Shown here: one piece after another, positions 1 to 64,000 of the stretch
Position numbering within the stretch: position 1 is the first letter of the stretch
How the letters are laid out: the number at the start of each line of letters is the position of its first letter
NCBI RefSeq assembly: GCF_009914755.1
Contig: NC_060930.1
Direction: 5' to 3' (one strand)
Origin: the human T2T-CHM13v2.0 reference genome, Homo sapiens
Length of the DNA: 64,000 nucleotides
The notes under the pieces: model-generated
The model's input: the letters and a program-made list of their open reading frames with translations, nothing else
What the model was told of the DNA's origin: nothing
Databases searched by the model: none
Translations under genes and position numbers: made by a program

Positions 1-49
1 CTGGGACTATAGGTGTGTGCTACAACACCTAGCTAATTTTATTTTATTT

Positions 50-335
50 TTTTTTTGAGACGGAGTCTCACTCTGTTGCTCAGGCTAGAGTGCAGTGGTG
101 TGATCTGGGCTCACTGCAACCTCTGCCTCCCAGGTTCAAGGAATTCTCCTGCCTCAGCCTCCTGAGTAGCTGGGATTACAGGTCGCTGACACCACCCCCA
201 GCTAAATTTTTTTTTGTATTTTTAGTAGAGACGGGGTTTCACCATGTTGGCCAGGCTGGTCTTGAACTCCTGACCTCAAGTGATCCGCCCATCTTGGCCT
301 CCTAAAGTGCTGGGATTATAGGTGTAAGCCACTGA
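50..335 (-). mobile_element. Alu (S)
   Basis: Full antisense Alu consensus. Confidence 0.9.
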
Positions 336-419
336 ACTCAGACAAGTTTTATCTGTAAAATTTAGACTGGGTAAAAACAGCATAAAGACGTACAACTAAT
401 AAAAGCCAGTAGGAGATTG

Positions 420-730
420 TCCGGGTGTGGTGGCTTACGCCTGTAATCCCAGCACTTTGGGAGGCTGAGACGGGTGGATCACTTGAGGTCAGGGGTTCGA
501 GACCAGCCTGGACAATATGGTGAAACCCCATCTCTCCTAAAAACACAAAAAACAAAAAAAATAGCCAGGTGTGGTGGCAGGCACATGTAATCCCAGCTAC
601 TCAGGGGGCTGAGGCAGGAGAATCGCTTGAACCCAGGAGGCAGAGATTGCAGTGAGCCAAGATTGCGCACTGCACTCCAGCCTGGGTGACAGAGGGAGGC
701 TCCGTCTCAAAAAAAAAAAAAAAAAAAAAA
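420..730 (+). mobile_element. Alu (S)
   Basis: Full sense Alu with poly-A tail. Confidence 0.9.
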
Positions 731-852
731 TTGTTTTTGTAGCAATGAGTTCTCACCATGTTGCCCAAGTTGGTCTCAAGCTCCTGGCCTCAAACAATGC
801 TTCCACTCGGGCTTCCAAAGCACTTTGATTATAGGCATGAGCCACTGAGCCC
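731..852 (-). mobile_element. Alu left monomer (J/FLAM-like)
   Basis: Antisense left arm only; may be the partner of the right-arm end at 1-40. Confidence 0.75.
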
Positions 853-1375
853 TCAACTTTAATTTTTCAATCAGGAGCATGTAAGCTGAACCAATTGAGA
901 TGCCTATGGTATTGATATTGTTTCTGCTGTTATTTGTCAATCCTCTTCAGATAGGGCAAGAGCAAGATTAATTTTTTTCCTTGAAAATTGATGTGATGGT
1001 CTCCCACTGTAGGCTTTTTCTTTAAAATTGTCTCATCCCTTCTTAAACCAAGTTATCCATTTGTAAACTGCTGATTTCTTTGGGAAATTGTTCTCGTTAA
1101 CTTTTTGTAAATCATTAATGATTTCACCATTCTCTCACCAAAATTTCACCATAAATTTGATGTTTATTCTTGCTTCAATTTTAGCAGAAGTCATATTGCT
1201 CTGATAGAAGCTCTTTTCAAACTGATGTCTTAGCCTTCTTAGTGTCCCAATGTAGATCCTCTTCAGATATTTTATAACAAGTTAGTATGAGTTTATTTTG
1301 GTGCAAAAACAACTTGAAATCCATGCATAATGTTTTCATAATATGCATTTTCCATGAACTTTTTGAAGGCCCTTG
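853..1375 (-). mobile_element. HSMAR2 mariner transposon, 5' portion (TIR plus decayed start of transposase)
   Basis: Reverse complement reads CAAGGGCCTTCAAAAAGTTCATGGAAAATG (HSMAR2 TIR) next to TA at 1376-77; degenerate transposase start MTSAKIEARINIKFMVK from 1194 on the - strand. Confidence 0.88.
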
Positions 1376-1377
1376 TA

Positions 1378-1900
<523 letters not shown>

Positions 1901-1902
1901 TA

Positions 1903-2049
1903 CCATTGTTTTAAATATAATTTATTTGATTATGTCTCCCTAATTTAATTTTTAATAATAGCTGGACTTAATAACCAGCACTCAAGATTCCTGAAAGTTT
2001 AAAAGTTGACTCTTGCAATCTGGTATAAGCCAGCTCTAGCACACCACTG
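1903..2049 (-). mobile_element. MER63-like hAT DNA transposon fragment
   Basis: Ends ...gccagctctagcacaccactg, the reverse complement of the MER63 terminus cagtggtgtgctggagccggc. Confidence 0.65.
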
Positions 2050-3189
2050 AAGGTGTATTGTGCTGGGTGGGCCTGGAAGAAAGACAAACTAAACCTCTGA
2101 CACTGGGACTGATAGGGACGAGGAAGAAGCTGCTAGTCACTCACCCATGAAGGTAGAGTTGCCCAGTGGAATCTAATCCTGATCTGAAAACTGATCTTCC
2201 TAAAAGAAACTAAAAAACTAATCTAAGGCTAATCCCATGTGGAATCTTAGGTGTGTTTCCAGAAACTGTAGTTAAGACACACCAGTTTGAATGGGATTCC
2301 TGAGGACTAACTCAGAAGACATGCTGAGGTATTGAGGTAGTGGTGGTGGCAGCATTAGATTAATACACTGTAGAACTCCCCAAGAATTTAGGTCACAGGG
2401 AACTAGATTCTAGCCTCAGAGAAAGAGCACTGGTAGGAAATTAATGTGGTACCATGCCCAAGTCATTAGATTGAGCTTAGAGCAAGGTCTTGTACTCTGT
2501 CACTGGAGAGATCACCAGTTTTTGCAGAGTATGAAAGCAAAGACACACGATACTAACTACTCTGGAATAGACCCACGTACTGTTGTGGAACACTGTAACT
2601 TCAAGGAGACACCAAGAATACCAGAAGGCAGATTCAGCAGGAATGGATTGAAGGATATCTAGTTCTGATGGAATAGCATTTGAGATACTCTGAATGGCCC
2701 CACTCCCAATACCTTCTCTCCTACTGGCCGCCTGAAAAAACCTCCAAGTACTGAATATACTATATAAATAATATGTTAAATGCTTTTATATAGCAGGCAA
2801 AACTGTAAGGAATCTATGGAAACAACAACAAAGAAAAAAAGAAAAGAAAAGACTCCTGAAAGGTAAATGATTTCTGAGGCACGTTTTCACCCTAAGGGTC
2901 AACCTAAGGGACCTTGAATTTACATTTTGAGAAATGGTATGCAGAGGATAACAGATCGGCCTATGGTGAGGAATCTAATAGGTGATCCCTGCATAGAGCT
3001 AAGTTTCTAATGGCAACACTCTCAGTATACAAGTGAGCAAGAAATATGTCTATCTAAAGAAGAAGACATTGAAAACTTGCCTCTCTCAACTTTTGCCCTG
3101 GGAGAAGAGGAAAAAAAATTCTCTGAGAATTCATAAACTCAACCAAGTGCTTATGTGGGTCTAAAGCCAGATTCAAGCTAGTGATGCAT

Positions 3190-3363
3190 AGCGCTGCAAA
3201 ATTTAGCAAATAAAAATAGAGCATCCGTAGTTAAACTTGAATTCAGATAAACAATGAATACTTTTTAGTATAAGTATGTCCCAAATATTGCACAAAAAAT
3301 AATTTCTTGTTTATTTGAAATGTAAACATAACTGGATGCCCTGTATTCTATTTGGCAACCCTA
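3190..3363. mobile_element. MER53 palindromic MITE
   Basis: atttagcaaataaaaata...tagtataagtatgtccc...ggcaacccta matches the MER53 consensus as recalled. Confidence 0.75.
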
Positions 3364-3413
3364 CCAATGTAGTATGAAACGCCAAGTAAGGAATTTAAGT
3401 TGTTCCAGGTTAA

Positions 3414-3430
3414 TAGTGCCCCCTGGTGAC
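3414..3430 (-). promoter_or_regulatory. CTCF core motif match
   Basis: Reverse complement gtcaccagggggcacta versus consensus gccaccagggggcgcta; occupancy unknown. Confidence 0.5.
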
Positions 3431-3907
3431 ACAAATAAAACGATATTCTTTTTGGAGGAATGCAACTTCAAACCAGGCTTCAAAGAATTTCCTCAGATAA
3501 AGATCGAATACAAGCTCACAATGAAAAAAAAAAAACACAAAACATATAAGAAATAAAGGTAATGTAAGTATGAACCAGAAAGAAAGCCAGAAAGGTTATT
3601 ATAATAAAATATGCAAAGATTTCAGATATTAGAATGATCAAATATAGACTAGAAAATAATGTGGTTAGTATGTTTAAAGAAGTAAAAACCTGCAAACAGG
3701 AACAATAGACTAGAAAAAATTCAAGTAGATTTGAAAAAGAACCAAATGGATGGCCTAGGAATGAAAAATATAATACCTGAAGTTCAAAATTCAAAAGCTG
3801 GAGAAATAGCATATTAGACAAAGCTGAAGAAAGGATTAGTGAACTGGAGGAAACATTTAATGGGCTTGTTTAAAATTACGCTCAGAGAAACAAAGAGTTG
3901 GAAAATA

Positions 3908-4545
<638 letters not shown>

Positions 4546-5289
4546 TATAGAGAGTCTAAAGGGAATTGAGGACAAAGTCAGACTTCGTAACATAATTAGA
4601 GTTCTGGAAGAAGGAAAGAAAAAGATTATGGGGAAATAGACAATAATAAAATAGCAAATGGGTGCTTTTTCTAAACTTTTGAGAGATACCAGTTTTCAGA
4701 ATCAGGAAGCCCAATGTTTTCAAGCAGAATAAGTAAAATAAATTCATGCTTAGATTGCTAAAACTATAAAGCTCCAAAGATAAAGAGATGATTTTTAACA
4801 ATTGTCAGAGAGAAGAGAGATTATAACAGCATATAATTCAGGGCAGTAGTCGAAGTTAAAATTTTTGAAGGTCCTTGTGTTATTTGGGGAGAAGGTAAAG
4901 ACATTAACTTTAGATTTTTTTAAGTATGCCTGTTAATTATTTAGGATAACTCCTTTAAAACAATCAACATAGAGAATATCACTTCCAAATTAGAAGAGGA
5001 GAAAAAATGGAATGAAGGGGTTGCAGGGGGGACACAATCAATCCAAAATAAGTCAAATACATTGGAGAGGGGTCAACAAACAAGAGCCCAGTAATTGTGG
5101 AGAGTACACCAGAGGCCAGGGTTGAGGGATATAAAGTGCTAAGCCCTCCAGACAGTGGAATGAAGCCAATGATGCGTTTCTTCCTTTTGTCCGATTACAT
5201 CAAGGTCTTGGGGGCAAACACTTTGAGATTCAACCCTGGGATCTATGAAAGTCACATTTCCACAGAGAAAATGAGGCAAATATTGATTA

Positions 5290-5662
<373 letters not shown>

Positions 5663-6852
5663 TCAATTAATTTTTTTAATTATCTGGAAATTTCCTGGAT
5701 TTGCTACTTCACATTTTTAGCACAGATGAAATGAGGCCTCGGTGTGTGAACATGGATCAGTCAATTCATCATTTATTTTGGAAAAAAAATCAAATCTGTC
5801 CTATGTGCTAAGCAAAGTGTTAGACTCCCTTAAAGTGTTAACTATCTCGTAAGAGAATTATTTATAATGAAAGCTAAAATATTTTAATCACCCCAAAAGA
5901 GGTAAAAATAAAGCAGAGGAAGTTTTCAGAGTAGAAAGTATCCTTATTTGGTTGGAAAGATCAGATGAAGGGGATATATGAGATGGTCATAAAAGGAAAG
6001 ACTGAAACTTTTCCTTCAGGTGATACAGAAGGCATTTTAGGTGAAGTGAGTATCATACACTACAATATAGTTGTTGGACATCGTTTTCAAAGATAGTTAG
6101 GGAACAAAAAATTATTAATTTGATCCATTTGAAAGATGTTAGAGAATAATTATCAATGAGAAAAAAAAAGTGTGTAGAAATGAATTGTGGCAGGCCTCAG
6201 ATCCACAGCTGAAGAGCTCATACTTAATTTTACAGGAAACTGTAATAGTATGGGAGGCCTGCCTCTAAAGCTTTTCACAGATAGAAATCCGGCTTTCAAA
6301 GTGATACCCTTAACCACTTCGCCATGCTGCCCCTTGAACAAATGATGCCTATTTACAAGACACAGTGAGTTTTTGGGAATTTATTAGGCATTTGATAAAT
6401 ATTTGACCAATAGAAAAATGTCAGCACTGCTGATGATTTAGAAAACATCAAGTAAATAATAAACCCAGTGTAGTAAGGGCTTTGGGGAAGCAGATGCTTT
6501 TTATGCTACTTATTATTCTTAAAAAATACAATAAAATAAAATAAAGTAAAAAAATAAAAGTTTCAGGGCCCTGATGAGGTCTACTTGGTAAGTGGAGCGC
6601 CTGAGGAAGCCTGTAGCTTCAATCATGTATGGTAACCGGGTGGCTGAGCACCAATCTGGGTTGTGAGGAAATAGGGGAGAGGTATGCTGGGCCACATCCC
6701 AGCCTAACATGTGTGAGATTCCTTTTAGGAACTAACCTCATTAGCTACAAGGGTCATGCAGAGGCAGCAAAGCCTGGTGCGATGAGCTCAGCCTTCACTC
6801 ATTCATGAACACCATCACTCTTTTATTCAAATCTGTATATGGCTTTTTTGCT

Positions 6853-7143
6853 TTTTTTTTTTTTGAGACAGAGTCTCACTCTGTCGCCAGGCTGGAGAGC
6901 AGTGGCGTGATCTCGGTTCACTACAACCTCCACCTCCTGGGTTCAACAATTCTCCTGCCTCAGCCTCCTGAGTAGCTGGGATTACAGGCATGTGCCACCA
7001 TGCCAGGCAAATTTTTGTATTTTTAGTAGAGACGGGTTTTCACCATGTTGGCCAGGATGGTCTCGATCTCTGGACCTCATGATCCACCCACCTTGGCCTC
7101 CCAAAGTGCTGGGATTATAGGCATGAGCCACCGCGCCCAGCCA
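6853..7143 (-). mobile_element. Alu (S)
   Basis: Antisense Alu consensus. Confidence 0.9.
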
Positions 7144-7926
7144 GCTTTTTTGTTTTAAAAGTTAAATCCATTCTAATTACCCAAGCAATGCATGAATTCA
7201 TTATCCTTTTGAGAAACTAGGTTGTTATAAAGATACTGTCATTCAGCTACCAACCACTCCCCATTCCTGTCCCTTCCCCTCTTAATGGCTGTTATGTTTG
7301 TTATACTTCCATTTAGACTTTAATATTTTTACATACATATATGAACTCATTGGAAATAGTGTGTTTAATGCAAATGGTATATTGAATTGTTTAGCAATTT
7401 GTTTGCTTTGCTTAATGAAGTTTTTGAGATCTGTGCATGTTAGTTAATGTAGATCAGTCCATCCTCTGTAATTGCTGTATAGATTGTCATCATATGACTA
7501 CCATATTTTACCTACGCAAAAAAAAAACCAACAAAAATAAACAAACAAAAAACCCCCAAAACCCCATAAAATGGAACATTCCTCTTAATTTGATAAATTT
7601 GCTTTTGGTATATGGATCAAGAAAATGATACAAATGAAAGAGAAAAAAATCCAAGGATATTTGTAAGTGGATTCTACTGGAAATGCTCAAGATTTGGGGA
7701 CTGGTTAAACAAATGATTGCATATTAACACAATAAGGCATTATAATATAATACAAATTATTATATATATATAATACCTATTTGAGAGAGATATTTGAAAG
7801 ATATTAATTAAAAGTGGCATAGTATTATATATGGTTTATATATATATAAATTATGTCTATAAAATTTACTGTTACTCTGAAGTGATAAAAGAATGAAAAA
7901 AATCAGAGGACCTTGGGTAATTAATA

Positions 7927-8233
7927 TTTTCTTTCTTTCTTTTTTTTTTTTTTGAAATAGAGTCTTACTCTGTCACTTGGGCTGGAGTGCCGTGGCTCAA
8001 CCATAGCTCACTGCAGCCTCCACCTCCCTGGGCTCAGGAGATTCTCCCACCTCGGCCTCCTAAGTAGCTGGGACTACAGGTGCACACCACCACGCCTGGC
8101 TAATTTTTGCACTTTTTGTAGAGATGGGATTTGTCATGTTGCCCAGGCTGGTCTTGAACCCCTGGGCTCAAGGGATCCACTTGCCTTTGCCCCTCAAAGT
8201 GCTAGGATTACAGGCATGAGCCACCATGCCTGC
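7927..8233 (-). mobile_element. Alu (J)
   Basis: Antisense Alu with J-type diagnostics (ctgggctcaag). Confidence 0.88.
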
Positions 8234-9816
8234 CTTGTAGCTAATACTTTATAGTAAAGGAATTTTTGCAGTTTGGTTGGCTATAATTATTTTGTCCTTC
8301 ACTATATTACTAGATCAATCAATAGACAATGAAGATATTTGCCGTTTGAAACCACACAATATTTAGACAAAGAGCTTTTAGTTGGACCATGTATTCAAAT
8401 AGATGACCATCTGTAAGGAAATATTTTACTGTGTAAGGGAAAATAGACTCAAATTTCCTCCCACTCTGATTCTATTTCTCTCTAGTACTCTTAAAGTTTT
8501 ACTACTTTTTCCACTTCTTGTATCTTCTAATTCTTACAATATTCAAAGAAAACCTCATAGTGTAATTGTCAATTATACTCTAATTGGAATGCAAATAAGA
8601 TTAGCATTGCCAGTTAAGGCTTGTATGATGCCTGTTTTAAATATCAATTGCACAACTAAAAAACGAGGAATACTTATGCCAAATAAGCAATGAGATGACT
8701 AAGTTGAATAAGATGTAAAATCTGCTAGCCCAGATATTAATATCCTATTACTATAATCTATGTTAATATCTTCCTGAAAAAACAATTGTAACACACATTT
8801 TAGAATGAACAATGAGAAGTTTGAACATAAACTGCATCAATAATTTCCGGCACGTTAGGAAGATAATGAAACCAACAAATAGTAATATAGAGCCCTGATG
8901 ACCCAGAAAGTGAAATTTGATATCGCTCTTAATATTTTCCTTTTAGTATTCAGAAAATCTTACCAGGGAATAACAACAACAAATCATCAATGAAGAATGG
9001 TCTATTGGAATGTATAATGATGGTTTATATGATGTATATGATACCAAAAATAGTCAGCAAAACACAGTTTCAAACTAAGAAATCTTGTGAAATAAACTAT
9101 CAAAGAAGAAACTAATCCCTAGCACTAATCAAATTCAGGAAGCCTAATTAGAGCTGTTAAGCCTAATCTGCCAATCTGGCATTTGCTCAAAATGTGGTCA
9201 GGAACACTAACTACTTCAGTGTATAAAAATAGAGATTATCTCAAAATCCACAATATAAGACATCATTATCTTCTGAGTAAATAATACAAGCTAGAGTATA
9301 CCTCGTAATAAGTAAATGATCTCTTTTATTTTAACTGAAGAAAAAGAATCAATGTTCTGGATGTAAATGTCCTCAACAGTGTTTATTTCTTATTCTTGGC
9401 CAGAAAAGAAGAAATGCATTAAGTATGTAATAATTCAGGCAGCTGACAAAATGTAAAAAAAAAAATTCAGATTCTAATCGCAAAGATAGTGAAGGTCTTC
9501 CGTCTGCAGCCCTCTAATTTTCTAACTTTATATACCCTCTCTCGGTGACCTCATCCACATCCATAGTTTCAATGATCACTTGTACACCTATAACTTCCAA
9601 ATTGCCAAGAGTCCTTCCTCAGTGTCTTCCTCTCCTCCCAGCAAATGACTTCACTTATTTCCATCAAGCAAATTGACATCTTTAGAAAGTAGTTCCCTTA
9701 ATCACGACCCATCCAAATACTTACCAGGACCCATCTTTCCTTAACTTGCTTCCATCCTGTGTGAGATCACTGCCTTCATTTGAACAGACTCTATAGCTCT
9801 CACCCCCATTATTCAG

Positions 9817-10113
9817 TTTTGGTTTTTTTGTTTTTTTTTTTGACAGAATCTCACTTCATCACCCAGGCTGGTGTATAGTGGTGCGATCTCAGCTCACTAC
9901 AACCTCTACTTCCTGGGTTCAAGCAATTCTCCTGCCTCAGCCTCTCAAGCAGCCAGGACTACAGGTGCGTGCCACCATGCCTGGTGGAGTTTTTAGTAGA
10001 GATGGGGTTTCACCATGTTGGTTAGGCTGGTCTCGAACTCCCGACTTTGAATGATCCACCCGCCTCGGCCTCCCAAAGTGCTGGGATTATAGGCATGAGC
10101 CACCGCGCCCAGC
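9817..10113 (-). mobile_element. Alu (S)
   Basis: Antisense Alu consensus. Confidence 0.88.
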
Positions 10114-10659
10114 CAGTTTTTTTCCTTTACTGTCTCTCTTTACTGGTTCCTTTTTAGGATTTAAATAGAATTTAGCTCAATGTCACTCCCACCTCTGAAG
10201 ATCTAGTTAAAGGGACTCAAATTCTGATGGCATGTGAAAGTCTAGCCCCTCCCTAAGATTTCTGCCAATTCTTAGGGGTTTATAATCACAGGACTCTTTC
10301 AGCCTTTAGGCACAGGGGGTCCTCGTGTGCTCTGTGTTTCTCAGCCATCTCCTTGGTTTCCAGAACAAAATCATTCACAACTAAGAGTGGTGAACTTAAT
10401 TATTGACTTTATTGAAGGTATGTGAGATCCAGGGAAGGATCCCACTCCTCAGCACACACTGTCCGCCATCCTGCTCACTCCGCTCTCACCCCTCTCTCCA
10501 TTCTTCCACTCCTCATCCTCTTTGTTCTGGGCTTCTCTGGGAATACCCAATTCACTCTGCTTCTAATGTTCTGGCATCAGCCAACTCTTTCTCTTTCTCC
10601 ACATTATCAATTGCTGAGTTTCACTTACTATTGTCTTGCAAACTCTTAACTCTATCACT

Positions 10660-11120
10660 TTTATTTCATTTCTAGGCCAACACTGTTGTTTAGATTTCTG
10701 TCCCTTATACTTGGATTATTGTAGTATGGCAGTGAACTAACTGGGCTTGGGGCTTTGATTCTCTGTCCCCTCCAATAAATCCTGCACAGACCTGAAAGAT
10801 GTGTCTTTCCAGAGTTATCCTTCATCATGTCAGTTCCAAGGTCAGAGTTCTTGAACAAATTCCAATTCTGATGTAATAAAGTCCCATTTGCCTAGCCTGG
10901 CATTTAAGACTTTCCATAATCTGGTCCCAACCAAATTTTCCAGCCTTGTCTCCCAGTCCTCCATCACTCAAACCAGCCAAACTGGTAGACCCACTCTCTT
11001 TAGCATCTACCTGCACAGTCCTGTCTTCACAACCCTGGAATGTATTGTGCCCTTAATCCACTCATTTTCAAATCTGGTCTTAAATACTACCTCCCCTTCC
11101 AAGCCCTTCCTGGCTCTCTA
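10660..11120 (+). mobile_element. L2 fragment
   Basis: L2-type text (ctagcctggcatttaagactttccataatctggtcccaacc). Confidence 0.55.
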
Positions 11121-11200
11121 ACTGAGGGGTTTCCTGGGATATGGGACGTTCAGTGCTAAAACTGAACAGTCCTGGGCAAACCAGGACAGCTGGTCACTCT
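11121..11200. mobile_element. MER81-like hAT-Blackjack MITE fragment
   Basis: actgaggggtttcctgggat...ttcagtgctaaaact...gggcaaaccaggac...tggtcac. Confidence 0.65.
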
Positions 11201-11395
11201 GCCTGTGATATATTCAGCAAAAGTCCTGAGGGAGAACAGGGAGGCAGTGCTTTCTCGTGGTTGCCTACTGTGGAAATTCAAAATTTTTGTGGCAGAATTG
11301 GCTACAGAAAACTCAAATGAGGGAAAAGGAAGGTGAATGAGAACACTTGTTCCACCTAATAATAGGCCCAGGCTGAGACCTTAATAAACTAACTG

Positions 11396-11532
11396 ACTTC
11401 CTTTCTTCCTTCCTTCCTTCCTTCCTTCCTTCCTTCCTTCTTTAGTTCCTTCCTTCCTTTCTTCTTTCCCTCCCTCCCTCCTTCCCTCCCTCCCTCCCTC
11501 TCTCTCTTTCTTTCTTCTTTCCTTCTTTCTTT
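11396..11532 (+). repeat. (CTTC)n/(CCCT)n/(CTTT)n polypyrimidine microsatellite
   Basis: About 135 nt almost purely C/T. Confidence 0.95.
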
Positions 11533-12132
11533 TGAATTAAGAAGAGCAAGGATGAATAAAAAGGTGCATTTCAAGTAAAGGAGTTTTTAATAAGGATCTA
11601 AGTGGGTGGGAAACGTACAGATCTTAGGAGTGAGAGGAAAATCTAGATAGGTAAACAACATTTTCCTTTTACTGTTACTTTGGAAATAACCAGAATCAGA
11701 GCTGGTCACTATTAGGAAAAATAAATGAACACCAAAAGTTGAGGCCAAACTTTCTGGAGGATTTTCATGCCAAGTTGAAATTCAAGATGAGTTATAAAAG
11801 TTTGGTACAACAACAGCCGATTAAGCAGTCAGGGAATTGTGTTAGAGATTTGTAACATGCACATGTTATATTGTTTGAGAACATTAAGATCTGTTATAGA
11901 AGAAAACTGAAATTAATGAACTAAGATGTGTTACACATAGATAACTGGTTAGTAAGTAAAGTATGTATGTATATGTTAAATGTAGATGCATGTTAAAAGG
12001 GATGGAATGATAAAGAAATGCCTAATAATCATGAGTCATTGCATATATATGAGGCCCCTGTGGCCAGATGTACTTGTCCTTGCATCCTTCCAATAGAGCA
12101 AGTGGCTTAGGCAGCCTTAAATATATGGAACC

Positions 12133-13266
12133 CTTTGTTCAAACCTGAATTCTGGTCCTTGTAACCACACCACCAGAAGGGAAGGCTAATGAAGCAGCAG
12201 AGGGAGACAAGATGGATGAATATGGAGTTCCTCAGGATTCAGGTAGTGTGGCCCATTCATGCCACGAACATCCAATCCTAAGTATATTAATGTATGCTGC
12301 TTGTTTCCCCCTTTTCTCGCTATGTGTTTTAAGTTGATTTAATAAACTGTTGATGTGAACAGTTTAATTTGGTCTTGAAGTCTTTCATTTCCATGATCTC
12401 TGTGATAGCTTGTCTGGCAGTGGACTTGGAGGCTATGTGGCATTAGGATAATTTTCTACATGACATGATTTTAGAAAAATGTTCTGTCTGCCATGAAGGT
12501 GTCCTCTCTCCAATTGGCATTGTGTTATTAAATAAGTAGTCACTTTAATAAATAAGTTATATTTCTGGACAAATTTGAGGCTTGAGATCATTTATAATAA
12601 TTTATCTTGGTAAACACATTTATGGCTTATTTTTGGTTACTCAGATTATTTACATGTGACAATACTGTAATTGAATATGCTGGCTGTCTTTTCTTTCTTG
12701 CTTACTTTTTTCTTTTTCCTTTTATTGAAAATAGGCAGGGTACCAAGAATTACTAATTACAATATTCCTTCATTTCATGGGTAATGCTTGAGGAATGAAT
12801 TAGCGATGCAAATGTTGAGTCGATATCCACAAATGTAACAAGTTTATGATGCTAGAAGTAAATGTCCACAGGTATTATTAGATTTATGAGCAGGCAAAAA
12901 CAACAGCCAAAAGGCCTTCAAACCTCCAAAATCTCCATCCTTGGCTTCCATTAGAGTTGACTCTTTAAGATTAGGTTCAATCTCTAGAAAGTTCATTAAA
13001 TAACTAACTCAATAAACATTTATTTAGAAACTCCTGCATACTAGACTTTGGATGGAGACTATAAAATCCCTGCCCTCATGGAGAAGCAGGGGAAAGAAGC
13101 AGCATACATTAATATACTTAGAATTAAATGCTCGTGGCGTGAATGAGCCACACTACCTGAATCCTAGGAAACTCCATATTCATGCGTCTTGTCTCCCTCT
13201 GCTGCTCCATTAGCCTTCCCTGCTCATGGTGTGGTTACAAGGACCAGAACTGAGGTTTGAACAAAG
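12133..13266. repeat. Inverted repeat: arms 12133-12318 and 13081-13266 (186 bp, ungapped, 165/186 identical), spacer 762 bp
   Basis: Manual alignment of the reverse complement of arm 2 to arm 1 gives 21 mismatches and no gaps. Confidence 0.95.
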
Positions 13267-13470
13267 AGAAATCGGAGTAATTTAATGGCTAAGTGGCTGC
13301 CTGCATATCAGGTGTACAGAGTGTTTTCCTGCCATTATTTTTGCCAAAATAATTCACTGGGACTTAGTACATGAGCATAGTTTAGTTTGTGAGATTGACT
13401 GATGAAAAGTATGACCTGAGAAAAAGAGACAGGGCAGGTAGATTTGTGGGGAAAATAGACCTGGAAGTTC

Positions 13471-13779
13471 TTTTGTTTCATTTTGCTTTGTTTTTTTTTG
13501 TTTTTTTGAGACAGAGTCTGGCTCTGTCTCCCAGGCTGGAGTGCAGTGGCGCGATCTCGGCTCACTGTAACCTCTGCCTCCTGGATGCAAGCGATTTTCC
13601 TGCCTTAGCCTCCTGAGTAGCTGAGATTACAGGCATATGCTACCATGACCGGTTAATTTTTTTGTATTTTTAGTAGAGATGTTGGCCAGGCTGGTCTCTA
13701 ACTCCTGACCTCAAGTCATCTGCCCACCTTGGCCTCCCAAAGTGCTGGGATTACATGCCTAAGCCACTGTATCTGGTCC
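13471..13779 (-). mobile_element. Alu (S) with a small internal deletion
   Basis: Antisense Alu; TSD agacctggaagttctt / agaccttgaagtcctt. Confidence 0.88.
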
Positions 13780-14145
13780 CAGACCTTGAAGTCCTTGACC
13801 ATAGGTTGTATGTCATGATGGCACTTGGACATTTGATTTCTTTAGAGAAAAAGTCCCTATCTCATAAGATACAACCAAATAAGTTCAGAAGTAAAGAAGT
13901 AGAAGCCACTATAAACAATCCATAGAGGAAAGGAAACATTTAAATGAAAGGGAATGAAAGGAAAACATTTAAATCATTAGAGCAAAGAAATAAAACCACT
14001 AAGGAAAATTAATACATAAGACTACATACAAATTTTCAAATTCTGCACATTATAAACTTCTATATACTAATTAAAATACAAATAACAAACTAGGGGAAAT
14101 GTTTTCAGTATATATGACAAAGTATTTAAAGTAATCGATTTTCAT

Positions 14146-14627
14146 TCTACCAGAAAGACATGCACACATATATATTCATTGCAGCACTATTCACAATAGC
14201 AAAGACATAGAATCACCCTAAATGCCCATCAACAGTAGACTGCATAAAGAAAATATAGTACCTATACACCATGGAATACTATGCAACCATAATAAAGAAT
14301 GAAATCATGTCCTTTGCAGGAATATGGATGGAGCTGGAGGCCATTATCCTTAGCAAACTAACACAGGAACAGAAAACCAAATACTGCATGTTCTCACTTG
14401 TAAGTGGGAGCTAAATAATGAGAACAAGTGGACACAAAGAAGGAAACAACAGACACTGGGGACTATTTGAGTGTGGAGGGTGGACGCAGGGAGAGGATTG
14501 GAAAAAGTAACTAGCCTCCTATCAAGGTGGCAAAATTATATGTACACCAAGCTCCCGTGACATGCGTTTACCTATATAAAAACCTGCACATGTACCCCTG
14601 AACCTAAAATAAAAGTTAAAAATATAA
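14146..14627 (+). mobile_element. L1PA (older, about PA15-16-like) 3' end inserted in an older L1M
   Basis: L1 ORF2 end and 3'UTR (gcactattcacaatagcaaagac...aacctgcacatgtacccctgaacctaaaataaaagtt). Confidence 0.85.
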
Positions 14628-14983
14628 TAAAATAATGGATTTTATAAAGTAGTAGAAAAAGGTAAACGATTTAGAAGAAAAATAAGCAGAAGCTTTTTAT
14701 AAAGAGAGGTGTGCAAGTGGTTACGAAACACATGAAATAATATGCAGATTTATTAATAATAAAAGAAATAAGAGGTAAAATAACAGCCATTTGAACATTG
14801 TAAATAGAAAATGAGGGTTAGTGGGATGGATAATAAACTTTCATGAACTGCTTATAAGCATATAGATTTGCATGAAGTTTTTGGTGGATAATTTGGCAAC
14901 ACATTTCAAAAGGCTTGTAATAATTTAGAATCTATTACCTATCACACCTCCTTCTGGGAATTTATTTTAAATAAATAATTTAA

Positions 14984-15280
<297 letters not shown>

Positions 15281-15446
15281 GGAAATAATTAAAAAATTTA
15301 AACTAATTACAGAAAAATGTACTTATCATAGAATTATTTTTAACACAGAAAAACTGAGATGAATTTAAATGAGGTTGAACAATGACATTGGCAATTGGTC
15401 AAATACATTATGATATATTTATATAAGGATATAATATGCATGATTG

Positions 15447-15782
<336 letters not shown>

Positions 15783-16749
15783 TTAATGACATGAGAAATT
15801 AGTCACAATATCTTGTAAAAGACAAAAGTAGCTTATGATGCCATAATGTGACATGATTTCATTTTTATAAAATATATGCTGCAGGAGTATGTGTTTATAT
15901 GTGTATGTATATCTATGTCTAAAAAGATACAATTATAGATAATTTTACATTTTATTCCATAAGTTTTTCTGAATTTAAAAATATCATAAAACAACATGTT
16001 ACTTACATAAAATTTTAGATTTGTAGTTAGAAATATTTAAAATAATTTAAAATGTTGCATTCTGTTATTAAATATTATCAGGCCCTTCAACTGTGTCTGA
16101 CTACTGAAATAAGTCTATTATTAAATAGGTGTAGTGCTTTCTTAAAAATATTATACTCAAACATTAATTGAAAAGCTTACATGTTAAACACATATTCTTC
16201 TTCCAGCAAAATGAAATGTCACCCCGAGTTACCTTGGGTCACCAAGGGTCCCAGTTAGCTTTGTACTGATATTTGGCCGTGTCTTGTAGAACTGCATGAT
16301 GTCATCCTTTTTTGTAACCATTTGCAACTGTAGTTTCTATGGGGACCAAGGAACATCCTAGGGCAAGAATTAAAACAGAGTCAATTGTTTTGGTAGAAAT
16401 TCACTAGGTCAGGACCGTATCACAAAAGAGAAATGAGGGACCTGAAGAGAGAACTCACCATAAAGAAAGGAGTCGGGCAGGGTGAATGAGTCAATTTAGT
16501 AGTAGTTCCTGAAAGTCAGAAATGGGTCATGTTTCAGGAACAGTGTGGCAATCTGAACCTGAACACTTCCCATCCAATTATTTCATCAATCATTGTACCT
16601 TGCCCTCTGGGGGAAATGGGGCAGTGTCTGTAAAGAAACTTGCTGTATCTCAAGGAATTCTGTAATTCTTATAGGTCCCAAAAATCTTCTGTGATGCAGC
16701 TCAACCTGCTCTACTCTTAGCAGAGTGTAATGTGTAGGGAGAAGTTGTT

Positions 16750-17038
16750 CTTTTCTCTTTTTTTGAGATGGAGTTTCACTCTTGTTGCCCAGGCACAATC
16801 TTGGCTCACTGCACCTCTGCAACCTCTGCCTCCTGAGTTCGAGCGATTCTCTGCTCCAGCCTCCTGAGTAGCTGGAATTACAGGCATGTGCCACCACGCC
16901 TGGCTAATTTTGTATTGTTAGTAGAGACAGGGTTTTGCCATGTTGGTCAGGCTGGTATCAAACTCCTGACCTCAGGTGGTCCACCCGCTTCGGCCTTCCA
17001 AAGTGCTGGGATTACAAGCGTGAGCCACTGTGCCCAGC
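16750..17038 (-). mobile_element. Alu (S)
   Basis: Antisense Alu with small indels. Confidence 0.88.
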
Positions 17039-17470
17039 TGACCTTGTTCTTTTCATTTGCAAGAGATGTCACCATGAAGACTGGGAGAATCCACTGTGGC
17101 CAGGTGAATTAGCAGGCAGCTGATGTGCGCGAGGGCAGAGGACTTTCCGGAGTCAAGATTGGACAAATGGAACTCAGTGAAGCAAGGGCTGGGAACAGGT
17201 GGTAGCTTAGAATGATTCATTAGATTAGTTTTGCCAGACACCACTTGGAAACCCAAAAGTATTTTGGAGGAATTTCACAAAGGACTGGCGTCTTGGCATG
17301 AGTTGGTAGGTTCATTTAGCTATTAAGATTTAGATGTTAATGTTATACTTGCAGTTGGCTTTGCAGGGAAAAAAAGAAAAAAATAGAAATTAAAAAATTT
17401 TTAAAAAAGAAAAAACATTTAGATGTTAAAGTTAATGTTGGCTAATTTTTAGCCTTAAGCTGGAGAAGCT

Positions 17471-17863
17471 TGTTCAGGCGTGAGCAGGTATATGCAAACC
17501 TATCCTGAAGGGTTGTGGGAGCTGAGAGGCTGAAGAAAGTGACTGACAAATCCAGTTTTTCAGAAAGAAATATTTAACAGGGTCTTATGAACCAAAGTGA
17601 CTCTCCAGAGGCCATGAGATTACACATCCTCGCATCCACCCTCCAGAAAGTATTCTAAGACTTGGGCAGTTGGTCCCATCTCAAACTTATGACCACTGGG
17701 GAGGTCAGATAAGCATCTTTATGAGGGGTTGTCTATGCTAGATGCTTGGTTTAAAAACCTTGCTGCAGAACACCTTTGCATGCAGGAGCCAGACATTGCT
17801 CTTCATGGAGGTTTTGCTTCAAGATGGCGCCACTCTTGCCACGCAACAGGCTGTTTGCCAACA
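17471..17863 (-). mobile_element. Solo ERV LTR (LTR47-like)
   Basis: TG...CA termini, 393 bp, 5-bp near-TSD aagct/aaact; end resembles LTR47 (aaacagcctgttgc..ggcaagagtg..gccatcttgaagc). Confidence 0.7.
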
Positions 17864-18471
17864 AAACTGTAGGACATTAAGATTACCCGTGATATTGTTT
17901 CTCTTTCTTTCTTTTTTTTTTTTTTTGAAATTTATCTGGGAGTGCTGCTTTATTTTTTGACAAATCTGAGTACTTAATGGATCTGGATGCTTATAAAAGT
18001 TTTATTCATTCATTGAATGTCTATTCATTGAGAAATCTCTATGCATTTGGGAATACGAAGACTTTAAAACATAGTCTTTGCCTTCTAGTGGCGTAAAGTC
18101 TAATGTATGAAACAGAAAAATGTGGCAAAAGGGATGGTCAGAGAGGGCACAAGGAGTATTAAAGCCCTCAGGTGGAGTACCTAACCCAAGTAGAAGGGTG
18201 GGGTCAGGGACTGTTCCCCAAAGGAGGTCACTGACAGTTCCTACTGATCTTGACCATAGCTGCGGTCCCCTGTGACAGCAGTAGGACAGTTCAATGTACT
18301 GATGTGGGAAACAAACTCTATTTAATAACTGCTAAATGGTGCTGAGAATGAGTTAAGGTTAGAGATAATCGGCAAACTGACATAGAGGCTTAAAAATCTT
18401 AAAAATCCCTATAGGATGTTTGGTTATTGACAGAACCAGTTAATATTGAAAATCAATTAAATAGATAAATT

Positions 18472-18831
<360 letters not shown>

Positions 18832-19039
18832 TTAACGAAGGTTCACCTGCAGCACGACTCATGAGGGCATGGATCCTCTGGTCCACACTTCCCTCTCCCT
18901 CCGTATGTTCTGCCCATTCCTCCCTGACTATTAGTACACAGCCCTTTTCTCCCCAGAGGACAATATACACTGGCACAGTGCCAAAACAACTGGATTGGAA
19001 GGGTTTAGTTTTAAGCTACCACACTGTTCCTGGACCACA

Positions 19040-19920
19040 ACACCCCACCGAGATTTTGAAAAGCCTGAGCCAATTATTTTCTAGAATGTCACACATTCTG
19101 GATTGGTCTGATTCTTTCCTCATCATGTTATTTTACTTGTACCTCTATCTCCTGTATTTCTGGAAATCTGAAAATTATATTTAAAGCCTTAGCAGCTTCA
19201 GGTGAAATATTTATGGCAAGACTACCTTGCAGTGATGATATAGCTTTCACAGGAGCTTTCACAGATTGTCCACCATTAATGATGCTGAGTTTAATCACGA
19301 TAAAGGTGGTGACAACCAGGTTTATTTACATGGAGTAAAAATATGTTCTCTCCTGAGCAATTACCAAGTATTTTGTGGGGGGTAGTATTTTGGCAACTTA
19401 TAAATATTTCGGTCCACATTAACCTTTCATGTAATGGTTTTAGAATATATTGATGATCTTTGCATCAATCAGTTATCAGTTGTGGTGGCAAAATGGTAAT
19501 TTTCCAATTATTTTATGTCTCCTATATTTATTATTGAAAATTCTTCTGTGCAAAGCAGCTTTCCCATACTACTACTTCTAAAAAGTCATGGTAAATCTTT
19601 CTTTCCCTTTAATTTTTAGAGTAAGGAGACTAAGGAATTGCGTACTTGTCACCTTTAATGGTGGCCTACTAGTTTTTCTTCCTCATTTTTTGAGTATTAT
19701 TATGGGTATATAGATTTTGTATTCAGTATGTTACAATAATTACAGGTGTTATCCTTTTATGATGTCAGATTATCTCCCATTTGCTCAAAGAAAGCTGTTT
19801 CTCGCTAGTCCTTGTGTTTTTGATAGTCCCCATTTGTCTTTGCTTTTTGGCACAAGAAGATGTCCAAGGTTCACCTTGTACTTCCCTTTCTCCCTGTCAT
19901 TTCTAAAAGAAGCTCTGTGA
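19040..19920 (-). mobile_element. Old L1M (MC/ME) 3' fragment
   Basis: Degenerate antisense L1MC-type 3'UTR text. Confidence 0.5.
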
Positions 19921-20084
19921 AAAATTCCTTTTTCAGACTTGGGTAATTAAAATGTTCCTCCACATGGTAGGTGTTGATAAGACTCTATATTCATAATACT
20001 GGTGGTGAAAAATATGTGGCATTTGGGCTGTTACCTCTGCTTAGGTAAGAGAATGAAACTTCCATATATCTCTTGGTACACACC

Positions 20085-20896
<812 letters not shown>

Positions 20897-21937
20897 CTAT
20901 GAATGTGGACCACATTTTTGCAGCTTTTATTTCCGCAGTTACTTATGTTTCTTTCTCTGCTATTATATGATCAGCTCCATAAGTAAAAGACCTGTCTTAC
21001 CTGCACATCCTCAGCACAGAGCTCAAGCATTAAATAAATATTAGGGGAACTGGTTGTACTTTCCTACCAGCCCATAAATGGGCATCAGAAACTCAACGTG
21101 TTAGAATTATTTGAAAATCAGAGTAACTAGTTTGCCGACTTCTAGTGTGCAGCCTTTACGCCAGCTGTTGTGGCTGTGTAGGGGTCTTCTTTTCTTCCAT
21201 CCCTATTCTACGATGCATTCAACATAAGCGAAGTGTTATTATTCACGAAAGGCGCTAATTTGTGGACGGATGCACCTAATGTTCTTAACCCCTGGTTTCT
21301 TCGCACTAAAACCAATCCCAATAGCATTCCGTTTCAAGTGAAAGGTTTTTATTTTTTTAAACTAAGTAAATTTCTTTTTCTCCCAATTTACTCACTGCAG
21401 TACCTTATACTACAAGAACCAGCAACTGGTTTCCTCTTAATGTCTAAACATAACATCATTGTTAAAAATTAGAGACTTTGTCACAATTTGCAGTTTTTAA
21501 AAGTAAGGTAAATAAAGTATCTCATTATACAGAAGTACAAGGTCTCGTTCTTGTACATTTCGCTCTTCCCAAATATTCTGCAATCAGAACCCTGATTGCA
21601 AAACTAAGCACATGGATTCTCAAAAGACACCAGGCCAGAGAATTCTTTCATCCTAGTCCCAATCTCGCCCTTGAAAGCGTGGGAGGGGCAAGGCTGCGCC
21701 ACGGGAAATAAATGAGGGCTGCCAAAGGCCGTCGGAGGCCGCGGGGCTCGGCAGGCAGGCGAAGACCCAGCGTCGCATTGCAGAGTCGAGACGACCTGGG
21801 CTGCCGTGACGCCGCAGTCGCCGGCCCTAGTTTCCCCCGCCCTGCCCGAGCGCGTCCGCGCCTCTCGCCCGAATCCGGGTACCACCGGCGACTCGGGTCG
21901 GCCCCTTCTGGCTTGTTCCGGCGTCCGGCCTGGCATG

Positions 21938-21997
21938 CGGGTGCTGCGGCTGCTGCGGCTGCCGCCGCCGCTGCTGCCGCTGCCGCGGGGGCTGCGG
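21938..21997 (+). repeat. Interrupted CNG (CTG/CCG/CGG) trinucleotide repeat, 20 units
   Basis: cgg gtg ctg cgg ctg ctg cgg ctg ccg ccg ccg ctg ctg ccg ctg ccg cgg ggg ctg cgg: 18 of 20 triplets are CNG. Confidence 0.9.
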
Positions 21998-22204
21998 CTT
22001 GGGAAGCTCCGCGCTTCCGCAGGCCTGGCCTCCGCCGCCCGGGCCCCCGCAGCCTGTCGCTGGACCCCGCGCCGGCCCAGCGCACCGCCCTCAGGCCCCG
22101 AGCCCCGCCCTGGCCTCCGCCTCGGCCTCGCCTCCAGCCCCGGGACGCGGCCCGCCACCGCCGCTGCCGCCAGCCCAGACGCGCCGCCCGCATGCGCCGC
22201 GACC

Positions 22205-22223
22205 ATGGAGCGCCCCGAAGCGG
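22205..22223 (+). CDS. AKAP7: AKAP7 long isoform coding exon 1 (MERPEA-G), phase-1 donor
   Basis: Strong Kozak gcgaccATGG at 22205; donor G|gtgaga at 22224; splices in frame to 31726 giving the recognisable AKAP7 N-terminus MERPEAGGINSNECENV. Confidence 0.95.
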
Positions 22224-23417
22224 GTGAGACCGGGCTGTCCAGCGGGCCGGGGCGGGGGCGACAGGAGCCGCGGGGGCCTGGGCCTGCTCTGCGCTCGAAC
22301 TTTGGGAGGGCCTGACCCGCGCCGGCCCTTCTCCGAGTCTCCCTCCTTCCCAAAAGGACTCAGGGTAGCACCGAGAAGCCCGGTGCAACCGGGGTGTACA
22401 TCAGTGCTGCCTGTAGCGAAGCGTTTTAATGCACGCATTGTGGGTCCGACAGGAGGCGGGGGTATGAGCCCATCCCCGAGTTTCACTTTTCTTTCTCCCT
22501 TTCTCATCCTGTGACCCTTTGCACAAAGTTCATGCCAGTACACATTCCTTCCGACGGTGTTGATGTGGGTAAATGTAAACAAAACCTAGTAAAATTTCGA
22601 TTTTATCTTATATCACAAATATTAAGCACCCGAACCACCATACTGTCTCATTTAGGATTTTCTGCCAGGTTTGGACATGACCGCTTTTAAAACTGGCGCC
22701 AAGTCTACACTAGCGCCCGGAATGAATTTCCAGTTTAGGTCAGCGTTTGTTGTGAACTGAACTTTGTGATAGAGCGAGTTAGGGGTGGACTTTCGGTAAA
22801 AGGGTCCGCAAACCAATTAGAGAAAAGGTGCTCCTCTGCAAGAGTTTCATAGGATAAACTCATAGAAGAGTATAAAAAGCATAAAAACGTTAAAGTGTAC
22901 TATATAAATAGCAGTTAATCGTGTGAATATGTTGACAATTGTTAAGTGAATGATGACAGTGAGTTTTTGCATTTAGGAAATGCATGGGAATGGAAATTGT
23001 TAAGGAGAAAAGAGCCATACTCCAGTTCCTTGTTTAAGTGCCGTGGCTTTGCAATTCAGGATCCTGTTAGCATATCTGTATATTTTCCTTACTCATAAAG
23101 TTTAAGATGTTTGTGGAGGTTACTTCCTCCTTTCATCCATTTTCGGACACTATTAACTTGTTTTGTCCATTTCTCCCTAATAATTTGGATTTTACTTTTG
23201 TTCCCTTTTTATGAGGAGGAAAGGAAAGCCTGGAGGTCAAGTAACTTGTTGATTTCTACGCAGCTGTCAACATTTACTAACGTGTAAGATGCTAATACTA
23301 TTTTTAGTAGCTAAGCCAGGACTAGAATGGATGCCCTTAGCCCTTTCCAGTTGTTCTTAGGAATAAACTTATTTATGTATGTACTTATGTATGTATGTAT
23401 ATATGTATATATGTATT

Positions 23418-23690
23418 TAGAGACAGGGTCTTCCTCTGTTGGCTCAGGTGGAAGTGCACTGGCGCGATCATGGCTCACTGCAGCCTAGATCGGCTGGGAT
23501 CATGCCAACCTCCTGTTTCAGCCTCCCCAAGTAGCGGGGACTACAGGTCTGTGCCAACATGCCTGACTAATTTTTGTATTTTTTTTTTTGTAGAGACGGG
23601 GTCTTGCCATGTCACCAAGGCTTGAACTCCTGGGCTCAAGCAGTCCTTCTCTGAGTGCTGGGATTACACGTGTGAGCCAACTTGCTCAGC
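23418..23690 (-). mobile_element. Alu (J) with (TATG)n tail
   Basis: Diverged antisense Alu. Confidence 0.85.
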
Positions 23691-23791
23691 TGGGATAAAT
23701 TTACTATTTACCTAGTAGAGTGATGAGAGACTTACTTCACAAAATTGAGTAGTCATTTATTATCCAGTTAGGAAACCTGCATTTTGTGTGA

Positions 23792-24122
<331 letters not shown>

Positions 24123-24519
24123 CACCCTGTTGGCCTGTTTTTGATGAAGGCATTTGCTTCACCTGTATTTGAATATTTGCATATATTTAAAGGTATGGTT
24201 TTATAATATACTTAAAATGTATGTATTGTTTTTCTTAGGTAATATTCAATTTTGAAACGTTTGAATAGCAGAAATGAGAAACATGAATATATTCAATATA
24301 GTTGTCAGCATTTACAAGCAGTTTATACTGTTTAGCCTTTGGCCACATAATTGTAAATCATAGAGCATATGCAATTTTATATCTCCTTTCTAAAAACTTG
24401 GCATTTGTTGTTAGCTTTTTTCTGTCATTGCATTCTTCATAGTCATTGTTCGTAGTTGTCATTGTCGCGAGCATGCTTCGTTTAACTGTTTCCCTATTTT
24501 TTTCATTGTTTCTATTTCA

Positions 24520-24850
24520 TTGTACCCAGTCACCATCCATGTTCCCCCCACCCGTTCCACCACCCTCCCCAGCCTCTGGTAACCATTCTTCTATTCTCTA
24601 TCTCCATGAGTTCAAATGTTTTAATTTTAGTTCCCACAAATAAGTGAGAACATAGAAAGTTTGTTTTTCTATGCCTGGCTTATTTCACTTAACATAAGGA
24701 TCTCCAGTTCCATCCATGTTGCAAATGACAGGATCTTATTCTTTTGTATGGCTGAATAGTACTCCATTGTATATATGTACCATATTTCCTTTTTCCATTG
24801 GATAACCTTAGTTATCCAACACTTAAATTGCTTCCAAATCTTGGCTATTG
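24520..24850 (-). mobile_element. L1MA-type 3' end fragment
   Basis: cccagcctctggtaaccatt...cccacaaataagtgagaacat...tggctgaatagtactccattgt. Confidence 0.8.
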
Positions 24851-25064
24851 TACCATTTCCTTGTTATTAGGCATTTAAGTTTTGTTCCACTTTTCCTTTT
24901 TTGTTTAAATAAAGCTGTGGTGAATCTTTGAGCATGGATGATAGATAACCAGAGAGCAGTAAGAAGAACATCGGAAGAATATTTCTGTGGCTTCTGGTCT
25001 ATTGCCAGATTGCTTTCTGAAAGGATTGCCTCCGTTTACATTGCTATAGTCAGTGTATAATAAG

Positions 25065-25300
25065 GTGGCAGTGTGTGGTGCCAGAAAGGGCATAATGGTA
25101 ATAGAGTGACTGGATTCCAGTTCCAGCCCCAAGACCCACTAGTTTTACCCTTGAGCAAGTACTTATTTAATCAGTTAGTTTGTAAAATGAGCATCATAAT
25201 AGTACCTCTCCATAGTGTGGTTGTGTGGATTAAATGAGTTCCTCCCAGTGCTTCCAGCTGTGCCTGGCTTCAAGCATGCACTTAAATGTTAGCTGTTGTT
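25065..25300 (+). mobile_element. MIR
   Basis: MIR core (ccttgagcaagt...tgtaaaatgag...ataatagtacct...gattaaatgag). Confidence 0.65.
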
Positions 25301-26571
25301 AGTAGTAGTAACAGACATATTAATAGTTTACCAGCTTCACCTCATCTTTATGTTATTAATGCATTTGGAAGCATAACTTTTATTTGGATTTATACAAAAG
25401 ATAGAATTTTAACTATGGTTAGAACAAATTGTAGGAGACTTTTAAGTACTCAACCCAATGAACTTAAAAGAGTTTAAATGCTTTAAGAGTTGGTTATTTT
25501 AAGGCAGTTTTCCAAAAGCAAAATATTTATACCTTCTATAAGAGAAAGTGTAGTTATGACTGGTGTATTTAATTCACATCTACCAACCTTTGCCCAAACA
25601 CTAGAGCTTAGAGAACTGGAGGAAGTGTTCTAAATATTTGGTTTGAGAAACATTGTTCTATAGAATGACCAGCAGTTCTTTCAAGACTTATTTGAAAGTG
25701 GCACTCCTTTTTTTTGAGTTAATAATTCCTATCTCAAAAATTGTTGAGTTAATAATTCCTATTATTCTATAGCTTAAGAGAAGATAGTTGTTTGTATTTC
25801 AAGTTCTAGACTCCTGTGGATTTTGATGTAACATTGCATTTGAGTTTAATATGCTTTATTTAGCAAGGTAAAGAATGATGTTGAACAAGTTATATTATGC
25901 TTTAATTTTTATTTTCATGTCAAATGGGATACTAGTACTTTTCCTTTATTCATCTGGTGAAAATGAGAGAATCTGTGTTGTGCTGAGGCTGCCACTAAAT
26001 ACCAGGAATTATTTTTCATGGGCAGTGAGATAGCTGTATTGCATTGTAGCTATCTACACTAGCTACTAGTGACTTACTAACCACTCTCAAATGTGGACTT
26101 ACCTTTATCACATTTATTCATTCAGTAAAAATTTATTGAGCACCTATTGTGAGCTGAACTCAGTGCTAGGCATGGAGGAATCAAAGGAGAATAAGACAAG
26201 GCTTTTAAGGAACTTCGACTATGGTGACGACACATGATGGAGTGCAGTTATAGGAAGTTGTCCCTTTCACTTTCAAAAGTGTCCTGGTTTGGTGAATTGT
26301 ATGGTCACTTTACCTTAGAATCTAATGGATAAGACAGATAAACGGACATGTATAACATAAAGTATACATGCAGTGATTGGAGGAAGCACTAGGTGCCTAG
26401 AAGATTGGATTACCTAACTCAGCCCTGAGCTGGCGATCTGCAAGGTTTTCCCTGACGGTAGAGGTCTGATCTAAGGTTTTACTTTGAAGTTGATTGTTCT
26501 TAACTGTTCACACAATCTCTTAGTCTGGTGTGAGGTCAAGGTATAGAAGAAGTGAAAGGGGATCTTCTGGA

Positions 26572-26750
26572 GCAGTGGTTTTCAATTGGAAAACCACTCT
26601 TGCACATCGGAATTACTCTGCAGAGGTTTAAAAAAATACCAGAGGTTGGCCTAATCTCCAGAGATTCTGATTTAATTGGCTGGAGTGACACACATGCGTT
26701 CTAGTGATTTTTTTTTTTTAAAGCTCTGCAGGTGATTCTAATGTGCAGTT
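26572..26750. mobile_element. MER5A
   Basis: cagtggttttcaa...ccagagattctgatttaattgg...caggtgattctaatgtgcag. Confidence 0.7.
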
Positions 26751-27562
26751 ACTATTATTACCATTGTTACCGTGTGATTCTCTCTTTGGTATAGCCAGAA
26801 TGAAGTCCATAGCACTTGCTCTCTAATTGTTGGTGATTAATTGAGCTCAGGAGAAACCAAAAGTTAAGCGATTTTGCGAACTTTTCTTATTTAAAAATTG
26901 ACTTAATTTAATTCATCATTGTATTCTTTCTTTTGCCTTCAAAATGTGTTGAAGCCCAAAATTAAGTTTCCTCTCCCTCACTTATTGCTAAGAATCTGTA
27001 TTTCCAAGTAGCACAAGAACTTGGAAGCTAGTAGTGAGATGACGGTGTTAAATAGGTCAATTTTTTATCACTAAATTCTTAGATTGAGAATAAAATAGAG
27101 GAAAAACAATGGTTGGGTTTATTTCATTTTGTTCTGATTTTCATTCAGCCTTGTTTCTATTTAGTTGCATGTTTTATTACTAGCTTTTCAAGTGTAACAT
27201 ACATGGTCAGTGGTGATCCTTTATGTGTAGCTGCATGTGCCCAAAGGTACAGGATGTGTATTCATCTATGAAAACTTTTATTTAAGCCTAAGCTGCATTT
27301 GTGTTTTTAAAACACAAGCATAAAAATAGAAAAGAGGCATTTAACTTGTTCTCGCATTTTTCACATATTTGCAAGTTTATGAATAGACTCATAGTGAACT
27401 GACAGTTGTTGAACACCTGTGTATGAGGCATTCATAATTCCTAAAATTTGAACTGTAATATAAATAGTAACATTATTAAGAATGTACTATTAGGGTTTTT
27501 TGGCATTGAACTTAATTAATTAAAAAAGGCTTTGTTGTTTTTTGCTTTTATCCAGAATATAG

Positions 27563-30061
27563 TAATATAGTTTGGATATTTGTCCCTTCAAATCTCATGC
27601 TGAGATGTTATCCCCAGTGTTGGAGGTGGGGCTTGGTGGGAGGTGTTTGGGTCATGGGGTGGATCCCTCATGAATGGCTTGGTGCCCTCCCTGTGATAAT
27701 GAGTTCAGAAGAGATCTAGTTGATTAAGAGAGGCTGCCACCTCCACCTCTCTGTCATGGTCCTTTTCTCACCATGTAACACATTGGCTTCCCTTTGCCTT
27801 CCACTATGATTATAAGCTTCCTGAGGCCTTCACCAGAAGCAGATGCTGGTAATATGCTTTGTGTAAAGCCTGCAGAACTCTGGGCCAAATAAACTTTTCT
27901 TTAGTAATTACCCAGCCTCAGGTATTCCTTTACAGCAATGCAAATGGACTGAGATAGAAAATTGGTACTAAAGAGCAGGGTGTTGCTGTAAAGATACCTG
28001 AAAAGGTGGAAGTGGCTTTGGAACTGGGTAATGGGCAGGGGTTAGAAGAGTTTGGAGGGCTCAGAAGAAGACAGGAAGATGAGGGAAGGTTTGGAACTTC
28101 TTAAAGACTGGTTAAGTGGTTGTGACCAAAATGCTGATAGAAATATGGACAGTGAAGGCCCATCTGACAAGGTTGGAGATGGATATGAGGAAGTTATTGG
28201 GAACTGCAGTTAACGTCTCTATGTTATGCCCTAGCAAAGAATTTGGCTGCCTTGTGTCCATGCCCTAGGGATCTGTGGAAGTTTGAACTTAGAAGTGATG
28301 ACTTAGAGTATCTGATAGAAGAAATTTCTTTCTTTCTTTCTTTTTTTTTTTTTTTTTTTGCAACAGGGTCTCACTCTGTCACCCAGGGTGGAGTGCAGTG
28401 GGAAGAAATTTTTGAGCAGCAAAGCATTCAAGAAGTGGCATGGCAGCTTCTGATGACCTACAATCAGATATGGAAGCAAAGGAATGACTTAAAGTTGCTT
28501 TCCTTATAATTAAAAGGGAAGCAGAGCACAAAAATTTGGAAAATTTGCAGCTTAGGCTTGTGGTAAAGAAGCAAAAAGCATTTTCAGGAGAGGAATTGAA
28601 GTGGGCTGTGAAGGAACCACTTGCTAGAGAGATTAGCATGACTAAAATGGAGGCAATTCCTAATAGCCAAGACAATGGGAAAAAGGCCTTGAAGGGATTT
28701 CAGAAATCTCCAGGGCAGCTTCTCCGATCACAGACCTGGAGGCCTAGAATGGTTTTAGGGGACAAGCCCAGGGGCATGCTGCCATGTGCAGCCTGGGGAC
28801 ACTGCTCCCCACATCTCAGTTTCTCCACCTCCAGCTGTGGCTCAAAAGGCCCCAGCGACAGCTCTGGTCACTTTGGAGAGCACAAGCCACTGTAAGCCTT
28901 GGGGGCTTCCATGTGATGTTAAGCCTGCAGGTGCACAGAATAAATGCAAGAGTGAAGGAGGCATGGCAGCTTCCACCTAGATTTCAGATGATGTACCAGA
29001 AAGCCTGGGTGCTCAGGCAGAAGCCTGCTGCAGCAGTGGAGCCCTCACAGAGAAACTCTCCTAGGGCAATGCTGGGGGGAAATGTGGGATTGGAGCCCCC
29101 ACCCAGAGTCTCCACCAGGGCACTGCCTAGTGGAGCTGTGGGAAGGGGGCTGCCACCTTCCAGACCCAAGAATGATACAGCCACTGGCAGCTTACACCCT
29201 GAGCTTGGAAAAGCTGCAGACATTCAATTCCATCCTGTGAGAGCAGCCACAGGGGCTTCACCTTGCAAATCCATAGGGACAGAACTGCCTAAGGCTTTGG
29301 GAGCCCATGTCTTGCTCCAGTGTGCCCTGGATGTGGGACATGGAGTTGAAGGAGAGCTTTGGAGCTTTAAGGTTTATTGTCTCCCCTGCTAGGTTTTGGA
29401 CTTATGTGGAGCCTGTTGCCCCTTTCTTTTGGATTTCTCTCTTTTGGAATGGGAGTGTTTACACAATACCTGTACCACCTTTGTATCTTGGAGCTGAATA
29501 ACTTCTTTTTGATTTTACAGGCTCATAGGTGGAAGAAACTTACCTTGAGTCTCAAATGAGACTTTGGACTTTTGAGTTAATGCTGGAACGAGTTGACCTT
29601 GGGGGACTATTGGGAAGAGATGATTATATTTTGCAGTGAGATTTAGGTGGCCAGGGGCAGAATGATAATAGTTTTTATGTTTGTCTCCTCCAAATCCCGT
29701 GTTGAGATGTAATCCCCAATGTTGGAGATAGGGCTTGGTGGGAGGTGTTTGGGTCATGGGGGCAGATCTCTCATGAATGCCTTCGTGCCCTCCCTGCAGT
29801 AATGAGTTCATGTGAGATCTGGTTGCTTAAAAGAGGCTGGCATCTCTGCCTCTCTGTCTTGCTGTTTTTCTTGACGTGTGACATGTTGGCTTCCCTTTGC
29901 CTTGCACCATGATTTTAAGCTTCTTGAGGCTCTCACCAAAGCAGATGCTGGCACTGTGCTTTGTGTGCAGCCTGCAGAACTGGGAGCCAAATAAACCTCT
30001 TTTGTTTGGAAATTACCCAGCCTCAGGTATTCCTTTATAGCAATGCGAATGGACTAATACA
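27563..30061 (+). mobile_element. Full-length MST (MSTB-like) MaLR provirus: 5' LTR 27563-27955, internal region, 3' LTR about 29663-30061; sense to AKAP7 in intron 1
   Basis: Two similar LTRs of about 400 bp flank typical MaLR internal sequence; ORFs 28536.. and 28784.. are MaLR-int remnants. Confidence 0.9.
28330..28401 (-). mobile_element. Severely 5'-truncated Alu (about 40 bp plus T-tail) inside the MST internal region
   Basis: acagggtctcactctgtcacccagggtggagtgcagtgg flanked by TSD gaagaaattt. Confidence 0.8.
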
Positions 30062-30181
30062 ACAGGGGTGTGTGTGTGTGAACAATAGTAGAGATTAATC
30101 AAATTGCAGTAAAAATGTGTGTTTTTTGGCTTGTATGTTAACTGTGGCCTATCATCATAGCCATGTTGTAGCCATATTCTT

Positions 30182-30769
30182 TTTTTTTTTTTATTTTTTA
30201 TTTTTTATTTTTTATTTTTTTATTGATCATTCTTGGGTGTTTCTCGCAGAGGGGGATTTGGCAGGGTCATAGGACAATAGTGGAGGGAAGGTCAGCAGAT
30301 AAACAAGTGAACAAAGGTCTCTGGTTTTCCTAGGCAGAGGACCCTGCGGCCTTCCGAAGTGTTTGTGTCCCTGGGTACTTAAGATTAGGGAGTGGTGATG
30401 ACTCTTAACGAGCATGCTGCCTTCAAGCATCTGTTTAACAAAGCACATCTTGCACCGCCCTTAATCCATTTAACCCTGAGTGGACACAGCACATGTTTCA
30501 GAGAGCACAGGGTTGGGGATAAGGTCACAGATCAACAGGATCCCAAGGCAGAAGAATTTTTCTTAGTACAGAACAAAATGAAAAGTCTCCCATGTCTACT
30601 TCTATCCACACAGACCCGGCAACCATCCGATTTCTCAATTTTTTCCCCACCCTTCCCGCCTTTCTATTCCACAAAACCGCCATTGTCATCATGGCCCATC
30701 CCCAATGAGCCGCTGGGCACACCTCCCAGACGGGGTCGTGGCGGGGCAGAGGGGCTCCTCACTTCCCAG
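30182..30769 (-). mobile_element. 5'-truncated SVA (poly-A, SINE-R, a little VNTR)
   Basis: SINE-R text (gatcattcttgggtgtttctcgcagaggggg...) and VNTR unit (gcagaggggctcctcacttcccag); perfect 15-bp TSD tgtagccatattctt at 30167-30181 and 30770-30784. Confidence 0.95.
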
Positions 30770-31725
30770 TGTAGCCATATTCTTAATGGACTATGTTTTA
30801 CAGGTATTGTATCTGAAAATAGAGTATTACAAGAGAATGAATTAAAGGACTTCTTAAACATCTTGAGTGGTAAATTAGTCTTTAGTAAATATGTAGAGTA
30901 AAAATTATATTAGTATTCCAGGATTCTGTTCAATCTTATTAGTTCGGACAGCATTTGTGTCTGTCAATAAAGGCATGGGTTATAATGGCACTGGGGAGAC
31001 CACCATCTGATAAATTTAGCAATTAACTTTATCAATTTAAACATACACCTTCTTTCTCTTACCTCCACCCAAGGTATATGATTGTTCTACCCATAGCAAG
31101 AAAACAAAAAAAGACCAAATAGGAAATATGGCTTTAAAGTTAGTATATCACCATGGGAGAGGAGTTAGGGAAACTGTAAGATCATTTGCTTTTTAATAAT
31201 TGAATTTTCAGAAAAGCATATTTAGAACCATGTATTTTTAACTAAATATCCAGTGTTAAATATAATGATGGAGAGAAACAACTTAAAAGTCTTTATTGAA
31301 GAAAAAATTATAGGCCAGAACTTGTACAAATAAGAACACATAAGTGATATTGCTAAAAATAAGAATGAGAATGACTGACAAACCTTGCTGGTTGTTTTAA
31401 AAGGTACGTGAAAAAACGTAGTTTTAGAATTAAAATATAGCTGTAAAAGATCTTGAGGATTATTGATTGACTCAGTTTTCATCTAATCATACATTGAATA
31501 CTGTGTTTTAGAAAATGATTAAAGCTTTATAAGTGTACAAAAATATAGAGTGTGGTATAAATGTTTATATAAATAGCTTTATGATATATTTGAACACAAG
31601 TAGTACATTTCTTAACAGATGTTAATTTATATTGAAATCAGTGAGCTGAGTTATTTTCATTTAGGATATGTTTAAATAATGACAAGTTAAATAATCCTTT
31701 TTTTTCTGTTTGTGATATGTTAAAG

Positions 31726-31857
31726 GAGGAATTAATTCCAATGAGTGTGAAAATGTATCAAGAAAAAAGAAAATGTCAGAGGAATTTGAAGCCAATACTA
31801 TGGATTCTCTGGTAGACATGCCATTTGCTACTGTAGATATTCAGGATGACTGTGGAA
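31726..31857 (+). CDS. AKAP7: AKAP7 coding exon 2 (132 nt; GINSNECENVSRKKKMSEEFEANTMDSLVDMPFATVDIQDDCG)
   Basis: T-tract plus taaag| acceptor; donor A|gtaagt at 31858; phase 1/1; contains in-frame Met23 at 31773 (MSEEF). Confidence 0.96.
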
Positions 31858-32001
31858 GTAAGTACTTTATTAAGTAAACGCGTATTTAGAAGCAATGAGT
31901 AGTAAATTTAGTTATATATATATTTTTTTCTTTATAAGTTGTTTCACTTTTAATACTTATGTTTTTGAGTTTTAATTTTGATTTCATTTCATTTATTCTA
32001 G

Positions 32002-32293
32002 TTTTTTGAGACACAGTCTTGCTCTGTCATCTAGGCTGGAGTGGTGTGATCACAGTTCACTGCAGCCTTGACCTGCCAGTCTTAAGTAATCCTCCCACCT
32101 CAGCTTCCTGGTGGGAGGTAGCTGGGACCACAGGCATGTGTGGCACCATATGTGGCTACATTTTTATTTTTCTTTGTAGAGGTGGGGTCTTGCCATGTTG
32201 CCCAGGCTGGTCTCAAACTCCTGGGCTCAAGCCATCCTCCTGCCTTGGCCTCCAAAAGTGCTGGGATTACAGATGTGAATGATCGTGCCGCGC
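32002..32293 (-). mobile_element. Alu (J)
   Basis: Diverged antisense Alu 145 bp downstream of exon 2. Confidence 0.85.
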
Positions 32294-32766
32294 CAAGTCT
32301 TGTTTTTTATTTAATAGTTGTCTATATCTATTGGTATAATAATAATAATGTTATATTCATATATAATAATATCTGTGATAAAATAATCACAGATAATATT
32401 GACGTGTGTCACAAAATGTTGAGCCAGCTACTTCTGAAAATAATGGGATAGATAATGCCCTTGATTATTGTGGAGCCACTGCTAATTTCAGCAGTACCCA
32501 TTTATCTAACACATGTTTACTAGCTGTTTGGTATCCTCTAAGCACTTTGCTAGGCATTGAGAGGGTCCATCAGTGAACAAGATGGGCATTATCACTGCCC
32601 CAAAGGAGCTCAACAGGTTAATAGTGAGAACAGGTCAACTTTTAATTAAATGTTCATGTATTGGATCAATTCAGTCTTTGAGAGCTTCATTCACAAACTT
32701 TAAAGCAACAATGCTTACTTGATTGAAATACTGCTGGAATTACATAAATATCCAAATCTGTGTTTT

Positions 32767-32915
32767 GGCCAGATGCGGTGGCTCATGCCTGTGTTCTTAA
32801 CACTTTGGGAGGCTGAGACGGGAGGATAACTTGAGGCCAGGAGTTTGAGACCAGCCTGGTCAACATAGGGAGACCCCCATCTCTATTTTAGTAAAATAAA
32901 TAAATTAAAAAAAAA
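32767..32915 (+). mobile_element. FLAM / Alu left monomer
   Basis: Single sense monomer with A-rich tail. Confidence 0.8.
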
Positions 32916-35739
32916 TCTGTTTTATGTCATTGTAAAAACAACACTGTCCATGATATTTGGGTTTACCTTCACTGAAAATGTTAAAGATTTGACTATTGTC
33001 CAGGTTACTTGTGGGGAGGAAAATAAGGAAAAGCGTCAATATGTTTGGATGTTTATTGACTACATACTCTGCGCCATTCAACTGTTTGCAACCTTACGTA
33101 AAGCCTTGCTGTGGTTTGATATGCTTTTTTCATGACTAGGGCTCTGTGGCATAACAAATCATCTGCTTTAGTCTCTTCATTTTGAGAAAAGAAAACTGAC
33201 TTAGAGAAGTTAAGTAAATTAAATTCACACGGTGGGAAAGAACTAGTTGTAGAATCTGGTTTCTGATTTGTTAGTCATTTCTTTGATGAACATTTATAGC
33301 CAGGCATTGTGCTGGACATTGGGAATATTAAAACACACAACAGTCTTGAACGTCAAGAAGCTCCCAGCTTCATTGGGGAGCCAATCTGTTGACAGCTATC
33401 ATCTCATAAGATGAATGCCATACAGGCTGCTCTGGAAGTGCATGACGTGAGGATGTGTTCAGGGAGGCATCTAACCTGGGTGTGGGAGGAGAGGGTGTCC
33501 ATGAAGCCTTTCTAGGTGTTTGGCAAGAGTAGAGGCTTGGAGGATGAGTATGAACTATTCAGTGCTCTTGAAATTATCTGACCATCAGAATTTTCTGCAG
33601 AGTGATGTAAAAGCACAGATTCTTCTTTTTCAACCTTTGCATCCTGCCAGGGAATCTTTTTGTTTAAAAATTTTTTTAAACATCTCAAGTAATTCTGATG
33701 CTCAGCCAGTCTCAGAAACCACACTACTCTTTATCACACTGTCTTCTGGAGGCAGTGAACCTGACTTGTATTTTGGGAAGATGTGAACTTAAAACGATTA
33801 AGTCTTTGGTATTTTATTAAGCAGTCTTTCCCATTCCATAATCCAAGGGGGAGAAGGAATCAGGAAGAGGTGTTTCCTATATTTTCCTTTACAACTGCCC
33901 CGTAGAGCAGAACCATGTTTGTGAGTTTCACGGCTGTTGGGGAAACCTTCACTGAAGAATTTTCATACCTGTTAATTAGAAGATACTCTTAGAAAAAAGT
34001 GAGAATAGCAAGGATTTAATGTTTTCCTCTTAATATCCTACTTGTTGAACAAATAAAATGAATATGTTTAAAAAATTCAATCACTTCTTTCTGATTTCAT
34101 TACTTTCTCTAATTTGGATATAAATAAAGAAGGCTTCTCATGAATAGCCATGCCCTGTGTGCCCACCATGGGCCTCACTCACCCGCGTTCTCCCTGTGAG
34201 CCTTGTTCCAGTCTCTGAATCACTCCCATTGGAGTGCATAAGTTAGATTGGAACAAGGGATGAGTCTGTTCATTCTTCCAGCTGCAGGCACTTCTGATTT
34301 ATACATAGCTTACATATATCTAATGTATATGAACACATAGCTTCTACTAGCGATGGAAAGCAAGATACTGCCAGAATCCCAGAGAGCAAATAGTGTTTCT
34401 GTAGTCACCATATTCTTATATCTCTACTGTTAGGGAGATTAACAGCCATTGGGACCAGAAAGAAGGAAGGGGCTGGATGTGTTTGTGGCATGCATTTCAT
34501 TCCTGCTCTGAAAGCAACAGCTGTTTCCTCAGAGGATGTGCATTGGAGGGATGGCCAGTTCTTCATATGAACAGGATCTTTTCTCTCTAGGATATGATAT
34601 ATTTTTTACCAAAGAAGTGATGTTATCTATGTATACTAGGGGCTCAGGCCAGTCCACAAAAGTCTACTTTTAACTAATATATACGCTTTTTGATAATTCA
34701 GGCTTTATGAGTTAAAAGTCTTTGTGGGTTAGTCTAGACTGCAAACCACCATGTATTATATGACTTTTGTGGGAAGATGGATTGAAAATTCCAGGCTCCA
34801 ACTTATACATGGGCAGCGTGGTGCAAAGGGAAAAACAGAAAACTTGTGTTTTACGTTTTGGTTACTTCATTATCTACTTGGACCTTTGACACTTAAAGTG
34901 TGGATAAAAATTCCCCCCCCCGTTTATCTCATAGTGTTGCTTTCTGGCTAAAAAGAGATAATGTATGCAAGAAAGAAGCTAAAAATGTAAAATAACGAAT
35001 AAATGTTATTTATAAAACCTTTGAAACGTACCCCTTAGTTATTTGGGGACAACTTACTCTCTCAGTTTTATAATAGCATTTACTAAAACACTAAGGAACA
35101 AATAGTACAATTCTTTGCAAACCAGAAACTACTAACTAGTTTTTCTGAAGTGAGATTTTTATAGGAATGTACAAAAACTGGGAGTTTTATTGCCAACCCT
35201 TAAACCGTAAGAAAGGTATAATAATAGTGTTTGTGCCTGAAACACAATATAATTAGTTTGTGGCTTGAATGGACTGAATTTGGCTTTCTTGTACATTTAG
35301 TAATCAGTCTACTCATTTGCTCCATGGTAGATGGCAACCTCAAAATTCTCAGGTTGTTTGTTGCCTATGATTCCTTCAGTTTTCTTTGACGTGTGGAAAT
35401 TGCGAGTTAACTGCCAAGAAATTCTTGCTAATAGACACCCTGGCAGAGCAATGAGGAAAGTAGTGCTAACAAAAACATCATGGGAAGGGGAATCCTTGGC
35501 AGTAGGAAAACTCCCCTTGAAACGGTTAGTGTCTCTCGATTGTCAGCTGCGTTGCCTTCAGTGCGAATGTGGTATCTTGATTAGGCAGCATGTGGTCTGG
35601 TTGGGTGAGATGGGTCTTTTCTTCAAAACTAACCAAAACATGTAGAGACTTTTATTAGGGTTATAGTTTAGAATGTTATAACTAAAAATTAGAAGATAAC
35701 ATGCATTAGAACTAAATATGAGAATATAAAAGTATATTA

Positions 35740-36236
<497 letters not shown>

Positions 36237-36437
36237 TTATAAACCCAGTAAACCATCCAGGAAAGCATTTGGGTTGCTACTGTTCTGCATTCAAAAGTAG
36301 AATGGAGAGTCATTCTGCTGTTGGGAATAGCTTAGTATGCTTCCCACAGTGTGACTTTGTGGAGAGTTTTAGTTTAATTGATTCTAGTCTCTTAAAGGAA
36401 TCACAGTTCTTAACTATCAGGCCACATTTATCGAATT

Positions 36438-36558
36438 TATTTAGGGATGGGATCTCACTATGTTGCCTAGGCTAGTCTCAAACTCCTGGGCTCCAGTGAT
36501 CCGCCCACCTCAGTCTCTTGAGTAGCTGGGAAAACAGGTATGCACCACTATGCCTGGT
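36438..36558 (-). mobile_element. FLAM-like monomer
   Basis: Antisense Alu monomer. Confidence 0.75.
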
Positions 36559-37316
36559 CTTAAGCCACATTTAAATAAAATCTTTTGATTTTCTTTTTTT
36601 TGTGTGTCATGTCTTCCCTAAATGTGGAATTCAGTTCTCCTTATAGTAAAATGCTTATAATTCTTATTTTACCTCACACAGAATTCTACTCTGTAATAAC
36701 TGAAGATTTTGGAGATATGGGAAATCGTAATTTTGCTACTTATTAATCCTAACAAGTTGTTACATTTAAAAAATACTTAGATTTTAAACATCTTAAAATA
36801 TAAATTGAAACTTACCTTCACCTAAAACTTTTTTATACAAAAATGCTATATCAAATAAAGATCGAATCTTTGTACTTGATATAGTAGGTGGTTACCCTGA
36901 GTCAGTTAAGAAAATAAAAGATAAATTGTTTTCTGCATCCTCTATAATTAATTGGGGAAGCATATACTGCATATTCCAAATGTTATTATGAAAGAGGTTA
37001 AGGCAAATATCTGCCCCAAATAACATAAATGATTAATATCTTTTATTTTGTTAAAAAAATAAGAAAATGAATAAAAATTGGAACAAGCCCAATCACTAAA
37101 TTAATACAACACATATTTATTGAGTGTGTTATGTACCAGGTACTGTTATTGGTGCTGAGCTGAGGACAGTTAGTTCAGCTAGTGTGTACTTTTTCCAGGC
37201 TCAAGTTCATTCATTATCGATGACATTGACATTGGCATAATAATGGTAGCTGTCTCACAGGATTGTTGGAAAGATTCAATTCCTCAATACATGTGAAGTC
37301 CTTAAAACGTAACTAG

Positions 37317-37802
<486 letters not shown>

Positions 37803-37903
37803 TAAAGAGGGAGAAGGTAAGGTTTTTTTTTTTTTTAAGAAAATTTTAGTAATTTGCCAAAGATTATTGAGATACTAAAGGGGAATAATTCTGTGAAATA
37901 TAT

Positions 37904-38195
37904 GGCCGGGTGTGGTGGCTCACGCCTGTAATCCCAGCACTTTGGGAGGCTGAGGCGGGTGGATCACCTGAGGTGAGGGGTTTGAGACCAGCCTGGCCAA
38001 CATGGTGAAACCCTATCTCTACTAAAAATACAAAAAATTAGCCGAGTGTGGTGGCATGTGCCTGTAATCCCAGCTACTCAGGAGGCTGAGGCAGGAGAAT
38101 CGCTTGAACCTAGGTAATGGAGGTTGCAGTGAGTCAAGATTGTGCCATTGTACTCTAGCCTGGACAACAAGAGTGAAACTCAGTCTCAAAAAAAA
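37904..38195 (+). mobile_element. Alu (S)
   Basis: Sense Alu; TSD tgaaatata. Confidence 0.9.
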
Positions 38196-38316
38196 TATCC
38201 TATGAAATATAGAAGATAGTGTTCTAAGTCAATAGCTAAGGAATTTTAGGAATGGTTACTTTGAAGATTTTAGCTGCCTAAATAACAAGAAAAAATAAAA
38301 TATCAAAACAAATCTA

Positions 38317-38350
38317 ATTCATTCTCAGCCTTTTAGCTAAGAGTAAGTGT
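38317..38350 (+). pseudogene. 3'-truncated U2 snRNA retropseudogene fragment (U2 nt 1-34)
   Basis: ttctcagccttttagctaagagtaagtgt versus U2 ttctcggccttttggctaagatcaagtgt (25/29). Confidence 0.6.
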
Positions 38351-38986
38351 GAAAACAGTGAACCCACTATAACGGATGGATGACTTAATTTTTCTCATCA
38401 TTCATTTCTTTGTAGTTTTTGAGGGAATAAATAGAACTTGAGAAAAAATTAGATAATTTACATAAAATTACACGTGGTGCTTCAGTTAAAAAAACAAATA
38501 CACGAATCAGAGAGTTACAGCCTTTGTCAGCAAGACCAGATTCATTACTACACATTAAAATGGCTACTGAAATCATTATGAAAATTAACAAGTGGAATAA
38601 ATTAAATTTGTAAGATGGGTTTATGAGCTGTACTCCAACTGATGACTTTTTTGCTAACCAATGAAGTTACTCTAAATAATCAGTTGAGAGGTCCTGGGCC
38701 TGTGGCCAAATTTTTCTACATTTTGTTCTATGGTCATTGATTTTTGAAATTCTAATTGGTAAACTAGATGATTACATAAATATTTTGTTCCTTATATTTT
38801 CATATGAAACTAAAAATAAAGAATAATATCCAGTTGTATTTTAGAACCTACATTATAATTTCAAAGTGAGAAATAAAATGGAGTTCAGTAATGAAAAGCA
38901 CACGGATTTTATACTTTGACCATATATAAATAAACTTTACAGATAAAATCAGAGATGGTATGCAAACAAGAGAGAAGAAATATTGG

Positions 38987-39629
<643 letters not shown>

Positions 39630-40368
39630 TCAGCAGGGCTCACGGAATTAAGAAAAGTGTATTACAAGGGTTGGTAAAACTGTACTGTAGCAATAAATAC
39701 AGGATTCCTTTTTTCCCCATCTGTCATTAGGTATTTTAAAACTACACACTGTCTGTGATGCCTAACAAAAGAAAATTTTAGATTATCCAGTTCAAAGGAA
39801 AGTTAAATAGTTATTGGTAAAATTATAGAAAACTAAATAAATTTAGACAAACCATGTCCTACTTTATTTTTGCCTGAAAGTATTCTGGGTTGGGGTTTTA
39901 CACTATGTCATTCTCCTGATAGCAGAATGGTTAGAGTTGTTATATGTTATAACCATTACCTTGAGAGATTATGATTTTTTTTTTTGCAAAATGGATTTAT
40001 AGGATGTTTGAAATGGCAAAAATAAGTTGCTACAGATGGGAAGACAGTTTAGTATTAAATAGATAAGGTAGTGTTAAATAGGTAAGGTAGAAAACAACGT
40101 AGTGTCAGTGGTCTTTGAAATACTGTGTTAATTCTGTCCCCCTTTTTAGTATTGTTCATATTGGAGTGTGAGTAAAATACAGAAAAAATGATTATATATC
40201 TTATCTTCACAGTAAAGAATGTACTATACATGGCCACCCAATAAACAGTGTATGCAAAAAATGGAAATAAAAATTTCATAAAACAATACTTATACTAACT
40301 GTGAGCAATATACTATCTACATGACTTCTGTCTCATTCCATTCCATTCTTTAAAAAGTGCTCTTTATT

Positions 40369-40778
<410 letters not shown>

Positions 40779-40929
40779 TTAATATCACCGCAAATTGTCG
40801 TAATTAGTACAAGTGTTAACAGTTAGTACCTTTACCACAAATCACAGAAAGCTAGAACTGGAAGAGACCCCCTAGAGAGAGATTGTCTAAACGTTCCTCC
40901 CTGTCCCTGTTTTTTTTTTTTTTTTTTTT

Positions 40930-42400
40930 TTAATGTTGCATTGTAGAAACTTTGAAGCATATATTAGAGAAAATAGGAAAAGAAGCCTCATGTATTCATT
41001 ACCTCTTCTTTACTGGATTATTTTGAGGTAGATCCCAGACATATTACTTTATCTGTAAATACTTTAGTATATTTCTTTAAAAGGTAAAGAATCTTTAAGA
41101 AAAAATTCAAAATATCCTTACTATACCAAAAAATACTGGTAATTCTTAATGTCATCAAATAGCAAGACAATCTCTGATTATGTCATAATTTTAAAAAATC
41201 TGGATTATTTGAATTAGTTACCAAAATCTATGCACTATATTTCACTGACACATCTCTTGAGTCTCTTTTCATGTATAAATCTCCTTTTTTCCTTTTGGGT
41301 ATGTGTATGTGTGTGTTTATTGTTGAAGAAATCAGGTTGTGTAGAAGTTTTGCTATTCTGGTTATTTAAAATTTTTTTCTGTCTCTTCTAGTAAACTGGT
41401 AGTTAGATCAAGAGGCTTAATTAAGTTTCTGACATTTGTAAGAATGTTCCAAAGATAGTATTTTTTTTTTTTCTTTCTGAGAGACAGGGCCTCACCCTGT
41501 CATCCACACTGGAGTACAGTGGCATGATCATAGCTCACCGTAACCTCGAACTCCTGGGCTCAAGTGATTCTTCCACCTCAAGTAGCTGGGATTATAGGTG
41601 CATACCACAATGCCTGGTTAATTTCTAAATTTTTTGTAGAGATGGGGTCTTGCTGTGTTGCCCAGCCTGGTTTTAAATTCCTTGCCTTTAGTGGTCCTCC
41701 CACCTAGGTCTCACAAAGTGCTAAGATTACAGGCATGAGCCACTGTGCCTGGCCAAAGATAGTATTTTGAATTTCCTATAGTGTGATATCAGTAGGCAAA
41801 TAATGTTTGCTTGTCTTGCCTTTTTGCAACTTTAAGATTGATCAGTGGCTTCAGGTCTTATTACTCTAAAGTATCTATTATTAAAGTTCCCCATCAGCCT
41901 TCCATCTAATGGATCATCCATTGATGGTCATTGGGTTGATCTCTTACTTTGTTAAGCATTTTGAAATGGTGATATTCTAACTATCTTTTTGCATTAATTA
42001 GCTTGAAATTTCTATAAAGAACTTTACCTTAGCTAGCTATTTAATTTCCTATATGACTATTTGGTTATAAGGAAAGATGGAATAAATGCTTGACTTTTTT
42101 CTGTTATCATCAGATATTTAGAATCGTGTTTCTCTAGATTCCTCCAAAGGTGACCTGTGAGTTTTTGGCTTTAATTTTTTTTAGTATCATTAAGAATGGA
42201 TGGATTTAAGCATATTTGATGTATTTAACACCACTGAAGTTTATTCTATTTGGTGCCCAAATTGTCCCATCTTTGGCCAATGAGAAGACATTTAAATTGA
42301 ATTTAGAGATCTTCTCATATGACCCTAGGAGTCTTTGAATTTCCAGAACTCTCATACATTGTATGCTCCAGACCTGGAATCAGCTCTTTCTCCAAGGATT
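40930..42400 (-). mobile_element. Old L1MC 3' region interrupted by an AluJ (41461-41754, -)
   Basis: L1MC-type antisense 3'UTR; Alu TSD caaagatagtatttt. Confidence 0.65.
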
Positions 42401-42796
42401 AGTAAGATTTTTAAGTTCTCAGATAAACCTATTAAGTTACTTAATTAAAAGATGCTTGTTGGAAATCTAGTCTTCAGGTCATTGGCCTTTTCACTATCCA
42501 GTGCTGCCTCTATAAATTGAAACACACAGTACTAGTCATTTTCTCAACTGCTGTTTTCCCTTCTATCTTTTGTATTTTTTTCCCAGTACAGTACAGGTTG
42601 ATAGCTGCCAGATTCACCATCCCAGCATCCTGTGTTGCTTGGGGTTAGCCCTGTGTGGTGATTTGGACAATGAAATATAAGGGGATGGATGCTAGGAACT
42701 TATTTAGAATTGATTTGTAATTTTACCTTAAAAAAAGGGGGTCTTGCTTTTGAAATTTATTTTTCAACATTATATTTAATTTAAAAAACTGTTCAG

Positions 42797-43108
42797 GGAT
42801 GGGTGTGGTAGCTCATGCCTGTAATGCCAGCATGTTAGGAGGCTAAGGTGGGAGGATTGCTTGAGCCCAGGAGTTCAAGACCAGCCTGGGCAACATAGTG
42901 AGACCCCCACCTCTACAAAAAATGAAAAATTAATGAGCTGTGGTGGTGCATACCTGTAGTCCCAGCTACTTGGAGAGGCTGAGGTGGGAGGATCATTTGA
43001 GCCCCAGGAGTTCGAGGTTACAGTGAGCTATGATTGCATCACTGCACTCCAGCCTGGGTGACAGAGTGAGATCCTATCGCAAAACAAAACAAAAAAATAA
43101 CAAAAAAA
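42797..43108 (+). mobile_element. Alu (J)
   Basis: Sense Alu; TSD aactgttcaggg. Confidence 0.88.
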
Positions 43109-43165
43109 GAACTGTTCAGGGCAGCTTTTCATTTTCCATACTCATAGAAGGTGCAAGTGGTCTAG

Positions 43166-43514
<349 letters not shown>

Positions 43515-44941
43515 CTGGAGTTTACTAAATGTTCTTTAGCAGATACAGATTTATCTTCCTAATTATGTTTAGTTCTGAGTATTATCTAATAATTATAATA
43601 GCTAATAATAGTGTTTACTTTGTACCAGGAAGTGGTCTAAATGTTTTTATGTATTAACTGACTCAATCCTCAAAAAGATCCTATGAAGTAGCTATTATTA
43701 TTATTCTAAAATTACACAGGGAAACTGAATAAAGAGAGTTTATGTGCTCATCTAAAATCACACAGTCACACAGCTAGTATGTGGGAGAGCCAGGATTCTA
43801 ACCCAGGTGCTCTGGTTCCAACTATATTAAAATTGGCTTTCATTTTCAGAGTACTAATTTATTAACAGTAGGTGGTGGTGGGCTAGAAGTGTATTTAGAA
43901 GTGGATTTAAAATATATGTGTTCTTCATTAGCATATTTTGTTACTTCTGTTTAAAATTAGTATATTCATATTACTGCAGTTAGATGTAGGACCTTTTCTT
44001 AGATGTGTAAAATTGCAGGCAGCCCAGTGATATATTCATTTGATTTGCTGTATTAAAACTCTTACGTAAGAAATAAAACCCAATGGCATCATGAATGAGA
44101 CAATTCACATAATTCTTATAACACAGATAAAAATGCTACAAACTATTTCTTAGTAATAAAATCTGTAAAGTTCTGATAAGGTTAGGTGTGTAAAAGAAGC
44201 TAATAATAATTTATATTTTAAACGTGTATCCTCTAATCATGAAGAGCTATCATTAGCCACATTAATCATTAGACATATTGTTGAGAGATATAGTGATGAA
44301 ATAGATGCACGAACACACCAGATAAGTTTGCCTTAATTCATAATGATATGGTCAGATATATTGCCGAGGCCACCTTGCTCTTAGTTTACCCCATTTTGTA
44401 GGTCTTACAAATATATGTTGTGGAAAGAAAACATATCTATTTCTACACACTCTTAGCTTTTTAATTTTAAACACGCTGTACTATTTTTCTTAGAAATTAG
44501 CATTAAAATACTATTTGAGGCATTAACTTAAAATTGTTTACTATTAATATCTCAAAGAGAAACAGAATAAGAATTATTTTTGCTCTGTGGTTTTATGTGT
44601 AATGTTAACTAGTTGTGCAGAACTTCAGTAGAGAAGCAATTTGATACAGTAGCAAAGTTTTTCTGCTTTTCTGTTTTATCGTGTAAAATAAGGGATTCAG
44701 TTAAAGCAGGGTTGCATATGCACACAGGCATTGGGCTGTGGGTTGAGCCCAGACTTCTTTTCACAATCCTTCTTAAGGCATTGTGTGCAGGCAGTTACTG
44801 TGGTCTATTAGAGGTGATCCCAAAGATGAAACCAACCGAATAGGATTGAATGTAAGGTAAAGTGGTTCTTTCCTTCCTTTTTCAAAATAACACCTCAGAA
44901 AATATATCTGAATTTTCACAAAGTCTCTGTGAGGTACTCTA

Positions 44942-45243
44942 TTTTGTTTTGTTTTGTTTTGTTTTTTGGAGACAGTCTCACTCCATTGTCCAGGCTGGAG
45001 TGCAGTGGCATCGTCTTGGGTAACTGCAACCTCAGCCTCCTGGGTTCAAGCGATTTTGTGCCTCATCCTCCCAAGTAGCTGAGACTACAGGCTTGTGCTA
45101 CCATGCCTGTCTAATTTTTGTATTTTTAGAGGAGATGGGGTTTCACCTTATTGCCCAGGCTGGTCTCACACTCCTGACCTCAAGTGGTCTTCCTGCTTCA
45201 GCCTCCCAAAGTGCTGGGATTACAGGTGTGAGCCACCATGCCC
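44942..45243 (-). mobile_element. Alu (S)
   Basis: Antisense Alu with (TTTTG)n tail. Confidence 0.88.
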
Positions 45244-45519
45244 TGCAGGGGAACTGTATTTTGAACAGTAAACTACTATTCAAGAAGACATGGCTTGGAA
45301 GCTCAATTAATGGATTGTAGTTTTGCGTGCATATGGAAGCCCTGATAGAATCTGTTAAAAAAAAAAAAAAGATGATGGCATTTCACACAGATTTAGTAAT
45401 TATTTCTGGGAGCATGCTTTGTAATTAGAATTGTTAGATGTTGTAAATGAGTCTTACAAGGATTACTTTAAAAAGTGGTATTGTAAACGCTTCTCAGATG
45501 ACCTTTTGTTAAGGATCAG

Positions 45520-45833
45520 TTTATTTTATTTTATTTTTTATTTTTTATTTTTGAGACGGAGTCTCCCTATGTCGCCCAGGCTGGACTGCAGTGGCGCCAT
45601 CTCGGCTCACTCCAAGCTCTGCCTCCTGGGTTCATGCCATTCTCCTGCCTCAGCCTCCTGAGGAGCTGGGACTACAGGTGCCCGCCAGCACACCCAGCTA
45701 ATTTTTTATATTTTTAGTAGAGACGAGGTTTCACCGTGTTAGCCAGGATGGTCTTGATCTCCTGACCTCGTGATTCGCCCGCCTCGGCCTCCCAAAGTGC
45801 TGGGATTACAGGCGTGAGCCACCGAGCCTGGCC
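45520..45833 (-). mobile_element. AluY
   Basis: Antisense; TSD aaggatcagttt. Confidence 0.9.
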
Positions 45834-46181
45834 AAGGATCAGTTTTTAAAAAAAAATTTCCTGTTTGTTGCCAATGGATACTTTTGTAAAATACAATAAA
45901 AATGAAATTATTAGAAAATGAAATAAAAGAAAAGACCTACAAAGTAGGAATCAAAATTCAGCAGACCAAATTATTCTGCCCCATTGCTATGGAAGTTTCC
46001 AAAGCATTCTCTTAATTTTTGCAACAAATAGTTTATAGTGTGACAGTGGCCCCAGACCAAAACTTTGTGTGGCAGTAGGGTTATACCCTAGAAGTTACAA
46101 ACATACCTATACAGGATGGTTGAAGAAATGATCTTTCTTAGTGTTATGAACATTGTGGTGCCGGGAGCTGTGCTTCAGATC

Positions 46182-46380
46182 ATGAGTCAGCTCACTATGG
46201 CCCTCAGGCCAAATCTGGTTAACCACCCTGCTTTGAAAATAAAGCAGGAACACAACTGTACCCACTCATTTATGTTTTGTCTACAGCAGAGTTGAGTAGT
46301 TAACGGCAGAGACTATGTCATCTGCAATGCCTAAACTATTTACTATGAGGTCCTTTACAGAAATGTTTGCAAACTCCTGC
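46182..46380 (+). mobile_element. MER58A hAT-Charlie element
   Basis: ggccaaatctgg...gcagagttgagtagtt...atttactat..cctttacagaaa..tttgc..actcctg. Confidence 0.7.
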
Positions 46381-46499
46381 TTTAGATTTGAAAATGACAC
46401 TGATGAATGATTGCTACTTATATATTGCTTGTTTTTTTTTCTGACTGTATTATCTTTGTTTAAATGTATTAGACGTATTGTTTGACTTTTTTCCTCTAG

Positions 46500-46639
46500 T
46501 CACTGATGAACCTCAAATAAATTTGAAGAGAAGTCAAGAAAATGAATGGGTCAAGAGTGATCAAGTAAAGAAGAGGAAAAAAAAGAGAAAAGATTATCAA
46601 CCCAACTATTTCCTGTCCATTCCAATCACCAACAAAGAG
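46500..46639 (+). CDS. AKAP7: AKAP7 coding exon 3 (140 nt; ITDEPQ...VKKRKKKRKDYQPNYFLSIPITNKE), with NLS and start of the 2H phosphoesterase domain
   Basis: ttttttcctctag| acceptor; weak donor GAG|gtgcta at 46640; overlaps ORF 46478..46684; phase 1/0. Confidence 0.97.
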
Positions 46640-46826
46640 GTGCTATTTTTAAAAAGTTATTTTTACTGTGAAATTTTATTCTAAATTTAAAGTACAACTA
46701 AATGCTTATTAGCCCACTTGCTCTTAGCTTTTAAGAGTATTTGGTGGCATTTTAGCAGGACTGTCCAGGGAATATTTCTGTTTAAGTAATAGAAATGTAT
46801 TTAAACAACAGGTTTGGAAAATATCA

Positions 46827-46943
46827 TTTGTTTTTCTGAGACAGGGTCTTGCTCTGGCACCCAGGCTGGAGTGCAGTGGCACAGTCATAGCTCACTGCAG
46901 CTTTGAACTCCTGGACTCAAGCAGTCTTTCCACCTCAGCCTCC
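46827..46943 (-). mobile_element. Alu right-arm fragment
   Basis: Partial antisense Alu. Confidence 0.75.
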
Positions 46944-47748
46944 AAAAATATTTAGACAATCATATTTAAACGGTAATTTTGCAAAATCCACTTGAAAAAG
47001 TGTTGCCAGATGGCATGTCAAGGTCATTTGCAAGTGTTTGTTCATTTTATCTGAGGGAACTTTTGGAAGTAGAGAGAAATGACCAGTTGAAAAAAGAGGA
47101 TTCTGAGATCTCTGTTGGGAAGGTAAACTGGGGTTTCTTGCTGCTTAATCTTGTTTATTATAGTGATTATTTCAACATAGTTTCTTTAAAAAATTACTCA
47201 GTATTGTAACAACTTAATATTGCACCATTAAACTTGGTAAAAATCTATTAAAATCTGAAAAATTAATGCAATAAATAATAGGAAATGGAACTAGCCAGTT
47301 AGCTCATACTGAGAAACCCCTGAGAGAGAAAACTACTGCATCTCATTACAACCACTGAAGCGGTGAGGTAGGAATTAAAATCCCTCAGGAAAGAACACCT
47401 CACTTGGAAGACTGACTGTTTTTACCCTTTGGCCCAATTACGAGCCAGATTTGAATTTCTGTTTGATTGTGGGTGATAATCTCTTTGACCAGGCACATTT
47501 CCACATTGCCTTTCCCCTTGTTTAACTAGAATGTCTCTAGGGAATGCTAACAAATTGTTAAAAATCAAATCAAAATTAAAATGAAAGAAATATCAAAAGA
47601 AAAAATAAATTATTTTGGGTCATTCTAGGAAATATCTAGTCTGTGAGACACAGTTTAGCTGGGGAGAAGATATACATAACAAGAGAAGAGTTACCTAGCC
47701 ATATAAGATTTTAGATTTGATGTACTGAAGAATCATATTCTGATTTTA

Positions 47749-48190
<442 letters not shown>

Positions 48191-50264
48191 TTATACATTT
48201 TATTAAAATACTTGCAAGTTTGGTTTGAAATTTAGGATCACGTATACCTGTGGGGATTAGAAGAGCTCAGGGAGTGAAAGGTGCTGCTGCTTTCATGAGC
48301 AGCCAGACAGAAGCCAGGTCCTAAGGACACTGAATGTCAGACAGTTGAAGTGACTTCCCTATGGACACATGATTTGTGATTGGAAGAGAATCCAGGTTCT
48401 GTATTTTGATTTGACAGATGTTCGATGAACACCTCTGGGTGTCACTTTCCCTAGGCCGCTCATTTTCTGCTTCTCCCTTCACCTGTATTCCTTACTCCTA
48501 GGGGAGACTGAGCAGCATCTCTGCATCACCCCCATGTCTGCCCTCTCTCCCCTCCTAGCTGTGTTATGGCTTCTTACCCCTTCCGGAGAAGACTGATGGG
48601 ATGATGTGCTGATGGGATAGGGAAGGTGGGGAAGGGGATTGAGAGGAAGGAAGAGAAAAAAATTCTTTCCTTTCACCACTAACTTCTAGGCTTTGCATCA
48701 CAAAGGTGAAGGGAGAAAGGGGATGAGAGTCCTGTCCGCAGCTTTTAGTTTTCATCCTTTAACCTGCTGTAGCCTTTGTTTCTGCCTCTCTACCCCTGTA
48801 AAGTTGTGTAGATGCTGGAAAGAGTGCAGGCTTTGGGTCTGACAGACTTGTTAGTCCCAGCTGAGTCACAGACTCCGCTGCATGTGCAGGTCAGGTTACC
48901 TAAATTTTTCAAGTTTCAGTTTGTTCAGGTGTAAAATGAGGTGGGTGATAATACCTCCTTTAGATGACTATTTTTTAAACCCGAATATAGCCGTGTCACC
49001 AACCTGCTTATATACTTCAGGATTTTCCCATCGATAGGATAAAGACAACCTCTTTTCCATGTTCTCTGAGGTTTTGTCGTTGTTCGTCTCTCCTTCAGCC
49101 CTTGCTTTTTCTGCCCGAGCTCTTCTACCCTTCCTTGGGCTTGCCAGGTTCCCTTGGCCCCAGGAAAAGCCTTCTCTGGCTGGAGCTTTCTCTTTGCTCC
49201 TCTTGGTTTTGTTAATGCCGGAATCTCAGCTCAAACCTCTCTACCCATGACCACCTCGTCTAGGTCAACTATCCCTTTCCTTGCCCCATTCCTGTCAGCT
49301 AAAGGCTTTCACAGCTTTCTGTATGCCATTTGTCATCCTTGCAACTTGACACTTGTCTTCCTCACAAGGTTTTTAGTGCATGCCCATACCTAGACTGGTG
49401 TTTGTTCAAGAGTAGGTGCGCACACATACACGCTCTTTCGCTCTCGCTCTCTCTCTCTCTCTGCTGCTGTTTCATGGCAAAAGCGTGTTTCTGTCATTCC
49501 AAGTTATAACCAGAATACTTAAAAATAATAAATACAGTGTAATGGTGGTTTCATAATACAGGTTCAACAGCAGTTACTGGTTTTGGAGGAGGTAGGGTAA
49601 CTTATAATAGAGGGAAATGCAGGTTTCAAGTGACCTTGAAACCAAATAATGTAATGTTTCCTTTTCAAGAGACTTATTTGTAGTTAATCACTTAGAAAGC
49701 TTACATACAAATATGGGGAAGAGATGTAGTCAGGCAAGATTAGGAGTTATATTTTGTATCTTCTACATGAGCACATTTTTGTTTGTTTGTTTTAAAGTGT
49801 CTAATGTTAATTTTCTTTTTAAACTACTTATGAGCTTTTGTGGGAAGGCTTGGGAAAAGAATTAGCATTTATAACATTGTTTCAATGGAAGACTGTATTC
49901 CAAGTTCCAATTAAGTGACCTGCAAACAAGCTTTTGGAAGCTAGCACATTCACAATGAGTTGCTCTACTTTTGGCCTCTACGTGTTGGCATCTAGTTTTA
50001 AAGAAAAAAGTATCCAGAATTCCACTGGTCTTTGATTTTAAACACATTCTTAGAAGTTCGGAATTCTTTATTAGTGGAAAATCTTGATTTCATATTTTAA
50101 GCAATAGAATTGGAAAGTGGATTAGGATGGCTGCATACAAATATCCTAATTGGAAGTATATGAAAATATGTGTTTCCATTAACTTTCAATTGCATGTTAG
50201 TTTAAAAAGAAAAGAAGAAAACATTTTGATGGGGGTACAGTAAATCCTAAATGTTTCTTAGGTG

Positions 50265-50445
50265 AGCTCAGATATGGAGGGTGGTTAGACACCAAGGGTG
50301 GGGGATTTCTTGAAACTGACATAGCAGCATTCTTGCTCAAACTAAATTCTACAAGGACAGAGAGAGAAGCCCATGGTTAGGCCTAGTCAAGCAGAAGACT
50401 TGGAGGGGCCTGACTAAAGTTTTGGTCAAAGGAGAGAGTCTGTCA
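50265..50445 (-). mobile_element. MER31/MER67-like LTR 5' fragment
   Basis: Reverse complement tgacagactctctcctttgaccaaaactttagtcaggc...gactaggcct. Confidence 0.6.
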
Positions 50446-51521
50446 ATGGGAAGTGAGATCCAAGGACAGCATCTCATGATTTGCACAATCACATTCCGCA
50501 GATAATGGGAACATTGTTCAGGATAAAACAGCTACTTTGGTATCAGAACAGTTTGCTATGCTCATGAGTCAGTTTTTTCTTATCTCTGCTTTTTTATGGA
50601 TTCTGCATTGACTGTCAGCCCCCACTCTTTCCCTTTTTTTCTATTGTGCTGCCTCAGGGCTTCTGTCTTCTGTTCCCTTAGGGCTTCTCTGTGCTCTCTT
50701 TTCTCTGTTGTTTTTTTTCTGGGTTTGCTATTTTGTATTCAGACTACTTTCAAATGTACTCACATTTAGAAGTTGACTAGAATTGCATCTAACTGGAAGT
50801 GGAGGAGGGAAGATGCATCATTCCTCTCCCTGTTTCAGAGGAGCAGGTGCTGAGAGAGGAAGGGAGATGGTGGACCAGGTCTGTGGGGATTTCTCCTGGA
50901 TGCAGATTCTGTTTTTCTAATGTGTGCATTTGGACTTCTTTGCAACTCTTCATGGTAATGCCCCTCCCCACAGGTATGGAAAAATGACAGTAGTCATTTC
51001 TACTGAAATTATTGCTGTCGTAAAAAATCTTAAAGGCCATGAGGAACGGGTTCACAGACACATTCACTTGGAGACAAATAATTATTGCTTCTAACAGAAA
51101 TGGAATGTTGTCTGCTGGCTTGACCTTTCTGTGGCAAGAATAAAGCCTTATTCTTAGGAAAGATCATAGTTATTGAGTCATATTGGGTATTCCAAGGACA
51201 AATTTCTGAAAAGATGCAGGGCCATTGAGAGGTTTTTCCAGTCAGATAGCAATCTGATCTGCAAAATAAGGGTGTTGGGTTCAGTACTGTTAAGATAGAC
51301 AATCATCATGCTTTAAAACTTACACATCCTTTTAAGCTGTCCCAGTCAACTATCTGTTTGAGAACAAGTAGACAATTAAGCATTCATTTGGTTGAAGAAT
51401 CTTAACATTGTTCTAATTTTGGTTGTTGCTTATTTTTCTTCTTGATTTTACATTTTACCATAAAGAAATTTTGCTTACCTAATCACTGGAATTTTTTTTA
51501 TATGTGTGTATGTGTTATTAG

Positions 51522-51659
<138 letters not shown>

Positions 51660-52809
51660 TGAGTAATGTATCTTTCTTAAATATAATTTTCCAAATTATT
51701 ACTTTAATATGAGTAAGCACAGCAGAACCCAAAGAGACATTCTAAATTTTAAAGAAGTAGTCTCTATACAATTTATTCCAATTAATAGTTAATATACAGA
51801 ATAAACTGTATAAATATTCTTTTTAATCTAAACTTTTAAACTCTGTTATGGTTATCAAGTGGTAGCCCTTGGTTATGTAATTGTTTTGTCCGTGCTCATA
51901 ATATAAGCACTCTGGACTTGACCATTTAGCTTAAAATTCTAGATACATATTCTGGAATCATGGCAAAACCACCTCTTATTATCTGCCTTACTTTGGGCAA
52001 ATCATGTACTTTCTAAGTAAATGAAGAAAATAATAGTACCAATACATGCAAGAGCTCTTTGCCTGGGGCCTGGCACATAGTAGGCACTCTATTATTAGCT
52101 ATAAGAGCTGCCATTTTACTAAGCCACTGGACAATTTCAGTTTCATCTTAGTCATTTTTAGAGTCACTGTACTCTACCTACCCCCACCGCCCCCATGCCA
52201 GGGTTCTGCCATAAAGGTTGAAGACAACTCATTGATTACTGCTTTCCAATCTGGAAGAAACCTTGTTCTTCCCCCAATTTTCTGGGACATTCTTATCCGT
52301 ACTTAGATTTTCCCTTCCTCTGTTACCTCCTATATAGCTCACTGTGTTAAGTTCAAGCCTAAGATGTATGGAAAACCAAAGCCAGGATGAATGCAGGTTG
52401 CTTTTGTTTTCTACTTTGACAGCTATATTTCCTGAGGGAATGAGGAGCAAGGCTTGAATTAGGAAGGGATTGAGGAAAAGGTAAAATAAAAGGGATAAGA
52501 TAAAAGACATTAATAACTCAAAATATCTAACCCCATTATGATTATTGTAGTTATGTCTTTTAAACAGTAGAACCTCATGTCTTTAGAGGTCAATCTTATG
52601 ATCTGTCCCAAGCTGATGTACCCAAAGCAGCCTTGAGCATCCTGCAAGGACAGAGAGGAGGGGAGATTTTACTTGCCTGACTTTGTCTGATCACTTTGCC
52701 AATCAGAAGAAAAAAGAAGTTCTCTGATGCTCTTGAAAGAGCATCCAAAGAGAATCCAAAGAAGATACTACGCAAAATGAAAGGTTGAGAGAAGGGAGTA
52801 GTGCTCTGT

Positions 52810-53115
52810 GTGTGTTAGAATGGTCAGGATTCTCCAGAGAAACAGCACCAATAGGAGCGTATCTATGTAGATATCTATCTGTATCTGTCTGTGTAGACAT
52901 GTATATCTTTATGTAGAGAGATTTATTTTAAAGAATTGTCTCCCATGATTGAGGGAGAAGTCTGAAATCTTCAGGGCAGTCTGGAAGGGAAGAGTTGATG
53001 TCGTAGTCTCAAGACCTCAGTCAGTCTGGGGACAGAATTCCTTCTTAGGAGACTCCAGTCTTTTCTATTAAGGCCTTTAGCTGATTGGTTTGGGTCCACC
53101 CCTATTCTGGAGGGG
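52810..53115 (-). mobile_element. MLT2 (ERVL) LTR fragment
   Basis: ttctccagagaaacagcaccaatagga...aaggcctttagctgattgg. Confidence 0.7.
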
Positions 53116-54096
53116 CAGAGGTGTCAACTTTTAATTGATGGTGAGGTTCAAGGTGTGACCTCACTTTGGGGCAGCTAGAATGGAATTGATGAGGTTTCTG
53201 GGAAGACATTGTTTATGTGAACAATTTATTAAAAGTCTCTGATTTTTAACTTTTTATCCTATACTGTATGTTAGACATCTAGATTGTCCATTTCTTGTCC
53301 TATATTGATTCCTAATTTTCAAAGTCTAATATCAAGTTTTAGTTGTTTAATAGTATACTGATCAGTGGATTGGATATGGAATGTGCAGATACTTAAAAAA
53401 ATCATTAATTTCTTGAGGTAGATGTCACCTAAACTCGTTTGTATCCTTACAGTGTAGAAGAAAGGAATAGAAATATATTAGGCTAAGCCCTGCTGCTGAT
53501 TTGAAAAGACTTACAAATGTCCTGTCTTAGTTTGAAATACAACCTTTGGGTCTGAACTCCAGTTTGAGAATTTCGTTTCTTATATGCATATACTTTTTAC
53601 TTACTTTACCTTAAAGAAGCCTTTTCATAAGCCCCTCTTAAAAACATATTCTGTTTAAAATATTTTGAAAGTTAGTGATACTCCCAGTAGACACTGATTC
53701 CTTCTTACTCTGTGAATCAGTGGCATCTTATTAGCACAAATTTACTGATTTATACTACTAGAGAACTGGAAAAATGGACCGAATTTAGATCATCTATATT
53801 TCTTTAAAGAATAACGACATAGAATTCACTGTCTCTGAAAAGTCTTAACCTTTCTCATGGTCTGCTTTAACATATAGTTTCATTTAAAACAAATATCTTG
53901 AATTCCCCCAACTTATAAATGAGCCAGGAATAGCTGTTCTGTTATCACATGCTTTAATTCATAGCACACAGTGAAGGAAAATACTGACTTAAAAGTATGT
54001 GCACTGTTTGGATGAACATAACTACAGTTAGGTAATAGTGAATTTAAACTGGATTTGGAGGTACAATGAGAAATGTTGACATTTACATAGATATAC

Positions 54097-54152
54097 TAAA
54101 GTATAGTGCATTTGTCATTTCCAAAGCGAAATGACAAATGCACAATACTTTA
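54097..54152. repeat. Near-perfect inverted repeat: 25-bp arms, 1 mismatch, 6-nt loop
   Basis: taaagtatagtgcatttgtcatttc-caaagc-gaaatgacaaatgcacaatacttta. Confidence 0.93.
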
Positions 54153-54417
54153 CAATTTTGGAAATGAGAAATGTACCATACTTATAGCTATGTAATTTTT
54201 CAGAGAAATGAGACTGAGTATAGAAGTCATAGATGAAAATCAGTTAAAAACTTTACCTGAAGACTAATTTAGAAATACGAAAGATCAAGAAAAATGCTGA
54301 TTTTTTCAAACACTTGGCTGAACAAATCACTGATCAAAATAATTTAAACGAATAGCAATCCACTGGAAGGGTGTTTTAAAGCCCTGTATGAATGTGCTTA
54401 GTTCTTTTTTAAGTAAT

Positions 54418-54433
54418 GGCTGCCCTCTAGTGA
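54418..54433 (-). promoter_or_regulatory. CTCF core motif match in intron 4
   Basis: Reverse complement tcactagagggcagcc; occupancy unknown. Confidence 0.45.
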
Positions 54434-54569
54434 TATTTCATTTTTTTCTCAAAGTACCTACACCAAAATTCTCTTCAGGATAGAAGTAATTCTGATTTTC
54501 CAAATATCAAAAATCTCGTAATGTCCAATTCAATAATATTGTAAACATTTGTTTTTATTAAGAAAAATG

Positions 54570-54930
54570 TGGCTGGACACAGTGGCTCACACCTGTAATC
54601 CCAGCAATTTGGGAGGCCAAGGCAGGAGCATCACTTGAGCCTGGGAGTTTGAGACCAGCTTTCACAGCATAGGGGGACCTCTCTATAAATAATTAAAAAA
54701 AAATAGCCAGGCATGGTGGCATACACCTGTGTATTCCAGCTACTCAGGAGGCTGAGGCAGGAGGATCACCTGAGCCCAGGAGGTCAAGGCTTCAGTCAGC
54801 TGTGATCACACCACTGCACTCCAGCTTGGGTGACAGAGAACCTGTCTGAAAAAAAGAAGAGAGAAAGAGACAGAAGGAGACAGAAAGAGAGAGAGAGAGA
54901 GAGAGGGAGAAAAGAAGAAGGAAGAAGGAA
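54570..54930 (+). mobile_element. Alu (J) with (GA)n-rich tail
   Basis: Sense Alu followed by a purine microsatellite. Confidence 0.85.
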
Positions 54931-55473
54931 AGATATCGCACTTCTAACACATAGCAGGCGTATAATTGCATAGGCTAAATAGCTAAAGTATATATGGCAA
55001 ACTTACATAGTTACAATTGGGGAATATAATTAAACTTGTATTTTATTTGAGTCTAAGTATAGCAAATTATCTAATTATAGAGACTGTTATATTTTAAGGG
55101 ATAGTGTGCTTTAACTTTTATTAGAGTGCCTCACAAATATATGTACTGTAAAAGTATTAGTACTTTCATCAAAAATCTAGAACTTGACACATAATCTAAT
55201 GTAAGCTCTTGTAGGTACTCAGTTTTTTGGGATATATTTTCAGTAATTTTTTGAGTTGTTCATATAATATTTCACTTGGTTAAAAATCTTTTGGTAAACT
55301 GTAAAATAGTGTCTACTTTCATGTCTTTAATAGTGATTATAATTAGGTAAAGATTTCTTTACTTCTTCCATAGTTTTTGTTTAAAACTGTCAGTTTTAAT
55401 CATAAAGTTTAGATTTAGAAGGTATTTTGAGCCTTAAAATAATTAGTACAAATATCAAAATTCATCTTTCTAA

Positions 55474-55788
<315 letters not shown>

Positions 55789-56521
55789 TGACATTTTTAA
55801 ATTTTAAAAGATGATGGACTAGACTCAAGTATTTTTTAGGACTGTCCCAATCATAAGTCTGAAGGATTTCAGTGCTTATCATAACATTTGACATACAGTT
55901 GGCACTTGGTAGGTACTGAATCAATGAATAGGAGTTATTGGTTGCCTATTCAGAGGCTTGTGGGAGTTGTCATCCCCATTGCAGAGAGCCAGTTGGTGAA
56001 TCAGCAAGGTTTCCATTTATGCTGCTCCCCTCCACCCAGTCCCCTGGAGGGACTACTCTCTGAGCAGAAGGACCATTGGTGTTAGCAGAAGACCTCATAT
56101 GTGTTGGAGAACATGTTGCCTTGTGCAGCACAATTGAAAGTGTCAGGGAATTGGAAGCAGAAAAAAAATCATAACCTGGATGAGTGACTTCAGTTTGATC
56201 CAGAGATAATAGGTTGGGTATTAGCCTACATGCTGTGAGAAATTTTTATTTTCACTTCATTTCATGTCATGTCATGTCATGTCATTTCATGTCATCTCAT
56301 TGCAGGTTCAATAATCCTTGGTTCATAACACACTTGCATTATTGGTCTATGCTTGGTCCACTTTTATCTGTGTTTTTTTTTCTTTCTATCTATTATTCCT
56401 TCTTTGCTTTTCTTTCTCTGCCCCCTCTTTCCTCTCTTCTTGCTTCCATCCCTCCTTCTCTTTGTGTATCTACGTTTCTCTCTCTATCTCTTAAAAAGCA
56501 ATGTAATAATAACCTGGGAAT

Positions 56522-56816
56522 GGTGGGAATTGAACAATGAGAACACATGGACACAGGAAGGGGAACATCACACTCTGGGGACTGTTGTGGGGTGGGGGGA
56601 GGGGGGAGGGATAGCATTGGGAGATATACCTAATGCTAGATGACGAGTTAGTGGGTGCAGCGCACCAGCATGTCACATGTATACATATGTAACTAACCTG
56701 CACATTGTGCACATGTACCCTAAAACTTAAAGTATAATTTAAAAAAAAAAGAAAAAAAAAAGAAACAATCATCTATAGGAATGAATAGAGCAGAATCTGG
56801 AAAAAAAGAAAAAAAA
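56522..56816 (+). mobile_element. 5'-truncated young L1PA (PA2/PA3-like) 3' end with a 35-bp 3' transduction
   Basis: Near-consensus L1PA 3'UTR with G-rich tract; first A-tail, unique 56766-56800, second A-tail; TSD aataataacct(g/a)ggaat at 56505-21 and 56817-33. Confidence 0.9.
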
Positions 56817-57599
56817 AATAATAACCTAGGAATCTACCACCCCAAACAGAAGCTAGTGCTTTGGTAGTAATCTAACCGTATTGTCCTTTCAGTAATGCAT
56901 CCTTTGGCCTTCCTCCAATTAAGTTCACTGTCATCCTGAAGTCAGTGTTTACTTCCTTTTATTTTCCCAAAGTATATGTATTTTCATTTTAGTTGGTTTT
57001 AACTTAATAAAAAGGGCATCTTGTTGTATGTGATCTATTGGGACATCCTTTTCACTTAATATTACATTGCCTCTTTGCAGTTTAATAATTGCCCATTTAA
57101 AAGTGTACATTTGGCAGGGAGTGAGGATCAGGTTTCATTGTTGGTTTTTCTTTTGTGTTCTTAAGATATTTGTGATAAATATTTTTGTGAATGTCAGTGT
57201 TTATATAGGGCTGGATTATCATACAGATTAATTGTTAGAATGACATTTAGCATAGTGTCAGTTGTGCTGTCTAGTATATGGTTTAAGTTCGCTGAGTTCA
57301 TTATCCATTCAGATGTATCAGAAGTAGAGCTGTTTAGTTATCTTTATAGTAGAAGATTTCTGTTATGTACTTGAAATACGTTTTACATAACAGCATTTCA
57401 ATTGGGTTGCAAATGTGAAATTCACTATTGCTGTTATTAGTGACACAGCCGCATTCATTTTAGCAAAGGTTTTTATAAATTTATTACCTCTAAATTTCAT
57501 TTCTTCTACATAATGTTGGGCCCAAGGAATTATACTTGAGTAGGAAGAATTCATTCCTTTAGCATGCAATTAGCCAGTGCCAACTAGTACTTGGGATAG

Positions 57600-58450
57600 A
57601 AAACTGGAAAAAAAAAAGATCCTTTTCCTTTAAGGAGCATATAGCCTTGTGCAGAAACAAACAGGCAAGCAATTACAGTGCAATATAATAATAACAATAA
57701 TTTTTGTAGCTAGAGGCAGAGGCACAGAGTATAGCAGGCACATAGGAAGGAGAAGGGGGCGGATTGAGGAAGATTTCATAGGAGAAATAGCGTTTGAGTT
57801 GACATTTGAAGGGTAAATACAGGTTTTCTGGTTGGACAAATTGGAGGAGTGTATCCTGGGTAGAGGGAACAGCATATGCAAATAAATCAAGTCCTATTTA
57901 GGGGCCTACAAGTAGTTTAGTGTTACTGAAGTATAAATTGCAAATCTAGAGATACCATCAAATGAGATTCGTATGCTAAAGGGAGCAGTGAAGGTAAAAT
58001 AAGGGCATGAGGAGAGCGGTGAAAGTTTAGAATGGCGACCAAGGGAAATGGAAGGGGAAAGTTTAATAAGCAGCATGTAATGGGGTTGCAGAGCAATGCA
58101 GAAGCTGCATTTGGGATGAGTGCAGAAATTTGTAATGGTACTAATCTGTGATCTTCTCAAGTACTATGTAGGATTTAGCTGTGAGAATGGAGAGGGGAAA
58201 CTGAATTAATCCATACTGGAGCACTTGTATGGTAGGTGTGGTAAAAAGACAAAGGAGCCAGACTGTCAAGAGAGTGGTAGAATGTTTGATGTGATCATTA
58301 TTGGACGTACATTAGAAAAGGCAGTGAAGTCTGGATGGGACTAATATTTGGAAGGAGAATAGAGTAATAGGGCTGAAGATTAGAGTTAGTAGAAGTTCAA
58401 GAGTGAGACAGGAAAATTAGGAGGTGTGATCAGAGAGCAGTATATTGGAT
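57600..58450 (-). mobile_element. L2 fragment
   Basis: ggaagatttcataggagaaatagcgtttgagttgacatttgaagg...gggtagagggaacagcatatgcaaa. Confidence 0.6.
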
Positions 58451-58801
58451 TTTATGAATTGAGGAGATTTCTGGTTCATAGAGAGTATGAAGAAACTTTG
58501 TTCGTTGACGTCACAAAGAAAAACAAATGATAGCTAGAAGTTTTAAAATCGAGAGAAAGACAAATTATTAGGTTGCATAGGAGAAACTTATAGCTTCAGT
58601 GAAGTCCCTAGGTACATGATCAGTATACAAAAACCTATAAATAATTAAAGTATTTTTTAAGAGGCACAATTTTTAATAACAAGAACAGTAGAGACATGTA
58701 GGAATAAATCAACTAAAGGATATGCAAGACTTCTATGGAGGAAATATTTTGGCTATTACATCTTTACTAGGTATGTTTATCATAACATTTTTCCCCTTTC
58801 C

Positions 58802-59068
58802 TTTTTTAAAGACAGAGTCTTGCTCTGTCACCCAGGCTGGAGTGCAGTGGTGCAATCATGACTCACTGCAGCCTTGAGCCTCCTAGGCTCAAGCGATCCT
58901 CCTGCCTCAGCTACAGGTGTGTGCCACCATGGCCAGCTAATTTTTTTTTTAAGAGTTGGAGTCTCACTATGTTGCCCAGACTGGTCTTGAACTCTTGGCC
59001 TCAAGCAGTTGTCCCACCTTAGCCTCATAAAGTGTTGGGATTACAGGCATGAGCCACTGTGCCCAGCC
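58802..59068 (-). mobile_element. Alu (J) with an internal deletion
   Basis: Antisense Alu. Confidence 0.85.
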
Positions 59069-59355
59069 CCTCCTTTCTTTTTCTATTTGTTGCAAGAGCG
59101 TCTATTCCTCTCACTGAGAAATACATTTCTAGACTAAGCCAGACCATCAAAAAAATTGTATAGGTACTTAGACAAAATCATGTAAAACTTTGTAGAATTG
59201 ATATTACAGAATTGCTTTTACTATAATTCTTTTGGCATTATTTGATGATTTTCTAAGAAACAGGTTTATGGAAATTCTCTGTGTTTATTTTAAGTATTAC
59301 AAATGTTGATTATATCTTGTTAAATAACATGAGTTGATTAGAAAAAATTCTTTTT

Positions 59356-59724
<369 letters not shown>

Positions 59725-60886
59725 CTAATGAATGTTGAACATTTAACTTGTGTCTTTGGGTTAGAATTGGTTACTTGAACACTTAGAATCCAGTTTATTG
59801 CATACTTCAATTTAGAATATAGGACATAATGCTATTCTTTTTGTGCACTTACCTCATACCTGGCTTCATGTTATCTTTCCAGTTTTAGTTTCTGTTTGTC
59901 TCATTTTCTTTATTTTAAATTTACTTATTATAGTGTATACTTCTTTGGAGTTATCTTAAATCCTATTTTTAGGGATAGGGTGAAGCAAAACATGTAAGCA
60001 AGCATGCAAACAAATAAGCAATATTTACAAGTCAAGGAGTACTTAAAATCATTAGTAGGCCAATGAGAAGGCAACTCTAATTGTTCTGAGGGCAAATCAT
60101 CTGGGACCAATGCCCACAGTTAATCTTTTCTTCCTGGGCAAATCATTTGGGACTGATAGTCCACAGTTAAACTTAATCTTTTCTTCTTGGCTGCTCTGGA
60201 AAAAATGCTAGACTTAGAGCTTTTCTTTGGTAATATAAATATCTCTGCACTCAAGAAACATTTCTAATTACTCATTCATTCATTGTTCTTTTAAATAATT
60301 CACTGGGTGCTTGCAACATTGAGAATTCCATCCATTCTTTGCAAATATTCTCACAAAGGCATTTTCCAATATTGATGAAAGATCCATTGTGTGCTGAGGA
60401 ATGTGAAGTATCACCAGCTTTAATATGAATATAAGCCCGAAGATGTTGGTTTGTTGTTACTGCTCCTGTAATTCCTTTCTTGATTCCAGAGGTATTAGGT
60501 ACTGTTGATTAAAAATACTTATGTTTTTCAAAAGTTTCAACAAAACATTATAAAAAATAGAAGCTGGAGGGAGAACAACATTCTTTTCCCCTCATACAAT
60601 CACTGTTATACTTGCTTTTAATCTTTTATGTGTGTATTGTACTATTGTTTTTATTATAATTTTTATGCACTTTTATAAGGAACCTAAATATTTGAATATA
60701 CATGGAAAACTTTATTCACTTACTGAAGCAACATGTATTTATTAATTATTGGGGACTTACTGTGTCAGGCATTGAAGTTTAGATATAGCCTCTATTTACA
60801 TAGTGTTCAGATATTCAGAATGTTCAGCACATGGGATTTTTGTCAATATTTTACTTCTTTAGATATATTTTTAAAAGAATGCCTCA

Positions 60887-61040
60887 GGCTGGGCACACTG
60901 GCTTGCGCCGATAATCCCAGCCACTCAGCAGACTGAGGTAGGAGGATCACTTGAGCTCAGGGCCTGGAGGTTACAGTGAGCCATGATTGTGCCACTACAC
61001 TCTAGCCTGGGCAATGGAGTGAGACCCCATCTCAAAAAAA
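60887..61040 (+). mobile_element. FRAM / Alu monomer
   Basis: Sense monomer; TSD aaaagaatgcct. Confidence 0.75.
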
Positions 61041-61313
61041 GAATGCCTTAGGATTAGTGCCACTTTAACCCAACAGTATCAGTAAAATGATTTAATATTT
61101 GTTTTTGTACCATATTTTATAAGCTGTTTGTTCAAATGATATATTCTAACTCTCAGAAGAATATATTCCATTGACCAAAGTTTCTTAAAACTTTGTAATA
61201 AATTGTATGTATATGCCTACACAGGAATATTAAAATTTTGTTCATTCAAAATAATGGAGACAGAGCTAGACTGACTTACTGTAAAGCAGGATAATTTGTA
61301 AAGAAAGTAATTC

Positions 61314-61810
61314 TAGTTGACCTTTGAACAATGTGGGGATTGGTGCCCAGAACCCTGCGTAGTCAGAATTCCCCATGTAACTTTCGACTCCTCCAGAAGT
61401 TTACTACTAATAGTCTACTATTGACTGAAAGCCTTATTGATAACATAAACAATTGATTAACACATATTGTATATGTTACATGTATTATTAATATATACTA
61501 TATTCTTACGATAAATAATTTAGAGAAAAGAAGATGCTATTAAGAGAATCCTAAGAAAGAGAATACATGTTTGCTGTTGATTAAGTGGAAGTGGATGATC
61601 ATAAAGGTTTTCAACCTCATCATTTTCACATTGAGTGGACTGAGGAAGAGGAGGAGTGAGTCTTGCTGTCTTAGGGGTGGCAGAGGCACAAGAGGTGGAG
61701 GTGGAAGTGGGGAGGCAGGAGGGGCAGGCACACGTGTGTAACTTCTGTTGAAAAATATCCATATATAAGTGGACCTGCTTAGTTCAAACCTGTGTTGTTC
61801 AAAGTTTGAG
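61314..61810 (+). mobile_element. Tigger2-family (Tigger2a/b) DNA transposon
   Basis: agttgacctttgaacaa... and ...gttcaaacctgtgttgttcaa termini; internal aagtggaagtggatgatcataaagg. Confidence 0.75.
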
Positions 61811-62048
61811 TCTGATTTACCTAATTTTCATGGAGAGAGTTTTTAGATTTACAAGTTAAAAAAATAAATTCTTAAAGTGTTACATAGTTCTTAGGAAAAA
61901 AGGAACCAATTTCAGACACTACTCTTTGTACTCATTACTAAATATTGGCAGGATAAAGAGTCATTTAGAATTTTTAATGTGTAAAATTGAAGAAAATTAT
62001 TGGACATTTTGAACTAGTAAAGTCTAAATTGATGAGCTTTTACCATTA

Positions 62049-62540
62049 ATGGGGGTCAGGATATGCTACTCCATAATATTTTAAGCTAAAGGAATTTGAG
62101 AAAACAGCAGAAGTAGGAAAGTCACTCTCTGCCCTCCTGCCCTTCCCTGAAGGAGGTCATAAGACCCACATTTGAGATATGCGCTCTCTATGCCTGGAGG
62201 AATGGAACATCCTCCTTTCTGAGGACACCGGGTCACAGAGGAGAAGCTGAGTCAGTAGGCCTTGCTAAGTTTCCCCCAGTTTATTGCCATTAGATCATAC
62301 TTTTTAATTCAATTGTACTTCTCCACAACTATCCACTTCTTCATCAAACATAGCATAAAAATACACAGGTTTACATGTTTATTTGGGTCATTATTTTCTT
62401 ATAAAAGGTCCCATGTCTCATAAAACTTCTATTAAATAAATTGGTATGCTTGTCTCTTGTTAATCTGTCTTTTTTATGGAGTTGTCTATAACAATGAATA
62501 TAGGATGGGTGAGAAAAAGATATTTCTTTTTTCCTACACC
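62049..62540 (+). mobile_element. MER34A-like solo LTR
   Basis: ggggtcaggatatgc...gagaaaacagcagaagtaggaaagtcactctctgccctcc; poly-A-signal-like attaaataaa. Confidence 0.7.
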
Positions 62541-63646
62541 ATTAAAATTATGCTGTTACTAACAGTTATTTTTGGTACCTGCTGGTGGGCTAAAGAGACC
62601 AAGCCCTTCTTTGCATCACATGTACATGTGGGCTTATGGTGGTAGCCACTTGAGGGAGCAGGTAAGGTGTATGGCATCAGAGGCTGTGTCTCAGCTTCCT
62701 AGCTTGACCTTGAGTGATCCTGTGTGTTTTTTTTTTTTCCAGAATAAAACAGCACCTTCTTTCCTAGAATTACCCAGTAGCTGATAGAATTAAGAAGATA
62801 TTGAAAATTTTGCATTTATATGGCATGTTCCCACATTTTATAATGAATGATGAAATTGCATTGAAAAGCTTTTTGCATAGAAATGGATATGTGATTTCAT
62901 TCATTTTTTCAGCCATATATAATTTTAAGCTTGCGAGACTGAGAGATTGCTAAAAATTTAGCCCACTAGAATTATAATAGTTCTTGCAAAACTTTTTTTT
63001 TTAAATAGAAAAGTGCCCTTGGTTAGCATGATAAAAGATTCTAAGTACATTTATCTCATACAAGAAAAAATGAAAGGTTTTTAGAATGTTCATTTGAACA
63101 TTATGCTTTCTTTCATTTTGACTGTCATTTCCCCCAAAAGATGGAGAGACTACATTCCGTGTTTTCTGCTCCTTGTGAAGAATCTGTTCAGTTTCTGGTA
63201 TCTTTAGGCCCTTCTAGGGTGCTCTATTACTACATGAAGTCTTGGATTTCTGACCACCACAGGCTGGTGGGTGTCCCAGCAGCCTGCTAACCGTTCCCCT
63301 AATGGCTTGGGCTACGCTTTCTTCAGAAACGTAAAAATAACTTAGCCACACTTCACTTAGAAGACCAGCTTGTCTTCTTAACTAGGATGGCTGCATTCAC
63401 AGACCTGCACCATTGAGGCCATTAGAGCCTTAGTTTTATACCCTGCCTCTGTTTGCATATGCCTCCAAGCACACTTCATCCTTCCTCTCCTTTCTCATCT
63501 CTCTCTTAATCCTTTTTATTCTCACCTCTTTTATTTACTTGATTTTCAATCAAACACTTTCTAAATGGACTGACTTTGTACCAGGCATTATTCTAATTAT
63601 CTTATTAAATATCAATTTCATCCTGACAAACCTATGAGGTATGGGC

Positions 63647-64000
63647 TGTCTTCGTTCATTTTGTGTTGCTATAACAGAATACTTGAGGCTGGGTAATTTA
63701 TGAAGGAAAGACGTTTATTGAGCTCACAATTTTGCAGGCTGGGAAGTTCAAGAGCATAGCACTGCACTGGCTGGCTCCCGGTGAGAACCACATGCTGGGT
63801 CAAAACATGGCAGAGAAGTGGAAAAGTGAGTGGGTGCATGCAAAGAGATCACTTGCCGATAGAGGAAGCAAGTGAGAATCTAGGAAGCCTAATTCACTTT
63901 TATGAGAGCGTACTCTTTAGTAACTAATCCAGTCCCATGAAAGTGAGAACATACTCCTGATGTAAGGCATTCATCTATTTATGAGGGATCCACCCCTGTG
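63647..64000 (-). mobile_element. MST (MSTC/D-like) MaLR LTR, truncated by the window end
   Basis: tgtgttgctataacagaatacttgaggctgggtaatttat... Confidence 0.75.

What the first reader, a model, noticed from the sequence alone, without database searches (positions are those of the whole stretch)
21935..22223. In-frame upstream ATG would add a 90-aa mitochondrial-presequence-like extension to AKAP7 (possible mitochondrial 2',5'-PDE/AKAP isoform)
Seen: an ATG at 21935 (cctggcATGc, purine at -3) lies exactly 270 nt upstream of, and in frame with, the AKAP7 start at 22205, with no stop between. It encodes MRVLRLLRLPPPLLPLPRGLRLGKLRASAGLASAARAPAACRWTPRRPSAPPSGPE... with 11 Arg/Lys and no acidic residue in the first 55 aa, an Arg every third residue at the start, and an R-2-type site (LRA|SA). 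Known: this composition is typical of mitochondrial matrix presequences. Long AKAP7 is a nuclear/cytosolic PKA anchor with a 2H phosphodiesterase domain that degrades 2-5A, and the other human 2-5A PDE, PDE12, is mitochondrial. Inference: choice of TSS or leaky scanning between two ATGs could give dual nuclear and mitochondrial targeting. Caveat: GC-rich islands have few stops and favour R/P/A/L codons by chance, and the prolines at positions 10-17 break the helix.
Basis: partly seen in the sequence, partly recalled or inferred. Interest (0 to 1): 0.8.

Follow-up and report, generated by a model that had tools for sequence, protein, structure and literature searches.

The report
Conserved upstream-start extension of AKAP7
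An upstream in-frame start codon in the first exon of human AKAP7 would add about 90 residues to the protein; this extension is kept in the same reading frame across placental mammals, looks like an organelle (probably mitochondrial) targeting peptide, and is missing from the curated human protein.

Summary
ATG 21935 lies 270 nt upstream of the annotated AKAP7 start (22205), in frame and with no stop. It sits 27 nt inside the annotated exon 1.

Within human alone this means little. The stretch is 83% GC, all three forward frames are open, every frame gives a basic, acid-poor peptide, and the "Arg every third residue" comes from a tandem repeat.

Comparison with other species changes the verdict.
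- Predicted AKAP7 proteins of 70 of 96 other placental species (8 orders) carry a homologous extension.
- In 54 of 56 non-primates it matches human frame 0 best.
- The 223 nt just upstream of the ATG already carries two frame-shifting indels among three simians.
- Three species have lost the annotated Met.
- More distant, unnamed chordate AKAP7 homologues that are not GC-rich also begin with acid-free, Arg/Leu/Ala/Ser-rich segments of 35-70 residues, followed by an internal Met.

Best reading: a conserved alternative-start proteoform whose N-terminus is a targeting presequence, probably mitochondrial. Translation and localisation are untested, and no published description was found. Interest 0.65.

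The parts
21908..22223 (+). Exon 1 of NM_016377.4 (AKAP7 long isoform), inside a CpG island
   Evidence: Exon limits come from the gene table supplied with the finding. GC is 0.71-0.835 over 21700-22399. A GT donor follows 22223.
21935..21937 (+). Upstream in-frame ATG, the first ATG of the annotated transcript. Context is G at -3 and C at +4, which is adequate but not optimal.
   Evidence: In other species the residue before this Met is Gly wherever a model runs further upstream, and the second residue is Q/L/R/P/H in 64 of 71. This implies C at +4 if Leu and Arg use CTN and CGN codons as in human.
21935..22204 (+). 90-codon N-terminal extension ORF, continuous with the annotated CDS
   Evidence: No stop. 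Homologous in-frame extensions occur in 70 other placental species. Frame 0 is the best match in 54 of 56 non-primates. GC1/2/3 = 0.82/0.79/0.88 in this frame.
21936..21999 (+). Tandem repeat (periods 9, 3, 6, 21) encoding residues 1-22. It is a length-variable Leu/Arg/Pro tract that is longest in human and bonobo.
   Evidence: Tandem Repeats Finder. Length variants among primates are seen. AKAP7 is listed among genes with human-specific tandem repeats near start sites (PMC9331589, Table 2 passage).
21986..22054 (+). Conserved N-terminal block, human residues 18-40 (RGLRLGKLRASAGLASAARAPAA). This is the core of the candidate targeting peptide.
   Evidence: Of 23 residues, 14-18 are identical to human in 17 of the 19 non-primate representatives compared (the other two: 10 and 11). 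It aligns across 8 orders.
22192..22194 (+). Second upstream ATG, out of frame, with C at -3. It lies within the Cys codon pair 'AC' that only primates have at this position.
   Evidence: Non-primates have S/N/R instead of C here.
22205..22223 (+). Annotated AKAP7 start (MERPEA) with a strong context: A at -3 and G at +4
   Evidence: and the gene table. The residue before this Met is T, A or S (purine at -3) in 70 of 71 species. The Met itself is present in 68 of 71.
21712..21934 (+). Flanking control region just upstream of the ATG (73% GC), where the reading frame is not conserved
   Evidence: The orangutan model P0007 joins human frame 2 to frame 0 near 21725. The marmoset model P0023 follows human frame 2 to about 21912 and then switches to frame 0.

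Best explanation
ATG 21935 is a conserved alternative start codon of the long AKAP7 mRNA.

Mechanism (inferred):
- On transcripts that begin at or upstream of the annotated 5' end (21908), scanning ribosomes meet this AUG first.
- Its context (G at -3, but C at +4) is adequate rather than optimal. Some ribosomes would therefore start here and make a protein 90 residues longer. Others would scan on to the strong annotated AUG at 22205 and make the known nuclear/cytosolic form.
- Transcripts that start downstream of 21935 would make only the known form.

Anatomy of the extension:
- a variable Leu/Arg/Pro repeat at the very N-terminus, expanded in apes;
- a conserved basic, acid-free block (human residues 18-40);
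- a Pro/Arg/Ala-rich linker of variable length.

I read the N-terminal part as a cleavable targeting presequence, most likely for the mitochondrial matrix. Two in-frame AUGs flanking it would then split one gene product between mitochondria and nucleus/cytosol.

Shown here: the ATG, the frame, its position inside the annotated exon, its conservation, and the presequence-type composition, including in distant homologues that are not GC-rich.

Inferred, not shown: that the AUG is used, the leaky-scanning split, import and cleavage.

My odds: conserved coding extension about 0.8; targeting function of any kind about 0.6; mitochondrial specifically about 0.45-0.5.
For: 1. Position. The ATG is in frame, open, and 27 nt inside annotated exon 1 (and the gene table).

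2. Breadth. Predicted AKAP7 proteins with a homologous extension contiguous with exon 1 occur in 58 of 81 non-human species in the first listing and in 12 of 15 further muroid species. That is 70 of 96 species, in Primates, Rodentia, Lagomorpha, Carnivora, Cetartiodactyla, Chiroptera, Pholidota and (weakly) Xenarthra.

3. Frame.
- Against the three forward-frame translations of the human DNA, the extension matches frame 0 best in 54 of 56 non-primates.
- The median z against shuffles is 10.4.
- By thirds, frame 0 wins in 54/56 (N-terminal), 49/56 (middle) and 53/56 (C-terminal). All three thirds agree in 44 of 56.
- Extension lengths range from 29 to 94 residues. Large deletions in Pteropus, Ochotona, muroids and squirrels all keep the frame on both sides.

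4. Local control. In the 223 nt immediately upstream (73% GC), orangutan and marmoset each carry a frame-shifting indel relative to human, at different places. None is seen in the 270-nt extension in 13 other primates.

5. Level of conservation. Identity to human on aligned columns in 19 non-primate representatives is 45-78% for the extension. That is close to the 58-78% of the undisputed first 60 residues. The 2H domain is at 76-88%.

6. The annotated Met is replaced in three species that keep the upstream Met: Leu in Nannospalax, Val in Microtus oregoni, and no Met in armadillo.

7. Presequence-type features in 71 species. The first 30 residues hold a mean of 5.1 Arg/Lys. 65 of 71 species have no Asp/Glu there. 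A+L+R+G+P+S make up 86%.

8. Distant homologues.
- Of 38 unnamed representatives with an interpretable N-terminus (2H-domain identity 46-61% to macaque where measured, in 20 selected hits; two that were put to the atlas fell among Chordata AKAP7 clusters), 14 begin with an acid-free segment.
- That segment is rich in R, L, A, S, V, F and T: in the first 30 residues R is 14%, K 2%, E 0.7% and D 0%.
- An internal Met follows. Most of the other 24 models start at an acidic Met.
- In P0154, P0155, P0234 and P0173 the basic and hydrophobic residues sit on opposite helical faces, 144-169 degrees apart.

9. Precedents.
- CNP, another 2H phosphoesterase, has a long isoform with 20 extra N-terminal residues proposed as a mitochondrial signal (abstract of PMC10761555).
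- N-terminal extensions that add a mitochondrial signal, such as in RFK, have been shown experimentally (passages of PMC12718117).
Against: - There is no direct evidence of translation. AKAP7 does not occur in the 5 supplementary files held for the HeLa initiation-site and localisation study or in its main text. In an N-terminal proteoform study it appears only as an interaction partner, in the 2 of 8 occurrences shown.
- The curated human transcript keeps the downstream start (gene table).
- Within mammals the composition is what any frame of this GC-rich DNA gives. The amphipathic moment is not above shuffles (mean z -0.17 over 71 species). In the distant homologues the excess is only mild (mean z 0.49; 5 of 14 above 1).
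- Gly and Pro are frequent in the block.
- The proposed R-2 Arg is kept in only 37 of 71 species.
- 26 of 96 species have only models without the extension. These include all 4 canids, both Equus and 3 lemurs.
- All these models are longest-ORF predictions, so species with a broken frame would be invisible in my sample.
- Marmota marmota has an internal shifted-frame segment inside the conserved block.
- One model with the extension is flagged LOW QUALITY (P0078).
- The armadillo match is not significant (z 0.3).
- In my illustrative null model (assumed rates), 52-57% of unconstrained sequences that pass the ascertainment still match frame 0 in all thirds if indels are rare or mostly multiples of three. 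Many indels here do lie in period-3 or period-6 repeats.
- Full-length mouse AKAP7 expressed from the annotated start is exclusively nuclear and carries a strong NLS (passages of PMC4161237).
- From recall, not checked here: AKAP7 is not in the MitoCarta inventory.
Confidence: 0.5

Rival explanations
1. Tolerated extension. The upstream AUG is used, and the frame is kept only because an out-of-frame upstream start would silence AKAP7. The added peptide is a disordered, low-complexity tail with no targeting role. It may tune translation or stability.
For: The middle of the extension is low-complexity and highly variable in length, with RLRLRL and RTRL repeats and total lengths of 29-94 residues. 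Mammalian N-termini show no excess amphipathicity. The composition equals what GC-rich DNA gives in every frame.
Against: The N-terminal block is about as conserved as the neighbouring true coding sequence. Distant homologues that are not GC-rich keep an acid-free, basic and hydrophobic N-terminus of 35-70 residues, which is hard to explain without a function for the peptide. The upstream Met is retained where the annotated Met is lost.
Confidence: 0.22
2. Chance ORF. This is an untranslated 5' leader in a CpG island. The ATG and open frame persist by chance and through DNA-level (promoter or leader) conservation, and automatic longest-ORF models in other species merely copy the artefact.
For: All forward frames are open at 83% GC. 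Automatic models do overreach: the Pongo pygmaeus, Callithrix, Camelus and Phodopus models run on to still more distant ATGs. The null model passes ascertainment 25-34% of the time. The curated RefSeq start is downstream.
Against: Frame 0 is specifically conserved in 54 of 56 non-primates, and in each third. The adjacent 223 nt lose frame within simians. 70 of 96 species pass, against the 25-34% expected under my assumed null. Distant homologues have presequence-like N-termini.
Confidence: 0.1
3. The extension targets somewhere other than mitochondria. Candidates are a nucleolar signal from the Arg/Pro-rich part, or an ER/SR signal from the moderately hydrophobic LWGLGASAGLVAAA-type segment of Laurasiatheria. 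The long isoforms are known to act at the sarcoplasmic reticulum.
For: Pro/Arg-rich stretches occur in the linker. N-terminal extensions that add nucleolar or ER signals are documented for PTMS and DPH5 (passages of PMC12718117). AKAP18 delta forms a SERCA2-PLN complex at the SR (passage of PMC8436057).
Against: Arg or Lys interrupts the hydrophobic stretch in primates and rodents. A cleaved ER signal would put a PKA anchor in the lumen. The Pro/Arg linker is the least conserved part and is largely deleted in muroids. The composition of the distant N-termini (R far above K, S/T-rich, no acids) is the classical matrix-presequence type by established knowledge, though no predictor was run.
Confidence: 0.13

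Closest known systems
CNP1/CNP2 (2',3'-cyclic nucleotide 3'-phosphodiesterase)
   Same: It is a member of the same 2H phosphoesterase superfamily. [quoted passage not shown]
   Different: The extension is 20 residues against about 30-90 here. CNP2 is an accepted, annotated isoform with experimental localisation, whereas the AKAP7 extension is not in the curated human protein and is untested.
Dual targeting by two in-frame AUGs flanking a mitochondrial signal (yeast PIF1; human RFK, TRNT1, GSR)
   Same: The layout is the same: an upstream AUG, a presequence, then a second AUG, with leaky scanning or start choice splitting the product between compartments (abstract of the Pif1 preprint; passages of PMC12718117).
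   Different: For those genes, initiation and localisation were measured. AKAP7 appears neither in that paper's text nor in its 5 held supplementary files.
Known long AKAP7/AKAP18 isoforms (gamma, delta)
   Same: Same gene and same exon 1. There are already two in-frame starts: the 348-residue form starts at MERP in exon 1, and the 326-residue gamma form starts at a later Met (P0083). [quoted passage not shown]
   Different: Published constructs begin at the annotated initiator Met and localise to nucleus or cytosol. None includes the 90-residue extension.
D-AKAP1 (AKAP1) N-terminal targeting variants
   Same: It is an AKAP whose alternative N-termini decide between mitochondria and ER (abstract of PMC2133123, listing).
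   Different: AKAP1 is anchored in the outer membrane by a hydrophobic N-terminal segment, and the variants arise by splicing. Here the candidate is a soluble matrix-type presequence added by an upstream AUG.
PDE12
   Same: It is a cellular 2',5'-phosphodiesterase located in the mitochondrial matrix (passages and references in PMC4161237). A mitochondrial AKAP7 would be a second such activity there.
   Different: The fold is unrelated (exonuclease-endonuclease-phosphatase family, same passage), and there is no PKA-anchoring domain.

Membership tests
Conserved N-terminally extended proteoform (alternative upstream AUG) | In-frame upstream start codon with no intervening stop, inside the mRNA | tested here: met
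   Exon 1 begins at 21908 according to the supplied gene table.
Conserved N-terminally extended proteoform (alternative upstream AUG) | Start codon and reading frame conserved across species | tested here: met
   70 of 96 other species have a homologous extension. Human frame 0 is the best match in 54 of 56 non-primates. The flanking region loses frame within simians. Caveats: the sample is ascertained through longest-ORF models, and the null model is not overwhelmingly rejected.
Conserved N-terminally extended proteoform (alternative upstream AUG) | Codon-level purifying selection (dN/dS below 1, positive PhyloCSF) | not testable with these tools
   No DNA of other mammals is reachable. Only protein-level identity is available: 45-78%, against 58-78% for the adjacent coding N-terminus.
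Conserved N-terminally extended proteoform (alternative upstream AUG) | Ribosome initiation at the upstream AUG, or peptides from the extension | not testable with these tools
   No such data are held. AKAP7 is absent from the one initiation-site supplement I could search.
Mitochondrial matrix presequence | N-terminal, net positive, nearly free of acidic residues, rich in Arg/Leu/Ala/Ser | tested here: met
   Human has 11 R/K and 0 D/E in the first 55 residues. 65 of 71 mammals have no D/E in the first 30. In the 14 distant homologues the first 30 residues are R 14%, E 0.7%, D 0%. In mammals alone this is not specific, because all six frames give it.
Mitochondrial matrix presequence | Amphipathic helix | tested here: inconclusive
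   Mammals: the maximum moment is not above shuffles (mean z -0.17; human). Distant homologues: mean z 0.49, with 5 of 14 above 1, and opposed basic and hydrophobic faces in 4 examples. The AlphaFold2 model was too poor to use (mean pLDDT 34.4).
Mitochondrial matrix presequence | Processing-peptidase motif (Arg at -2, -3 or -10) | tested here: inconclusive
   LRA|S is present in human, but the Arg is kept in only 37 of 71 species. An A-R-A-P type motif is present in 47 of 71. Such short motifs are common by chance.
Mitochondrial matrix presequence | Import into mitochondria, or presence in mitochondrial proteomes | not testable with these tools
   No listing or passage that I saw places AKAP7/AKAP18 in mitochondria. 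The five papers were seen as listings only.
Regulatory upstream ORF (uORF or overlapping uORF) | Separate reading frame, or a stop before or within the main ORF | tested here: not met
   The ORF from 21935 is in frame and continuous with the main ORF. Only ATG 22192 is out of frame, and it is primate-specific.

The most novel reading that the evidence does not exclude
Long AKAP7 is an ancestrally dual-targeted vertebrate protein. The upstream-AUG form would be imported into the mitochondrial matrix. There it would supply a PKA-anchoring helix and a 2H (2',5'-phosphodiesterase, AMP-binding) domain inside the organelle. The downstream-AUG form is the known nuclear, cytosolic and SR protein. If so, the field has studied only the short-start form for 25 years. 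The contested idea of anchored PKA inside mitochondria, and the question of a second mitochondrial 2',5'-oligoadenylate-degrading activity beside PDE12, would both gain a concrete, testable candidate.
Probability: 0.4. Interest if true: 0.8.

Novelty: new member of a known kind. Interest (0 to 1): 0.65.

Why it matters
AKAP7 (AKAP18) long isoforms are studied as PKA scaffolds in heart and kidney and as the cellular relative of viral 2',5'-phosphodiesterases. In the papers I read, constructs begin at the annotated Met and the protein is nuclear or cytosolic.

A conserved upstream start would mean that a whole proteoform, possibly with a different address, has been left out of constructs, antibody interpretation, knock-out design and variant interpretation. 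Variants in what is now called the 5'UTR would become missense or frameshift variants.

If the address is mitochondrial, it bears on the long-running question of PKA anchoring inside mitochondria and on 2-5A turnover.

It is also a caution in both directions. The single-genome evidence was worthless (GC-rich, all frames open). The automatic models of other species, usually dismissed as longest-ORF artefacts, carried the real signal.

Tried and rejected
- A regex for the conserved motif misclassified most primates as lacking the extension. I replaced it with length and contiguity plus alignment (then).
- RNA structure of the leader 21908-22223: MFE -167.2 kcal/mol, but shuffles give -175 +/- 5 (z +1.5). 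There is no special structure that would favour the upstream AUG.
- AlphaFold2 of the macaque extended protein with a 37-sequence alignment gave mean pLDDT 34.4 and pTM 0.25. Even the known 2H domain was not confidently folded, so the model says nothing about the extension.
- Pfam finds nothing in the extension. The macaque model has the two AKAP7 domains at 167-364 and 371-427.
- The atlas look-ups on P0154 and P0189 gave only 'Chordata AKAP7', with no finer taxon.
- The alignment of distant and mammalian N-termini is too loose to say that the internal Met of distant homologues is the same column as MERP. I claim only a recurring layout.
- The illustrative null simulation uses rates I assumed. 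It tempers the frame test but is not a calibrated test.

Literature:
- AKAP7 + 'N-terminal extension' (whole word): 0 papers.
- AKAP7 + 'ribosome profiling': 5 papers, 4 listed, none about AKAP7 initiation judging by titles and abstracts. One table lists AKAP7 among genes with human-specific tandem repeats.
- AKAP7 + uORF: 1 review, unread.
- AKAP7 + MitoCarta: 3 papers. Two were read as passages and are irrelevant; PMC10665055 was not opened.
- AKAP7 + 'mitochondrial targeting': 5 papers, listings only.
- The 2026 preprint with many 'AKAP7' hits concerns AKAP79.
It may already discuss start codons of the long isoforms.

No mammalian DNA other than the window is reachable, so no dN/dS, PhyloCSF or Kozak-context comparison was possible. 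Mouse and rat were not among the 48 hits. Their closest listed relatives, Apodemus and Arvicanthis, have the extension.
Full report
**1. The observation**

The window shows ATG at 21935 (cctggcATGc: G at -3, C at +4) and the annotated AKAP7 start at 22205 (cgaccATGg: A at -3, G at +4). The 270 nt between them are in frame and free of stops.

The gene table supplied with the finding puts the 5' end of NM_016377.4 at 21908. ATG 21935 is therefore the first ATG of that transcript model, 27 nt from its end. The only other upstream ATG, at 22192, is out of frame with C at -3.

**2. Why the human sequence alone proves nothing**

- The stretch is 83.0% GC, inside a CpG island.
- All three forward frames and two of three reverse frames are open across it. 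The in-frame open stretch reaches back to TGA 21713, upstream of the annotated transcript.
- All six frames give Arg/Lys-rich, acid-poor peptides: R+K 7-17 and D+E 0-3 in the first 55 residues. Only the high Leu content is particular to this frame.
- The first 22 codons are a tandem repeat of period 9, 3, 6 and 21. This produces the Arg-every-third pattern.
- The hydrophobic moment accordingly peaks at 120 degrees. At the helical 100 degrees it is below the mean of shuffles (0.38 against 0.46 +/- 0.12).
- The leader is no more structured than shuffles (z +1.5).
- GC by codon position in frame 0 is 0.82/0.79/0.88, the coding-like order but only weakly so.

**3. Other mammals**

A search with the 96-residue translation against longer proteins returned 23 hits. 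These were the window's own ORF and 22 predicted AKAP7 isoforms of apes, Old World monkeys and marmoset that carry the extension.

A second search, using the region around the annotated start of the chimpanzee model, gave 295 hits, of which 120 were listed. I located the annotated start in each and read what lies upstream.
- Of 81 non-human species, 58 have a model with an extension of 30 or more residues contiguous with exon 1: Chiroptera 16, Primates 14, Rodentia 10, Cetartiodactyla 7, Carnivora 6, Lagomorpha 2, Pholidota 2, Xenarthra 1.
- 23 have only models without it. These include all 4 canids, 2 Equus, 3 lemurs, hyaena, colugo and jerboa, plus species whose close relatives do have it.

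A third search aimed at muroids added 12 species with a shortened extension of 29-37 residues and 3 without. Mouse and rat were not among the 48 hits. Apodemus, Arvicanthis and Acomys were, and they have it.

The total is 70 of 96 species.

The alignment is collinear along the whole extension: M-x-L-L-R, G-L-R-L-x-G-L-x-A-S-A-G-L-x-A-A-A-R-A-P-A-A, P-R-P-x-A-P-P, R-P-R-P-G-L-R-L, A-A-A-A-x-x-D-A-P-P-A-x-A-A-T, then MERP.
- Euarchontoglires have 5-13 extra Leu/Arg/Pro residues after the Met.
- Human and bonobo have the most.
- In muroids the Met lies about ten residues further in.

**4. Is the frame really conserved?**

These are longest-ORF predictions, so an open net frame is guaranteed by how they entered my sample. 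The test is whether similarity stays in one frame throughout.

I aligned each non-primate extension against all three forward-frame translations of the human DNA.
- Frame 0 wins in 54 of 56. The exceptions are Nannospalax (a tie) and armadillo (weak).
- The median z against shuffles is 10.4.
- By thirds, frame 0 wins in 54, 49 and 53 of 56. All three thirds agree in 44 of 56.
- The first third of Marmota marmota matches frame +1. This is a real or assembly frameshift inside the conserved block.

An illustrative simulation with rates I assumed tempers this result. Unconstrained sequences pass the ascertainment 25-34% of the time. Of those, 15-57% still match frame 0 in all thirds. The high end applies when indels are rare or mostly multiples of three, and many indels here do sit in period-3 or period-6 repeats.

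The better control is empirical. In the 223 nt (73% GC) just upstream of the ATG:
- the orangutan model joins human frame 2 to frame 0 near 21725;
- the marmoset model follows human frame 2 to about 21912 before switching.

That makes two independent frame-shifting indels among three simians. None is visible in the 270-nt extension in 13 other primates.

Large deletions in Pteropus, Ochotona, squirrels and muroids also keep the frame on both sides.

Identity to human on aligned columns in 19 non-primate representatives is 45-78% for the extension. The first 60 undisputed residues are at 58-78%, and the 2H domain is at 76-88%.

Both starts look maintained.
- The residue before the annotated Met implies a purine at -3 in 70 of 71 species.
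- The second residue after the upstream Met implies C at +4 in 64 of 71, if Leu and Arg use CTN and CGN codons as in human.
- Three species have lost the annotated Met but keep the upstream one.

I conclude that the extension is a conserved coding feature of Boreoeutheria (odds about 0.8). Xenarthra is uncertain.

**5. Beyond mammals**

A profile of 37 extended mammalian proteins was searched against every cluster representative of a 1.84-billion-protein library. It gave 1353 hits at E up to 0.001, with the best 150 listed and no names. Of 147 newly stored hits, 38 start with Met and have the conserved (L/M)PFA motif plus a basic cluster within 260 residues.
- Fourteen of these begin with a segment that has no acidic residue for more than 25 positions and three or more Arg/Lys in the first 30. 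Several more narrowly miss this rule.
- Most of the remaining 24 start at an acidic Met, like the annotated human start.
- In the 14, the first 30 residues are L 14.5%, R 14%, A 12%, S 7.6%, V 7%, P 6%, F 5%, T 5%, K 2%, E 0.7%, D 0%. This is not a GC artefact.
- Examples are P0178 (MAVLRTVSFLCNFNSTVTRRAPQK...), P0189 (MQGTRIVLRTSVWRLAFRAAFIRSQRDVARLSTPRARY...), P0154 (MVLRLLRALRFPIGAAAAPAHRIALRSW...) and P0155 (MQRLLRRLLPAFRSARPPAA...).
- An internal Met followed by Glu or Gln typically comes right after this segment. Models P0187 and P0188 start at the Met-Glu that aligns with the internal Met-Glu of several of them.
- Column homology with mammalian MERP cannot be claimed at this distance.
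- Among the 20 hits measured, the 2H domain is 46-61% identical to macaque in all but two closer, short-start models (76% and 80%).
- The atlas places the two proteins I queried among chordate AKAP7 clusters. Their taxa are otherwise unknown to me.
- Amphipathicity is mildly positive: mean z 0.49, with 5 of 14 above 1. Basic and hydrophobic faces are opposed by 144-169 degrees in four examples.

A presequence-like N-terminus followed by a second in-frame Met appears to be an old property of long AKAP7.

**6. What the literature says**

Papers read as passages:
- Full-length mouse AKAP7 expressed from the annotated start is nuclear. Removing the N-terminal domain with its NLS makes it cytoplasmic. 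PDE12 is mitochondrial (PMC4161237).
- Human AKAP18 gamma (326 residues) was cloned from a cDNA whose upstream sequence has three in-frame stops. It therefore has a different first exon, and the constructs began at the initiator Met (PMC2174236).
[quoted passage not shown] Extensions can add a mitochondrial signal, as in RFK. AKAP7 occurs neither in its text nor in the 5 supplementary files held (PMC12718117).
- AKAP7 is listed among genes with human-specific tandem repeats at start sites (PMC9331589).
- No mitochondrial link appears in PMC12221368 or PMC8436057.

Seen as listings or abstracts only:
- CNP2's 20-residue N-terminal mitochondrial signal.
- D-AKAP1 N-terminal targeting variants.
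- Pif1's two AUGs flanking a mitochondrial signal.

Searches that found no description of this extension or of a mitochondrial AKAP7 are. In one search five papers hold both terms but could not be opened.

bioRxiv supplements and any supplements not held could also bear on translation evidence.

**7. Verdict**

The feature is most likely a conserved alternative-start proteoform of long AKAP7. It is absent from the curated human annotation but present in automatic models of many species.

Its N-terminus has the properties of a targeting presequence, and mitochondria are the most likely destination. That last step rests on composition and on analogy with CNP2 and RFK. It does not rest on a predictor, a proteome or an experiment.

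The conserved core lies at residues 18-40.

This is a new member of a known kind: dual products from two in-frame AUGs. It is worth a bench test, because the experiment is simple and the answer would change how this AKAP is studied.

Noticed in passing
window 22192-22194: The second upstream ATG, out of frame, sits in the palindrome-like GCATGCGC. From recall this resembles an NRF1 half-site; I did not test that. The Cys codon that creates it is found only in primates, while other mammals have S/N/R at that position.
   Followed up: partly
window 21936-21999: The Leu/Arg/Pro tract after the upstream Met is a triplet-type tandem repeat whose length differs between human, bonobo, chimpanzee, gorilla and orangutan. 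It is likely polymorphic and, if translated, changes the very N-terminus of the protein.
   Followed up: partly
P0112 (Nannospalax), P0133 (Microtus oregoni), P0108/P0109 (armadillo): The annotated initiator Met of the long isoform is replaced (Leu, Val, or no Met) while the upstream Met is kept. In these species the upstream AUG would be the only AUG for an exon-1-encoded long form.
   Followed up: partly
P0059 (Marmota marmota): A segment inside the conserved block reads in human frame +1, and the frame is then restored (74 against 75 residues in other marmots). This is either an assembly error in GC-rich sequence or a tolerated double frameshift.
   Followed up: partly
P0007/P0008 (Pongo pygmaeus), P0023 (Callithrix), P0058 (Camelus bactrianus), P0131 (Phodopus); window 21712: Some automatic models run on to still more distant ATGs. 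An example is the equivalent of human ATG 21712, which in human is in another frame and upstream of the annotated transcript. These parts are not conserved in frame and look like longest-ORF artefacts.
   Followed up: yes
window 22205-55714 (annotated coding parts): There is a sharp composition break. The extension has GC3 of 0.88, whereas the annotated AKAP7 coding parts in the window have GC1/2/3 of 0.51/0.28/0.35.
   Followed up: no
hits (P0025 gorilla, P0106 Lontra, P0114 Odobenus): Other predicted first exons give short unrelated N-termini joined at the exon 1/2 boundary (GGINSN...). Together with the gamma cDNA described in PMC2174236, this shows that the long isoforms use several alternative first exons.
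   Followed up: no
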